Assembly (NCBI GenBank): GCA_001179505.1
Contig: CDMY01000336.1
Location: 124,001-188,000 of the forward strand
DNA: 64,000 nt
DNA from: Vitrella brassicaformis CCMP3155
Taxonomy: Eukaryota; Protista; Chromerida
Reading direction: 5' to 3'
The notes beneath the pieces are model-generated. The model was not told where the DNA came from. It saw nothing but the letters and a program-made list of their open reading frames with translations, and searched no databases. Made by a program: the position numbers and the translations under genes. Below, piece by piece: positions 1 through 64,000 of this stretch; within the stretch, counting starts at the first letter, position 1, and every line of letters starts with the position of its first letter.

Positions 1-3000
1 GTCTCAATCCTCTTGAGGAAGGCCCTAAACCGCCGCACAAACTCCTCGTTGTACTGCTCCTCAACACTGAATCGCTTCTGCCCGCCGGGCTGTTCCTCAG
101 CCCTGCTCTGAATCACTCCCACCTGCATACCATGCAGACAGGCGCATCGGATCGTGCGCATCAATCGGCGTATCCATCCATCCAACCATCCCTTACTTAC
201 CTCATGTATGTCGAGCAGGTGCTGCAGTTTCTTGTGCTGCCGGAGCGGCCCCAACACAGACGATGAGCTGCGCTGCGTCATTATGCCCGATCTCGTGCGG
301 CCCCTGTCGATGTCCCGCAGCGTGGGCAGCCGCGCCATGCCCCTCCCCTGCTGCTGTCGGTCGCCATCTGCCGCAAGAGACACGGCTTTTTTTTCGCCGC
401 CCACCTGGAATGAGGACTGCTGTCTTGACGGCTGCCGGAGGATGGACTTAGGCCGGGGCTCCTCCTCACGGGCCATGTCGTCTATGGCATCTCCAGTGAT
501 GACGCAACCTCGCCTGCCGCGGGCTGCCTGTAGAGGGGGAGACAGATGGATGGGGGAATGTGTGAATGGGATCTTACGTGCTTTAGTGCCACGTCGGGAG
601 TCTCGGTGAGGAAGGCACTGAGGGCACACAACAGAAAGGGCATCCATAATCGGGGAAACGACACACTCACGGTTTTCGAAACTTTGGGCTCCAGTCCTTG
701 GGCGACTCGTCGACCTCGAGGGACTCATATGTGTATCCCCCACCCAGCACGGCGGACGACGCACTCGAGCTCATCGGAACAAGATCCTTCGCCTCCTCTG
801 TCTCTACACTCACCTCTGTCTCACCAGCAATGCTCTCGTCTTCCTCCCGGCTTGCCGTCTTCTCCGGCCTCATGGTTCGATCCTGCATCGCCCTCTCCCG
901 GCGTTTCTGTCTCTTAGCTGCCTCAGCCACGGCCAGCTGGTGGCGGAATCTTCGTTTGGTGACTTTGGTGTGGTGGTTGGAGGAAATGGTGTAGGCCTGC
1001 GAGAGGTCGACGCGCATCCGCTCCAGGAGCGCCATGCGTCCGAGGGCCTCACAGAACTCGTCGAATGTGAGGTCAGTCATGCCGTCGAGGTGCTGGCTGT
1101 CCTCTGGCTGCCGCTTGCACAGACCGAAGACTGACATGGCGTCCTTGGCGGTGAATCCCTGAACAGGCGGACAGGCGGACAGGCGGACAGATGGATGGGT
1201 GCGATGGTAGGGGAATGGAAGGGCGTCAAGTCAATAGGGTGTGGCTGTTGGTGTTACAATGTTACTTACTGTGTCGAATATCTTGAGCATCTGGGTCAGG
1301 TCCACAAGATGAGACATGCTGTCGCCATAGCTGCATTCATCACCGTCATATGCACACAGCGACAACTGAAGGCAAATGGGCCCATTGCTCACTTGGTGTA
1401 TAGCTTCTTGAGCCTCTTTCGATGATCCAGGATGGCAATCTTGACCTGAGCAACAACAAAAATGTTCGCAGCTTCTCAGCCCTGCCTGCCGGAATTCCCT
1501 CGCTGCGCTGACCGACCTGCGGGAGTCTCATAGGGTGTCTTGGAAAAGGCGAGAATGGAAACACCAGCAGTCTTGGGAACACACACCCATTCATCAGCTG
1601 GTGGAAGGCCGCCGACACAGGTACATCCTCATACACCTTGACACTCAGTCGAATCAGCAGCTCCATCAGGTGATGCCGACACAGAGGCGCCAATGTCTCG
1701 GAAGTGGACGTCAGCGGCAGCAACGTCCCGCCGCGCATTGTGTCATTAGGCGGCACCTTCAGCGTCTGAAAGATCAGCTGCTGCAGGTCGGCCAAGGACA
1801 GCTCGGGGAGCATCTCAACCTCCGCCGGGGGATCTCGGTCAGCCGATCCAAGGACCCCGCCCTGCCGCCTGTGCAGCCGGAGGACGTTCAGCAGCGATGG
1901 GTCTCGGGGGAAGCACCCCAGCAGGTGGAAGAGGTCGTATAGGTCGAGTTGTGCCAGTAGCGGCCACGCTGTGCTGCGGCCGGCGATGATGGCCCACACT
2001 TCCAGCAAAGCAGCGTAACAAGACTTGAGCTCCTGCCAAAGGTGATCATTGAGGGCAGAGACACGAGGACGAGAAGTGAGTAAGTGGAGTGCACCATACT
2101 GGAGATCTCACCTCCATGAGGTCCGCTTCGTCGTCGGCCCCACAAAGCAAGAGGAAGTCGATCTTTGATGTATCAGACTCAAACCGACGATGCAGCTGCA
2201 ATGAATGAACAGGGAGGGACATATCAACAACATACATCCAAGACGGCCCCTCCCTCCCCCCACCTGGTCTCTCTTGTCTCACTCACCTCTTGTTCTTCCT
2301 TCTGCTCGGCCTGCCTGGCCAGGTCTTTCTCCACGGCCTTGTCGGTCGTCTCCCTCTCCTCCCTACCCATCAGCTGCGCACGCTCCTTGGCCTTGGACAG
2401 CAGCACACGGCACTCACGCGACAGCTTCTGGAAGTCCGACACGATGTGACTGGGGATGCTCACGAGCGGCTCCACCGTCACGTCATTCATACCGGGGAGA
2501 AACTCCCGCCTGATCGACCCGCCGTGAGCTTCTGTGTCGAATACTCTGACGAGAGAGGGGAATGCCATCTCGGGCGGCGACTCGTATGCCTGGCCCTTTC
2601 TTTCCCACACAAGAAGGGCTCTCCTGCCCATACTCATTTTCTGCCTCCGCCTGTTCGGGTCTGGCGTGCCGTGTCTCTCCAGCAAGAAGTCGGCTTCGCC
2701 GTATGCACACTCAGGGAAGGGCAACTCCGGCAGGTCCTTGGCGAGATGGAAACGACCGTCAAGCTCGAAGAAGTAATAGTGGGTGCCGGGAGGGAGGAGC
2801 AGCTCACGATAATAGTGGACCTGATGACACAGACCGATGTCGGTCTGGCGTCTCTCTCACCTTGCTAGTGTGTGTACTGTGTGTGCACGTGTATGCCAAC
2901 CTCAAGGACAGAGATGGCTTGTCTTCTCAGCTCGATAGGGGCATAGTTGAGGTCGCTGAGTCTGAGCATGACCTTGTCCCCCTGCGGCAGGGGCCCTGAC

Positions 3001-6000
3001 TGGGGATGCTTCCACACAAACCGATGGAGACTGCATCGCTCGCACACCCAACAGCGGCCCTGGGATGACAGACAGACATGCACCACACACCGGTCTGCTG
3101 GGGCCGCCCAGTAACATGCATGTCCGTAAGGAATATTGTCACCGACCTTCAGAATGGCGTCTTGTGGCGTCCAGGAGGCATCAGCCTCCTTCTCTTCCAC
3201 CCCTGCTGCAGAGGATGAGCCTGAGCTGGATGTCGACACGGCCGCTTCAGTCCTCGCAAGCCGCCACTTGGCGTATCCTGCCCTACAGATAACACAAAAC
3301 ACACAACACTTCCTTGAGGCAACCTCCTTCGTGTCGTCGTCACATACCAGGGAGATGGTATGCCTTCCACAGGATCATTTCCTCATGGTCTCCCTCCTGC
3401 GCGGCCTCTTCAGCCATCCCGGTGCGAGAGCTGTGGACGGAACCCTCCACCCATGGCGGGGCGCTGCTTGTGATCAGGCCTAGCCGGGTGAGCAAGGCGT
3501 GTCTGAACCCCTGATGCTGCTTGGTTTTGAGAAGGTGGATGGCCGACAGCGCGCTGTTGCCTCGCATGGCCTCCAGAAGAAAGTCAAGCGTCTGCACCTC
3601 CTCAGGTGACTTCGATTGCCCTGCCTTTGTCGAGTCGGCGGCCTCGGGCGGACATATAAAAGCGCCAGCGTTCTCGGCAGCGTCCAGATGCGTCAGCTTC
3701 TGGTGTCTCGCCACGGCCTGCCATAGCATGTTCCACATCCTCACGTCGGAACAGTTCTGCCCCCTAACCCTGAGATCACGCAACCCGCGGTTGCAGAGCA
3801 GGCCCTCAGATACACCCTTAATCGCCCGAGCGTCTCCCCAGCAGTGGCTGATATTCAGCAGCTCCAGAGTGTTGTTGTGGCACAGCAGGTAGCGCACCCA
3901 CGGCCACGATGTATCAGCTAAGGCGTTGCCAGATATGTCCAGCCTCTGGAGCCCCGCCGCTGTGGCGATCTGGTGTAAGAGCGGGGCCACCAAAGCCACT
4001 ATGCCGGTAAAGACGGATGGGGCAGTAGAGGACCGCTGGCTGACCGCCTCGCTTTCAGTGATAGTGTCGAGGGTGCCAGCGTGTCTTTGCATCGAGGCAC
4101 TGCTGTCAGGTGAAGGATCCTTGAACCCTACCTTGCCCTTGGTCAATCGTGGCGCCGCGTCCAGGCCATCGGGCGGCTCCAGGTCAGCGAGATTAATGGT
4201 CGTTGAGGACAGAGGCGATGGATGTGTCAGTGTCTGTGCACCTCCATGGTCTTGTGGGGTCTCCCTTTTGTCTTTGGGGTGTTGTGGGGTTTCGAGCAGA
4301 GAGAGGAGGGAGGGGATGGAAGGAAGGGCGGGTTCTTGGGGAGGCCGCTGGTACTTGGGGGAACTGAACAAAACCGATGACGATATCTGGGCTGCAACAG
4401 ACAGATCCACTCAACCCAACGATCAGCAAACATGTGTCCGCGACCACCCACCTTTCCTGAGTTCCCCGCCCAGCCCGCAGTTGCGGAGAGCGATGTGTCT
4501 CAATGTCTTCAGCCGTCTCAGTGCGTCCGTCACAGCCTCCACCGTCCTCATCCCCACGTAGCTTCCCTCAATCTCCAGCGTCTCCAGCCGCTGACCCTCC
4601 ACTGCTGACGCCACAATCTTGGCCAAGCCGTCATCCGGCAGCCAGTTGCCCACTAGCTCAACCACTCGAGGACGGAGGCCACTTGAGGGATGGACGGTCT
4701 TTGCCAATGCAGCGCACTGCGTCGTATCCCCGGGAAGTGGGCCGCCCTCCAGACGAAAGTGCTCAGCGAAATGTGGCGGCGGATAGAGAGGCACAACTCG
4801 CAGAGTCTGACACATCGGCAGATACACTTCGTCGTACAGAGCCATTGGGTCCCTTGCTGCCGTCTCTTCCTCTGCCGTCTTGGTTTCAGGAGGCTCCTCT
4901 CTCCGCTCGAACGTGCCGACGAGCTCTTCAGAAACAATGCGGAAAGCAGAGTCTTCCGCCATCAGCCTGTCAAGCTCTTCTTCAAGAGACACGGCCTTGC
5001 CAAGGGCAGGGACCGAAATGCCCTCCAATGAGAAGATCTCGGTGACACTCCGACGATGCATGAGGGTCTCGAGGAATGCGGCCGTGGGGGAGTCACCAGA
5101 TGGCGTAAAGTGCACGGCGGCCGCCTCTTCTCTGTCGCCAATGACGACATTTGCATCGTCATGCGCCATGAGTTGCAGGACGGTCATGAGCTGGCCTATA
5201 AGGCCCTGGTGTTCCGCCTCTGCCTCGCCGACCGTCGCACTGCTGCTGCTGCTCGACATGACACTGCGGCTGCGCACGCTGACACTCCCCCTGGACACGG
5301 GGGAGCCCTCCGACTCGTTGCCTGTCCATCTTCTATGCGCAGATGGGAACCTGGAGGACCGCCTCTTTTTGTCCTTGCCCTTCTTGTCCGCATACACGAG
5401 GTCCAGCAAGGCCTCCATCGATGGCAGGGTCACCCCCGTCGCGCTCTGCTTCACATAAGATGGGTTTAGTCGCGCCAGCTCGGCGGCCGACGTCTTGGTG
5501 CGGTAGTTCTTGAGCACATCAGCCATCTTCTTGAGCACCTCAGCCTTCAAGGCCGACGTCTGGATGACGTCATGATTCTGGCGTTTGGCTTTGGCTGCTG
5601 CCGGTGACACTTGCGTGGATGTGCTGTCGAGGCGCCTCGCTGGGACGGCGGAGGAGGCCTTGAGGGGAATGAACAGCGCCATCATCCCAGGGAACTTCAA
5701 CTTTGACGCTGCCGCTGTCAAGACTGGGGGCGGCCTGGGGGTGCATGCGATGGGACACACGGCTCCACAAACCAGGATCGGGACTGGGGAGGGAGACACA
5801 ACGGCTTCTCGCTCAGATTTCTGTATTGCGTGATATTGCCCGATGGTTTTTGGTGTGTGATATTTTTCACGCCGTGATAAATTCACGTGTGAAACCAAAT
5901 AAAGCGGGATGGGCGCGAAGTGCCAAGCGGTCCTTCTATGCCCTTGAACTTCAATCTTTTGCCTTCACCCACCCACCCACAGCTACGGCGGCTGCCTCGT

Positions 6001-6240
6001 CCATCTGGCGCACCTGCCGACAGCTTTTCCTCTGGGTCTGCCATGGTGGGTCTGTTTCGGAGTGACAATTAGTGAATGCCAACGACCTGCCCACGTTGTT
6101 GATGCCATTGTCCTTACCAAGGCATGTGTCGCACGTACAGCTACCACAGCTTCCTGCATCGCGCAGGAGGCTGGGAGCTGCTCTGGCAACCGCCCCATGG
6201 CCCTTTCTGCTTCCTTGCAAGCCTGACTCTCACTCCCTCA
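1..6240 (-). CDS. Multi-exon leucine-rich-repeat (RI-like) protein with C-terminal EF-hand-like helical motifs; runs off the left edge, 5' end uncertain
   Basis: Exons in ORFs 4423-5898 (VVELVGNWLPDDG, LETLEIEGSYVG, LRHIALRNCGLG) and 3340-4410 (LQRLDISGNAL, LELLNISHCW) show the LxxLxLxxN/C pattern. Downstream exons CRHHLMELLIRLS and LTFDEFCEALGRMA are flanked by GT-AG introns. Confidence 0.72.
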
Positions 6241-6660
6241 CATTACGGCTGCGCAAGGGATGGAGATGATGGATCAATCAGTGCGTGTAAACATACAATG
6301 GGTTTGCGTGTCTCTATCTACCTTGCGTATGCATCTGAATAAAAGGCAGTCACTGTCACTACTACTCTCCCTCCCTCTCACCCCCCACTGGCGCCCAGCA
6401 CGTGCGCTTTGAGGCTTCGCGATCCCTCAAAGAAGAAACACCGATAACTGACTGACTCACTGGCCGATCACCGAATTCATTAATTAACCAGAAGGACACG
6501 TGCAATGCACACACTCACGTCCGACAAAATGACGAAAAAACGACGGCTCACTGTTCCGGCCGTCATCACCGCTGTCATGCCAATTTCAAGCCATACACCC
6601 ACATCTCATAAAAACAACACCAGCACACGGCCATGCCTCCCTGGATCTAGTCAGTGTCCA

Positions 6661-9600
6661 TCATGCCGTCATCACGCCGCTGTTCGTGATGACGACGGGC
6701 ACCCTGGGCGCCCGCATCGGCCGGTCCCTGGCCGCTGCCGCCACCTCGTCGTAAGGGCTGCCGTCGCTTCGAGTCACCTGCTGCCCGCCTGTCGTGCTGA
6801 TGCGGTCAACCAAGGACAAGCCCGAACCGTTGTCGAGCTCCCCGATGACGCAGTAGCTCAACGGAGCCGTGGAGAGCCGCCTGCTGGCCGTGATGAAGAA
6901 CCGGCTCCCTGCAGGTATCATCGACGACGGAGAAGGAAAGGAACAAATTGCATGTGCAGGCACATGCGTGTGCCTGCTGCTTGCGTGGCGTGTCTGTGAG
7001 GCGTGCGCTGCGCGTACCGTAGACGTACTTCTTCTTGTTGTCGTAGACGCCGACCAGCGCGAGCTGCCCGGGGTTGTTGGGCGGCACCAGAGCGTTCTCT
7101 TGGTCCGTCCCCAGGGCGGCGAGGCCCTCGCTCACTCTTGGCTTCCGTCTGGCCGTGTGTGCGGCGGCGGAGTCCAGGTAGCCGCCATAGATGGCCTCGG
7201 ATTCGATGACCGAGTCGATGTGGGTGTTTACATAGCACAGGGGGTACCCCTTGCTGCCGGCGTGCGAGTAGCCCGAGTACTGCACACAGACACACAGACA
7301 GACACACAGAAAAGGGGCGCATGAATGAATCGTCGTCTGTGCCGATGTGTGTGTATCTGTTGGCTGGTGGTGGGTGGGCTGACCTTGGTGCTGCCGCTGC
7401 ATAGTGCCGCGAAGATGGCTGCACTGAGTGGCGTGATGTCCCAGTAGAGCTTGAACACCAGCCGCCCTTCATTCTTGCCGTCGACGCTGATGTCCAAGTA
7501 CACACGATCTGCCTTGACCTGCAAACAACAAAACACACACACACACACACGAGAGAGAGAGAAGACATGCAGAGATCGATGCAAGCACTTTCTGTTGCCG
7601 CTTGTGGGTCACCTGCGAAGGGTTGATCGGCCTACTGATGACCTTTTCTGCCTCCCGGAGCCGTTTGAGGATTTCGTTGCAGGTGTTGGCAAGGTTCTTG
7701 TTGCCTGGCTTGACACGGAGGGAAATCAGTCCATACAGATCGGTCTCCTTCCGCACACACACACACACACACACACACACAGGGGATGTCGATTGGGTGT
7801 GAGTGTGTGATGGTGTGCGTGCGAGAGCGTGGGAGTGGGTGTTGCACCACCTTGAGTAGGGCGGGCCACATGCGCCAGTCGACTTGGTACTGCATGTAGG
7901 TGATGCTGCTGCTCAGGGAAGCCTGACCATTCGCGGTGCTCTGCACAACCAGACCACGCGCACAAGGATGCATCCCATCCCCCCCCCCCCCCCCCCCCCC
8001 CCCCCNNNNNNNNNNNNNNNNNNNNNNNNNNNNNNNNNNNNNNNNNNNNNNNNNNNNNNNNNNNNNNNNNNNNNNNNNNNNNNNNNNNNNNNNNNNNNNN
8101 NNNNNNNNNNNNNNNNNNNNNNNNNNNNNNNNNNNNNNNNNNNNNNNNNNNNNNNNNNNNNNNNNNNNNNNNNNNNNNNNNNNNNNNNNNNNNNNNNNNN
8201 NNNNNNNNNNNNNNNNNNNNNNNNNNNNNNNNNNNNNNNNNNNNNNNNNNNNNNNNNNNNNNNNNNNNNNNNNNNNNNNNNNNNNNNNNNNNNNNNNNNN
8301 NNNNNCCCCCCCCCCCCCCCCCCCCCCGGCTGTGCCTTTCTGCCCACCTTGCTGTCGTGTGCCCGTCTGAGGGTCCTCTCCATCTTCTTGAGCTCAGTGA
8401 CGGCCTCCTCAAACGTCGCAACCGCCAGCTTCTTCTCTCCAGGCGGCACCTCACCATCAGCCGTCTCGACGTCAGGGCTCCCACGCCGCTCGGCCTCGGG
8501 TATCTCGCCGCCTGCACGTCTTGCGCACTCGATGAGTCGCTGGTATGGGACGGGGGGAGTGTGTCTGAGTGTTTCCACGTCCCAGATGAACTCCTTCTCC
8601 ACCTTCTTGACGAACTTGGACAGAGCCGACTCGGTGATGACTGCCTTGTCAATCGTCGACATGCCCGCAGCCTGACAAACAGACAGACAGACAGACAGAC
8701 AGGGACACACACACATTCTCTGCTTGTGTGTTTGTGTCCCTGTGTGTATTGGAGTCAGTCAGTCATTCGTTCACCTGCAGCCGGTGTATGTCGCTGTTGA
8801 CCTTCTTGTCGAGCTCGACGGCCACCGGCAAAACCACCGCCTCCAGCCACCGCTGCACCATCCTGTGCACCCAGCAGGTGCCGGGAACTTTGGGCAGGCC
8901 CTCGTCGTCGAATGCCTCCCATGGTGGACACATCAGCCGCGGGTAGGTGAACGTTGCATCCATCGTCCACCCGAAGTGGTCCCTCATGGCCTCCATGAAG
9001 GCGCTCACAAAGAGCATCTCAGGGGCGGGCACGGCCTTGACGCCGCAGTCCAGCATGACTGGCACACAGACGGGGCAGTTCGGGATGCTGAGCACCACCC
9101 TCTTAATGACGAGGCCCCGTGATGTGTAGTCCTTGACGGCGGTGTCGATGAAGCTCCATATCGGCTCATCGCCGACCTGGACGCCAGTCAAGTCGAAGGG
9201 CAGCCACCTGATCGACGTCACGGTGTGTGGAGGGTCGGTGCTGAACATGGCGTCGAGCGAGAGGGCGCGGAATGCCGTCTGGTCATCCAGTGGGGCGCTC
9301 TCTTTGACCGTCAAAACCACACTTAGATGGCTGTCGGCAGCGGCGCCTGGCTTGCTGTGTTCTTCGATGGCCGATGTGATCTCACGCTCCTCCCGCGCCC
9401 TCTGCAGGGCGACGAACGTCTCGAAATCGATCCAGCCGATGTGCAGAAGCGCCACAGTGCGCGGAAAGACCTTGATCAGCAGCTCCCGAAACACTAAGCA
9501 CTGCTCTTTGTGCCGGTCACGCCAGTCGGTGGCAGCACAAGCTAAGGAACACACACCACAGTCAACACAACACATGCTCTCCTCTCTCCTTTCCCCTGAT

Positions 9601-10375
9601 GGTGTGTGCGTGGTTACTCTGGGAGCAGTAGGAGACCTCATGGCAGAGGCGACAGCGGTGCTTCTTGGCGAACCCATCAGCGCACAGCTGCATCGGAAGC
9701 ACCTCGACTGAGGCACCTGCAGTGCAGGACAACACAACACACAAACAGCACCATCATGGCACCATTTATCTGCCACCTAGCACACGTGGCTGTCCCCATC
9801 CATCCATCCATCCATCCATTGCCTTCACATACCAATGGGTGTCGCTGCCCATCCCGCTGCCCATGCGCCAACTCCTCGGTCGTGTGTGGGGTGCCCAGCT
9901 CATCCGACACATCCAATGCCGTCGTGCTGCTCTCACTTGACGGTGCTGAGGGGGAGGACGCCTGCAGCTGGTTGGCAGCAGCAACGTGACCCTGGGGGCC
10001 GTGCAGACCGAGAGCTTCCGTAGTAATCATCATGTAGCGGGGCCGACCGTCCTCCATGTGGGCGTACCCCCGGATGGGCGCCGCGTCTGTGCCGCCAAAC
10101 GACACCTCAATAGGCTGCAGGCTGCTGGCATCGACCCCTACCCTTGCTCCTTCGATGCGGGATCTGATCTCAGCTGGAATGGATTCGGCGAGAGAGTGGG
10201 CTTCAGAGCTGCCACGTCCATCGGGCTGGTCCGTCGGGCACGTCCATCGACACTGCAGCCCCGCCGCCACGTCCGTCATGTCAACGGCACCTCCACAACC
10301 GGGGGTGGGCTTGGGAGGATTCTCCTCGAACTCTTTGATGCGGGCGATGACGCGGGACATAGATTTGTCCGCCAT
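6661..10375 (-). CDS. MYND zinc-finger protein fused to a C-terminal degenerate cyclophilin-like domain
   Basis: MYND reads CADGFAKKHRCRLCHEVSYCS/LACAATDWRDRHKEQC across an intron. Cyclophilin-like exons: VYLDISVDGKNEGRLVFKLYWDITPLSAAIFAALCSG and GSRFFIT...YCVIGELDNG. Phase-0 GT-AG joins at 8774/8674 (RLQ|AAGMS) and across the gap (HDSK|STANG) link the parts. Confidence 0.75.
7979..8327. repeat. Poly-C tracts (about 27 and 22 nt) flanking a 300-N assembly gap, inside an intron
   Basis: C run 7979-8005, N 8006-8305, C run 8306-8327. On the minus strand the donor AAG|GTGGGC precedes it and the acceptor TGTGCAG|AGC follows it. Confidence 0.95.
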
Positions 10376-10499
10376 CTTCCAATGGTGGCATTCAAGGTTT
10401 CCCCGCAGCGGCGAGCTTAGCCACGTCGACGATGGGTTCCAGGGTTTCAAACTCTAAGCAGGTCACAGAAGCACACTTTAAGATGAGAGCACCCTTCAG

Positions 10500-11875
10500 A
10501 TGAGTGCTCTGGTGAAGATGAGTGCGCTCGTGGCGCTCCTCATGGGCAGCGCACTTTCACATGAGGTGAGGATGGTATGCTGGGGGAAGGGAGGCAGCCA
10601 CAGCCAGATCTGTGGGTGGCCTCGCGCCGAGGGTGTTTGCTTCATGTGTGCCTGCCTGTGTGTGGCGTCATCAACATCAGGTGCCGCTTCTCGACGCCCT
10701 TGAGGCAGCCGAGGCCTTCCTGGGACCTGCCATTGCCGGTATGATGCTCCCTGAGCGGCTCATCTGGCTGTGTGTGTGGTCACTTTGTGTTGCTGTGCTG
10801 TTCCTTGCTCCACAGGTCAACGATCTTTCTCCTCCTCCCCCATGGCTTTGCCTCGGTCCTCCTCCCCCGTCTTTCGGCCTCGCAGTGGCCTGTCCTCCCT
10901 CCAGATGGCCAACAGAGAGAGCAGACACAAGGAATTCACGAGGGTGAGTCAGCAACACCTACGCAGGCAGCCAAGTAGATGGGGCAATCATGGGCAACGA
11001 ATGGTCTGGCGTGTGTTGTGTTGATCAGGGGAAGAAGTTTCGAACGATCGGGACGTCGTCGATAGCGCGCCACTATGCGCTGCAGGGGAGGGGCGGCGGC
11101 ATGCCGCGCGTCCACCCCATCACCGGCAAACCCCTCAAGCCACTCGTGCTGCCTGTCGCAAGGTCAGGCAGCGAGCCAGGCCAACGACTGACTGACTGAT
11201 CAATGTCAAGTGCCTCTCTCTCCGTGGTGCAGGTGTATGTTGTTGGGCAAGATGGCCAACACGCGGCGAATGAAGCGCAGCTTCTCAATGAAGGCCACGC
11301 ACAAACCACAAAAAGTCAGAATCGAATCAGACAGCAAGGGAAGAGAGCCGTGCCACATGGTGTGAATGCCTGGGCTCTCCTGTGTTGTGTGGTGTTGAGT
11401 GTGGTGCAGGTGAATCTTCAGTGGAAGCGGATGTGGTGGGAGGAGGGCAACAGGTTCGTCCGCCTGAGGGTGTCCGTCAAGGGACTCAGAACCATCCGCA
11501 AATACGGACTCGACAAGGTGGGTGCGTTTGCGTGCAGGCAGACAGCAGACAGACAGTCAGAGTTCACCATCCCGTATTCGTCCCACGAATGCTTTTCGTC
11601 ACCCCCTGGCTGTCTCTTTCGTGCCTGCAGGCTGCCCGCAAGTTCGGTCTTGATCTCAGTCAGCGGAAGCTCTGGGCAGGCACCGCACCTCTGCAGAGGT
11701 CAGTCTGTCAGAATGGCAGCCAAACGAACCATGGCCAAAGAATCAGCCCAAGTGTGTGTTGTGGTGTTTCTTTCTCTGTAGGGGCGGCCGGCGACGGCGG
11801 TCGGGAGAGGAGGGCGAGGAGGAGGAGGTGGAGGAAGAGCCTGTGGAAGCGCCAGAGCAGGCCGTCCTGGCATGA
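10500..11875 (+). CDS. rpl28: Plastid-targeted 50S ribosomal protein L28 (bL28c) with bipartite presequence
   Basis: Spliced core [64 protein letters not shown] matches bL28. N-terminus has a hydrophobic signal peptide, an AEAF motif and an S/R-rich transit peptide. Confidence 0.88.
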
Positions 11876-12223
11876 CTTGGCTGAGAGTGAAAGACTGGTG
11901 TGTCTTTGAAATGTAGCTTGGCTTGGCTTGCTTGGTAGAGGAGAGGGATGTGCACCTGACTGTGTTTGCACTGACTTGGGGGGGCACACATAGCCGTCGC
12001 AATGCGATGACGCCGACCGAGAGAAACCGGCCACACGCACCTCCGCGAATCGTTCTTACGTATCCCTTCGGGGGGCCGGGGGGCAAGGTCCCTGTGAGGT
12101 TAACGAACGAACGAACGAACGCACCTGCGAGCTTAGCCTATCCCCCCTTTTTCCTTTTCTCCTTTCCCCTTCCACCTTGGCCTTGCGAAGGAGCCTCAGC
12201 TCTCTCCATCAATCGGTTTGGTA

Positions 12224-13522
12224 ATGAAGATCTTCCCGCTACTTGTCGTCATCTCCTCTGCGGCTCATCTCGCCCTCAGCGAGCGTCAAGTGGTGTCCAT
12301 CAACGACAGAACCTTCTCCATCTACTGGCCGACGCCAAACAATGCCACTCATGCCGGCGACGGGAGCTGCACCATCCTGCTCGGGCTTCACGGTCTCGGC
12401 GACAATGCCGACAGCTTCTGTGCGTGGACAGCGTTCAAGGAGTACGCTGAGAGGGACGGGGTGGTGCTGGTGTGCCCGCAGGGGCTGCCTGGGTGGCTCG
12501 GAGAGGTCAGTCAGCGAGGGCATCAAGCTTACCAGGGGGTCTGGTCTTAAGAAGCTGAGTGCACTCCCTCACTCATCTGTGGTGTGCGTGTTTGGTTTGT
12601 GCGTTCCATTTGTGCAGGCGGCGTGGAATGCGGGCAGCTGCTGCACGTTCAGTGGTGTGGATGACGTGAGCTTTATCGATAGTGTCGTGTCGAGCGTCAG
12701 GGGATATCTCCAGCAGAGGAACCAGCAGTGTGTCAGCCAGTCGATCCTCCTCGCCGGCTTCTCAAATGGCGCCATGATGGCAGGTACGGTGCGCATCACC
12801 CACACGGTGCTTTCATTCACTCATTCATTCGCTGTGTGCCTCGTTTGGTCAGAGGCGTATGCGTGTGAGAGGCCGACCGACGTCAAGGGCGTTGTGTCTG
12901 TGGCTGGTGTGGTGGCCTTGCTGCCCATTGGAGGTGGATTGGACTCGTGCGACAGGGACTTCGCCGCCCGGGCAGGCCGCAGTGTGGCCGTCCTGGGGGT
13001 ACACGGCACTAAGGACTGGCGGGTGCCCATGAACGGGTGGGGGAGCTGGCACTCATACAATGCACAACCAGCCAGCCACAGCACTCACCAGATCTCTCTC
13101 TGTATTCCCTTGGCAGTGACCCCATTGTGGGCTTTCCCCCCGTCCGTGAGGACCTGCAGCGATGGGCCCAGCGAGGCAAGTGTCTCACCACCGGCCCCTC
13201 AGACCCGTCGCAATTCCGCCGGGGCCGTTTCAGCAATGAGATCATTTGCGCCACCGAGCTGGGCGAGTCGAGCGTCGAGCTGGTCGTGCGTGAGGACGGC
13301 ACACACGCATGGTTCGAGGAGACAGAGTTCGACACGAGCGAGTACGCGTGGAGCTTCATGATGCGGGCGGCCAATGTCACTGAGCAGCCAGGGGTGCGGG
13401 GCCGGCCATTGCTGGACGGGCAGTTGCGAAGTCAGAGGGTGCGTGCGTCTGAGAAGGCGTCTGAGGGGATGAGGCGGTTCAGAGAGGCACACGTACAGCC
13501 TGAACCTTTTCTCTTCGTGTGA
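12224..13522 (+). CDS. Secreted alpha/beta-hydrolase, LpqC / PHB-depolymerase-like esterase
   Basis: Signal peptide MKIFPLLVVISSAAHLALS; LHGLG oxyanion loop; WNAGSCC; DDVSFI; nucleophile motif GFSNG; HGTKD acid; THAW His; three GT-AG introns. Confidence 0.85.
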
Positions 13523-13829
13523 TCGATGGGATGCGTTGGTAGCCAGCCATGAGTGCGGCTCCACCTTGATCAATTTTGAGCTGGCTCTCGAGGGGTCTGT
13601 CCGCCCTACCGACGCACAGACCCCTCGAGAACTCTCTCAATTATCGGTCAAGGTGGAGCACGCCGCAATTCTCGCTTCTCGATTGGTATCTATCAGTGCG
13701 ATGCCCTTGGATGCAGTCTGTATGTACGTCATAGGAGAGAAAGAGTAAAAGCATTGGATTGGGTGGGTGTGGTTGTGTTGTTTTATTCATCTCTGTGCTT
13801 TTTCTTGATCGGTCGGTTGGTTGGATCGA

Positions 13830-14220
13830 ATCGGTGGGTCACAGGTACCTCCGTACACACCCATATGATATGCCCTCACTGTCTGTCTGTCTGTTGTGTA
13901 TTAGCCATACCCAGGCCATTTGTTCCTTCGTGTACACATACTTACTACACACACTGCGTTGCTGCCCAGCCACTTGCATTACATGTGCGTGTCGTGTGTG
14001 TTGTGTGTGTTGTGAGCGTGTGTGTGTGCGTTCGTGTGTGTGTGTGATCCTTACGTACGTGCGACTGCGCCCGTCTGTGGGTGTCGTGTCCATGCGATGC
14101 GTCTGTGTGTGTGCCGTGCGGACTGGCATGTGTGTGCTCTGTGTTCGATGCCTGCCGTCGAGTGGTGCATGTGCGTGTGTTGTGTGCAAGCATGTGATGT
14201 GTGGGTGGACGGACCCTCGC
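13830..14220. repeat. Degenerate (TG)n/(TCTG)n microsatellite-rich intergenic tract
   Basis: Dense imperfect TG repeats seen directly; overlapping ORFs are only C/V- or H/T-rich artefacts. Confidence 0.8.
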
Positions 14221-14470
14221 AAGAGCGAGCGGACTCAAACCGATCGTCCGAAAAACAGTCCATCGGTCTGCTGCACCTAATCGAATTACATAATGATGAT
14301 GCACCCACCCACGCCGTGCCCATGATTAATCCAATTGGTGGGCAGAGGAGACGTGACATGAAGACGTCAGTCACGGCCCATCACAAAAGACAGACCACAC
14401 ATCAGATCCATATGCCTCTTATGCCTTCTTGTCCTGGTTAGCTGCCCCCTCCCCCTCTGGCCTGCTGCTG

Positions 14471-15853
14471 CTAGCGGCCCTCCATCTCATCTCGCGACCG
14501 CTTCGTTCCGCGGCACAACTAAGGAACGAGACAGACAGACAGACCGCACGCTCAATGAACAGATGAGCTGGTGGTGTGGCCATGCCTACCTGTTCGTTGA
14601 GCATGGCGTTCTCCTGACGGAGACGCTCATTCTCGGCCTCCAAACACTGCCGGTCGGCCGACTCCTGTGCAGCAGAGATGGATGGACACAAACAGCAGAT
14701 GTCCATGGTGAGTGAAAGGGTCGGCCAGCTGACCTTGACCAGGGCTTTGTGCAGCTTTGCAAAGGTCTCTTCATCTTGCGGATTGATGGCTTCCTTGAGG
14801 GCCTTCTCAAATGTCTTCTGCACTGCTGGGGGCAGGGTGAGCAGTATGGGGAGGACAGCAGCCGCTTCCGCAGGATTTTGCCGAATGACTTCGGTCGTCA
14901 GCCCGAACACATGCGGCGGACTGCCGATCGCCGATGCCCAGAACAGCACCAGGGGAAGGCGATGGTGGCACACTCCAGACAGCGAGGTCAGCATCTGGAC
15001 GGCGACCTCACGATGAATCGACCTGCAGAAACACATGCGTGGACATGCAACAAAGCAGTAAGTGTGCCGCCCATATGTGTGTGTTTGTGTACACACATTG
15101 CTTGCTTCCTTACTTGGCCATGTGTGTGACGCCATCCCACTGCCCCTCCTTTGCGCACAGTCGTAGGTAGTGCAGGGCGAGGACGCGCATCGGAAACAGA
15201 CGGATGAAGACCTTCATGTTGATGTCCTTGAGCCGCGCCTCTCCCGCTCCCTGCTGTGCCAACGACTCAGCCGAGATGTTTTGCAGACTCCCCCGCGACT
15301 CCCACGGTCTCTGAAACAGCTGAAACTGGAAGGGGAGAGTTAAGGGGACGACTTCCATCACACCGCCGCCATTGCATTTGTTGAATGACATTGGGCCGCC
15401 GCCCATCACTGTGGGCATCTCATGCAGCCGGATGGCCTTCCGGCCGGCGTTATCGCCGCTCTGCGCTGCTCGCGCCGCTGCCGCCGTGCCATTGGGGATC
15501 TCCAGGGAGGCGTCAGGAGCGAAGCACGTCACATGCGACTCTGCCACATTGCCCTCATTGATCCTCCCAAAGGTGAAGCACCACGAGGCCACGTCAGCAT
15601 ACACGGCCAGACGGACGTGAACTGGCCTCACAGCATCTCTTCCATGTGACTGGTTGTTGTATGCGTTGCCTTCCTTGGCAAAGGGAAGCTGCTTGGCCAG
15701 TGCGTTGATCTCCCGGAATCGCCTGTCCTTGAAGGTAAACGAGGCCTCAAAACCCCTTCTCTTCAAAATTCTTCTTTCACGGACACTGCTCTTTCCCATC
15801 TCACACCCGCTTCTTTTCGCTTCCTCGTGCTTCGCTGAAGTTTTGGTGTGCAT
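14471..15853 (-). CDS. Hypothetical protein with C-terminal coiled coil
   Basis: 247-aa first-exon ORF 15110-15853, followed by spliced exons SIHREVAVQML...KALVK, ESADRQCLEAENERLRQENAMLNEQ and LCRGTKRSRDEMEGR*. No family recognised. Confidence 0.6.
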
Positions 15854-16064
15854 GGTGTTTATGTGTTTTGGGGTCTCTGCGGTTTAATGACTAGGTGTGT
15901 TTGGACAATGTGTGACGTTCCCTGTGAATGAACACGTATTGACAATCACACACACACAGACACACACATGGACACATGAAATGAGTCCATCAATCGGTCT
16001 GCAGAGACCCCACCCATCTCTTCATGACATGGGTGGGTTGGCCATCGGCCAGCTTGTCAACCTG

Positions 16065-17428
16065 CTATCTGTCTGTGCTGTCCATCAGCTGCAAAGGTCG
16101 GCATCTTCCCGTCACGAATGGGCCAGTAGATCTGCAACACTCAGCAACAGCGCCCGCAACACTCAGTGTGTCTCTGAGGGGCTTCCTGGCGTCACGGCCA
16201 GGGCCTGCCAAGGCACACGAGTCAGTGGATGAGCTGCGGCAGGACAAGGCCGACCTGGCGGTGCAGATCAGCCAGCTGCAGGTGGGAGAGAGGGAGAGGG
16301 ATGAGATGAGCATGATGAGCAAGAACCTTGCGTCGCCGTCGCGGATGGCGTTGGCAGGCAGGCCTGGGGAGGTGACGGTTGCGAGGGGGGTGTAGGGATG
16401 GGGCAGCCCCACCACAGTCATGGGGTACGCGCCCCTGCCAATGGATCCCTGCTGATTGTTGGCGAAGGGTCGTGCGGTCAGGGGCAATGTGAGAGTAAAG
16501 ACGTCGGCCTCGAACGAAGCCGCTGCACACAGGCACAACAAGAAGGGCATGCACCATCTACCCGAAAGCCTCTTCAAACTCAATGTCATTCTCCTTACCG
16601 TGTGCTGCAGCGAGTGACGAGCTCCCTGTGGCATCCGTGAGGAACTTGGCGATCTCTTGGCGGCCCATATCGACGCAGCCCTTGGACAGTCCATCTCCCA
16701 CGCTGGCTACCAGGCTGACGGCCGCCTTGATGGCGTCATCCGTGTCGTCTTCTCCACCCTCACACGAGCGCCACTGCGCCCGGATCACGTCAGGGTTGTT
16801 GCGCAGAGCCGGCAGGAGCCCCGTGAGAATGTCCTTGTGTTGGTGGATGAAGCGGGCGATGAAGGCATACTTGCCGAAGCTCTGCAGCAGGCTGTCGGCC
16901 AGCTGACGGTCACGGAGCCATCCGTCCACCACCACCTGTAAGCCGCAACAGACAGACCAATGGCGCAGCGCATCAACCGGCATGACCCATACATTTGCGC
17001 TCTCTGACTGACCCGTCTGTGTATGCGCCACAGCAGACTTTGGTGGCTACGGGGTGTGAAGATTTGGTCGGTGTCGAAGTGGAGGTAGTCGAGCGCAATC
17101 ATTGCATCCAGCAGGTTGTCTTTGGTAAGCAACTTGACGATGTCCAGCTCTCGCTGCAGCACCACCAGTCCAGCGGTCCGAGTGACCTTTTCGATGCACA
17201 CCTGCCGCTGTTGGCCCTCTTGAAACTCGCCATCAAGAACCTGTTAATTGACACACACACACACACACACACATAGATAACACACGTGCATATGAGGCGG
17301 GCTCGTGGTGAGTGTGACCTTCTGGAAAAACTTGTACTGCCGTGCGTCACTCTCCTTGACGAGCAGAGGGGCATCTGCCTCCCCATCACCGGCAAACCGC
17401 ACACTGATGCACGGCTCGAGGCCCGCCA
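16065..17428 (-). CDS. BTB/POZ-domain protein (3' end uncertain)
   Basis: Spliced YKFFQK|VLDGEFQEGQQRQVCIEKV...LLTKDNLLDAMIALDYLHFD matches the BTB pattern (F..ll.g.f.E....v.i..v...l...n...ll.aadyl). Confidence 0.75.
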
Positions 17429-17646
17429 TCCCAGAAAACCCTGACACAGACGTTTCCGAGCGCCAAACGCCCCTCGAATAATAATCAGTGATACTACTAA
17501 ATCATCCGGTATGAACAGTCTTAAAAGGCGGGGCGGCCTCGGTCCAGGAAGGTGAAGGGACCGTCGCGTGCGAGCGACCCCAACAGACCCGTCTTCTCAA
17601 GCGCACACAGTACACGAGGGAGGAGTGAGAAAAGAGCAGCTGTCGG

Positions 17647-19188
17647 ATGACCCTCTCCGCCGCCGCCGTCGTCTTGCTCGTCTCGTCGGCCCGCGCCGCA
17701 GCCCAGCCCAGCCCCAGCAGCACTGACGCGTCGCTTGAGCTCGACTGCGACGAGCAGGCAGACGTTTGTGACCTCATACGACAAATATACGACAAAACCG
17801 TCGTCCTGGAGAACGAGCTGCTCGACTTCTGGCTTCGCTACGGGCCGGACGAGGAGAAGGGCGGCTTCTATGGCGAGATAGACGAGAATGGTGTGGGCAA
17901 TGAGGAGAGTCCCAAGTTTTTGCAGCAGCAGACGCGTCATCTGTGGAGGTACGTAGGCGTGCAGACCTCCCCTCTCCATAAGCATCTCTCCTTTGCTTGC
18001 AGCCTCTCGGCCACGTACACTATGAGGGCGGAGAGGCGCGAGGAGGTGGCGAATGTGACCTTGCAGCTGATGCAGTTCATCTACGACAGCTTCTGGGACG
18101 ACGATGCCAACTTCTTCAGCTACAAGGTGCACCTGTTCGCTGGTTTGGCGAACACACACTTCTCTGCTGTGTGTCAACGCGTCTGCAGGTGTCCGCAGAT
18201 GGGGAAAGGGTCCTCGACGCATCCGAGAAGGTCTACAGTAACGCCTTCGCGATTTATGGCTTCTCAGCCTTCGCCATGGCGTTCGCAAACCGATTCCCTG
18301 ACCACGCAAAGGATGCCAGGAAACGCTCCATGCAGGTGTACCGCACCCTGCGGAGCCGATTTGTCGACGAGGCGAATGGCGGCTATATCGACACGCTGAG
18401 TCCTGGCTACAAGGGGCATAACACATTGCTCCACCTTTTGGAGGCGTTCACGAGCTTGTATCTCCTGACCGGAGACGAAGACGTTCTGGATTCGCTGGAT
18501 GAGCTCTTCGCCATCCACTTGGACCATGTCATTGTGGGCGACTACTGTGGGCGCCCACACATGCACACACACACACACACACACGACATCATCCCCAAGC
18601 TCCGAGTCGGATGTGATGTGATGTGATGTGACGTGTGTTGTCTTCGCAGGTCTCGACCTCATGAACATGGACTGGACTCCCGCTGACAACAGAGATGCCA
18701 GCTATGGGCATGGCATCGAGACCGTCTGGCTGCTTCTCGACAGCGCGCGGGCCGTCAACCGAACCTATAGCGGCCTCGTCGAAGCACTCACACAAGTCGG
18801 GGAGCACCACAGTCGCGAGGGCTACGATGCAGAGAGAGGCGGTTTCTACACGTCGTTTCAGATCGCCAGCCCCACGCAGAAAGACACCTCAAAGGTCTGG
18901 TGGGTGCAGGCCGAGGCTCTGCTGGGCATTTGGGCTATGTATGAGGAGACGGGAGACATCGAGTACCTCAGGCGGCTGCTCGGCATGGTCGAGTGGATTG
19001 AGACCTATCAAAGAGTGGACAAGCCGGGTCTGCACGAGTGGTGGGTAGCGACAGGCGAGACGGGCAGCCCCCCCGGTTTCAAGACTCTGTCGTTCGAGTG
19101 GAAAAGCAGCTACCACACGGTGAGGGCTCTGCTGTTCCTCAACGCCTGGATCAGCAAGTCGGGGGTGGTCGGGCCGACTACGACATGA
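17647..19188 (+). CDS. N-acylglucosamine 2-epimerase superfamily, cellobiose 2-epimerase-like, with signal peptide
   Basis: Motifs DEEKGGFYG, QTRHLW, YSNAFAIY, GHNTLLHLLEAF, SYGHGIE, KVWWVQAE, WKSSYHTVRA. N-terminus MTLSAAAVVLLVSSARA; three introns. Confidence 0.88.
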
Positions 19189-20058
19189 ATGAAATACGGA
19201 GTGCAAAGTGCCTGCGGATGCCCATGTGTCCATGGTGGGTCGATCGCCAACCGTCGAGGAATGGCAGGAAGAGGAATCGCTTTGAATTAGCGCCGGTCAC
19301 TGCGCTGCTCTCGGTGCTCTTTGCCGCTGCCGCATCATGGTGATGTTTGTACAAGGACAACGAAAGAGTGAGTGCTTAAAGAAACAATGGGGACTCACCG
19401 AAGGGGTCAAGAGCAGTGCTCATTGATCCATCGATGTCTTATACCGGCCCGCCCACCGGCCGACGTGCCAGAGCACATGTGTTGGGTGTGTTGCATATTG
19501 TCTGGGGCCTTTTTGCGTTCTGCTACGTCCGTCTCTCTGCTCGCATACACCTACATGTGAATGTGAATGTGTGTGTGTGTGGTGTGTGTGTGTGTGTGTG
19601 TATGTGTGTGTGTTGGGTGGTTGGTGGACATTCGGGACGTGCTGAACGTGTGTATGACGAGTAATGCTGTACGCGCATCCATCCATGCAGTCAGTCATAC
19701 GACTCCGAAACCGCTCGTATATACACAGACAGATAGACAGATAGACACCATGCCAATCAATGCAGAGAGGGAATACGCAAGACACGCAGGCAGGCAGAGA
19801 GTGCGAGAGCGAGACAGAGAGAGCCTATGCACAGCACACAAGGACGGACCTACACACCCACACACCCACATACAAATACATCACATGCACTGACAGACAC
19901 CACAACCACACACAGCGTATCCGTCCCGGCCATGCATCTCTCTCTCTCTCTCTCAGCTACCGACATCCTCTCTATCCTCTCTGTGTTAGTGGTGCCCTGC
20001 GGTACGACACAATGTAAGTCAGCCAGCCACCAGCCAGCCATGCCCATCTATCCGTCTG

Positions 20059-20190
20059 ACTGACTGACTGTGGGGGACCTGTGTCTTGATGAGCCCATCG
20101 GTGCGGTGTCGTCAGTGCCGGCAGAGTGGCCGCACTGACGACACCTCACGACTCGGGGCATCAAGACACAGGTCCCCGACAGTCATCAGT
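20059..20190. ncRNA. Long foldback (candidate pre-miRNA/siRNA precursor or MITE)
   Basis: Perfect 19-bp arms 20073-20091/20159-20177 and perfect 14-bp arms 20105-20118/20132-20145, with partial pairing in between. The structure is directly seen; an RNA function is not shown. Confidence 0.45.
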
Positions 20191-20654
20191 GGAAGGACTG
20201 ACTGACATGAAAGAAAACTAGACACACTCTCTCTGTCGCAGGCAGCTATGATTCCTCCCTCCACCCAGTCGTCAGATAAGGCTGATAGGAAGAGTCAGCA
20301 CGGTCAGGCGAGTGCGGGCCGGGCCGCGTGAGCCAAACACAGGCCATTGCCACACCACACGAGAATCGAGACGACTCGCCGCCCCACACGCGTCAACAGG
20401 TATAGACACACACACGTGGGGTGGGGTGGGGTGGGGTGGTTGACTCGACCAAAAGCAAAAGGAGAGGACGTGTCTTGTCGCGCAACGCACACACGAGGCG
20501 GACGGGTGTGGCATGCTACTGTGTGAGTGCCTTGCCGTGTCTGCCCATCTCCTCTCTGCTGCTCTTTGTCCTCTCTCTCCGACCCACCCCCACCTCACCG
20601 GTCCGGTCGGCCAATGCTCATGAGTGGGGGCAATGGGAGGGGAGGGGCGGAGTG

Positions 20655-20688
<34 letters not shown>

Positions 20689-21015
20689 AAGGGACGAGCG
20701 AGCCAGCCGAAGAGACACACTGGTGTGAACAAACACGCGGACATTAGGGAGAGGCAGACCATCCATCCATCCATCCGTCCATCACCGAGTACCACAGCAG
20801 ACAGCACACCACACGAGAGGAAGTCCCCACCGGCCCCCCTCTATCTATCTGCCGCCCACACATCCGTCCAGAGAGAATATGTCGGGCGGATCGCTCCAAT
20901 ATCAGCACCGCACCACCGCCCTGCCTGACACACACCGAATGATAGAAGGCACACCATTAGGTACGTCGTGTGCGCATCTTCTGCTCGTCTCAGTCGTGTT
21001 TGATGCAGACATACC

Positions 21016-22300
21016 TCAGCTGTCTATTGGTCTAAGAGCTCGGCCGCGATGATGGCCCCCAGGACCGCATGCGCCAGCCGAGTGGTCTGCGGGAAGCGGT
21101 CCCTGAAGGCACCGCCCACACCAGCCACAGCCGACTCGGTGGTGTGGATGCGCACATACACTGCGAACGAATGACAGGAGAGGACGGCAGATTAGAGCTT
21201 GGATTAGAGTGAGTGGTGTGCTGGGCTGGGCTGACCATTGTCGGTGTAATTCTCGAGGGTGATCCACGCCACGAAGGGGTGGCCGGCGTCGGTCAGGATG
21301 AGACGACGAGCAAATTGGCCGAAGAGGTGGAAGCGGAATGATGGGGTGGTGGTGCATTTCCCCACTGCTGTGGGGGGGGACTGTGTCATGAGGGTGTGCA
21401 GCCGGTTGTTGTCGTCACGCCTGACCAGTAAAGACACACATAACACACACTCGTGCGTCGTGGCAGTGCCCTGACAGAGTGATGCCCCGCCTCACCTGTC
21501 GATGAAACGGCTAGTTCTGTTGGTCTGGTGAGTCTCCCTGAAGTGGTCGAGGACGATCTTCTTGACACACGACGACACAGACGAGTAGTCCCAAGGAAAC
21601 ACCGACCGGTCGAGCCAGCCCCCGGGCGACAAATAGTCGATGTTGCTGCGGACGGGCGGGTCGTGCGGCTGTCGGTGCTGCTGGTAGGGGTGGTTGGGAG
21701 GGAGGGGCGGGTCGACGTCCAGTCGGAAGCCGGGCTCGTCCTTGATGGCCCGCCACCATCGGCACGGCGGAAGATCTGCAGGCGGCTGTCACCGAAGCTG
21801 ATGTGGCGGCCGACCACCATGAGCTGCGCCAACACACGAGCTACCAATCTATACGCCTACACCACAGACACACACATACAGACGAATGAATAAGGCCTCT
21901 CTGCTCTCCCCTGCCCCTCTGTGGGAGATGCCGTACCGTCTTGCTTTCGTGTAGGTCGTCGGCCGTGACGATGACCGGCAGCTCACAGCAGCCGCACTGC
22001 GCAGCCAGCTCAATCACCTCACCCACCTCCACCCATCTCCCCTCCTCCATCACGTACACAGCCGCCAGCAGGTGATACACGCTAAACTGGTCGTCATCGA
22101 ACCGCAGTAGCTGCACTTGCCGCCCATGCACCATCCGGTGCAGCCCTGCCTGTTCGCTGAGGGAATGGCTGAGTCGCTGCCGCAGCTGAGGCCTCCCGCC
22201 CAGCTGCAGGTCTCCCTCAGACGCAGGATGTCATCGAGGCTGAGAAGGAAGAATGTGCGGCGGCCGACGAAGATGTACTCGAGGGGGTGCTGCTGCTGGT
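21016..22300 (-). pseudogene. Frameshifted copy of a lineage-specific gene family (paralog of 40004-41654)
   Basis: Shares HP..YIFVGRRTFFLLSL.DILRLRETC and LLRFDDDQFSVYHLLAAVYVMEEGRW motifs with the second copy, but carries a 13-nt deletion (~22195) and a 4-nt deletion (~21753) relative to it. Confidence 0.75.
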
Positions 22301-23699
22301 TGGGCTGCTGGTTGGGGGTCGTCAGACCTGCCGACAGTGAGCTGCCGCCCCCCTCATGCTGCTGCTGTGTTGCTGCCGCAGCACCACCCGCACCAATTGA
22401 GCCACCTGAAGGCACCATAACACAGCACAGGACGGTCATGACAATGTGCAGTCCACCAACAGCAGCCGATGCTTTCCGTACCTCCACTGTGTCCACCACC
22501 ACCAGCAGCAGCAGCAGAAGGATGGCTGATGTCTACGCGTCTACGCTTCTCGGCGCCGAACGGACTCATGTACTGCGGGGGCATGCGTCCGAGTCGGAAG
22601 AGCCCACATTGCGTCTTCGTCTCGTGTGTTGTGTCGTTACGTACCATTGGTGGGGGCATCGAGGCCACATCGCCACGAGCTGTCGGAGAGCCAGCCACAC
22701 CTGATCCACACACCAGATCACATGTGACATCGACATCAGCACTGGGTCTGTGTGCGTGGCGGCTCACCAGCAATGGGCACGGCGTGTGCCGGCTGTGCGG
22801 TGGGTAGCTGTTTGGTGAAGTCGCGGCCCTTGTTGCGGTTGTCCTTCATCCACAGCTCCGTCATGTCAGAGAGCTGAACCTGCAGCCAGCGGTAGAGAGA
22901 GCAGAAAAGGCACCAACATTGATTGCACCTACCCAGTGGATCTTGTGTGGTCGTTGCCTGCCTGTCATGTGTGGGTATCTACCTGCAGTGTGTTGCATCC
23001 GTCGTACATGTTGCGTCCGTTGACTTGTGTGAGGGCCTGCGCGGCGTCGGTGCAGCTCTGGAACTGAATCCACGCCTGCGCCATCCCTGGCACCCTCCCA
23101 AACAACACTATCTGCAACAAATGACACACCACAGACACATATGACGCAAGCTGCTTTGTTGTGGTGGTGTCTGTGTCCACTGACCTTGTCGACGAATCCG
23201 TATCTGGAGAAGATGCGCTCTAATGCGTCGATCTCGACGGCGTACTGCAAGTTGGTGACGGTGACGAGCAGGATGCGGCAATCGGCGCTGCGCTCCTGGT
23301 TGGTCTCCACAGACTCGGGCGTGCTGTAGCTGCCCTGGATGGTGCACCCACGGATCACCACACCGCCCTGACGCACCTGAGCCAGCGCAGCCGACGCAGC
23401 CGGCCCGTCCTGCTCACATGACACATGACAGACATCTTGTGTATGGTGGGTGGGTTCATGAAGAATGTTATTTCCACCCTTCTCCCTCCTCCGTCCACCC
23501 TCCTCCCATATACCGGGAACTCTACAAGCGCCTGTCCAGCACTCGGGACGTGGAACATCCTGAGTTCCTGCCCCATGGTGAATGGCGAGAAGGCCTCCTT
23601 GATCTCCAACTCGCTGACGTCCCGCGGCAAGTTGCGAATCAGCAGCACACGACCCGGCGGCGCGTTGAGACCCACACCCTGCCGCTTCTGAGCCGTCAT
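22050..23699 (-). CDS. Polypyrimidine-tract-binding protein / hnRNP L-like, two RRMs
   Basis: RRM1 RVLLIRNLPRDVSELE...QALVEF. RRM2 ILLVTVTNLQYAVEIDALERIFSRYGFVDK|IVLF...QAWIQF...NGRNMYDGCNTLQ|VQLS...N..KGRDFT has the PTB RRM2 signature. The exon chain is phase-consistent to a stop at 22050. Confidence 0.85.
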
Positions 23700-23968
23700 G
23701 CTGTTGTCGTGGGCAGAGGCGGCTGCCCGCCCGAGGTAGCCACGGGGAGCTGGGAGTGTGGCGGTGAGTGTGGGTGTGTGGGCATGGTGGCAGCAGCAGC
23801 GGCCATGGCCGGGCTGGCCTGCGATGAGTCGATGGACATACTGCCGCCTGCAGAGAGCCCCTGACGTCCAGCAGAAACGGGCTGCGAATAGCTGCCAAAG
23901 GCCGAAGAGAGGCAATGGGATGGTTCACTCATCCGCTGCGGACGGGGGCGGACCGGATCTGCCTCCAT
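23696..23968 (-). other. 90-codon upstream ORF whose TGA overlaps the PTB start codon (ATGA)
   Basis: ATG at 23968 is open to TGA at 23698-23696; the main ATG is at 23699-23697 in a different frame. Confidence 0.5.
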
Positions 23969-24063
23969 GGCTCCAAGCCGGCCTCGGTGAGCGCTTTCCT
24001 CGCTCTTTCCCTCTCTCAGGGCGATCGAATCAAAGCTCGCGCAGGTTGCGAGGCCCCAACGCG

Positions 24064-26605
24064 ATGAGTGAGGTGTTTGCATGGGCAGTCTTCGCATCGT
24101 TCATCCTCGTAAGCAAAGAAAAGGCCAAGATCCACTCATCCCATGCTCTCTGTCGCGTTTCAGGCGTTGCTGGTCATCAATTATCTGTTGACGAGATGGC
24201 TTGTGGACCCGGCGGAGAGCTACACGCTGGCCACATTCGCAGTGGTCTCATGCTTGACCATCAGCTTGCTGTGCGTCCTGCTCCTTCCAGTGGATGTCTT
24301 CACCGCATCAAAAGGGGTACTGTGGCAAACACAGCAGAATCGCTGTTGACGTGATGGCTGCATTGGTGTGCATGTCAATTGGTGCATGTGTGTGTGTTCA
24401 TTGTAATGTTAGGACATTCGCACCGAGTGGACACAGGTGGTGGTTTCGCAGCAGCTGGTTCAGTCAACTTATCTCGGTAGGCACACCGGAAGGCTCACCG
24501 TCACTGTGACATACTTGCAGGTTTCTGTGTATGTGTGTGTGTGTGTTGTGTGTGTCAGCTCTGTTTGGTGCTCTCCTTGTGCTGTGTTACGTGGTGGTGC
24601 CGTTCGCTTTCTTCTATGGCGAGGAAAGGGGTGCCGACTTCGATGAAGACCAGGAGCCATGCGGCAAATCGGCTGGCGCACTCAGACACACAGTAGGCGG
24701 CAAAGAGAAAGGCCCTCTTTCTCTTTGCATGGCCCTCTCTCCGTGTGTGTTGGTGGCACGACACACAGGTGTTCTTCATGGTGTTTGTGGTATTGCTGCT
24801 GCTGACGGGTCTGTCCTTCAGAGCCGGGCAGAAGGCGAGGCTGCAGCATGGCAAGGAGATCCAGTTCTTCCACCATGTCCTCGACGTTGACCACGGTACG
24901 CACCGACAGAGAACGCAAAATGAGCGGCGAGGCGGACGTCATTCATGTGTGTGTCTGCCGCTGGCTGCAGCTGGCGATGCAGCGATATCCTTCTCCATCG
25001 CCTCGTTGACCTTCCTCGGCGTTATGGCATGGATCTTCTACTCGGTCAGCTCAGCTTTCCACCACACTTGTGACGCGCTTCGCAGCCACCCCCACGCTGC
25101 TGTCGGCTTATCTCTCTTTATCAGGCCTATGGTCTGGCGTCCTTTCCCTTTGAGCTGATCCGCAGTCGTCGGTCGTTTCACGAGCAGCGCGTGGAGATCG
25201 AGAACGACATGGCCACGCTGCGTGAGCGCCACAGGGCGATTCAGGCCAAGTACGGCAGTAGGGGGGACGGCGGCGGCGCCTCCCTGGACATGAGCAAGAT
25301 GACCACAAGGGACAGGTGGAACCTCACAAAGCTGCAAAGGGAACAGAGGTAGGGGTGCGCTGAAGAGGGAGGGGTGAATGGCTCCCTGCATGCATTGCAT
25401 CTGGTGGGTGATTGCTGGTGGGTGGGTTGGTGTTGTTATGGGTCTATCCATCCATCATCAATCCATCAGGTTGTTGACGCACTACAACTACCGGCTGCAG
25501 GAGATGGAGGAGGCGGCCCAGAGCTGGATCGCCAAGACCATGATCATACTCACACCATTCAGGGTGCTCATCGGGACGGCTTTGGTGGGTCTTTCCCTGC
25601 TGGTCTTCATCTCGCTGCTGCTCACCTCCATCGATAGGGTGAGGGAAAGACAGACGCCAACAGAGAGGAGGGGGACGGCGGAGGACTCACGTGTTGTGTC
25701 TCTCTTTGGTGGTTCGTGTGTGGCCGGACGCAGTTTCTCCACTCTGGTTGTGCCCTGTCGTGTGGTTTTCTGCTCGAGAGTCAGCGGGCCCTGTGGAACC
25801 CACTCGATTGGCTGCTCACCTGGCTCTCAAATGTAGGCACGCAGGCACACCCAACAGGCCGGCACACACGATGATCGATCCTCTGTGTGTGTGTTTGTGT
25901 CAGTATTTCCCCTTAGACTTCGTCGCGCTGGCCGTGTTGACGCTGTACATATTCTGCTGCTCGCTTTACGGCATCACGGCGCTTGGAATTCGTGTGGCCT
26001 TCATTCCAATCTTCCCCATCAAGCCAAGAAGATCACTGCCTCAGGTGAGCAGGCATACAGAAGACACAGGGAGGGGGAGGGGGAGAGTGCACTTATCTGT
26101 CGTCTCTCTCTCTCTCTCTCTCTCTTGTGTGTGGCTGTGCCCTCTGCAGGCGTTGCTGCTGATGTGTTTCGTCTTGGCCCACATCCTCCTGGTGCTGTGC
26201 ATGACGCTTCTGACCATCGCCCACCAATACGCCACATTCGGCTCACAGACAATCAGGCGGGACGACGGGAGTCTGGAGGGCTGCTCGACGAGAAGCGATC
26301 CGAAACACTGCCACATATCGGTCATCGCCGCCTTCTTCAACCGCATTATCATCGGCAGCAGCGTCTTCTCTGTCGGTTACTTCTTCGCAAACTGGCTCTT
26401 CTGCGGTGCGGTGGGCAGGGCTTATGACGAAGCTGCGACGACATGACATCTCTCTCGTGCCAATCGGCCGTGTCGATCAGGTGTGTTCGTCCTCGTGTTC
26501 CTGCACGCATGGCTTTTGAGGCAGCCGAGATCACCGCTACTCGATGTGGGCACTCACTTGCACCCTCATGTTATGCCGAGTGCACGTGTGCCGTTGTCAC
26601 TGTGA
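24064..26605 (+). CDS. LMBR1-domain multi-pass membrane protein (LMBRD1-like); last exon uncertain
   Basis: LCVLLLPVDVF, YVVVPFAFFYGEE, AYGLASFPFELI, YFPLDF, HQYATFGSQ and HISVIAAFFNRI follow the LMBR1 family motif order; about nine hydrophobic segments over about 12 exons. Confidence 0.85.
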
Positions 26606-26810
26606 TGCACCCATCAATCAGGGTCGGTTGGATGAGATGGATGACGAAGCGCTAGGGCTGCTGGACATGGGTACGGAACACAAGACGTGAATGAGGGCGG
26701 GAGAGAGGGAGGGACGGTGGGAGGGGCAGCCACAGATACATGGGTACGGGCGGTGGTGGGTTGGGATGGGGCTGTGTGCAGACGGGCTGGAATACGACAA
26801 TGACAGCTGC

Positions 26811-26842
<32 letters not shown>

Positions 26843-27273
26843 TCACGTGTTGTATAGCATGACATTCATTGATTTTTCGTTTGTGTGATGTGTGTGATGG
26901 GGCTGCCGTGTCCAGCCAGCCGGTGATATGCCATTTGTACAGGTTTACTTGATGTGGTCCGTCCTCTATATGTATGAACATCCGCTTGTATACACCGTGG
27001 CAAACAATGGTCAATCAATCAAAACCGCCATCGATCGGAAGCTGTAGAGTGAGAAACATCACCGAGCTACGCAAAAACCGAAAACGTAGACACGTCGCCC
27101 TCACCCATCCCATCCCATCCTCCTCAGCTTAAAACCCATCAAAACATACACCCACGGAACAGACAGACAGACAGGCCGACAGAGAAAGGTAGGCAGCCAA
27201 TCACCGACCGACAGCGGTCATTCATTCAGGCGTAGATACATGCGCAAAACTGCCCTGCCCCACCCATGGCTAC

Positions 27274-28225
27274 TCACTTCTTGATGACCACTGGGGGTGC
27301 CGTCTTGGGTAGCGCATCGATGTAGCCCATGCCCGTCTTGGCCAGGCCGACGGTGGGAAGGGCCTTGCGGACGAAGCTCATGATAACGCCCTCTGCGAAG
27401 TAGCGGACGGACACCCAGAGGGATGTCCAGTCGTTGGTGATGAAGACGGTGGGCATGATGACGCCGTCATAGAAGGGCGGGATGAGGTTGCCGTAGCCGT
27501 ACTCGATCATCCACCCGCCGCCCTTCTGCGCGTAGCCCTTCTGCGTCCCCGCCTTGAGCACCATGCTGAAGTGCGCATTGGGGTTCTCGTGCTGCTTCCA
27601 GTTGGGCGTGAACACACGGTTCGTCAGATTCCCCACCAGCCAGTTCAGCTGCTCGCCCTGAAGTGGGTTGGTGACACACACACGCACATCATCCCACCCG
27701 CCTCGGCTGGTGTTCGTCGTGTTGGGTTCGTCGTCATACCTCGATTTGGAAGTCATAGCAGTCGTAAGGGTATTTGCCCGAGTAGCCGGCGGACGGCGTG
27801 GGGTTGCCAAATATGAGGATGTACTCGTTGCCGTCGGCATAGAGCATCCGCATCTGGCCCAGCACCGCCGCATTGTGGTTGAGGTGCCAGGGCGAGTTGG
27901 CGAAGTAGGCCAGCGAGTACTCACTCGCCAGCAGCGCCTGGATCAGGTCGAAGTGGCCCTGCAGATCTAGTTGGTCGTCCTCGGTCCCCACGAGCTCATC
28001 AGCACCCGCCCGATACTCATTGGCGTAGGCCACGATGTCCTCTACACACGCCTGCCCGCCCTTGTTCTTGTGTGCGCCGTCCTCGAAGACGAATTTGGGT
28101 GCGGGCTGCCCTGCGCGGCCTGCGGCGTTGGCGCAGAAGGTCTGGCCATCGTTGACGCCGAAAAACCACAGGTAGCCGCAGATGCTCCACCACACGCCTA
28201 GCAGGGCTGTCAGCACGATGTTCAT
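27274..28225 (-). CDS. ERG2: ERG2 / sigma-1 receptor family (C-8 sterol isomerase-like)
   Basis: N-terminal TM helix; NAAVLGQMRMLYADGNEYILIFG, GYSGKYPYDCYDF and WMIEYGYG parallel the sigma1/ERG2 motifs GxMxxLxASxxEYxxxFG and WMxEY; one intron (IE|GE). Confidence 0.82.
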
Positions 28226-28321
28226 GTTGACCTACAAGCGCGGCGGGGGAAAGGGGAGGGAGGGCTGAAAATGCCAAGCTCGCAGTTGACCGTTGAAAAC
28301 CGTTGTTGAACCTGATCCGCG

Positions 28322-31123
28322 ATGAGTAGCAGAGCGAGCAGGAGACCTGTTCGACAGGCCATTGCACTCAACACGCACCTCGTGAGGTAAGAAATGAGTC
28401 AAGGTCGGCTGTCTGATGAACACTGACTGTCACGGTGTGCATGTGGTTTGTGTGCTCTGGCTGCTGCAGTGGCTTGCGGTCGCTGCAGGAGAGCCCAGTA
28501 GCGGGCGTGAGGCCTCGGCGTCCCCGGTCGGTGCCTCCGAGGCCAAGACCAAAGCCGGAAGAAGCCATCGGCCTTGACGGTCAGTGAGTGAGTGACTGAC
28601 ATGACAGAGAGGAGGGAAAGAGAGAAGAAACACACGGCATGCATTGAGTGCACTGGTGTGTGTGTTTCAGTTGACGCGGATGACTCTGACGAATGCGACA
28701 TATACACACCAGTACGTGGGAGCGTTCTCCATTGTTCCATTCTAAGATTGATGCGCGGGAGGGAGGCTCTACTCATTGCCTTGCCTTGAATGCCTGTGTG
28801 TTTTCTGCAGGCTCGTGTCACAATCACACGGGCCATCCAGTCCGGCCGTCTCAGGTAGAGACAAACGAAGAGACAGCAACAGATTCATCATCTTGTGCGC
28901 TTCATGCAGGAATGCCCTCGATGTGTCCCGTGTGCCCGCCCTCAAGTGCACCACCTCCCTCCCCAGCCGCACCCGCGGACCGCCCGAGACGTCATTCTAC
29001 AACCCCCACTCGCGCAACACCCTCATCCGTCGGTCTCAGCAGGGCAGCAAGGCCTCCCACAGGGGCCCCGCCGCCCAGCAGCGTCCCCCCTCCCCCTCCC
29101 GCCCCCCAACCGGCCGCCGGCCCGTGTCGCCGGGCAGCATCGGTGCGCCGCTGCAGACGCTGAGGCCGCAGAGGATTGAACTGCCGACGTATCTCAATAT
29201 TCCCGCCAGACGGCCTGAAAGGGAAACTGTGAGTGAGACAGTGTTGTGTTGGAAGTGTGACAGTGGAGCGGTTGATTTGCTTGTTTTGTTGGTTCCTTCA
29301 GTGTCCGCCTGAGGAGCGGCTGTGGTCGATGAAGAAGCTGGGTGACCTGGAGCTGCTGGCATTCGCATGCCTTCGGGCCAATCGCATCAAGGTCGGTCTG
29401 TCTGTCTCTGAGACACAAACACACTGACGATGTGTCACGTGGAATATGTGTATACTGCAACGAACGCAGGAGGAGGGCCGGGCCTACTTCGCGGCAGCTG
29501 TCCTCAGGGACAACATGCAACAGTACAGAAAGGTACCGACCGGCCTACACAGCCTCGTGTCGTGTCTCACTCACACCCATCTATATGCAGGCGATAGCGC
29601 TCTACACAAGTTTCCTCCGCATCTGTCGTGAGTGTCGCGACACCCAGGGCTGCGGCCTCGCTTACCACTGCCTGGGCGTCGACCACCAACTGCTAGGTAA
29701 GTAACGCAGAGAGAGAATGAGCGCCTCGCGGTCATGTCTCTTCGTTCTTTGCTGATGTCACAACCAGCCGAGAAGCTGTTGGTGGGTGTGAGTCAGGATG
29801 AGGGTGGCGGCGTCGATCGCAGCGGGCGCGTGACGACGGCTCCTGGGCCGGGGGCGGGCTCCAATGCCTACAGAAATGCCCTCAAAAAGGCCATACTCTT
29901 CCATAACAAACACAGGTTGGTACACACACACAATCAATTCCCTTCACCGTACTTTCTTCCCTTCTGCCAGGGAGACGGCCGATTCTGTGGGCCGTTTCGT
30001 GGCACACCTGAACATGGGCATCGCATATCGGGACCTGGGTAGGTGGGGGCATCGCACGGATTCTGCCACACTCATCCATGTGATCTTCCTTCGCACGGCA
30101 GGCGACACGGCGTCTGCTCGCACCAACTTCCAGCATGCCCTCAAGTGAGCGAGGAGGCCAACATTGAACGGCCAGTCAACCCCATCTCTCTCGGATCTCT
30201 CTCTGTGTGTGTGTGCGTGTATGTGTGTTAGGTATGCGCACCACCTGAGCAGCATGGAGGGCCAGTGTGTCGCCATCGGCAACCTGGGACTCACTGAGCC
30301 TGCACCATGGGGGTGGGTGGAGGGCAGACACACAGCACACCCTCGTTCACTCACCCCTGCAAACACGTGTGTCTCTGTGCCTTGTGTAGGGCCGGCACTG
30401 CTGCCCAAATGCGGCCTGTCATCGGTGCGTAATCGGTTGAAGAGACGTATACGCACGTCGCTGTGTTGACTTTTGTGTGTGGTCGATGTGTACGCAGAGA
30501 AGTACCTCTCAATGGCGGCTCACCTCAAGCGAGAAGACGCAAGCTCAGGTCAGGACAAAACACTCCGCCACACACGGGCAGTGACAGCTGCAAGTGTCTG
30601 CCTGTCTGTCTGCCTGTCTGCCTGTGTATCCATTTCCCGTGTGTCTGTGTCCATCAGTGGCGTACCAGCGTTTGGGTCAGATGGCGGCATCTGAGGGCGA
30701 TTACACGTCGTCGTGTGACTACTACGCCAAGGCACTCGATGCCGCACTACGCACAGGAGACAAGGTCAGGTCAAATGATTGGCCAAACAGATAGACAGGA
30801 ATGGCTGCGTGGATGGTGTGTGGTGTGTACGGTACGGTGTATGCAGGAGGCGGAGCAGACCTCGCACATCCATTTGGGAGTTGCTGCAGGTTCGTGCGTG
30901 TCTGGGAAAGAAATTGCCATCCATCGCTTTCTACAATCGTTCGTGCCATGTGTTGTGTCCATCGACCAACGGATACATACATGGCTGTGTCGGTCTGTCT
31001 GTCTGTCTGTCTGTCTGTCTGTATGCAGCGCGGGCGAATCTGCAGGAGCACTTCACCAGGCTGCTGCAGCAGACCAGCACCAGCACAGCCATCCCCATCC
31101 CATCACACCAAGACAACGCATAA
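28322..31123 (+). CDS. Tetratricopeptide-repeat protein with Pro/Arg-rich N-terminus
   Basis: TPR-like helices GLAYHCLGVDHQLL, AHLNMGIAYRDLG...ARTNFQHAL, AIGNLGL and AYQRLGQMAASEGDYTSSCDYYAKAL over many GT-AG exons. Confidence 0.75.
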
Positions 31124-31602
31124 AGGAGAGACAGACAGACAGACAGCCGACAAATATCCCCTTCTCGCTATCGAGGCACGCCCTTGCATGCAGCGATACG
31201 TCCCACCCACCCTCTCACATGTACTTACTGTTTACCTGCATTCACACGAAAAAGTGTTGCGCCATTGCCCCTGGACCGGCTCATCATCTCTCTATCTTTC
31301 GCTGTGTGCTGTTTGCATCAATCGTACGCCATCATGACGATGCGCAAAACCTCACTGCAAAAAAGTGGCTAGCTACACGGAGAAAGCCCCGTACGGACGC
31401 TCTGGTGAACCGCCTTGCGCTCTATCATACAGACCCAGCACTCATTGAGAGCGATGCGCCTTCTGGCTGACACCACGACTGCACAAATCGATGGACACCT
31501 TACAGACAGACAGACAGCACAGAAAGAAAGTGAATGAAACAAACAAGCGATTTCGCCACGCACACTGCTACGGTCCTTGACCAGCCGACCGCCCCCTGAT
31601 CA

Positions 31603-31929
31603 TCATGCTCGTGAATGCTGGGCGTTCCGCAGCTGCCTGCGCCTGCAACAGCACAGCAGACACACACGAGTGAACCAACAATCTCCCTCATGCTTGTTGT
31701 GTGTGCTTACGAGAAGACTGGCCATGACGAAACCGAAGACAATGGTGCCGAGAGTGCCGAACAGTCGGTGCTGCGGGTTTGAGGCGTCCAGCGGTACTCG
31801 GTTGGCGAAGTAGAAGCGCTGGAAGGCCTCGGGGTCTTCTGGCGGCGCCGGAAGGCAGGCATTCATCCGCCGATAGATGTACCGGCGCACGACGGCGAAA
31901 GCCAGCTGCACGTGCCGCCGTGACATCAT
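31603..31929 (-). CDS. Small hypothetical membrane protein (first exon; remainder uncertain)
   Basis: ORF with a basic N-terminus and one hydrophobic segment (LFGTLGTIVFGFVMASLL) followed by a GTAAGC donor. Confidence 0.45.
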   Translation of the reverse strand: MMSRRHVQLAFAVVRRYIYRRMNACLPAPPEDPEAFQRFYFANRVPLDASNPQHRLFGTLGTIVFGFVMASLLVSTHNKHEGDCWFTRVCLLCCCRRRQLRNAQHSRA

Positions 31930-31982
31930 GCCATGATGCGGGGATGGATCAACGTGTGGTGAGAGGGGAGCCTCACAGAAAG

Positions 31983-32027
31983 GCGAGCTACTCTGGTTTT
32001 ACGTATGCCCTATTCTGCCTAGCTCGC
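31983..32027. promoter_or_regulatory. Inverted pair of AGCTCGC motifs in the small-gene/cryptochrome divergent spacer
   Basis: GCGAGCT at 31983-31989 (toward the minus gene) and AGCTCGC at 32021-32027 (toward the plus gene). Confidence 0.5.
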
Positions 32028-32075
32028 TTGAAGGGAGGCCTCCGAGAGAGGAACCTGAAAACTTGGTAGGGGGCG

Positions 32076-34938
32076 ATGCCTGAGGGTCTGACGAAGGCGC
32101 AGAAGAAAAATCAGAAACGGAAACAGAAGCGTGATGAGCAACGGCCGCAGACCACGGCCATCGTTTGGCTGCGTGAGGATCTCAGGCTTCACGACAACCC
32201 TGCGCTCCACCAGGCGACTCAGTGTGGCGCCATAGTCATCCCGGGTGAGTGAAGTGAGGGAATGAGGGGCACACGAGAGAATGACAGTTGTTGCTTGTGG
32301 CTCTGGGGTGTGTGCAGTGTACATCAAGGACGAGAGTGACCCCTCGCCATGGCCACTCCGCGGTGCCGCGCTGTACTGGAAGTATTGGTCGCTCAAGTGC
32401 TTCGGTGAGCTAGAAAGACAGCCAAACAGTGGCGCATCAGAGTCACCGTTGCGTGCTGCGTGTTGGTCAGATAACTCACTGCGTGGGTGCGGTAGCCGCC
32501 TCACTCTCAGGCGGGGCGATGCGCTGGCCACTATCGCACAGCTGGCGGCCGACACGTGAGGCACATCGGTGCAGCATCCATTCCATCATCAGCTCTGTGT
32601 TGTGTGTTCAGTGGCGCCACTTCTGTGTACTGGAATCGTGCGTGTGAACCGTGGAACGTGGAGCGCGATGAGCACGTCAAGGAGAGCCTCCAGATGAACG
32701 GCATACAGGTCCATGACTTCAAGGTGACCGACCACACATTCTCACATACGGACACACGCCCTTGGTGTCTTCCCACGTTCATGCATCCCATCCCCTGTCT
32801 GTCGTGGATGTGTGTGTGGTGGTGTGTGTCAGGGTGTGGTGTTGTATGAGCCGTGGGAGGCCAACCCAGATGACAACGCGCACAGAGCCGGATTCGGCAG
32901 CGTGGGCTTCTTCAGAGCAGGTATTGGACGCGCCACACACACTCTCGATGCATCCATCCGTTTGCGTCTCTGTGCCACATTCATGTACGTCTTCGTGCCT
33001 CAGCGTGTGAGCGTCTGGGGGAGCCGTCGAAGCCCCTGCCAGCGGTGGAGAAGCTCAAGGCGCCCCTGCTGTGGCCGGCCTCCCTCACCGTAGACGACCT
33101 GGGCTACCAGAGGATGCCCGTGCGGAAGGGCGGGGAGGTAGTGGACTGGGCTGCCAGCATCCGGCAGAGATGGGAGTTTGGGGAAGCTGGTGAGGAGGGA
33201 AACAAACGACCCCTTGTGCGCACGTCTATCCATCCCTCCGTCTGTCTGTCTGTCTGGGTATCAGGTGCGTTGAGGGCTCTGGACGAGTTCATCACGTCGG
33301 ATGCGTCTCAGAAGTTCGAGAGCCGGCAGAGGTTCCGGGCCGATCGCAAGTGACACGAATCACAATCGGGCGATCACAATGTTCGACCACAATCGGTCGC
33401 TTCTTTCTGTGGCAGGTGGACGGCCCAGATTTCACCCTACGTGCGGTTCGGCGAGCTCTCTTCCAGGCTCATCTACTGGGAGGCCAAGAGACGCATCGGA
33501 CACAACTGCCAGGTGAGTCTGTGCGGTACGGACCCACCGGATGTCTTCGTTGGTCAATGGATGGATGTGTATCTGCTGCAGACGTTCATCCGGCGTTTGT
33601 TTTGGCGAGACCTGGCGTACTGGACTCTGTGGAAGTTCCCCTCGTGCCACACGGAGCCGCTGCGGCCCCAGTACGCCCACCAGCGGTGGGGCACCGACGC
33701 CGCCGCACTCAAGAAGTGGCAGCGCGGTCGCACGGGCTTCCCGCTGGTCGATGCCGCCATGCGCCAGCTGTGGGCCATCGGATGGATGCCCAACTACCTA
33801 CGACACGTGAGATGACCATCCCCACAGACAGACAGACAGACAGACAGGAAGGAGCAGCCTATCCAGGGGTTCATCCATCTTGTCCTGGCTGCCTGATTTG
33901 GTTGTGTTGGGCAGGTTGTGGCTGGTTTCCTGGTCGAGTACATGAACATGCACTGGTTTGAGGGCTTCAAGTGGTTCGACTACACTCTGGTGGGAAGACA
34001 GCACGGCACAACGGCAGCCAACAGACACACGGGCGACCACCATTCACGTGTCTGTGTGCACCGGGGTGCAGGTTGACTCCGACGTGGCCATCAATGCCTA
34101 CATGTGGCAAAACGGTGGCCACTCAGGGCTCGACCAGTAAGAGAGAGAAGGAATGTCTGTCTGCATGGGCCACACAGTGAATCGGCTCGGTTGGTCCAGG
34201 TGGAACTTCGTGATGCATCCGGTCTACGCGGCCAAGTCATGCGACCCTGAGGGCAACTATGTCCGCCAATGGTGAGCGAGCACCACGGCTGTGCGACATA
34301 CATCTTCTTGATGCGTGCAAGAGTGCCGCTCATGTCTGTCAGGGTGCCTGAGCTTCGCCATTTGCCGGTCGAGTACGTCCACTGCCCATGGGAGGCGCCG
34401 GTGACGCTGCTTGCGTCCGCCAGGGTGCTGCTGGGCCGTGACTACTACCGCAGGACGATCGATGATCTGCTGGCGGCCAGGCGGAACTCACACAAGGCCG
34501 TCATCGAGGTGAGAAACATCCATGCATCATGAATGCATCTCATACGCTGGCATGCGTCCTTGCGTAATGCGTGGGTTTCGTGCGTACAGGTTCGGGAGGG
34601 TGTGGGGAAGCCGTATGTGCTGGCGTGCGGCAACGAGAAGATGCAGCTGCCCGACGGCCGGTGGGTCAGGCTCATCACACGCATCGACTACCGCATGATG
34701 GCCGCGAACCCTGTCACTGTCCAGACAGCCGCTGACGCATGGAACAAGTGAGTAAACGCACCCACATTACACCACCGACACAAGGGGAAATAGCAATTAT
34801 TGTCTCGTTCTCCTTGCTGGTTGGTGTAGGTCCAAGCGTCGGCTGTTGGATCAGATGAGTTTGGCCCTTGCGGACGAGCAGCGCATCTACCACCAGAGCC
34901 ACCCTGATGCCGACGAGGAAGAGAAGGCCGACCTCTAG
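32076..34938 (+). CDS. Cryptochrome/photolyase family protein (plant-like cryptochrome type)
   Basis: IVWLREDLRLHDNPAL, ISPYVRFGELS, WRD, GRTGFPLVDAAMRQLWAIGWMPNYLRH, LVDSDVAINAYMWQ, DPEGNYVRQW-VPEL; about 15 GT-AG introns. Confidence 0.93.
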
Positions 34939-35268
34939 CTCACATCATGTCTGCCACACATAGCGCAATGAGATCGATCGCAACTCCCAGAGAAGCGGAC
35001 TGCGAAGCAGGGCCCCGCGATTGCGCATAAAAGTTTCCTTTTCATGCTGGGGGTGATAGCGCTCATGTGTACAGTACAGTGTGTGTATGTATACATGTGT
35101 GTCTGTCGATAGGGAAGGGGCGGGGCCGTTCTACCTAGCTGCCTGCAGTGCTGTCACTCCCGAAGGGAGCATCCGTGTCACTCGTGTATTCATTCATGTA
35201 TTCGGACAAATGGGTGGGTCTGACGCCGTTGTACATGGCATTGTCTACAGACTCAACGGTCAGTGCAA

Positions 35269-35679
35269 TCATCCTGCCTCGAGCTCCTTCGCCAGTTTGG
35301 CCATTGTCAGTTGTTGCATCTTGCGCTGAAACAACCTGGGCGCCACTCGATTCAGCAGCTGCTCGATGCTCTCGAACGCTTCACCTTTGCAGCTCTCGCT
35401 GCCGGCCGGCATACCATCGTCAGACAAGATCTGCAACACGATGAATGCCAATGTCATGAATCATCGCAGGAATGAGAAATCAAGATGTGTGATGAATCGC
35501 ACCTGGAAGCACACTGGTGTGCGCTCGATGGTGAGCCTTCGCGCGTTGCCGTCCTCTTCTGCCAGCGTGATGATGAACGTTGCGGATGCATCTGTCATTG
35601 ACTGGAGCTGGAAGCTTTCGAAGAAGTCTTGGTAGTGCTGCTGGATGTGGCCCACATCCTCACGGACGCTTATCGACAT
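35269..35679 (-). CDS. GSKIP (DUF727) domain protein
   Basis: Two exons: ATFIITLAEED...LTIERTPVCFQ|I and FESIEQLLNRVAPRLFQRKMQQLTMAKL, resembling the GSKIP C-terminal (Y/F)E(T/S)..LL...P helix. Confidence 0.55.
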
Positions 35680-35989
35680 CGCCTCTATCCGGCGAGATTT
35701 TTGACCAGGCAGAGACAGAGCTCGCAGTTTGTTTTTTTTTGCCACATCCTCTTCCATCTCTTCTGTCCTCTCGTATGGCCCGCCACAGGCCCTCCCAAAA
35801 CCCCCCTGCTCGTGCGGATGTCGGCCGCCACTCTGTTCTTTCTTCCGCTCTTCTGGCGATGGGCGAAGGAGTAGTGGGTTGATCTCTGGCACCCCACCCT
35901 CGCCATCGTGGGCCGGCTTCGCGAGCAGGAAGGGAAGATGTTGAATACGAGCACGCCAGCGATGACTTGGATGGGGGTGCGTGTTGGAC

Positions 35990-36486
35990 GCCCTGCCTCA
36001 AGAAAACCTCTTTAAGTCGTCAGGTGAGTGTGTATGGCTGGTGACACACGTGGTGTGTGGTGTGTGCCCTGCGTGGTACTGCAAGTGAGGCCTGCGGCAC
36101 ACAGCGGCCGCCGTGTGCAACGGCGGCCGTTTGGTGTGTCTCTCGGCTGCGTCGATGGTCTGATGCATGGATGCATGGATGGATGACGGTGTGAAGTGAT
36201 GCCGCCTTTGTGCTGGTGGGTCTTCCTTTGTCGCCTTTGTGTGCAGATGAAATGGTGATTTTTTCCCTGATGACCGTCTCCTTGCTCGGCAGGGAACCCA
36301 AAAGGTAACACATACTCACAAAAAGTGTGATCTGCACCGTCCATTGAGCGCAGACGCGAATTCTTTCATTCTTCCTTTTTCCCTTTCCGTTCCGTAGTCG
36401 CACAGAACCCATCAAGAAATACCTACCCAAGGGGAGTGAGCCAGCCAGTCGGTGCACACACTGAGGCAGATCGACACGAAAGAAAC

Positions 36487-36523
<37 letters not shown>

Positions 36524-38353
36524 TTGTTGGCTTCAGCTTGGGTGCAGTGTGGAGCTGACTGTGCCATCGCTATGAAGATGCTCGAAATTGCCTACGGTAT
36601 ATATGCTGGCGCACCTGTCGCTCACAGTCAGTCACATTGGTTGACGATCTCTCTGTGTTTGGTCTGGCCTCCGTGTCAGAAAACTCGCCCGACTTCACCC
36701 GTGTGGGGCAGGAGAGCAGCAGCGGCGCCTCGGCGACATCCGACATCAAGATGATAGTCCTGTAAGTAACCTTACGAACGAACAGAGAGGCCTGATGTCA
36801 GGTTGATCCGATCCATGTATGTGTTGTTGACTGGGCTGGTTGTGTCAGCTTTTCGGGGGACTCGGACTATCTGCCGCAAGCTCAAGCTGAGAGTGGCCAT
36901 TGTCGGATACTCAAACTCCATCTCGTAAGCAGGCAACCCCACACACAGAGGCGAAGCACAGCTGAGCTGCCAATGGGTGTCTGTGTGTGTGTGTGTTGTG
37001 CAGCGGTGAGCTGAAGACCAAACCCAAGGAAGTGCGCATCATCGAATTGGACCGGCCGCCCCACTGCGACCAGTGGCCCACATACAAGACAGCAAGCCGA
37101 CGCAACGGCGCACCCACAGCAGCAGCAGCAGCTGCTGCTGCAGCAGCCGCCCCCGCCTACCAGTCCCTCCCTCCCTCCCTCCCTCCCTCCCCCCCTGCAT
37201 CAGCAGCAGCAGCAGCACAGACCCCTCCACGATACACAATCCAGCATAAGGACGGCATGATGCACCAGCATAAGGACGGCTACCTACACCACAGCCACAC
37301 CCGGGGTGAGGGCCGGCGTGACCGATACAACATGCACCACAGGAAGGGCCATGACGAGACGGCCACAGGAGGGGCTATGTGGGTATGCGTCTGGATGCCC
37401 GGCTGCCTGCCTGCCGATTGCGACCAGAAGTTGTGTGGGCCTGTGGGTGTGTGCGTTTCTTTTCTTTTTGGCCATGGGGAACTCACCATTTCATCGACGA
37501 AGGATTTCCAAAAGAAGGGACAGATGGAGGATGGGGACTCACTGTTTTCCACACACATATATCATCGGTTTTCTCTTTCACCGTTTTATTTATCCATCTG
37601 GTCAGCAGTCAGTCAGTCAGTCAGTGATCTGGTCAACTCACCATCCATCCCATCTGCTGCTCGCAATGCAATGGGACAAGGGTACGCACTGCAATGCACT
37701 TGACCACAGAACAGACCACACATATATAACATGCATACCCACAATATGCACGATGTGTCTCTCGTCCAATGTGTTTGTTGTGTGTGCAGTCCGATGGATG
37801 TGATGATGATGGGAGTGGGGGGCAGTGACGGCAGGGAGGAGGGGGCCATCACGCCACCCGGCGGCCACGTCATCGTGAACGGTGAGCGGAACCGCGCTCA
37901 CTCACTCACTCACTGGTTAAATCTGAGCTAGCGAAGCGCTGCGCTGTGTTTCCATTGTATGGTGTGGTTGGTTGATTGCGACTTGCTTTGCTTCTCGTTA
38001 TATCTTTCCAGGTCGGGCTGTTTGTCTGTTGCGCCGCGACCCCGATGCTCCTCGGGGACGACTGCCCATCGGGGTGTCGCTGATGATGCGCCCGACCAAG
38101 ACGCTGGCCGAGCGAGATGCCGAGTACGAGGAAGCCAAAGCCCGCATCGCCAAGAAAAACCGCTCTGACTCGGAGCAGCAGGACGACGGGTACATACCGC
38201 GCACATACATTACATACGCAGACAGCTTGACGCCTTGTCTGTCTGTCCGTCTGTCCGTTGGTGTCTGTTTGTCTGTTCGTTCGTTCGTTCGTTCGTTCGT
38301 TCAGGGCTGACCGTGACTGCGCGCGTAGGACGAGGGCAGCAGGACCATCTTGA
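35990..38353 (+). CDS. NYN (PIN-like) domain + low-complexity linker + SUZ domain protein; apparent frameshift and unclear 5' end
   Basis: VQCGADCAIAMKMLEIAY, IKMIVLFSGDSDY and RVAIVGYSNSISGELK match NYN motifs. VCLLRRDP...KTLAERDAEYEEAKARI matches SUZ. Confidence 0.6.
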
Positions 38354-40003
38354 AGAAAGTCGACAAACCCGACAAGTGAGTGCAGTGCAGTCCGACAACA
38401 CACACATATACACGGCTTCCCCCCATGCATCCATCCGATGATGCATGCCGTGCCATGCTGGTATTCTTCCTTGCACCTTTCAGCAAGGGAGGGTCTACCT
38501 GTTCAGTGCCTCGCTGTCTGCATTCTATATCTTGATGTGTCTGTCTCTCTTCGGCTTGTCCGTCGTGTGTGCGTTGAGACATGGTGTTGAGACATGTGTG
38601 TGAGACGCGCAGCGGGTGACTATGAAGTGAAAGCCTTTACGGCTGCCGCACACAACACGAGAAGTGAGCGCACGAGAGAGACCACCGAGCCTGACCGCAT
38701 CCATCCATCCATCCACCCACACATCGGCACACGTGATGGGCGTCTTTGTTGATGGGTGTCTAGAAGATAAATAGGCAGAAAGGCAGCACACGGGCAGCTT
38801 GGGCTTGGGTGGATGGGTTGCTCTTCTGGCCACGCGGGTGTACTACGTCGTTCACGGAAGACGTCGCTGATCGATCAACACAGCCACGCCCGCCCACACC
38901 ACACACGTCGTTAATACGTCATCTCGGTCGTCCCATCCATGAATGATGAACCCATGAGCCATGAATGACATTTGACTTGCAGCTGCGTGTGTTAACATTT
39001 GCAGCCGTGGCTAAGTGCTGGCTTGATTCCTGCCTGTTTGCCTACCTGCCTGCCTACCTGCCTGCCTTTTGGGTGCGGCGCTCCCGGTCTGTTGCTCTCT
39101 CCATCCATATGCACACGAACGAACAAGTCAGTCAAGCGATCGGACACGTGCACGTGTGTTAGCGGAATGGACGAGTTCGGATGAGTGAGTGGGTGGAGAA
39201 GATTTCTTTCCACATTGGTTGAATGAATGAACCACACACATGCAGCCACACTCACACACACGCAGATCAGACGGTCTCAAACATGCAAAGAGACGTACCC
39301 ATGGATGGATCTGACACATCGAATGTGTACGTCTGTCTGTCCATCCAGGCAGATGCACACACATCGACACACGAAGACGTACACATAGATATGGTGGAGG
39401 GCTGCACAGAGAGGGGAGGGAGGACGGACATATGGATAAAAGGAAGGGCCCGTACTGGTGGGTGTGCGTATGTGTGTGGGTATGTCAGTAGCCAAACACG
39501 GGGGACTGACTCGCTCTCGGGTGTACAGACAGATAGATAGGTACCCCCATGTCGTCTGTCATTGACGAACTTGGGGGTCACTTATGTGTATAGGGGACAT
39601 TGCGTATATCTCAGTCGATACTTGATGAATTCGTCTCCCGTCCGCCACGGCCCACACGGGAACACACCGACTCCATCCATTGCAACGAGAGAACGCACAA
39701 GTGCAAGCACACAATGAATGAGAGAGAAGTGACCCAGACAGTCAGTCCCCCATTGTCCGCGGCACCCACACTCACACCCACACCCACAGCCACAGCCACA
39801 GCCACAGCCACAGCCAGGCAAGCCGCAGCAAAACAAGCAGCAAAACGGACAGATACATATCGACACGTGCCGGCGTCCATCCCGTCACTCCCATTGCCAC
39901 CATTGCCGTCTGCACCACATAGATAGAGAAGGCCCGTTGGCCATCCCTTCACGAGTGTATGCGTCCCTCCCTCTGTCTGTGAGTACCTCCATCACTATCG
40001 TCA

Positions 40004-41654
40004 TCATCGTTCGTTGTCGCCGTTATCCTCGTCGTTGTCCTCCTCGGCTGATGCGGATTGACATCAGGGCATTTGTGTGTACTGACTGTGTGTGCCTTCC
40101 TTCCCCTCATGTGTACCTCTGCTGCCCTCTCCGTCGCTGTCGTCGTCCATATCATCCCAACCGCCGCCATGGCCGTCGGAATCTGCACCACACAGAGAGA
40201 GAGAGAGAGACGAAATGCAATCCATCCATCCATCCATGGCCACCATGTCTGTCTGTGTGTCCCCTCCCTGTCCGCACCGTCATCGTCGTCATCCTCCTCC
40301 CCCTCTGATGGCTCTGATGGCTCGTGTTGCTCTACTTGGCCGTCGAAGACAACACCAAGTCCTGACCCCAGCGCCACACTGCCCAGCTGAGCCGTCACGG
40401 GGAGGCAGTCCTTGAAGGCACCGCTCTCGCGCACAGGAGCCTCGGTCGTCAACACACTAACCCTCACTGCAGACAATGACACACAGAAAAAACACATGAG
40501 ATTTGACCACCACCTAAGCTGCCTCTCTGTCGGCCTGACCATTGTCGTTTCCCATATTCAGAATGGCAATCCACGCGACGAAGTCGTGGCTGCTGTTGGT
40601 GAGCACCAGGTATCGCAAACGACCCCCCGAGCTGAGTGTGGTCGTGCACCCGGCCACCGGTGTGTGGGGCGACTGGGTGAGGAGGCCATCCAGACGGCCG
40701 CCACCAACACGCCTGAACCAACCACACACACACACACACACACAATCAAACACACCCCCCTCTCGCCACTGGTGCCATTGATGTGTTGTCACCTGTGGAG
40801 TGTAGTCAATGTGCCATTGGTCTGGTGAGTCTTATCGAAGTGGTCGAGGATCACGCCCTTGGCAAATGACGACACTGACGCATAGGTGCATAGGTGGATG
40901 CGGTCCCATCTGCGGATGCCGTTAAAGTAGCGGATCCAGCTGTGCACAGGTGGGTCATGCTGTAGCCGGTGCTGCTGATACAGATGGCCGGCGGGGAGGG
41001 GGGGGTCGACGAAGATTCGGAACGGGTTGATCCGAAATCGGAAGCCGGGCTCGTCCTTGATGGCCCGCACCTCACCATCGGCACGGCGGAAGATCTGCAG
41101 GCGGCTGTCACCGAAGTTGATGTGGCGGCCGACCACCATGAGCTGCGCCAACACACGAGCTACAAATCTATACGCCTACACCACAGACACACACATACAG
41201 ACGAATGAATAAGGCCTCTCTGCTCTCCCCTGCCCCTCTGTGTGAGATGCCGTACCGTCTTGTTTTCGTGTTGGTCAATGTCGTCGGCCGTGACGATGAC
41301 CGGCAGCTCACAGCAGCCGCACTGCGCAGCCAACTCAATCACCTCGCCAACCTCCACCCACCTCCCCTCCTCCATCACGTACACAGCCGCCAGCAGGTGA
41401 TACACGCTAAACTGGTCGTCATCGAACCGCAGTAGCTGCACTTGCCGCCCATGCACCACCCGGCGCAGCCCCGCCTGTGAGCTGAGCGAGTGGGCGAGCC
41501 GCTGCCGCAGCTGAGGCGCTCCGAAGAGGTCTCTCGCCCAGGTGCAGGTCTCCCTCAGACGCAGGATGTCATTGAGGCTGAGAAGGAAGAATGTGCGGCG
41601 GCCGACGAAGATGTACGTGAAGGGATGCTGCCGCTGCTGCTCGTCCTCCTCCAT
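40004..41654 (-). CDS. Intact member of the lineage-specific expanded family (unknown function)
   Basis: MEEDEQQRQHPFTYIFVGRR...LLRFDDDQF...RHINFGDSRLQIFRR...GAFKDCLPVTAQLG with in-frame GT-AG splicing; aligns with 21016-22300. Confidence 0.75.
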
Positions 41655-42310
41655 GACGCCGGATGCGATATCGTCAACAAAAGTACTGTAGCTCGCAAAT
41701 CCTGTCCGACGGCCCTGGCCTTTTGTGCCACAGACCTCGATTTGATTTATGCAGATGGTGAGCAGCGCTGAATCGAAGTGCATGCCTGTCAAAGTGCGTT
41801 CGTTTGGTTGGATGCCGCGGCACGTACTCACTTGCTGCTCAACCCATGCACTGCCTCGGCCCTTCCTTGTGTTTTCATGCTTCACAGACGGTCGAACACG
41901 TGTGTGTGGCTGGGTTAACTGCGTCGTTGAGACGTCGCTGATCAATCAACACAGCCACACCCACCGGCCACACCACACATGTCTGTCTTCATGAACACAG
42001 AGTTCACACAAAACCAAAACACGCTCTGTCTTTCGTCCAAGCTAAAAGGCGCTGCACTTCATGTCATGTGTCGACCGACCAGCATTCTCTCGTCTCATTA
42101 AAACGGCTGGCTGGCACACGAGTCATGCCTTTCCTTCGTTGCGCAGACCACACACGATCGCAACACGCCATCCATCCATCCATCCAATAAGGGATCGTAT
42201 CTATCGACAGCCACCCCACCAGGCACTGACTGCACTGTACACAGACCACTCCCTCCCCTCCAGCTCGCCACATGACATCGACACACACGTGTATGTATTG
42301 ATTGCGTCAC

Positions 42311-43459
42311 TCACGCCACCGCTGCGGCCTCGTTGTCTCTGTCCGTGTTGATCATGTTGGTCATGAAGTACTCCCCGGCTTTGTAGGACGACCGTACCAG
42401 CGGCCCGCTCGCCACGTAGCGGAAGCCCATCTCCTCTCCCAGCCGGCCGTACTTGGCGAACTTGTCCGGCGTGATGTACTCGACCACTGACAGGTGGTGG
42501 TCTGTCGGCCGCAGATACTGACCTGCATAAGTGAGTGAAGGAGGAACAATGGGCATCAAGGCGAACGAAGGATGCGCGTGTCGTGTGTACCGAAAGTGAT
42601 GACGTCGCAGTCGATGTCTCTGAGGTCCTTCATGGTCTGTATGACCTCGTCCTCTGTCTCGCCCAGCCCCAGCATCAGCGACGTCTTGGTATACACGCGG
42701 GGCTCGGCCTCCTTGGCCTGACGCAACACGTCCAGCGATTGCCTGAAGGACGCGATACACCATCAAACCATCGATGGCATCATGCCATGCCCTCTCGAGA
42801 TGCCGCGGTGGTCGATGGATGCCATCCATGCTCTCTTACTTGTAGTTGGCGCGTTTGTCCCTCACGAATCGCTGCAGCCTCTCGACGGTCTCGACGTTGT
42901 GTGCATACACATCCAAACCTGATGTGGCCAGCCGCTCCACAGCCTGACCGACGCGCGCCCACATATACAGAGTGCACTTGCGCAAGTGCTTGGCATTCCC
43001 TCTCCCTCTCACTGACCTCTTTGTCCCCCTGGAAGTCACTGACGAGGCACTCGACGAGTATGTGTGGCGACGCGGCCTTCAGAAACTCAACCGTGCGCGC
43101 AAAATGGTCCGCACCGCCGTCAGCCATGTCGTCACTGACACACAACACATGAGGGGAGACAATCCATCACTGACCATGTGTGTGTATGTGTGTGTGTGTG
43201 GACGAGGGCGACACACGGGGGACTGACTGACTCACTGACCGGTCGACCGACGTGAGTACGATGTAGTCGACTCCCCACTGTGATATGGCCGTGGCCGTGT
43301 TGAGTGGCTCATCGGGGTCGGGAGCGGGAGGCTCGGGGCTCGTGTTGACAGCGCAAAACCTGCACCCCCTGGTGCACGTGTCGCCCAGCAGCATGATGGT
43401 GGCCGTGCCGCCGTTCCAGCACTCCCCGATGTTGGGACACTGGGCCTCCTCACACACCT

Positions 43460-43493
<34 letters not shown>

Positions 43494-44191
43494 AGAGAGA
43501 GCCACACGTGTACAATTTGTTGTCGTCCTGCACGTCCACATCCCTCATCCCATGGATCTCACCGTGTGCAGCTTCAAATCCCTCAGTGAGTCCTTGAGCT
43601 CCTCAAATCGCGTGTAAATGCCCCCTGGAGCGGGCACACGGAACCAGTCGGGCCGCTGTGCGGGCATGGCCGCCCCAACTCGCGGAATGGTGCCCTCGGA
43701 GCCCTCGTGGTGGTGGTTGTTGGGCGAGAAGGTCTCGACTGTGAACGACTCACGAGCCGTATGGAAGTCGTATGGATTGGCCTCGGTGGGCGGGGTGGCC
43801 ACTGCTGACACCCCATCTGACAGACAGGAGCCGAGAGAACAGAGAGAGGTGAGATGTATGCGTCGGTAGCTGACATACTATACTTTCGCGTACCATCAGT
43901 CATCTGCAAGCTGCTTGTTCGACGCCGCCGAGATAGCAGTGATGGGCCCGATGGAGCAAAGGCCGTCCTCCCACCCCTTGCCCGACCCAGTACACCTCGA
44001 CTGGTTGTTCCGCGATAGACAGCATCGGCAGGCCGGCTGCTCGTCAAAACCGAAATCACTGCCAATCGCAGCAACAGTGCCCGCGAAGGCGATGGAGCTC
44101 TCCTCCTGCGCTCTGCCGCGAGAGATCCCGACTTCATCGGCACCTCTGCTGGGCTGTGAGCCGCTGCTGCTGATGCGCCTCTCTCGCGCAT
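42311..44191 (-). CDS. lipA: Lipoyl synthase, plastid-type presequence
   Basis: [12 protein letters not shown] (CX4CX5C), CTRGCRFC (radical SAM), [32 protein letters not shown]. Hydrophobic segment followed by an R/S-rich transit peptide containing AFAPS. Confidence 0.96.
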
Positions 44192-44283
44192 CGCCGTGAG
44201 GCCCGTATTGAGATCAGAGTGCGCTGTACGCCTGTAATTCGAGCCGAATATATCCCTTTCGATGTGCGCCGTCTTTTTTTCCT

Positions 44284-44305
44284 GCGAGCTCAAGCTCAAG
44301 CTCGC
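44284..44305. promoter_or_regulatory. Inverted pair of AGCTCGC motifs in the lipA/rhodanese divergent spacer
   Basis: GCGAGCT at 44284-44290 and AAGCTCGC at 44298-44305. The same 7-mer recurs near many start codons in the window. Confidence 0.5.
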
Positions 44306-44400
44306 CACCCGGAGAAGGGGGCGAAGATCTGAGCGAGGGAGCCGGGGTAGATGTGGCTGACACGACGTCCTGCTCGACGGTACACAAAACACGGAGATCC

Positions 44401-45073
44401 ATGAATTTTGTGAATGTGCGATTGTATGGATATGCGTGTCTGCAGATCTCAGCCTCATCTCCTCGCTATCATCTCGCTGTGGCTGCACCTGCTCGTCATG
44501 ATGCGACGCATCCACTCTGCAGCTGCAGCATCGAGGCTCTCTCCGTCCTTCGTCGCCTCTGTCCCTGCCTTTCGCCGACCCTTGAGCACGTCGTCCATCC
44601 TGCGAGCGACCGGATCCGATGGCACGCAGGCTCTTCTTTCATCATTCCTCGAGAAGGGGGAGACTCCGCTGGAGGTATCGGTGATCGAGGCAAAAAGATG
44701 GCTTGAGAGTGAAGACCCGCCCATTGTGCTCGACATTCGGGAGCCTTTCGAATGGCAGATGGCCAAGCTTAAGCTCAAGAAGCGAGGCAGCAGCGATGAA
44801 GACGCAGAGGGCCTTGAGGCAGAGCGGGGGAGCGATCATGACGGTGTGCATGCCAAGGAGAACGGCGTGTACTACGTGCCGATGCGGGAGGTGGGGGCGT
44901 GGGTGTCGGAGCTGGACCATCCTGACCGGCCGATCCTGGTGCTGTGCCACCACGGGATGCGGTCGATGATGATCACTCAGGCGCTGAAGCCTCTTGGGGC
45001 CAAGGTGTGCAATGTGCAGGGAGGCATAGACCAGTGGAGTGTGGTGGTTGACCCCGATGTGCCCAGATACTGA
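44401..45073 (+). CDS. Single-domain rhodanese / sulfurtransferase with organellar presequence
   Basis: VLDIREPFEW, active loop LCHHGMRS, NVQGGIDQWS and DPDVPRY*. A short first exon (MNF) spliced to PHLLAIISLWLHLLV would give a signal peptide; alternative start at 44498. Confidence 0.88.
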
Positions 45074-45383
45074 CTGACACACCGACTTGACTTCGTGTGG
45101 ACAGAGTGTTTTGACGACTGGCTGAAGTTTTTGGCTGTTCAGGGGATACATGTATGTGTGTACAGCCGATGTTGCATGAAGGTGTGCAGAAGGTGACGTG
45201 GGAGAGACGAGATTCGTTCACTCAATCAACCAAAGGATGCAATTGTCGTTGCGAAGTGGTCTCGCACACGTCTGTCAGCACGCACACACATGTAGGTAGG
45301 TGTGTTGTACACCACCCCAGGCCGACCTCCATCTCACCCCACGCGTCAAGTGATTTGTCCCTTCGGTCCTGTCAGTCGGTCAG

Positions 45384-48300
45384 CTAGCTAGACGAGTACT
45401 GATCCATCAGCCTGCCGAACGTCTTGTCGTCGATGAAATCAACGCGATAAGGCACCACGCTGCTGTGCGGATGCTCCTGAACCAAAAAAGGAAAGCGAGA
45501 CGTCACTATGGATCGATTGGATCCACAAGGGTGAGTTACCTGTGCGATTCGATGTGCGACGTGCTGCGCGTCGGCGAGGGAGAGAAGGCGAACAATGCCC
45601 TCACCCTGACGACGCACATCAATCACACAGCGACACTTGTGACGAAGGCAGTTGTGGGCAGACACAGACAGGGCAGAGACAGAGACATCATCCTCATCCT
45701 GCTCGCCTTGCATGTGTGTGTGATTGGGTCGTAGAGCACCCCAATCTTGTCAAAGCGCGAAAACGACCCCACCAGCTGGGAAAAACTCTGAATGAGACAT
45801 ACACACGAATTCCACGACACATTGAGCAGCCGGTGGGTGTGTCAAGAGATTGCGTGCCTCTCGACTCACTCACGCTAAAGTTTGTGTCTCCTGCGAGGCC
45901 CCTGACGCGGACGTTCCGTGTGGGGTGGCCACCGCGCCTCGACACCTGTGGCGAGGAGGGCTGGGCGCTGGTGTTGGTCGCATAGGAAGGGGAGGGCTGC
46001 TGGGCGTCTGTGGCAGCAGCAGCAGGTGCTGGGAAGGGGGAGGGGGAGGGGAGTGCAACCACTGCATCAATCAATGGCATCCCAGGCGGGCAGAGACATG
46101 ACAACCGGACGAGTTGGTAAGTTTCTCTCTGCGTGACCTTCAGAGTCCTCCGGGATGGACGTGCGTGGCGACCCGCCCAGGCCCGACGAAGTCCTCCGCT
46201 GCATGACCACGCCTCTCCTCCCACCGCCGCCATGGCTGGCCGACAGCCCGCCCTCAGCCGCAGACCTCTCCTGCCCCTTGTCATCCTCTCCCTCCCCCTC
46301 TGTCTTGTCGCCCCATGCATACTTGACGGTCCTGCCCTGCAGCCGCTCACTGATGGCCTCCCTCTCCTCCTCCGTCAGCGGGGTGAAGTGGTCCCGCCGA
46401 CCATCATGCGAACGAGGGCTGAAGTCCTTCTCCAAGGGCAGGGGCTCGTTGAACAGCGCACACGAGCCGAACCGTGGGCTGCGGTGTGACAGTGGGGCCG
46501 GAAGTGGTGTGTGGAGGAGGGGGTGCGATGGGGGGTAGCGGGCAGAGAGGGAGCCGGGGCGACGCGTGTAGGGTGAATTGGGACGCACCTCGGGGGAGAA
46601 ATTGATGCTGCAAACAGATTGGTTGAGACACGAACAGATGAGCGGGCACTGAGTCTTTGGCAGAGCTCACTTGGATCCGTCTGCCAGCCATCGTCGGACC
46701 TGCATGGGCATCTCGGAGCACACAGACCTGCTGCCCTCCGCACCCACACCCACCCCTCCGCCCAGGAACTCCGACCGCGGCGTGTAGTTTGCGCTGCTCG
46801 CGGGTGAGAAGCGCAGCCTCAGATCGCTGGCGTGTCCCGGGAGGGGGACGTCTCTCCTTGAGGATGACGCCTGCGACAGGGGCGAGTTGAGGGCGGGGGC
46901 GTCGGTGTTGGTGTTGAGCGAGCGGAGCCTGTCGAGGGGCAGGCGAGGGATGGATGGCCGGGGGGCGTCGGGCCTGTCCGACGACGGTAAGGGCATCGAA
47001 GGCCGCTGGCTCACCGGAGCAGACTGCCAGCAGAGGCAGGCACAAGGGAGACGCATAGATGTCGATGGCAGGGCGAGACACGAGGTCATCGAGGTCATCT
47101 CACCGCGAGCATGTCTGTGATTTTCTTGAGGTACTCGTCCTTCTCTGCCTGCTGAACCACCAACAGCCGGTTCTCCTCCCGCAACTTGGCCAGCTCTGCA
47201 ATGTCCTCAGTTTTTGCTGGCTCTGCCGCTCTTCTCTCGACAATGCGCCCATGCACACGGGGTGACGACGGCTGGTGGTCGGCCGGAACACGGGAAGAAT
47301 CCTCAACCACTGCCGAGAAAGAATGGCAGAAGTTGTCTCTCGATGCTGTTCAATGGCAGAGGGTGCGTCTAGCTTTCGCCGACCCGTTGAATGTCCTCTT
47401 CTCGGCGATGGTCGAGGGCTCATGTCGTTGATGCGCTCACCAAGCTCTTTCTTCTCCGCCTCCAGCCGCTTGACCTTCTTGCTGAGACTCTCATTGACAG
47501 TCTCTGCATAATAGCAGACGACGATACTCATGGAATGAGACAGACATGGAGCGATGGAGTGTACCTACCGAGTTCCGACTGCTTCTGCTGCGAGGCGTCG
47601 ACGTAAGAGCTGAGAGTCTTGAGCAAGACCCGTATGAGCATCTTCTCCTCGCTCTCCCTGTCCGCCGCCCCCTTGCCTCGCGGCACCATGGCCTTCAATG
47701 CCATCGTCATGTGGTGCTCCCGCCGCCACAAGGAGGGCGTGTACCGCTTCCGCGTGAGCGCCCTGTCCCTCTTCTCCACTTCAGAGGCGCTCTTGGATAT
47801 CTCCAGAGACTTGACCCACATCTTGTGACCATCCATCAGGTCGGTGCGGTCTTTGGGCAGAGCTGGCGGGACCACCGGATTGGAGATGAGGGTTCTGCAG
47901 CGGAGAGATGGCCACGAGTCGGCGCGCGATAGCATCTGCCCCTCTGTGTGGATGAAAACGGCCAGGGGGAAAGTGTCTTCGGGCCGGTACGCGGTGAGTG
48001 TCGTCTGTGCGCCCCGGCGACAGCTGGCGGCCACGATGGTCTGTGTGGGGGTGTCATGGGTGCGGACGATCTCGGTTGAACCCTCAGACTGCACTGCCTT
48101 GGCCACCATGACCGCTTGTGCCATCGTCCCTTGATCGGCCACCTCCTTCTCCTTCGCCCCATCAATCGTCTCACATGCCACCGAACGTGTCTCAATCGTT
48201 CTTGCTGCGGGCGCTCGTGGCGCATCATGCTCATCTCTCTCGTGCAGGGTAACGTCTTCAGGGGCCCTTTCATGCGATGGTCTTGACCGTGTGTCGCTCT

Positions 48301-49252
48301 CTTCAGTCCCCACGGCCTTGTCCTCCGTCCCAATGGCCTCCTCAGCAGCCTGGTCTTCGGGCACCTGATGTAGGCCTGCAGGATTCCTTCCACCTCTCGC
48401 CTCGTCTCTCGCCAAGGACGACTGCGCTCGCCCCAGGGGCAAAGTGGGTGTGAGGGCATCGCGGGGCGACCTTGGTGCCGACCTCTGATGGGGAAGCTGA
48501 CGAGTGTCCCATTGCAGTCGATGCGGCGCGCCGCCCGGCCGCCACATGGTTCCAGAAGACGATGGGTTCGGTCGGGTGACGACCTTGGGTGCTGCCGTCT
48601 TCGACATATCATATCGCTTTGCGTAGGATGACGTGCCAGGCATAGAACGATCCCTTGTGGCGGCGGGCTGGGCCAGCCGCGACCCTCCTGCGGCAGTGGG
48701 CTTGGGTGCGGCCGACACCGTCCGCGGCGTGGCACGGGTGGGTGAGCGAGGGGACGGCAAATGAGACGGCTGGGGTGCCGCGACAGCCGGCTTCCTCGTC
48801 TCGCCTGAGGTGCCTCGCTGTGGCTGTGCTGGGACTCGCCGTGTGAGGCGACTGGCAGCCGGCGGCTCGGCATCAGCTTCCTTCCTCTTCGTAGGCGCAG
48901 GGCGTGAGCCTGCCGCCGGAAGGCCGTCTCGCTGCAGTGGTGCACGAGGCGTTCTCGGCGTCACAGTGAGGGAGGCAGACGTAGGGGGAAGGCCGCTGGC
49001 AGCGCTCTGGTGTGATCTGCCGATGGGGCCAAACCGTGGCGGACTTGCGTAGTGCAAACCAACGCGACTTGCACTGGTCAGCGGCCTCCGCGACCCCACG
49101 ACGCTGGAAGGCGGCTGCCTGGTTCTCGGCGTCGTGGACTTCTCGTTCGGCCCCGTCTCCTGGACGTCCGCCGCATCTTGGGTCGTCTGGCCTTGTGGCT
49201 GTGAGGGGGCTGGCAGGGAGAGGACGGGCACGCGAGGGCGCGTGGCGCTCAT
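45384..49252 (-). CDS. Large low-complexity / coiled-coil hypothetical protein
   Basis: 574-aa P/S/R-rich first exon 47528-49252, then coiled-coil exons (SKKVKRLEAEKKELGERI, LAKLREENRLL); downstream exon chain uncertain. Confidence 0.6.
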
Positions 49253-49538
49253 TTCAGCTTAACCGGCCCCCAACGGCGTCTCAGGCGGGGGTGAGTGGGG
49301 GCCTGGTGTTCGTCTGACGCTCGGATGTGCGGGGGCTGAAGCAGCAGCGCATGCGGTTGCGACACACGGCTGCAGCGGGGGGAACTTTGGTTCCGAGGAA
49401 GGAGGGCCTGAGCCTGGGTTATCGAAAACAATTGGTACGCAATGAATGGCACACTGCGTGAGAAACGGGGTATCATGTCCGTATGTATGTGATGTGGCTG
49501 TGCTGCGAGTCATGCATGCAGGTGGCTAGAAGGCCGTG

Positions 49539-51278
49539 ATGAGTGAGGCGGGCGCAGCTCTGCCCCTCGACTGGGTCGAACACAGCAGGGACAACGTTGC
49601 CGTCAGTCTTCCAAGTATGTCACTGGCTGCGGGCATCCTCTCGCGCACTTTCACTCGACCCCAGCAGGTGACGGAGCTCATTCGACAGCAGGGAGCCGAC
49701 CCCAATGCGCAGCCCCAGCTACGGATGGAGGGCACCACGGGAGGCTTCACACCCTATCCGCTGCTGTCCCTGTGCATCGGCAACCTCACCGACAACCGCA
49801 TCCCGTCCATCTGGGCAGCAGACGGCGATGATGAGGAGCCTCCCGTCGCTTTGCCGCAGTGGTCGTCACCCGACCTGCAGGAGGCCATCATGAAAGCACT
49901 CATCGAGGGAGGTGCGGACATCAACGCCATCCCGACCAACGAGGCGGGTGTGGACTGCCCGGGTACCACGCCCGTCCGTGTGGCCATCAAAGCCTGCAAC
50001 GAGAAGGCCTTCCGTCTGCTCATGGCGCAAGGTGGGCTGCTGCTAGGGGGCCGTAAGGTGATGCTGCTGCCATGGACACTGGACACGGACCGGCCCACCG
50101 AGGACCACGAGGCCACCCTGCTGTCCTTCTACCAGCAACTCATCCGCCGCGACCCCACCCTCGCAACCGAGACTGCTGCGCGGTATGCCGGCAATCCGCT
50201 GCATTGGGCGGCCGCCACCGATCTCGTATGGTCGCAGTCTTTCATCGACAGCTACATCGACCTGTTGGTGGCCAATGGGGCGGACATGACGGCAGTGGAC
50301 ATCAACGACTGGACGCCATTGGACTGCGCGGCAATATGGGGGGACCACCGTGCGGCTGCCTCCCTGTGCCGCCGCCTCTCGTCTGCCGACATCAACAGAG
50401 GGACCCCCAATGACCCCAATGACACGCCTCTCACTGCTGCTGCCTGGATGCTCGATGACAAGACTCAGCTGCTGGACGACGACACTGCGGAGGAGGCAGA
50501 CAAGGATCAAGCCAGAGCCCGGATTCCCCATCTCAAGAGCACCATCCGTGTCCTGCTGCAGGCGGGGGCCGACATCGCCCGGCTGCCCACGGGCACCGAG
50601 GGGCACCGCCGTCGTCGGCGTCTGGTGCTGCCCGAATACAAGATGGTGCTCAACGAGGTGCCCGACGTGGTCGTGTCGGCTGTCAACGCCGCCCTGCGAC
50701 CTCAGCGCGACCACTCGATGCTGCTCGCCCGTCTGCTGCCCCTGGCGCCCCACCACGACGGCCCTTCCACCCACCCATCGCCCTCCAGCCTCTCATTCGG
50801 CCCACAGGAGGCAGAGGCCGTCGGCTGGAAGATCGGCTCCTTCCTGCACGAGCCACACACCGCCATGGCGACCATCGATGGGTACCTGATGGGCGAGTCG
50901 CTGCTGAAGCGCCGTGTCATTGCGGCCGTGGCGCATTTCGTGACGCAAGCGGCCACACGGACGACCAGCAATCGGGAGGTGGTCGGGGGGAGCCGGCACG
51001 TGCAGCACGAGGGAGACGCGGAGAGCACCAAAGTGACGGTCCCGCCCCTACAGTGCTTCGCCGTCAATGGGGGACAGCAGGGGGGCGGGCAGCATCGTGT
51101 GTTGGGTGTGCGTGAGGTGGTGCACAAGGCTCGGCTGGACGAGGCGGCCCAGCACGGCGTGGAGGGGGTGGTCAAGGGCTTCAGCACCCACCTCGGCGAT
51201 AAGGACTGCCAGTTCCAGTGGCAGCAGCTGGGGTACATCAACAGGCGGGGGCAGTTTGTGTCGCTGGGCATCAACTGA
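49539..51278 (+). CDS. Intronless ankyrin-repeat protein of the expanded Vitrella-type family
   Basis: 579-codon ORF with GADPNA, GGADINA, TTPVRVA, NPLHWAA, NGADMTAVDINDWTPLDCAA and DTPLTAAA ankyrin motifs. Confidence 0.88.
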   Translation: MSEAGAALPLDWVEHSRDNVAVSLPSMSLAAGILSRTFTRPQQVTELIRQQGADPNAQPQLRMEGTTGGFTPYPLLSLCIGNLTDNRIPSIWAADGDDEEPPVALPQWSSPDLQEAIMKALIEGGADINAIPTNEAGVDCPGTTPVRVAIKACNEKAFRLLMAQGGLLLGGRKVMLLPWTLDTDRPTEDHEATLLSFYQQLIRRDPTLATETAARYAGNPLHWAAATDLVWSQSFIDSYIDLLVANGADMTAVDINDWTPLDCAAIWGDHRAAASLCRRLSSADINRGTPNDPNDTPLTAAAWMLDDKTQLLDDDTAEEADKDQARARIPHLKSTIRVLLQAGADIARLPTGTEGHRRRRRLVLPEYKMVLNEVPDVVVSAVNAALRPQRDHSMLLARLLPLAPHHDGPSTHPSPSSLSFGPQEAEAVGWKIGSFLHEPHTAMATIDGYLMGESLLKRRVIAAVAHFVTQAATRTTSNREVVGGSRHVQHEGDAESTKVTVPPLQCFAVNGGQQGGGQHRVLGVREVVHKARLDEAAQHGVEGVVKGFSTHLGDKDCQFQWQQLGYINRRGQFVSLGIN

Positions 51279-51995
51279 CGGCCGTGTTGCCAGTAGCTAT
51301 GTTGTTATAGGGGAAAGGGTGAGGACAGAACGGCTCCACTGTCGCGGCTCTATAACCCGTGATAATGGGCGTGATAATTTTGTTGCGTGATAATGGGTGT
51401 AAGATGTGGCGGTGAAAGACAAGTGCCCGGCTGTTTTGTTTTGAGGAGTTTCAGAATCTGAGCATGTGAGCGATAAATCTCATTGACCATACAGAACTCA
51501 AAAATGAGACGATCTGTATGATGGAACTCTGCCTCAGCTGCTGGCAAGGCAATTCATACCACACGTGTCGAAGGGGTGAAGAAGCGGATTGACTGAAGAC
51601 TGGTTTTGATACTGACCACTCATCACCAGAGTTGCGCACTGTACATGTCTCTCCCCCCTGGATGGTATGCCTCGTTTGAGGTCACCACCTCCCTTCATCT
51701 TGGAGGATATTGGGATCTGCTGAGAACGACCGACCCAGCCCATGCAAGGAGAGAGACGCATTCATGCGCTTTTCTCAGATTCAACCGACCACCCCAAGGC
51801 TCTGCTCTTGCTGTTTCCCTGACTCTCACCGTACGGCTGCACTGCCGCACGTCCGTGTGCGGTGCGACAGATAGACAGCGTAGGCTGGATGGATGAAGGC
51901 CAGTCAGGTCCAATCAAGAGGGAGCAGCAAGACGCTCCACAACCAGCCAGACAATCAGATAGCAGACATCGCGACCATCCGTGCATCCATTGGCA

Positions 51996-52044
51996 GAGGT
52001 CGCCAGCAAGTGATAGGCTGAGGTCGCCAGCAAGTGATAGGCTG
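51996..52044 (+). repeat. 24-bp perfect tandem duplication
   Basis: GAGGTCGCCAGCAAGTGATAGGCT occurs twice in succession. Confidence 0.9.
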
Positions 52045-53395
52045 CATGCAGCACTCCTCTCGCATCTCAGACAGACAGACAGACAGTACTTACGTTACTT
52101 TACGGTACCGATACAATGAAATCCACTCAGCTAGCCAGTAGCCGTCCATCCCCGTTGCCTTTTCCCTCGCCCCCTCCCCTGTAGGATAGATACGATTTGG
52201 TACGGTAGGATACGATACGATATACAGAATGCATACTTACTGACGGCTATGTATACGTACAGGTCTACGTATGAGCAATCACGGCGCAGGGACGAGTCAG
52301 TCTGACAGACAGACAGATAGTAAGTCGAGTAGGTGAATGAGTAGGAAGGGTAGTGTAGGTGAGTGGAGTCAGTCAGTCAGTGGGATGACAGCGTGGATTG
52401 CATGCAGGTCTGCATGTCTGTCTTATTTATTGCCGAGGCGGGCCGCGATTAGCGGCCCACCCCTTCAAACTCACGACAAGATTGCAAATTACACAGCACC
52501 GACCGACAGGTGGGACAAATACACACGCACCCACACGCCCACTTGATCCAAGTGAGTGCGCACTCGCACGCCCACGGGCAGAGAGAGAGAGAAAGGGAGA
52601 GATGCAGTGGTGAGGCAGAGCGCCCATGTGTCGTGCCTCCTCTCCCTCGACCCGCCCCGCCCTCATCGATGCCTTAAAACAGAAAGAAAAGTAACACAAA
52701 AATATCCATCACGAACGTGAAAGCAAAAACGAGAGACGACTAGAAATAGTGCATACATACACACAAGAGAGCGATAAGGCGCCTGGCCAGCTCAGCTCCA
52801 TCCATGTGAATCGTCGATTCAGCACAGAAGGGGTCAATCAAGCTGACCATTACCATTCGGAAGACAATTACGGAAATTCCGCTGAGAAGATAAGAGAGGA
52901 GAGGAGAGGAGAAGAGAAGATGATATAAGATAAGAGAAGAGAAGAGGCGGCAATAGATGCACGAGAGAGAAGTCCGTAGAGAGGTGGAAGCAAGCACAGT
53001 TGTCAGTCAGTCAGTCGCTTGATCAAGAGCCAAGCGACCAAAATAATAATATAATCGTCCCCTTCCCCAGTTTGCAAAGTCGGCCCGCTCTTCCCCCGCG
53101 CCACGCCACGCCACGCCACGCCATTCTTTAAAAGACAGCTTCCTTGATGCACACAGGTACGAAAGGGACGGCCAGCCACCGGTCGGTCGACACATTCTAG
53201 CCGCCTATTCTGTTGCGACACTTGTCATCAAGCCAGGCTCTGCTCTGATCCGAGCAACAGCATAGTCAGTCAGCCACTCAGCCGCTCACCCGACCCGACA
53301 ACGACAAAGTGAAAACACAGCAAATCATACAAACAAACATACAAACAAACAGGCCCACCTCCCAGCCGTGTGTAATCCATCCATTAAGTCAGCAC

Positions 53396-56300
53396 TCAGG
53401 AGGCCTTGGCCTGCGGCTCCGCCCCAATGAACCCCTCGGCCATCTGGTCGTCCTCCTTTTGCTGTTGCTGCTCCTCCTGCTGCCGTCGCGCCTTATCCTG
53501 CCCAACCACGTCACCACCCGTGTGTGCCACATGGTGACCCTGGGCCTCCGTCGGGCTGACGCCACCCAGGTATCCAGCCGTGGCCCTCGACGATACTGGC
53601 GACACACCACTCACAAACGACGCACCAGCAGGGGCAACGGCGGCGGCAGCAGCAGCAGCGGTAGATGAAGCCTCATCTACCATCTGGTTGCTGGCAACTG
53701 CGGCAGCGTGCATGTCACCCACACCGACACCGAATGCTGCCATGCCGACGGGCAGGGAAGGCGCGCCGCCGCCCACCACCCCCGTGTGTGAGTGGTCAGA
53801 CATCGCTGCCGCCTTTTCGGCGTGGTCGTCCCCATGCAGGGGCACTGAGCCGGGGCTGCTGCACGTCTGCGCAGTGGTCGACTGGCCGTCCTGACCGGCG
53901 GCACCCATCAGCTGGTCCAGAGATCCGACGGACGGGGCGGATGCCGTGGCCGCTGCTGCTGCCGCGATGCACTCCGGGGGCATGTCCTGCTCGATTGGTG
54001 GGAAGTTGGGTGCGAGGTTGGGGTCTTTGAGCGAGTGGAGGGGCGGGTAGTTGCCCCAGTTGGTGTCGTGTGTCTTCTTGCCGACGCAGGGCTTGTCGCA
54101 GAAGGACAGGTAGATCAACGGACGCCAAGATGCATCCTGTAGGGAGCACACCGAACACAGAAACGGACCAGGCCAGGGGTGTCTGGTTTGGCTTGGCTTG
54201 GTGTGGTGTGGTGGTGGGACTGCTTTCTTTGCTCACAATGTGTCGGGTGCCTCTGTGTCGCGTCAGGTTGTCCATGAGGATGACGTCGCCCATGCGAGCG
54301 CGAGAATGCACAGTGCCCCTGGCAGACCCTGAACAGCCAAACATACATACACACACACATGAATATCATCCGCAGAGATGGGGCCATCACCCACCCACCC
54401 ACCCACCCACCCAAACTCACCTGGTATCTTGAACTCGGTGCCGCTGTTGGTCTCGGTGATGTCCACCAGCGGCACAAAACCAGTCACTATGTTCCTGCAC
54501 ACAACACACACACACACACACACACACAGAGGCAAGCAGCGAACGAACATACAAACCATCCCCAGACGCCGTCAGTACACGCACACACGCACACACGAGT
54601 CCACCACATTTCAGGCCTGGCTAGGTGGTCGTCAAGCTGTCTGCAGCCAGCCGGCTGGCCGGCGTCTCAAACCTAATACTAAGGCGAGACGCGGCGGCCG
54701 GGCCGGCCACTCGACCAGTCCGATGCATTCATGTGTCATCATGCGTGGCGTGCGGGTGTGGTGTGCGCCCCGTCCACGAGTGTGTGTGTGACTGCTCTGC
54801 TCACGTGTCTAGGTCCGAGAAGTAGTCGTTGTGGTACTTCTGGTCGTGCTGGTGGGGGCCGCGGGACATGATGTAACCTGCATCACACACACATACACAT
54901 ACACATACACACAGGAGTCACCATTGCCGGTGCGTGGGTTGGTGTGTGACAGACAGAGAAGAGAGGCGCACCGAGTGTGATGCGCCGCCAGACTGAGTGG
55001 TCCTCGCTTGTCGGCCACGTCTGAAACTCACTGATGACACCACACGCATTGAAGCGTCACTGTGCTGCCCTCCTGGCCTTCATTGCCTCTCAGTCAGCTG
55101 TGAGTGTATGTATACCTCTTGATAGCTTCCATGAAGAGTTTCTCGATGCCCTTGAAGGCCGCCAGGATCTTCTCGTGAAGCGCACCCAACTCACCTACAC
55201 CCACACGAACCACCCGGATCAATCAAGAGAGCAGAGCACCATGACGGATGCCCCTGGCCTCCAGACAGCGACAGCTCCTCTGTGCGTGCGTACCGATATG
55301 TCGCGTGTGGGACAGGTTGACGTCAATCCGCCTGAGTGGTGAGAAGTGAGTGGCTGGAAAGGTGCGAGCCTGTCTGTGTATGTGTGTCTTTACCCGGTGG
55401 TGCCTCTGCACGCGATGCTGTTGTACTTGAAAGGCATGTTGACATCCGTCACTTGGCCAACACTGCACAAAGAAAGACAGACACAGACGAGTGTGGTGGT
55501 GCGTTGGATGGATGGATGCCTGCACTGCAGCACTTGGGCTGGCTCACTAGTGCAGCAGCGTGGAGAAGTGCCTGATGACAAGGTTCTGCAGGTACTGGAT
55601 GAGCGCCGTCGACACACGCTGCTGATACCACTGCACGCCATCCCTGCACACACACACACACATTGTTACGCCAGCCATGCGCTGCCTGAGTGCATTCACA
55701 CACACATGGCCATCCCTCCCTACCTGAGGAGGAAGCAGTCGGTGAGGTCTGTCTGGAAGCTGGAGCTAAAAATATGCACCGGGTTCCGCAGCGCCTGCCC
55801 ACAGGTCTCCCCCACGAACCGCTTCCGCGACAAGATCATGTCCTCGGGGCTAACGTCCGCCCACATCGAGGGGTGGATGCCCCCAAACTCCCCACCCTCA
55901 CCACGCACCCTCCCCACCTCAGCCATCTTCGTGAACACGTCCCTCTTGACTCCTGTCCGCGGCGCCGTGGGCCTCGCCCTCCCGCGCCCAGCACCGCCAT
56001 GGCCATGGCCGCCCGTGGATCGTGTGGGACTGGATCGGGGCGAAGGGGAGGTCTCCGTCTTGAGTGTGGGCATCGGCAGCGTGGGTGCGGGTGGTTGGTT
56101 GTCTGCGAAGAAGACGGCCGGCAGCTGCGGCCGGTTCGTCTCCTCCGCCCTCCTGCGCTTGCGGCGTGACCAGCCGCCCCGCAGTCGGCTGGTCTTGCCC
56201 CTGCGACTCCTGCCAGTTGTGGACGTGGCCGTGCCGTCGATGGGCGTCGTCATGGGGATGAGCTCCTTCTTGCTCGCAGCTGCGATGATCTCCTGAAACG

Positions 56301-58420
56301 GCAAACCGGCCGGGGCGCTGGGCTCCGGTGATGCGGCCATCTGGTCGGCCGGATCCTGCTCCTGCTCCTGCTGCTGCTGCTGCTGCTGGGTGTCGGGTGC
56401 GATGAAGTGGCCCTGCCCCTCCGCCTCTGGCTGCTGCTCCTGCTGGTGCTGCTGCTGCTCTGTGTCCCGGTCCATGCCTTGGTCGGGGGAAGGTTGCCGC
56501 TGCGGGACCGTGGGACTGGCGCTGCTGTTGATGATGTGGTCGATGTGGATCTGCACCGCCACATCCCACACACCAAACAGGTGGGCGCACTGCAGCAGCT
56601 GAGGGATCGACGCACGGCGCAAGTCCAGGCCCTGGAGGCCGGCCTGCTGCATCATGACGTCGGTCTCTGCCCGATGGGTCTGGCGGTGCTCGCGTATGAG
56701 CTGCAGCAGCCTCGCGCGGCCCTTGTTGCCGATTCGCAGAGTCATGCCCTGGGTGTAGGGGATGTCGCTGGGAGAGAGGTTGCAGGGCACCGACGACGAC
56801 AGCTCCTCACTGACCCGCTCCTCCCCCGCCCCTCCGCACACTTGCATGGCCTTGTCCAGCCCACAGAAGGCCGGCGGCTGCCCCTCCATGGCAACGGGGA
56901 ATGACGCACCGGGCGGGCTGGCCATTGCCGTTGCTGCATCAGTCGCCATGGGTTGTGGGGGTGGGCCCATCCATTCTGACGGCGGTGCTGGTGCCGCATC
57001 GCCCGCCTCGGAAGCAGGGTCGCTCGGGACAGGAACCGATGCAGGCGCCACCCCGCACATGCGGCCGTATGACTCACCCGGAATGCCCGACATCAGCGGC
57101 ACACCCATCGCTGTGGGAGTATTGCACGACGGCACCGCAAGCAGCTGGCTCGGGTCGTCTCCCCCCACCAGCGTGTTGCTCTCACTGCCCTCAGCCCTCG
57201 ATGGCGATTTGTCGGTCGTCGAGCGCGCTGGCGGTTTGGTGCGCTGCTTTGCCCGTGGCGGCCTATGTCGTGGCTTGGCTGGCTGTGGAACGGGCAGCTC
57301 TGCGGGCTCCTGGGGAGGTGTGGGGACCGGGGGGATGAGGGTGCCGTCGGGCATGGGCTTGCCCGTCGTGACGGCGGTGCCTCGCGCTGTGAAGTACTGC
57401 TGGCAGATCTCCATCCAGTCGGGGGACGTCTGCCACATCTGAGAGAAGAGAAGATCCACACACACAGCATCATGAGAATGAGGCAGGGAGGGACATGTGT
57501 GTGTGTGTGTGTCTGTGTGTGACCTGGAATCCTGTGAAGTTGAGGGCCTGTTTGGTGTGTTTGTTCTGCTTGACCCCTTGGTGGTTGTTGACGTATGCCG
57601 CACAGACCTCAGGAAACTGACCGAAACACCGCGTCAGCGCCAGGATGAGGGCACTGACCTGCTCCCAGTATCCCGTCCCCCACAGACACCGCACGTCGGC
57701 CACACGCTCGCCCTGCCACTCAATCACCTCCACCAGACACCCGCCCACCACATCCCTCTCCTCCCGTCCTGGCGGCTTCCTCTCCTGTTTGTGGCTGACG
57801 GCTGGGGATGGGGAGGGGTCCGTGTCGGTGTGTCGGGGGGAGGGGGACGGCGAGGGCGAGGGAGAGATGGGGGTCTCCTCCTCGAGCAGCACGATGACGC
57901 CCTCCATGTGTTCACACATCTCGGGCTTGCGCATGTCCGCAATGCTACCAAGCAGACAGACAACCATAGCACACAGAGAGGACGGACGGACAGCCGATGA
58001 ATCAATCCGTTGTTTGTTCCCCTTCTCCCTTCCTGTTCCGTCAGCCTCTTACGCGTATATGAGCTGCACCGGCACGACCCTGCCCCTCCGCTGGAGAATG
58101 GTCAGCAGCCTCTCGGCAAACTGGGGGTTAGGCGCCGGCTCGATGACGGGCAGCAGGTCGTGCTGCTTGGCCAGCCGAATCATCTTGTGGTACGCCGAGA
58201 GCAACTCCTGGTAGTCATCCGGCCGCTGGTAGGTGGCCTTCATCAGGGGGTCGGTCGCCACAAAGGCGCGAGGGGGAGCGGGCGGGGGGCCCTTGCGCTT
58301 CCTGCCGCTGCGAGTCGACGGGCCGTCGTAGTAGATGACGTCGTTCTCTGAGGTCTTGTCGCTGTCATTCTCGAGACCAGCGTAGTCCATTCTCTTCTTC
58401 TCACGCATGTGGTACGCCAT
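53396..58420 (-). CDS. Multidomain protein: GNAT-like region, Pro/Gln-rich linker, small helical domain, basic NLS-like patches, PhyH-like 2OG-Fe(II) dioxygenase
   Basis: Phase-consistent exon chain gives CFLLRDGVQW...RGTTGRID...GYIMSRGPHQHDQKYHND...IVTGFVPLVDITETNSGTEF...GDVILMDNLTRHRG...RPLIYLSF, i.e. HxD...H plus the 2OG-binding Arg. Confidence 0.82.
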
Positions 58421-58807
58421 GGTCCTCCAAGGTGGTGGTCCTCACCCCTAGGTCCTCACACCGATGGATAAGTGGAGGGCGAGAGGCAGCAAAACGGGAC
58501 ACCGGGGGGATCTTACGGTCACAGGGATGAGTCGAGGGGGGCGTGGGCTACACCGGCAGATGCCCTCTGGCCAGATGCATGAGTCGGGGGGCCGAAAGAG
58601 AGAGGGAGTTCGCTGATCTCGTCGTGAGAGTGGGGTGGGTCAACGACAGACCGGAATGACGTCCCAGACAACCCAAACGGAGCAACAGCTGCTCTGCATC
58701 GATATCAGCGCCCACATGCTTCCTCCGCCTCTCACGCAAGCTCGCAGGAGAATTTCCGCGAAAACTGTTCGCCCTAACCCAAGCATTCTTCAACGCAATC
58801 CAACTTG

Positions 58808-59890
58808 ATGGCGCTGTGGATGGTCCCCGCAATTCTTCCTGTTGCGCACGGATCTTCCTCAGTCGGCTTCATCCACCACAGCGGTCGGCCACGGCTGCAG
58901 AAGAGGTTAACAGCGCTTCAGCGTGCCAGGACCAGAAGGCGGCAGCGAGCCACCTTATCGGCGGACGAGAGCTGGGAAGGCTTCGAGTACGGCGAAACAA
59001 ACTGGTTCCTGGATGATGGCGGCTCTTCCGAGGTGGACAATGTTGCCGTATCGATGCATGACGAGCCACAGGGCTTCGATTACGAGTCAGCCGTGGAGGC
59101 GCTTTCACCTCTTGTGAGCCCAGATCGGCTGGAGCGCCTGCAGACCGTCATCAGGTGAGGGAAGGAGCTAGGCAGACATCAATCCCTGCCTCTGTGTGTG
59201 TGTGATGTGTCTGTCCATCTGCTGTCGTGCAGTCAGCGGACGAACCACTGCCAGTTCGTGTTTGAGGCGCCCACAAATCCCAACAACGTCTGGGCCTGCC
59301 TGAGGACTCTCGACTCATTCGGCATCCAGCACACGTCCGTCATCCGACGGCCGGGGGGATACGACCGCCAGAGAGACATCAACGGCAATATGAACGTCGC
59401 ACTTGGGTCCTCACAGTGGCTGAGCATGCAGGAGTTCCAGTCAGCCAGTGAGGCTATCGGCCAGCTGAAGGACCGGGGGGTGCGGGTCTACGCCTCTGAC
59501 CTGCAGGAGGACTCAACGGCCTTGACGTCGTTGGACGTTTCGCAGCCTTTTACGATTGTCCTGGGTAATGAGAGGACCGGCATCAGTGAGGAGATGCGGG
59601 GATTGGCCGACGAGACGTTCTTTGTGCCGATGCGGGGGTTCGCGGAGAGCTTCAATCTGTCTGTTGCGTGTGCCGTCACGTGTGCATATCTGTCGCAAAT
59701 GGGTGGGCTGAAGTGGGGGGACCTGAGTGAGGGGGAGAGGGCTGCGGTGATGACTGAGTGGCTGATGCGGTGTGTGCCGGGCAGCCAGCAAGTGCTCGAG
59801 AGGAAGGGCCTGCGTGTGCCTGAGAGGTTGAGAAGGACGCGGCAGAGGCTGTTGGGGTGTGAGGGCGTCAGGAAGAGACGCATAATGTGA
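58808..59890 (+). CDS. trmH: SpoU/TrmH-family RNA 2'-O-methyltransferase (tRNA Gm18-like), organellar presequence
   Basis: SPOUT motifs NPNNVWACLRTLDSFG, VLGNERTGIS and PMRGFAESFNLSVA; N-terminal signal-like plus R/S-rich segment; one intron. Confidence 0.88.
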
Positions 59891-60602
59891 CCGTTTGACA
59901 TGTGATGTCACTTCATCGCATCGAAGGTGTGCCTCCACGCACACGCACACCCATAACTCTATCCATCCATCCATCCATGGCTCCATGGCTACAGGGCGGG
60001 CCTGTCCCCGCCCGCCACTAGTCAGTCAGTCAAGTCAGTCACCCCGCACACACATCGACTCGACGTAGGTACGCATATATCTTCTGTACGAGTAGTAAGG
60101 ATGTGTGACTCGACTGACTCGCCAAACTGAGGAAAAAAGCGCCGCCCAGACGTCCGTCCCCAGCACACGCATGCAGCCAGCAACGCAGCAAGGTCTAGCT
60201 ATCCACCGGAAGATTGAGCATCGACACCAGACAAATAGCGTGTGTATGGTATGCACGGGTCAGCCAGCCAGCCACGTAAAAACTGTGAACGCGGCGAGAG
60301 AATAGTGAGCCAGGGAGGATTCTGCCTGCCTGCCTGCCGGGCCGGGCGTCCGCGTTGGTGTGGGCAGGCACCGCACCCAGACAGGGGAGCAGGCAGGCGA
60401 GCGAAGAAAGCGACCGAGGTTAGTCATGAGTAAGTGGGTATACACAGACGGACGGCCACACGGGGCGGGGCGGGGGTGGGTAAGGGGTAATGCAGTCAAC
60501 GTGTGTGGGGGGAAGGGGGAATGCAGAAGAAAAGAGAGCCAAGATGAAAATGACCGACCGACCGACCGACCCGCTCCATTCCATTCCATTCCATCTCGTT
60601 CA

Positions 60603-63600
60603 TCACCAGATGTCCTCCTCGAAACCCCAAACCTGCACACACACACACGCGACGGCCACACACCTTAGAAAGCACCTCAATGCGCCAGACGAGCAATCGT
60701 GTGGTACCTGGAATGTCTTGACGATGAAGTCCTCCGATGACGCCAGCACGGGGTTGTCGAAGGTGGCGCACGGAGACGACGATCCTGACCGATGCACAGA
60801 CAGACAGATGGCACATGTCCGAGCATGGGCATCGATCGCATCATGGCAGTCAATCTGTGCGTACTGGCTGACCTCTGAGGAACTCACTGTCCACAATCAA
60901 CGCGTAATGACCCCTGCACACACACACACACACACACACACATGCCATCTGGTCTCTCTGCTCCTTCTCCTTCATCGCTGTGGTATGGATGGCTGACTGA
61001 CCCGCCGCCCACAGCGATGATTTTGTCGTCTGAGAAAAGGAAGAAGTCGTTGCGGCCCGTCCAGAAGAAGGCACGGAGAGGCGGCAGGTGGCGGCGACCA
61101 ACAGACATCTTGGTGGTGGCACGCCGCGCCTCCAACGCATCGATCTCCTGCTCCTCCCCCGCCGCCCCAGCCCCCTCTGCCGCCTCTCCCGGTGCGCTGG
61201 ATGGCGCAGACATGGCCACCACTGCCGGCATGGACAGGTGCTTGTGGATGCTGCCGTGGTCGAGCTGGTGCTGCTGGTAGCTGTCCGTCGTGGGCGTCAG
61301 CTGCTGCTGCAGGTCGGCTGCATGCTCCTCGCGGAAGGTGAAGACGAACGTCTCGCCTGTGTGTGGAGCGCACAGACACAGGTGAAAGGGCATGTGAGCT
61401 AGCTGTGAGGTGGGGTGTGTGTGAGTGTGAAGGGGCTGCTCAGCTCACCCGTGCCGTAGTACTTGGACGCGTGGCGGAACGGCTCCGAACAGTACGCACC
61501 GAACACCTGAACCGGATGAGCGACACATCGACGAGTCCGTGTCTGTGTGTCGTCAGTGTGATTGACCTACCGTTCCGCCCATGTCCTCGATGAGCAGCAC
61601 ACACGGCCCCTTGTCCTCCAAATTGCGGTAAAACCTATGCACAGACACAACAGCACCATAGATGCATGTGTGTGATGACTGTCGACAAGGGTGTGGATGT
61701 GTGTGTGCGTACGTCTGCAGCGATATGCCTGAGAATTTGAGGCCGTACAGAAGCGACCACCGACGGAAGGCCAGCCGTGGGGGCAGGTTGGCGGAGATCT
61801 GATGCACGATATAAGGCGTCAGCAGCGACGCCGCATTCTCTGAACAAATGCGCAAACACGAGACAACGACCCCCAATCAAGACCCGGCTGCTTGTCTGGC
61901 TGCGTCATATATATACCTGGTACATCGAATCTGGTCAGTGCGGACATCTCTGACCTCACACTCGACCGGCGGCTGCCCTGGGCCTCCAGCGGCAGGTCGC
62001 TGTAGTCCACCACACCCTTGCCCTTCTTGACCACCGAATGGTGGCCCGTGTCGACATCATGCGACTGCGCCCTCACCGGCGCCCCCTGTGCGGAGGGGGC
62101 CTCGTGCCGCTGCTGCTGCTGCTGGCCCTCTTCCCGCTCCCGCTCTTGCTGTTCTTCGAGATCTCCGTCGCTCACTGCTCGGCTGATGGCCCTGCAACAA
62201 GCAAAGGGCGGGCGGCAGCTGCAGCTTAGGCGAGAGGCCCCTTGTTTGGCGTGATGGTGAGTAGATGGGGGTGGATGTTTGACATTATGGTGGGTGGGAG
62301 TGGGGGTGGGAGTGGCCCTGCCCTGCTTCACTTGAGACCTTTTTTGGTTCTCCTCCTCCTCCAGGCAGATCTCGTCCGACTCCACCGGGGGCAGCAGGTG
62401 GGCCAAGGGCAGGGGGCCGGAAAGGGACTGCCGGGTGGCTACAGGCAGACAGAGAGACGACGCACCAACAGTGAATGAATGGATGAATGGATCATGCGAG
62501 CATGACACACACGGACCGTGGGGGCCGCCTGGGGTACCTACCTAGCGATGCGAAGGGTATAGAGGTGAGAGTGAAGGTCTCAAGCGATGAGTCCTTCCCC
62601 TCCAGCGACTTCTGCGAAGAAAGATGCAACAAAACGCAGCCACACACATTAATACATTATTACGTGCCCGGGAACCCCCCTCTGTCTGTGAGTGCGTATT
62701 TGCTGACTGACTTGGCAGAGGTCGATGTAGTCGACCAGCCGCTGGGTGAGGGCGTGCAGCTTGTCCTTGTCCGGCAGCTGACACACACACAACCAACCAC
62801 CGTCCTCACAATAGGCGTGTGCATGATATCCTCTCCTCTCCCCTTCTCCTTCCCCTCTCACCCGAAACACAACATGGTGCGGCCCCCCCGGCCGCGGCGA
62901 TGTGGTGGTCGATTTGTCTGGCGTCTTGGACCCCATCGACAGGGGCGACAGGAACGACCCCGTCGTGTGACTCAGCCGCACCTTGAAGCTACCACCCAGT
63001 ATCCGCCCCACGCCACTCAGCCCCAGCCCCCCCAACCCACCCTCTTGCGCCGGCTCCTCCACACCCGACACAGCCACCGATGTGCGCGCAGACGGTTGCT
63101 CTGGTGCGCCACGCGTCTCGACCCCGTCCTTGAAGCTGACGCCTTTGGCGGATTTCGCCAGGTCTGTGTGTGGTGAGAGGGAGTCGGTGGGCTGCTCGAC
63201 GGAGGGTGTGAGGTCGATGGGCGGTGGTGGGAGGGGAGGGTGTGGGGACCTGTCACGGTCCCCCATGGCAGAGGTGCGGGAACGGCTGGGGACGGGGGAC
63301 ACAGACGCCCGCTCGCCACGCTGCCGGCGACTCGAGCTGCGACTCCGGCTGCGAGCACTGAGACATAGAGAGAGAGGAATAAGGAAAGAGGCAGTTGAGA
63401 ACCTGAGCCATGTGTGTGGGGGTAGGTAGACATTCTGCTGACTGACCTGCCGTCGAGTGTGCGCACGACAACGTGTAGGTAGTAGACCCGCTCAGTGGAT
63501 GGAGCCAAACCTGCAGCGACCACCAGATGGACACACGGCCAGCCAGAAGATTCTCCTGCGGCTCAGGTGTGTAAGTGAGGCTGTGGTGCAGCGCTGACTG

Positions 63601-64000
63601 ACCTTCCACTGCTCGTGCTTCCGACCTCGGGACACTGACGGCCCCGCACTCCAGTATGTCCCTCATGTCAATGTACACCTGAAAGGTACCGATCCCGCGA
63701 CTGGCAACGTGACCCGAGCGGGGATCTGACACGACACACAACATAACCACACACATGCATGTGCTTACCGCATGGCTATGACCATGAGCCGGCCGATGTG
63801 GCTGGCTGCTGTTGTTGGCTCACTCGCTCACCGGGTTCGAAAGTGACAGCAACTTTTGACACGGTGAGTATGCCAGGCACCTCTAGATCAGGGGTGCAGT
63901 ACAGCGCGCTCTCTGAGGTCACACACGCATGGAACACACACAGAGATACACCGAATGCAGCACCGTGGCTGGTTCCCTCACCCTTGGCTGCTTCCATGGT
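60603..64000 (-). CDS. TLDc-domain protein (OXR1/NCOA7-like) with N-terminal GRAM-like region; 5' end outside the window
   Basis: WSLLYGLKFSGISLQT|FYRNL, VFGAYCSEP, YYGT|GETFVF, WTGRNDFF, IAVGGG|GHYAL, CATFDNPVL, VWGF*; upstream GILTVSKVAVTFEP and IDMRDILEC. Confidence 0.88.

What the first reader, a model, noticed from the sequence alone, without database searches (positions are those of the whole stretch)
53396..58420. Probable nuclear GNAT-like + PhyH 2OG-Fe(II) dioxygenase: candidate new chromatin or nucleic-acid modifier
Seen: a phase-consistent exon chain rebuilds a PhyH-type dioxygenase with an intact metal triad (H-N-D at 54825-54833, distal His at 54255-54257, RPLIY Arg). The same protein carries strongly basic patches (RSGRKRKGP; RRGKTSRLRGGWSRRKRRR), a long P/Q-rich linker, and an N-terminal alpha/beta segment (VVGGCLVEV-RVADVRCLW-CAAYV-QALNFTGF) with GNAT strand order. 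Established: PhyH-family enzymes are usually small metabolic hydroxylases, while nuclear 2OG oxygenases (JmjC, TET/JBP, AlkB) modify histones or bases. Inference: this could be a lineage-specific nuclear writer/eraser combining acyl-transfer-like and oxidase domains.
Basis: partly seen in the sequence, partly recalled or inferred. Interest (0 to 1): 0.78.

Follow-up and report, generated by a model that had tools for sequence, protein, structure and literature searches.

The report
Divergent PhyH-like oxygenase fusion gene
A real, transcribed 12-exon gene of the alga Vitrella brassicaformis encodes a long, mostly disordered protein that ends in a very divergent PhyH-type iron/2-oxoglutarate oxygenase domain and carries a small helical domain shared only with apicomplexan parasites. 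The proposed acetyltransferase part and the nuclear role remain unproven.

Summary
The exon chain is real. Twelve GT-AG exons (58420-53396, minus strand) give a 1274-aa ORF. Every intron joint appears in spliced transcript contigs from public runs. The public model CEM03190.1 (Vitrella brassicaformis, 1270 aa, unnamed) matches it apart from the first 4 residues.

The C-terminal domain (aa ~790-1075) is very probably a divergent PhyH-type Fe(II)/2OG oxygenase. No single test is significant, but they agree:
- PhyH is the only Pfam hit, and it is sub-threshold.
- Protein-language-model neighbours with a family name are PhyH clusters.
- The best plasmid tblastn hit is a true PhyH protein.
- The best PDB sequence hits are kanamycin B dioxygenase (KanJ).

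These alignments place HND, the distal His and the Arg on the catalytic residues. Structure prediction of this domain failed because no alignment could be built.

The GNAT claim is untested in effect: there are only faint leads. The nuclear role rests on basic patches alone.

New here: the "linker" contains a confidently folded ~85-aa four-helix module. It is absent from Pfam and is found as tandem pairs in Cryptosporidium, gregarine and two other Vitrella proteins.

No other protein with this architecture was found. The scan also noted a PHD-PhyH fusion elsewhere in this genome; I did not check it.

Verdict: a new variant of a known enzyme kind, of moderate interest.

The parts
53396..58420 (-). 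Whole coding region: 12 exons (58420-58053, 57944-57524, 57438-55724, 55643-55548, 55462-55394, 55331-55294, 55194-55116, 55030-54972, 54877-54805, 54494-54421, 54328-54237, 54136-53396 including the stop), 1274 aa
   Evidence: Phase and GT-AG check; spliced RNA contigs; identical to public model P0001 = CEM03190.1 apart from 4 N-terminal residues
58286..58312 (-). Basic patch 1, RSGRKRKGP (aa 37-45), NLS-like
   Evidence: Sequence; function is inferred only
57373..58255 (-). N-terminal alpha/beta region (aa ~56-285, spanning exons 1-3 with a Ser/Pro-rich insert at aa ~147-180); candidate GNAT-like domain, unproven
   Evidence: Partial AF2 model, aa 185-243 at pLDDT 64-86; language-model neighbours 0.83-0.85 include GNAT clusters; VIA Z 3.7 to GNAT PseH but Z 4.2 to gelsolin; no profile hits; no homologues
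56518..56766 (-). Conserved four-helix module (aa 488-570); motif Y.EG..L.LG..GR..L ... LRNA..P.LL.MAH..GLW..AV..H.EH
   Evidence: HMMER hits to 15 clusters, E down to 6e-18, confined to this region; alignment A1 with invariant G, G, R, W; AF2 pLDDT 96-98; not in Pfam and no PDB sequence relative
56345..56466 (-). CAG/Gln-rich repeat inside exon 3, where the transcript contigs break
   Evidence: read laying lists this stretch as a skipped repeat; contigs end 39 and 20 nt inside it from either side; the ORF is uninterrupted
56149..56211 (-). Basic patch 2, RSRRGKTSRLRGGWSRRKRRR (aa 673-693), NLS-like
   Evidence: Sequence; function is inferred only
53996..55860 (-). C-terminal PhyH-like Fe(II)/2OG oxygenase domain (aa ~790-1075, end of exon 3 to exon 12); the core aligned to PhyH proteins is aa 945-1042 (54095-54984)
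   Evidence: Pfam PhyH is the only hit, E 0.19; language-model top score 0.95 with 13 of 30 neighbours in PhyH clusters; BLASTP to a true PhyH protein E 4e-7 pairwise; hhalign 76.5% probability; 0 of 2000 shuffles reach the HMM score; KanJ ranks top in PDB
54825..54833 (-). H964-N-D966, proposed Fe(II) ligands (HxD)
   Evidence: Aligned to HRD of the Cupriavidus PhyH protein
54255..54257 (-). H1022, proposed distal Fe(II) ligand (TRHRG)
   Evidence: Aligned to TLHAG of the PhyH protein and to WHRG of KanJ
54122..54124 (-). R1033 (WRPLIY), proposed 2OG C5-carboxylate binder, 11 residues after the distal His
   Evidence: Aligned to WRR of the PhyH protein and to RPL of KanJ

Best explanation
This is one expressed gene of Vitrella brassicaformis. 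It encodes a 1274-aa modular protein made of an N-terminal alpha/beta domain of uncertain fold, a conserved four-helix module, long disordered low-complexity linkers with two NLS-like basic clusters, and a C-terminal, very divergent PhyH-type Fe(II)/2-oxoglutarate oxygenase domain. The likely mechanism is as follows. H964, D966 and H1022 hold Fe(II). R1033 binds the C5 carboxylate of 2OG. Oxidative decarboxylation of 2OG then drives hydroxylation, or a related oxidation, of a substrate that is not known. The non-catalytic modules probably deliver the enzyme to a macromolecular partner or compartment, with the nucleus as the leading guess. Shown: the gene model, its transcription and splicing, conservation of the helical module, and alignment of the catalytic residues to PhyH proteins. 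Inferred: the DSBH fold, catalytic activity, substrate class and localisation.
For: Gene model.
PhyH-like domain:
- PhyH is the only Pfam family reported for the domain (E 0.19, at the HxD-to-PGS region).
- Language-model neighbours score 0.94-0.95, and every neighbour that carries a family is PhyH.
- The best hit in 7.3 Gb of plasmids is an ORF that Pfam scores as PhyH at 1.2e-27.
- Pairwise BLASTP gives E 4e-7 with HND/HRD, PGSARG/PGSHRW, TRHRG/TLHAG and WRP/WRR aligned.
- hhalign to that subfamily gives 76.5% probability, E 2.2e-5.
- The HMM score is 14.1 bits against a maximum of 4.4 in 2000 shuffles.
- The three top PDB sequence hits are kanamycin B dioxygenase, with HRG...RPL aligned.
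Helical module.
Targeting: no signal peptide, no transmembrane segment and no PTS1, and the only PTS2-like string is internal. Basic clusters are present.
Against: - No single PhyH test is significant at database scale: Pfam gives 12.4 bits against a gathering score of 22, tblastn E is 4, and PDB E is 0.6.
- The pairwise and hhalign statistics were computed on a hit chosen after the search.
- Nothing is on record in precomputed Pfam hits.
- The AF2 single-sequence model of the domain failed (pLDDT 37), so the fold is not shown.
- No homologue of the domain was found by word search or locus scans, so conservation of the catalytic residues cannot be assessed.
- The transcript contigs break in the CAG repeat, and the two halves differ about 6-fold in depth in one run. 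An additional shorter transcript is therefore not excluded.
- Nuclear targeting is only a motif-level inference.
Confidence: 0.6

Rival explanations
1. A cytosolic bifunctional small-molecule enzyme. A GNAT-like domain that binds acyl-CoA and a PhyH-type hydroxylase act on the same small metabolite or acyl-CoA, as EctA and EctD do in ectoine chemistry or PhyH does on phytanoyl-CoA. The linkers are merely lineage-typical low complexity.
For: All characterised PhyH-family members I know of act on small molecules or carrier-tethered substrates (own knowledge). The nearest solved sequence is KanJ, an aminoglycoside enzyme. Both GNAT and PhyH chemistry can involve CoA thioesters (own knowledge).
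Against: The GNAT fold is not established. A spacer of ~500 aa carrying a separately conserved helical module and two strongly basic clusters is unusual for a metabolic enzyme. No peroxisomal signal is present.
Confidence: 0.2
2. A non-catalytic scaffold. The PhyH-like domain is a degenerate remnant that kept the motif by descent but no longer turns over 2OG, and the protein works through its helical module and disordered regions.
For: The domain is extremely divergent and has no detectable close relatives. The canonical PGSH motif reads PGSA. The HxD-to-His spacing is shorter than in the aligned PhyH protein, with gaps in the alignment.
Against: All four residues needed for Fe and 2OG binding are retained in register. 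That would not be expected for long in a neutral remnant.
Confidence: 0.1
3. Two products from one locus. An internal promoter or processing site near the CAG repeat yields a shorter mRNA that encodes mainly the oxygenase half, so the N-terminal and helical modules and the oxygenase are often not on one polypeptide.
For: The contigs break at 56345-56466. Depth of the 3' contig against the 5' contigs is 42.8 to ~7 in X6 and 134 to 93 in X7.
Against: Both contigs run into the repeat from either side, and assemblers usually break at such repeats. Exon 3 is one uninterrupted 1715-nt ORF across the repeat. The public annotation joins them. Contig depth is a poor measure, as the tool's own caveat says.
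Confidence: 0.1

Closest known systems
PhyH / phytanoyl-CoA dioxygenase family (Pfam PF05721), including kanamycin B dioxygenase KanJ (PDB 6s0u, 6s0r, 7cl2) and a Cupriavidus plasmid PhyH protein (L001:1060-2025)
   Same: The HxD...H triad, an Arg 11 residues after the distal His, the N(S)G-x5-PGS segment between them, and the LG(Y/H)(I/M)M-RGP run before HxD all align. PhyH is the only Pfam family reported.
   Different: The score is below Pfam's gathering threshold. PGSH reads PGSA, and the core is shorter. The domain sits at the end of a 1274-aa multidomain protein rather than being a ~250-320-aa stand-alone enzyme. No close homologue was found anywhere.
Nuclear 2OG oxygenases (JmjC demethylases/hydroxylases, TET/JBP, AlkB)
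   Same: Same cofactor chemistry and the same general DSBH superfamily (own knowledge). These enzymes are also fused to targeting modules and carry NLS-like patches.
   Different: No sequence or profile signal to JmjC, TET/JBP or AlkB families. A nuclear role here is inference only.
GNAT acetyltransferases (Pfam Acetyltransf_1 and related families)
   Same: By eye, there is a strand-loop-helix with LWGTG where motif A (Q/R-x-x-G-x-G/A) would lie, and QALNFTGF where motif B (A..Y...GF) would lie. A partial model shows three strands then a helix. There are faint language-model and structural leads.
   Different: No GNAT profile hit even at E 10 and no PDB sequence hit. Gelsolin-like domains match the partial model as well or better. 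A 35-aa Ser/Pro insert lies inside the putative fold.
XRE/HipB/Cro-type helix-turn-helix domains
   Same: The four-helix module superposes on many XRE-family DNA-binding domains: Z 4.2-4.9 over 59-71 residues, rmsd mostly 2.5-4.8 A (one row 5.1 A).
   Different: Z is far below the level that separates true relatives from common helical arrangements, as the tool's own note says. There is no sequence similarity. Death-domain-like bundles score similarly.

Membership tests
PhyH (PF05721) Fe(II)/2OG dioxygenases | Match to the family profile at or above Pfam's gathering score (22 bits) | tested here: not met
   12.4 bits, E 0.19 on the isolated domain; nothing at E<=0.1 on the full protein; nothing on record
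PhyH (PF05721) Fe(II)/2OG dioxygenases | HxD...H facial triad in register with family members | tested here: met
   H964-N-D966 aligns to HRD and H1022 to the family His in BLASTP and hhalign with a Pfam-verified PhyH protein. The His also aligns to KanJ.
PhyH (PF05721) Fe(II)/2OG dioxygenases | Arg that binds the 2OG C5 carboxylate, ~11-12 residues after the distal His | tested here: met
   R1033 (WRP) aligns to WRR and to RPL of KanJ; the spacing is 11 residues
PhyH (PF05721) Fe(II)/2OG dioxygenases | Double-stranded beta-helix fold | tested here: inconclusive
   AF2 without an alignment gave pLDDT 37, and no homologues were available to build an alignment
PhyH (PF05721) Fe(II)/2OG dioxygenases | Fe(II)- and 2OG-dependent turnover | not testable with these tools
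   Needs a biochemical assay
GNAT N-acyltransferases | Match to a GNAT family profile | tested here: not met
   No GNAT family at E<=10 in Pfam, NCBIfam or PHROGs; no PDB sequence hit; no tblastn hit in phages or plasmids
GNAT N-acyltransferases | GNAT fold (beta1-alpha1-alpha2-beta2-4-alpha3-beta5-alpha4-beta6) | tested here: inconclusive
   Only aa 185-243 were modelled with moderate confidence (three strands plus helix). The best GNAT match is PseH at Z 3.7, while gelsolin domains reach Z 4.2. Language-model scores of 0.83-0.85 are 'lead only'.
GNAT N-acyltransferases | Acyl-CoA pyrophosphate-binding motif A (Q/R-x-x-G-x-G/A) at beta4-alpha3 | tested here: inconclusive
   C-L-W-G-T-G precedes the predicted helix. 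The G-x-G is present and the Q/R is absent. This was read by eye, not by alignment.
Nuclear chromatin/nucleic-acid-modifying 2OG oxygenases (functional class) | Nuclear localisation and a histone, DNA or RNA substrate | not testable with these tools
   Only NLS-like basic clusters and a weakly HTH-like module are available

The most novel reading that the evidence does not exclude
A chromerid-specific nuclear oxygenase. A PhyH-type Fe(II)/2OG enzyme, a family otherwise known from small-molecule chemistry, has been recruited to chromatin or nucleic acids by a four-helix, HTH-like module. That module defines an undescribed family across Apicomplexa (Cryptosporidium, gregarines) and chromerids. 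The enzyme may be paired with a GNAT-like acyl-CoA-binding domain. It would then represent a new class of protein- or nucleic-acid-modifying oxygenase, in parallel with the PHD-PhyH fusion the scan noted elsewhere in this genome.
Probability: 0.15. Interest if true: 0.75.

Novelty: new variant of a known kind. Interest (0 to 1): 0.45.

Why it matters
If the oxygenase is active and works on a macromolecule, it would extend the PhyH branch of 2OG oxygenases beyond small-molecule metabolism. It would do so in a lineage, the chromerids, that is the photosynthetic sister group of apicomplexan parasites. Separately, the four-helix module is a cleanly conserved domain without a Pfam family. It is present as tandem pairs in uncharacterised Cryptosporidium and gregarine proteins. 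Naming it and finding its ligand would annotate a set of parasite proteins that currently have no function. As it stands, the gene is a well-supported but functionally open lineage-specific fusion.

Tried and rejected
- Pfam on single exons gave nothing, and Pfam on the whole protein gave nothing.
- Word-index homology searches found no hits with exon 3, the C-terminal domain or the N-terminal domain. Each search covers only proteins of 0.55-1.75 times the query length.
- The one full HMMER search (exon 3) recovered the protein itself. Its relatives matched the mid module only, and none shared the N- or C-terminal domains.
- Locus scans with the C-terminal domain found nothing in prokaryotic genomes, viral contigs or metagenomes.
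- AF2 on the C-terminal domain without an alignment was unusable (pLDDT 37), so no fold search was run on it.
- Foldseek against PDB and the atlas shape search on the 531-aa N-terminal-plus-mid model were uninformative, because disordered parts dominate the model.
- A global hhalign run returned no alignment.
- NCBIfam and PHROGs gave nothing relevant.
- Literature searches for the accessions and for PhyH-chromatin links found nothing relevant.
- A peroxisomal reading was rejected for lack of a PTS1 or an N-terminal PTS2.
- I considered building a PhyH-family alignment around the query to force a structure prediction.
Full report
**Gene model**

On the minus strand, twelve exons run from the ATG at 58420 to the stop at 53396-53398. 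They join in phase through eleven canonical GT..AG introns and give one 3825-nt CDS of 1274 aa.

Public transcript-derived contigs laid on 53100-58800 show every joint at my coordinates, within the stated 1-4 nt ambiguity:
- 54136/54237
- 54328/[74-nt exon 10]/54805
- 54877/54972
- 55030/55116
- 55194/55294
- 55331/55394
- 55462/55548
- 55643/55724
- 57438/57524
- 57944/58053

These come from runs X6 and X7, which belong to two studies, with partial support from X1 and X2.

The contigs break only inside the CAG repeat at 56345-56466. Both enter it, by 39 and 20 nt, and exon 3 is an uninterrupted ORF across it. Depth differs between the halves (about 43 to 7 in X6, 134 to 93 in X7). An additional shorter transcript therefore cannot be excluded, but two separate genes are unlikely.

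The full HMMER search with exon 3 returned a 1270-aa protein that is 100% identical. It is CEM03190.1 / A0A0G4EXR3, an 'unnamed protein product' of Vitrella brassicaformis CCMP3155. It equals my model minus the first four residues. The organism and the gene model are therefore settled.

**C-terminal domain (aa ~790-1075)**

Taken singly, the evidence is weak:
- Pfam on the whole protein finds nothing.
- On the isolated domain the only family reported is PhyH, at E 0.19 and 12.4 bits against a gathering score of 22. The match covers the HxD-to-PGS segment.
- Nothing is on record in precomputed Pfam hits.

Four independent libraries nevertheless point to the same family:
- Language-model neighbours score 0.94-0.95. 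Thirteen of 30 lie in PhyH clusters and no other family appears.
- The best tblastn hit in 7.3 Gb of plasmids (E 4) is a Cupriavidus ORF that Pfam scores as PhyH at 1.2e-27.
- The three best PDB sequence hits (E ~0.6) are kanamycin B dioxygenase.
- Pfam itself reports PhyH.

The pairwise BLASTP to the Cupriavidus protein gives E 4e-7 for that single comparison. It aligns LGYIMSRGP/LGHMMDRGP, YHND/MHRD, TNSGTEFKIPGSARG/REN-GATLVVPGSHRW, TRHRG/TLHAG and WRP/WRR.

hhalign against six members of that subfamily gives 76.5% probability and E 2.2e-5. The subfamily HMM scores the real domain at 14.1 bits, against at most 4.4 bits for 2000 shuffles.

KanJ aligns VPLIDFTLENGSTEYW-PGS and WHRG...RPL to the same residues.

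Caveat: the comparison partner was chosen after the database search, so the single-comparison statistics overstate significance. I put the probability of a PhyH-type DSBH oxygenase with intact Fe/2OG ligands (H964, D966, H1022, R1033) at about 85%.

The fold itself could not be shown. AF2 without an alignment gave pLDDT 37, and no homologues were found to build one.

**N-terminal region (aa ~56-285)**

No homologue was found. No GNAT or other convincing profile hit appeared in Pfam, NCBIfam or PHROGs, even at E 10. There was no PDB sequence hit and no meaningful tblastn hit.

Language-model neighbours of exon 2 score only 0.83-0.85. They include two GNAT clusters, but the tool calls this 'a lead only'.

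This region was folded together with the mid module. Only aa 185-243 reached pLDDT 64-86, forming three strands followed by a helix. That is what GNAT beta2-4/alpha3 looks like. LWGTG sits where motif A would be and QALNFTGF where motif B would be, both read by eye.

The all-PDB structural comparison, however, ranks gelsolin-type domains (Z up to 4.2) above the single GNAT hit (PseH, Z 3.7). The GNAT claim is therefore open. I give it roughly 40%.

**The 'linker' holds a conserved domain**

All 15 relatives of exon 3 match only aa ~485-570, with E down to 6e-18. They come from Cryptosporidium (felis, andersoni, muris), from gregarines and related lineages (Filipodium, Platyproteum, Digyalum, Selenidium, Gregarina), from two further Vitrella proteins (CEM09056, CEM07574) and from unnamed assemblies.

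In nearly all of them the module occurs as a tandem pair, a shorter copy A and a full copy B, within a ~200-aa conserved unit. The protein studied here has one copy.

The alignment (A1) has invariant G, G, R and W, with the consensus Y.EG..L.LG..GR..L ... LRNA..P.LL.MAH..GLW..AV..H.EH.

With this alignment AF2 models four helices at pLDDT 96-98.

The module matches no Pfam family consistently and no PDB sequence. Structurally the best rows are a phage phi6 nucleocapsid protein (Z 5.7) and many XRE/HipB-type HTH domains (Z 4.2-4.9). Death-fold bundles score close behind. By the tool's own calibration, that is too weak to assign a fold family or a DNA-binding function.

**Localisation and context**

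There is no signal peptide and no transmembrane segment. The C-terminus (-KAS) is not a PTS1, and the only PTS2-like string is internal. Plastid, secretory and peroxisomal routing are therefore not indicated.

Two strongly basic clusters (aa 37-45 and 673-693) fit NLS patterns. This is the only direct support for 'nuclear'.

The neighbouring genes form no functional cluster. They are a divergent SpoU methylase, a convergent ankyrin-repeat protein, and TLD and rhodanese domain proteins.

The scan's notes list a PHD-PhyH fusion elsewhere in this genome (s1-080117). I could not retrieve or test it. It modestly raises the prior that Vitrella uses PhyH-type oxygenases in chromatin contexts.

**Verdict**

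The oxygenase assignment is probably right but rests on convergent sub-threshold evidence. GNAT and nuclear function remain hypotheses.

The architecture is unique in the libraries searched. The helical module is a genuinely undescribed conserved domain of apicomplexans and chromerids.

I rate this a new variant of a known kind, with interest 0.45.

Noticed in passing
window 55644-55660, 54878-54900, 54495-54530, 55195-55205 (intron 3' ends): Several introns of this gene end in (TG)n or TG-rich tracts directly before the acceptor AG, instead of a polypyrimidine tract (acceptor contexts GTGTGTGTGCAG, TGTGTGATGCAG, TGTTGTGTGCAG, GTGTGGGTGTAG).
   Followed up: no
window ~51240-53395: The spliced RNA contig covering the 3' half of the gene continues about 1.86 kb beyond 53100, towards the convergent ankyrin-repeat gene (ORF 49536-51278, + strand). 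This is either a very long 3' UTR or overlapping convergent transcripts merged by an unstranded assembly.
   Followed up: partly
window 54361 / 55645: In all four runs a high-depth contig joins 54361 to 55645 with TCGG in between. Both ends lie in TG-repeat intron sequence, so this is probably repeat-driven and not an isoform. Two further joints (53659-55484 and 54596-55643) have only 20-21 nt on one side.
   Followed up: no
window 59198-59890 (+): The divergent upstream neighbour is a SpoU/TrmH-type RNA methyltransferase (Pfam SpoU_methylase on the public gene model), starting about 0.4-0.8 kb from the 5' end of this gene's transcript.
   Followed up: partly
P0011 (CEM09056), P0019 (CEM07574), P0005/P0006/P0007/P0017 (Cryptosporidium): The tandem A+B form of the four-helix module defines a ~200-aa conserved unit in otherwise unannotated apicomplexan and Vitrella proteins of 320-1460 aa. 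None has any Pfam domain, and some carry acidic tracts of the kind seen in nuclear or nucleolar proteins.
   Followed up: partly
window 56345-56466: A CAG/CAA (poly-Gln/Glu) repeat inside exon 3 is where all short-read transcript assemblies break. Depth on the two sides differs about 6-fold in one run and about 1.4-fold in another.
   Followed up: no
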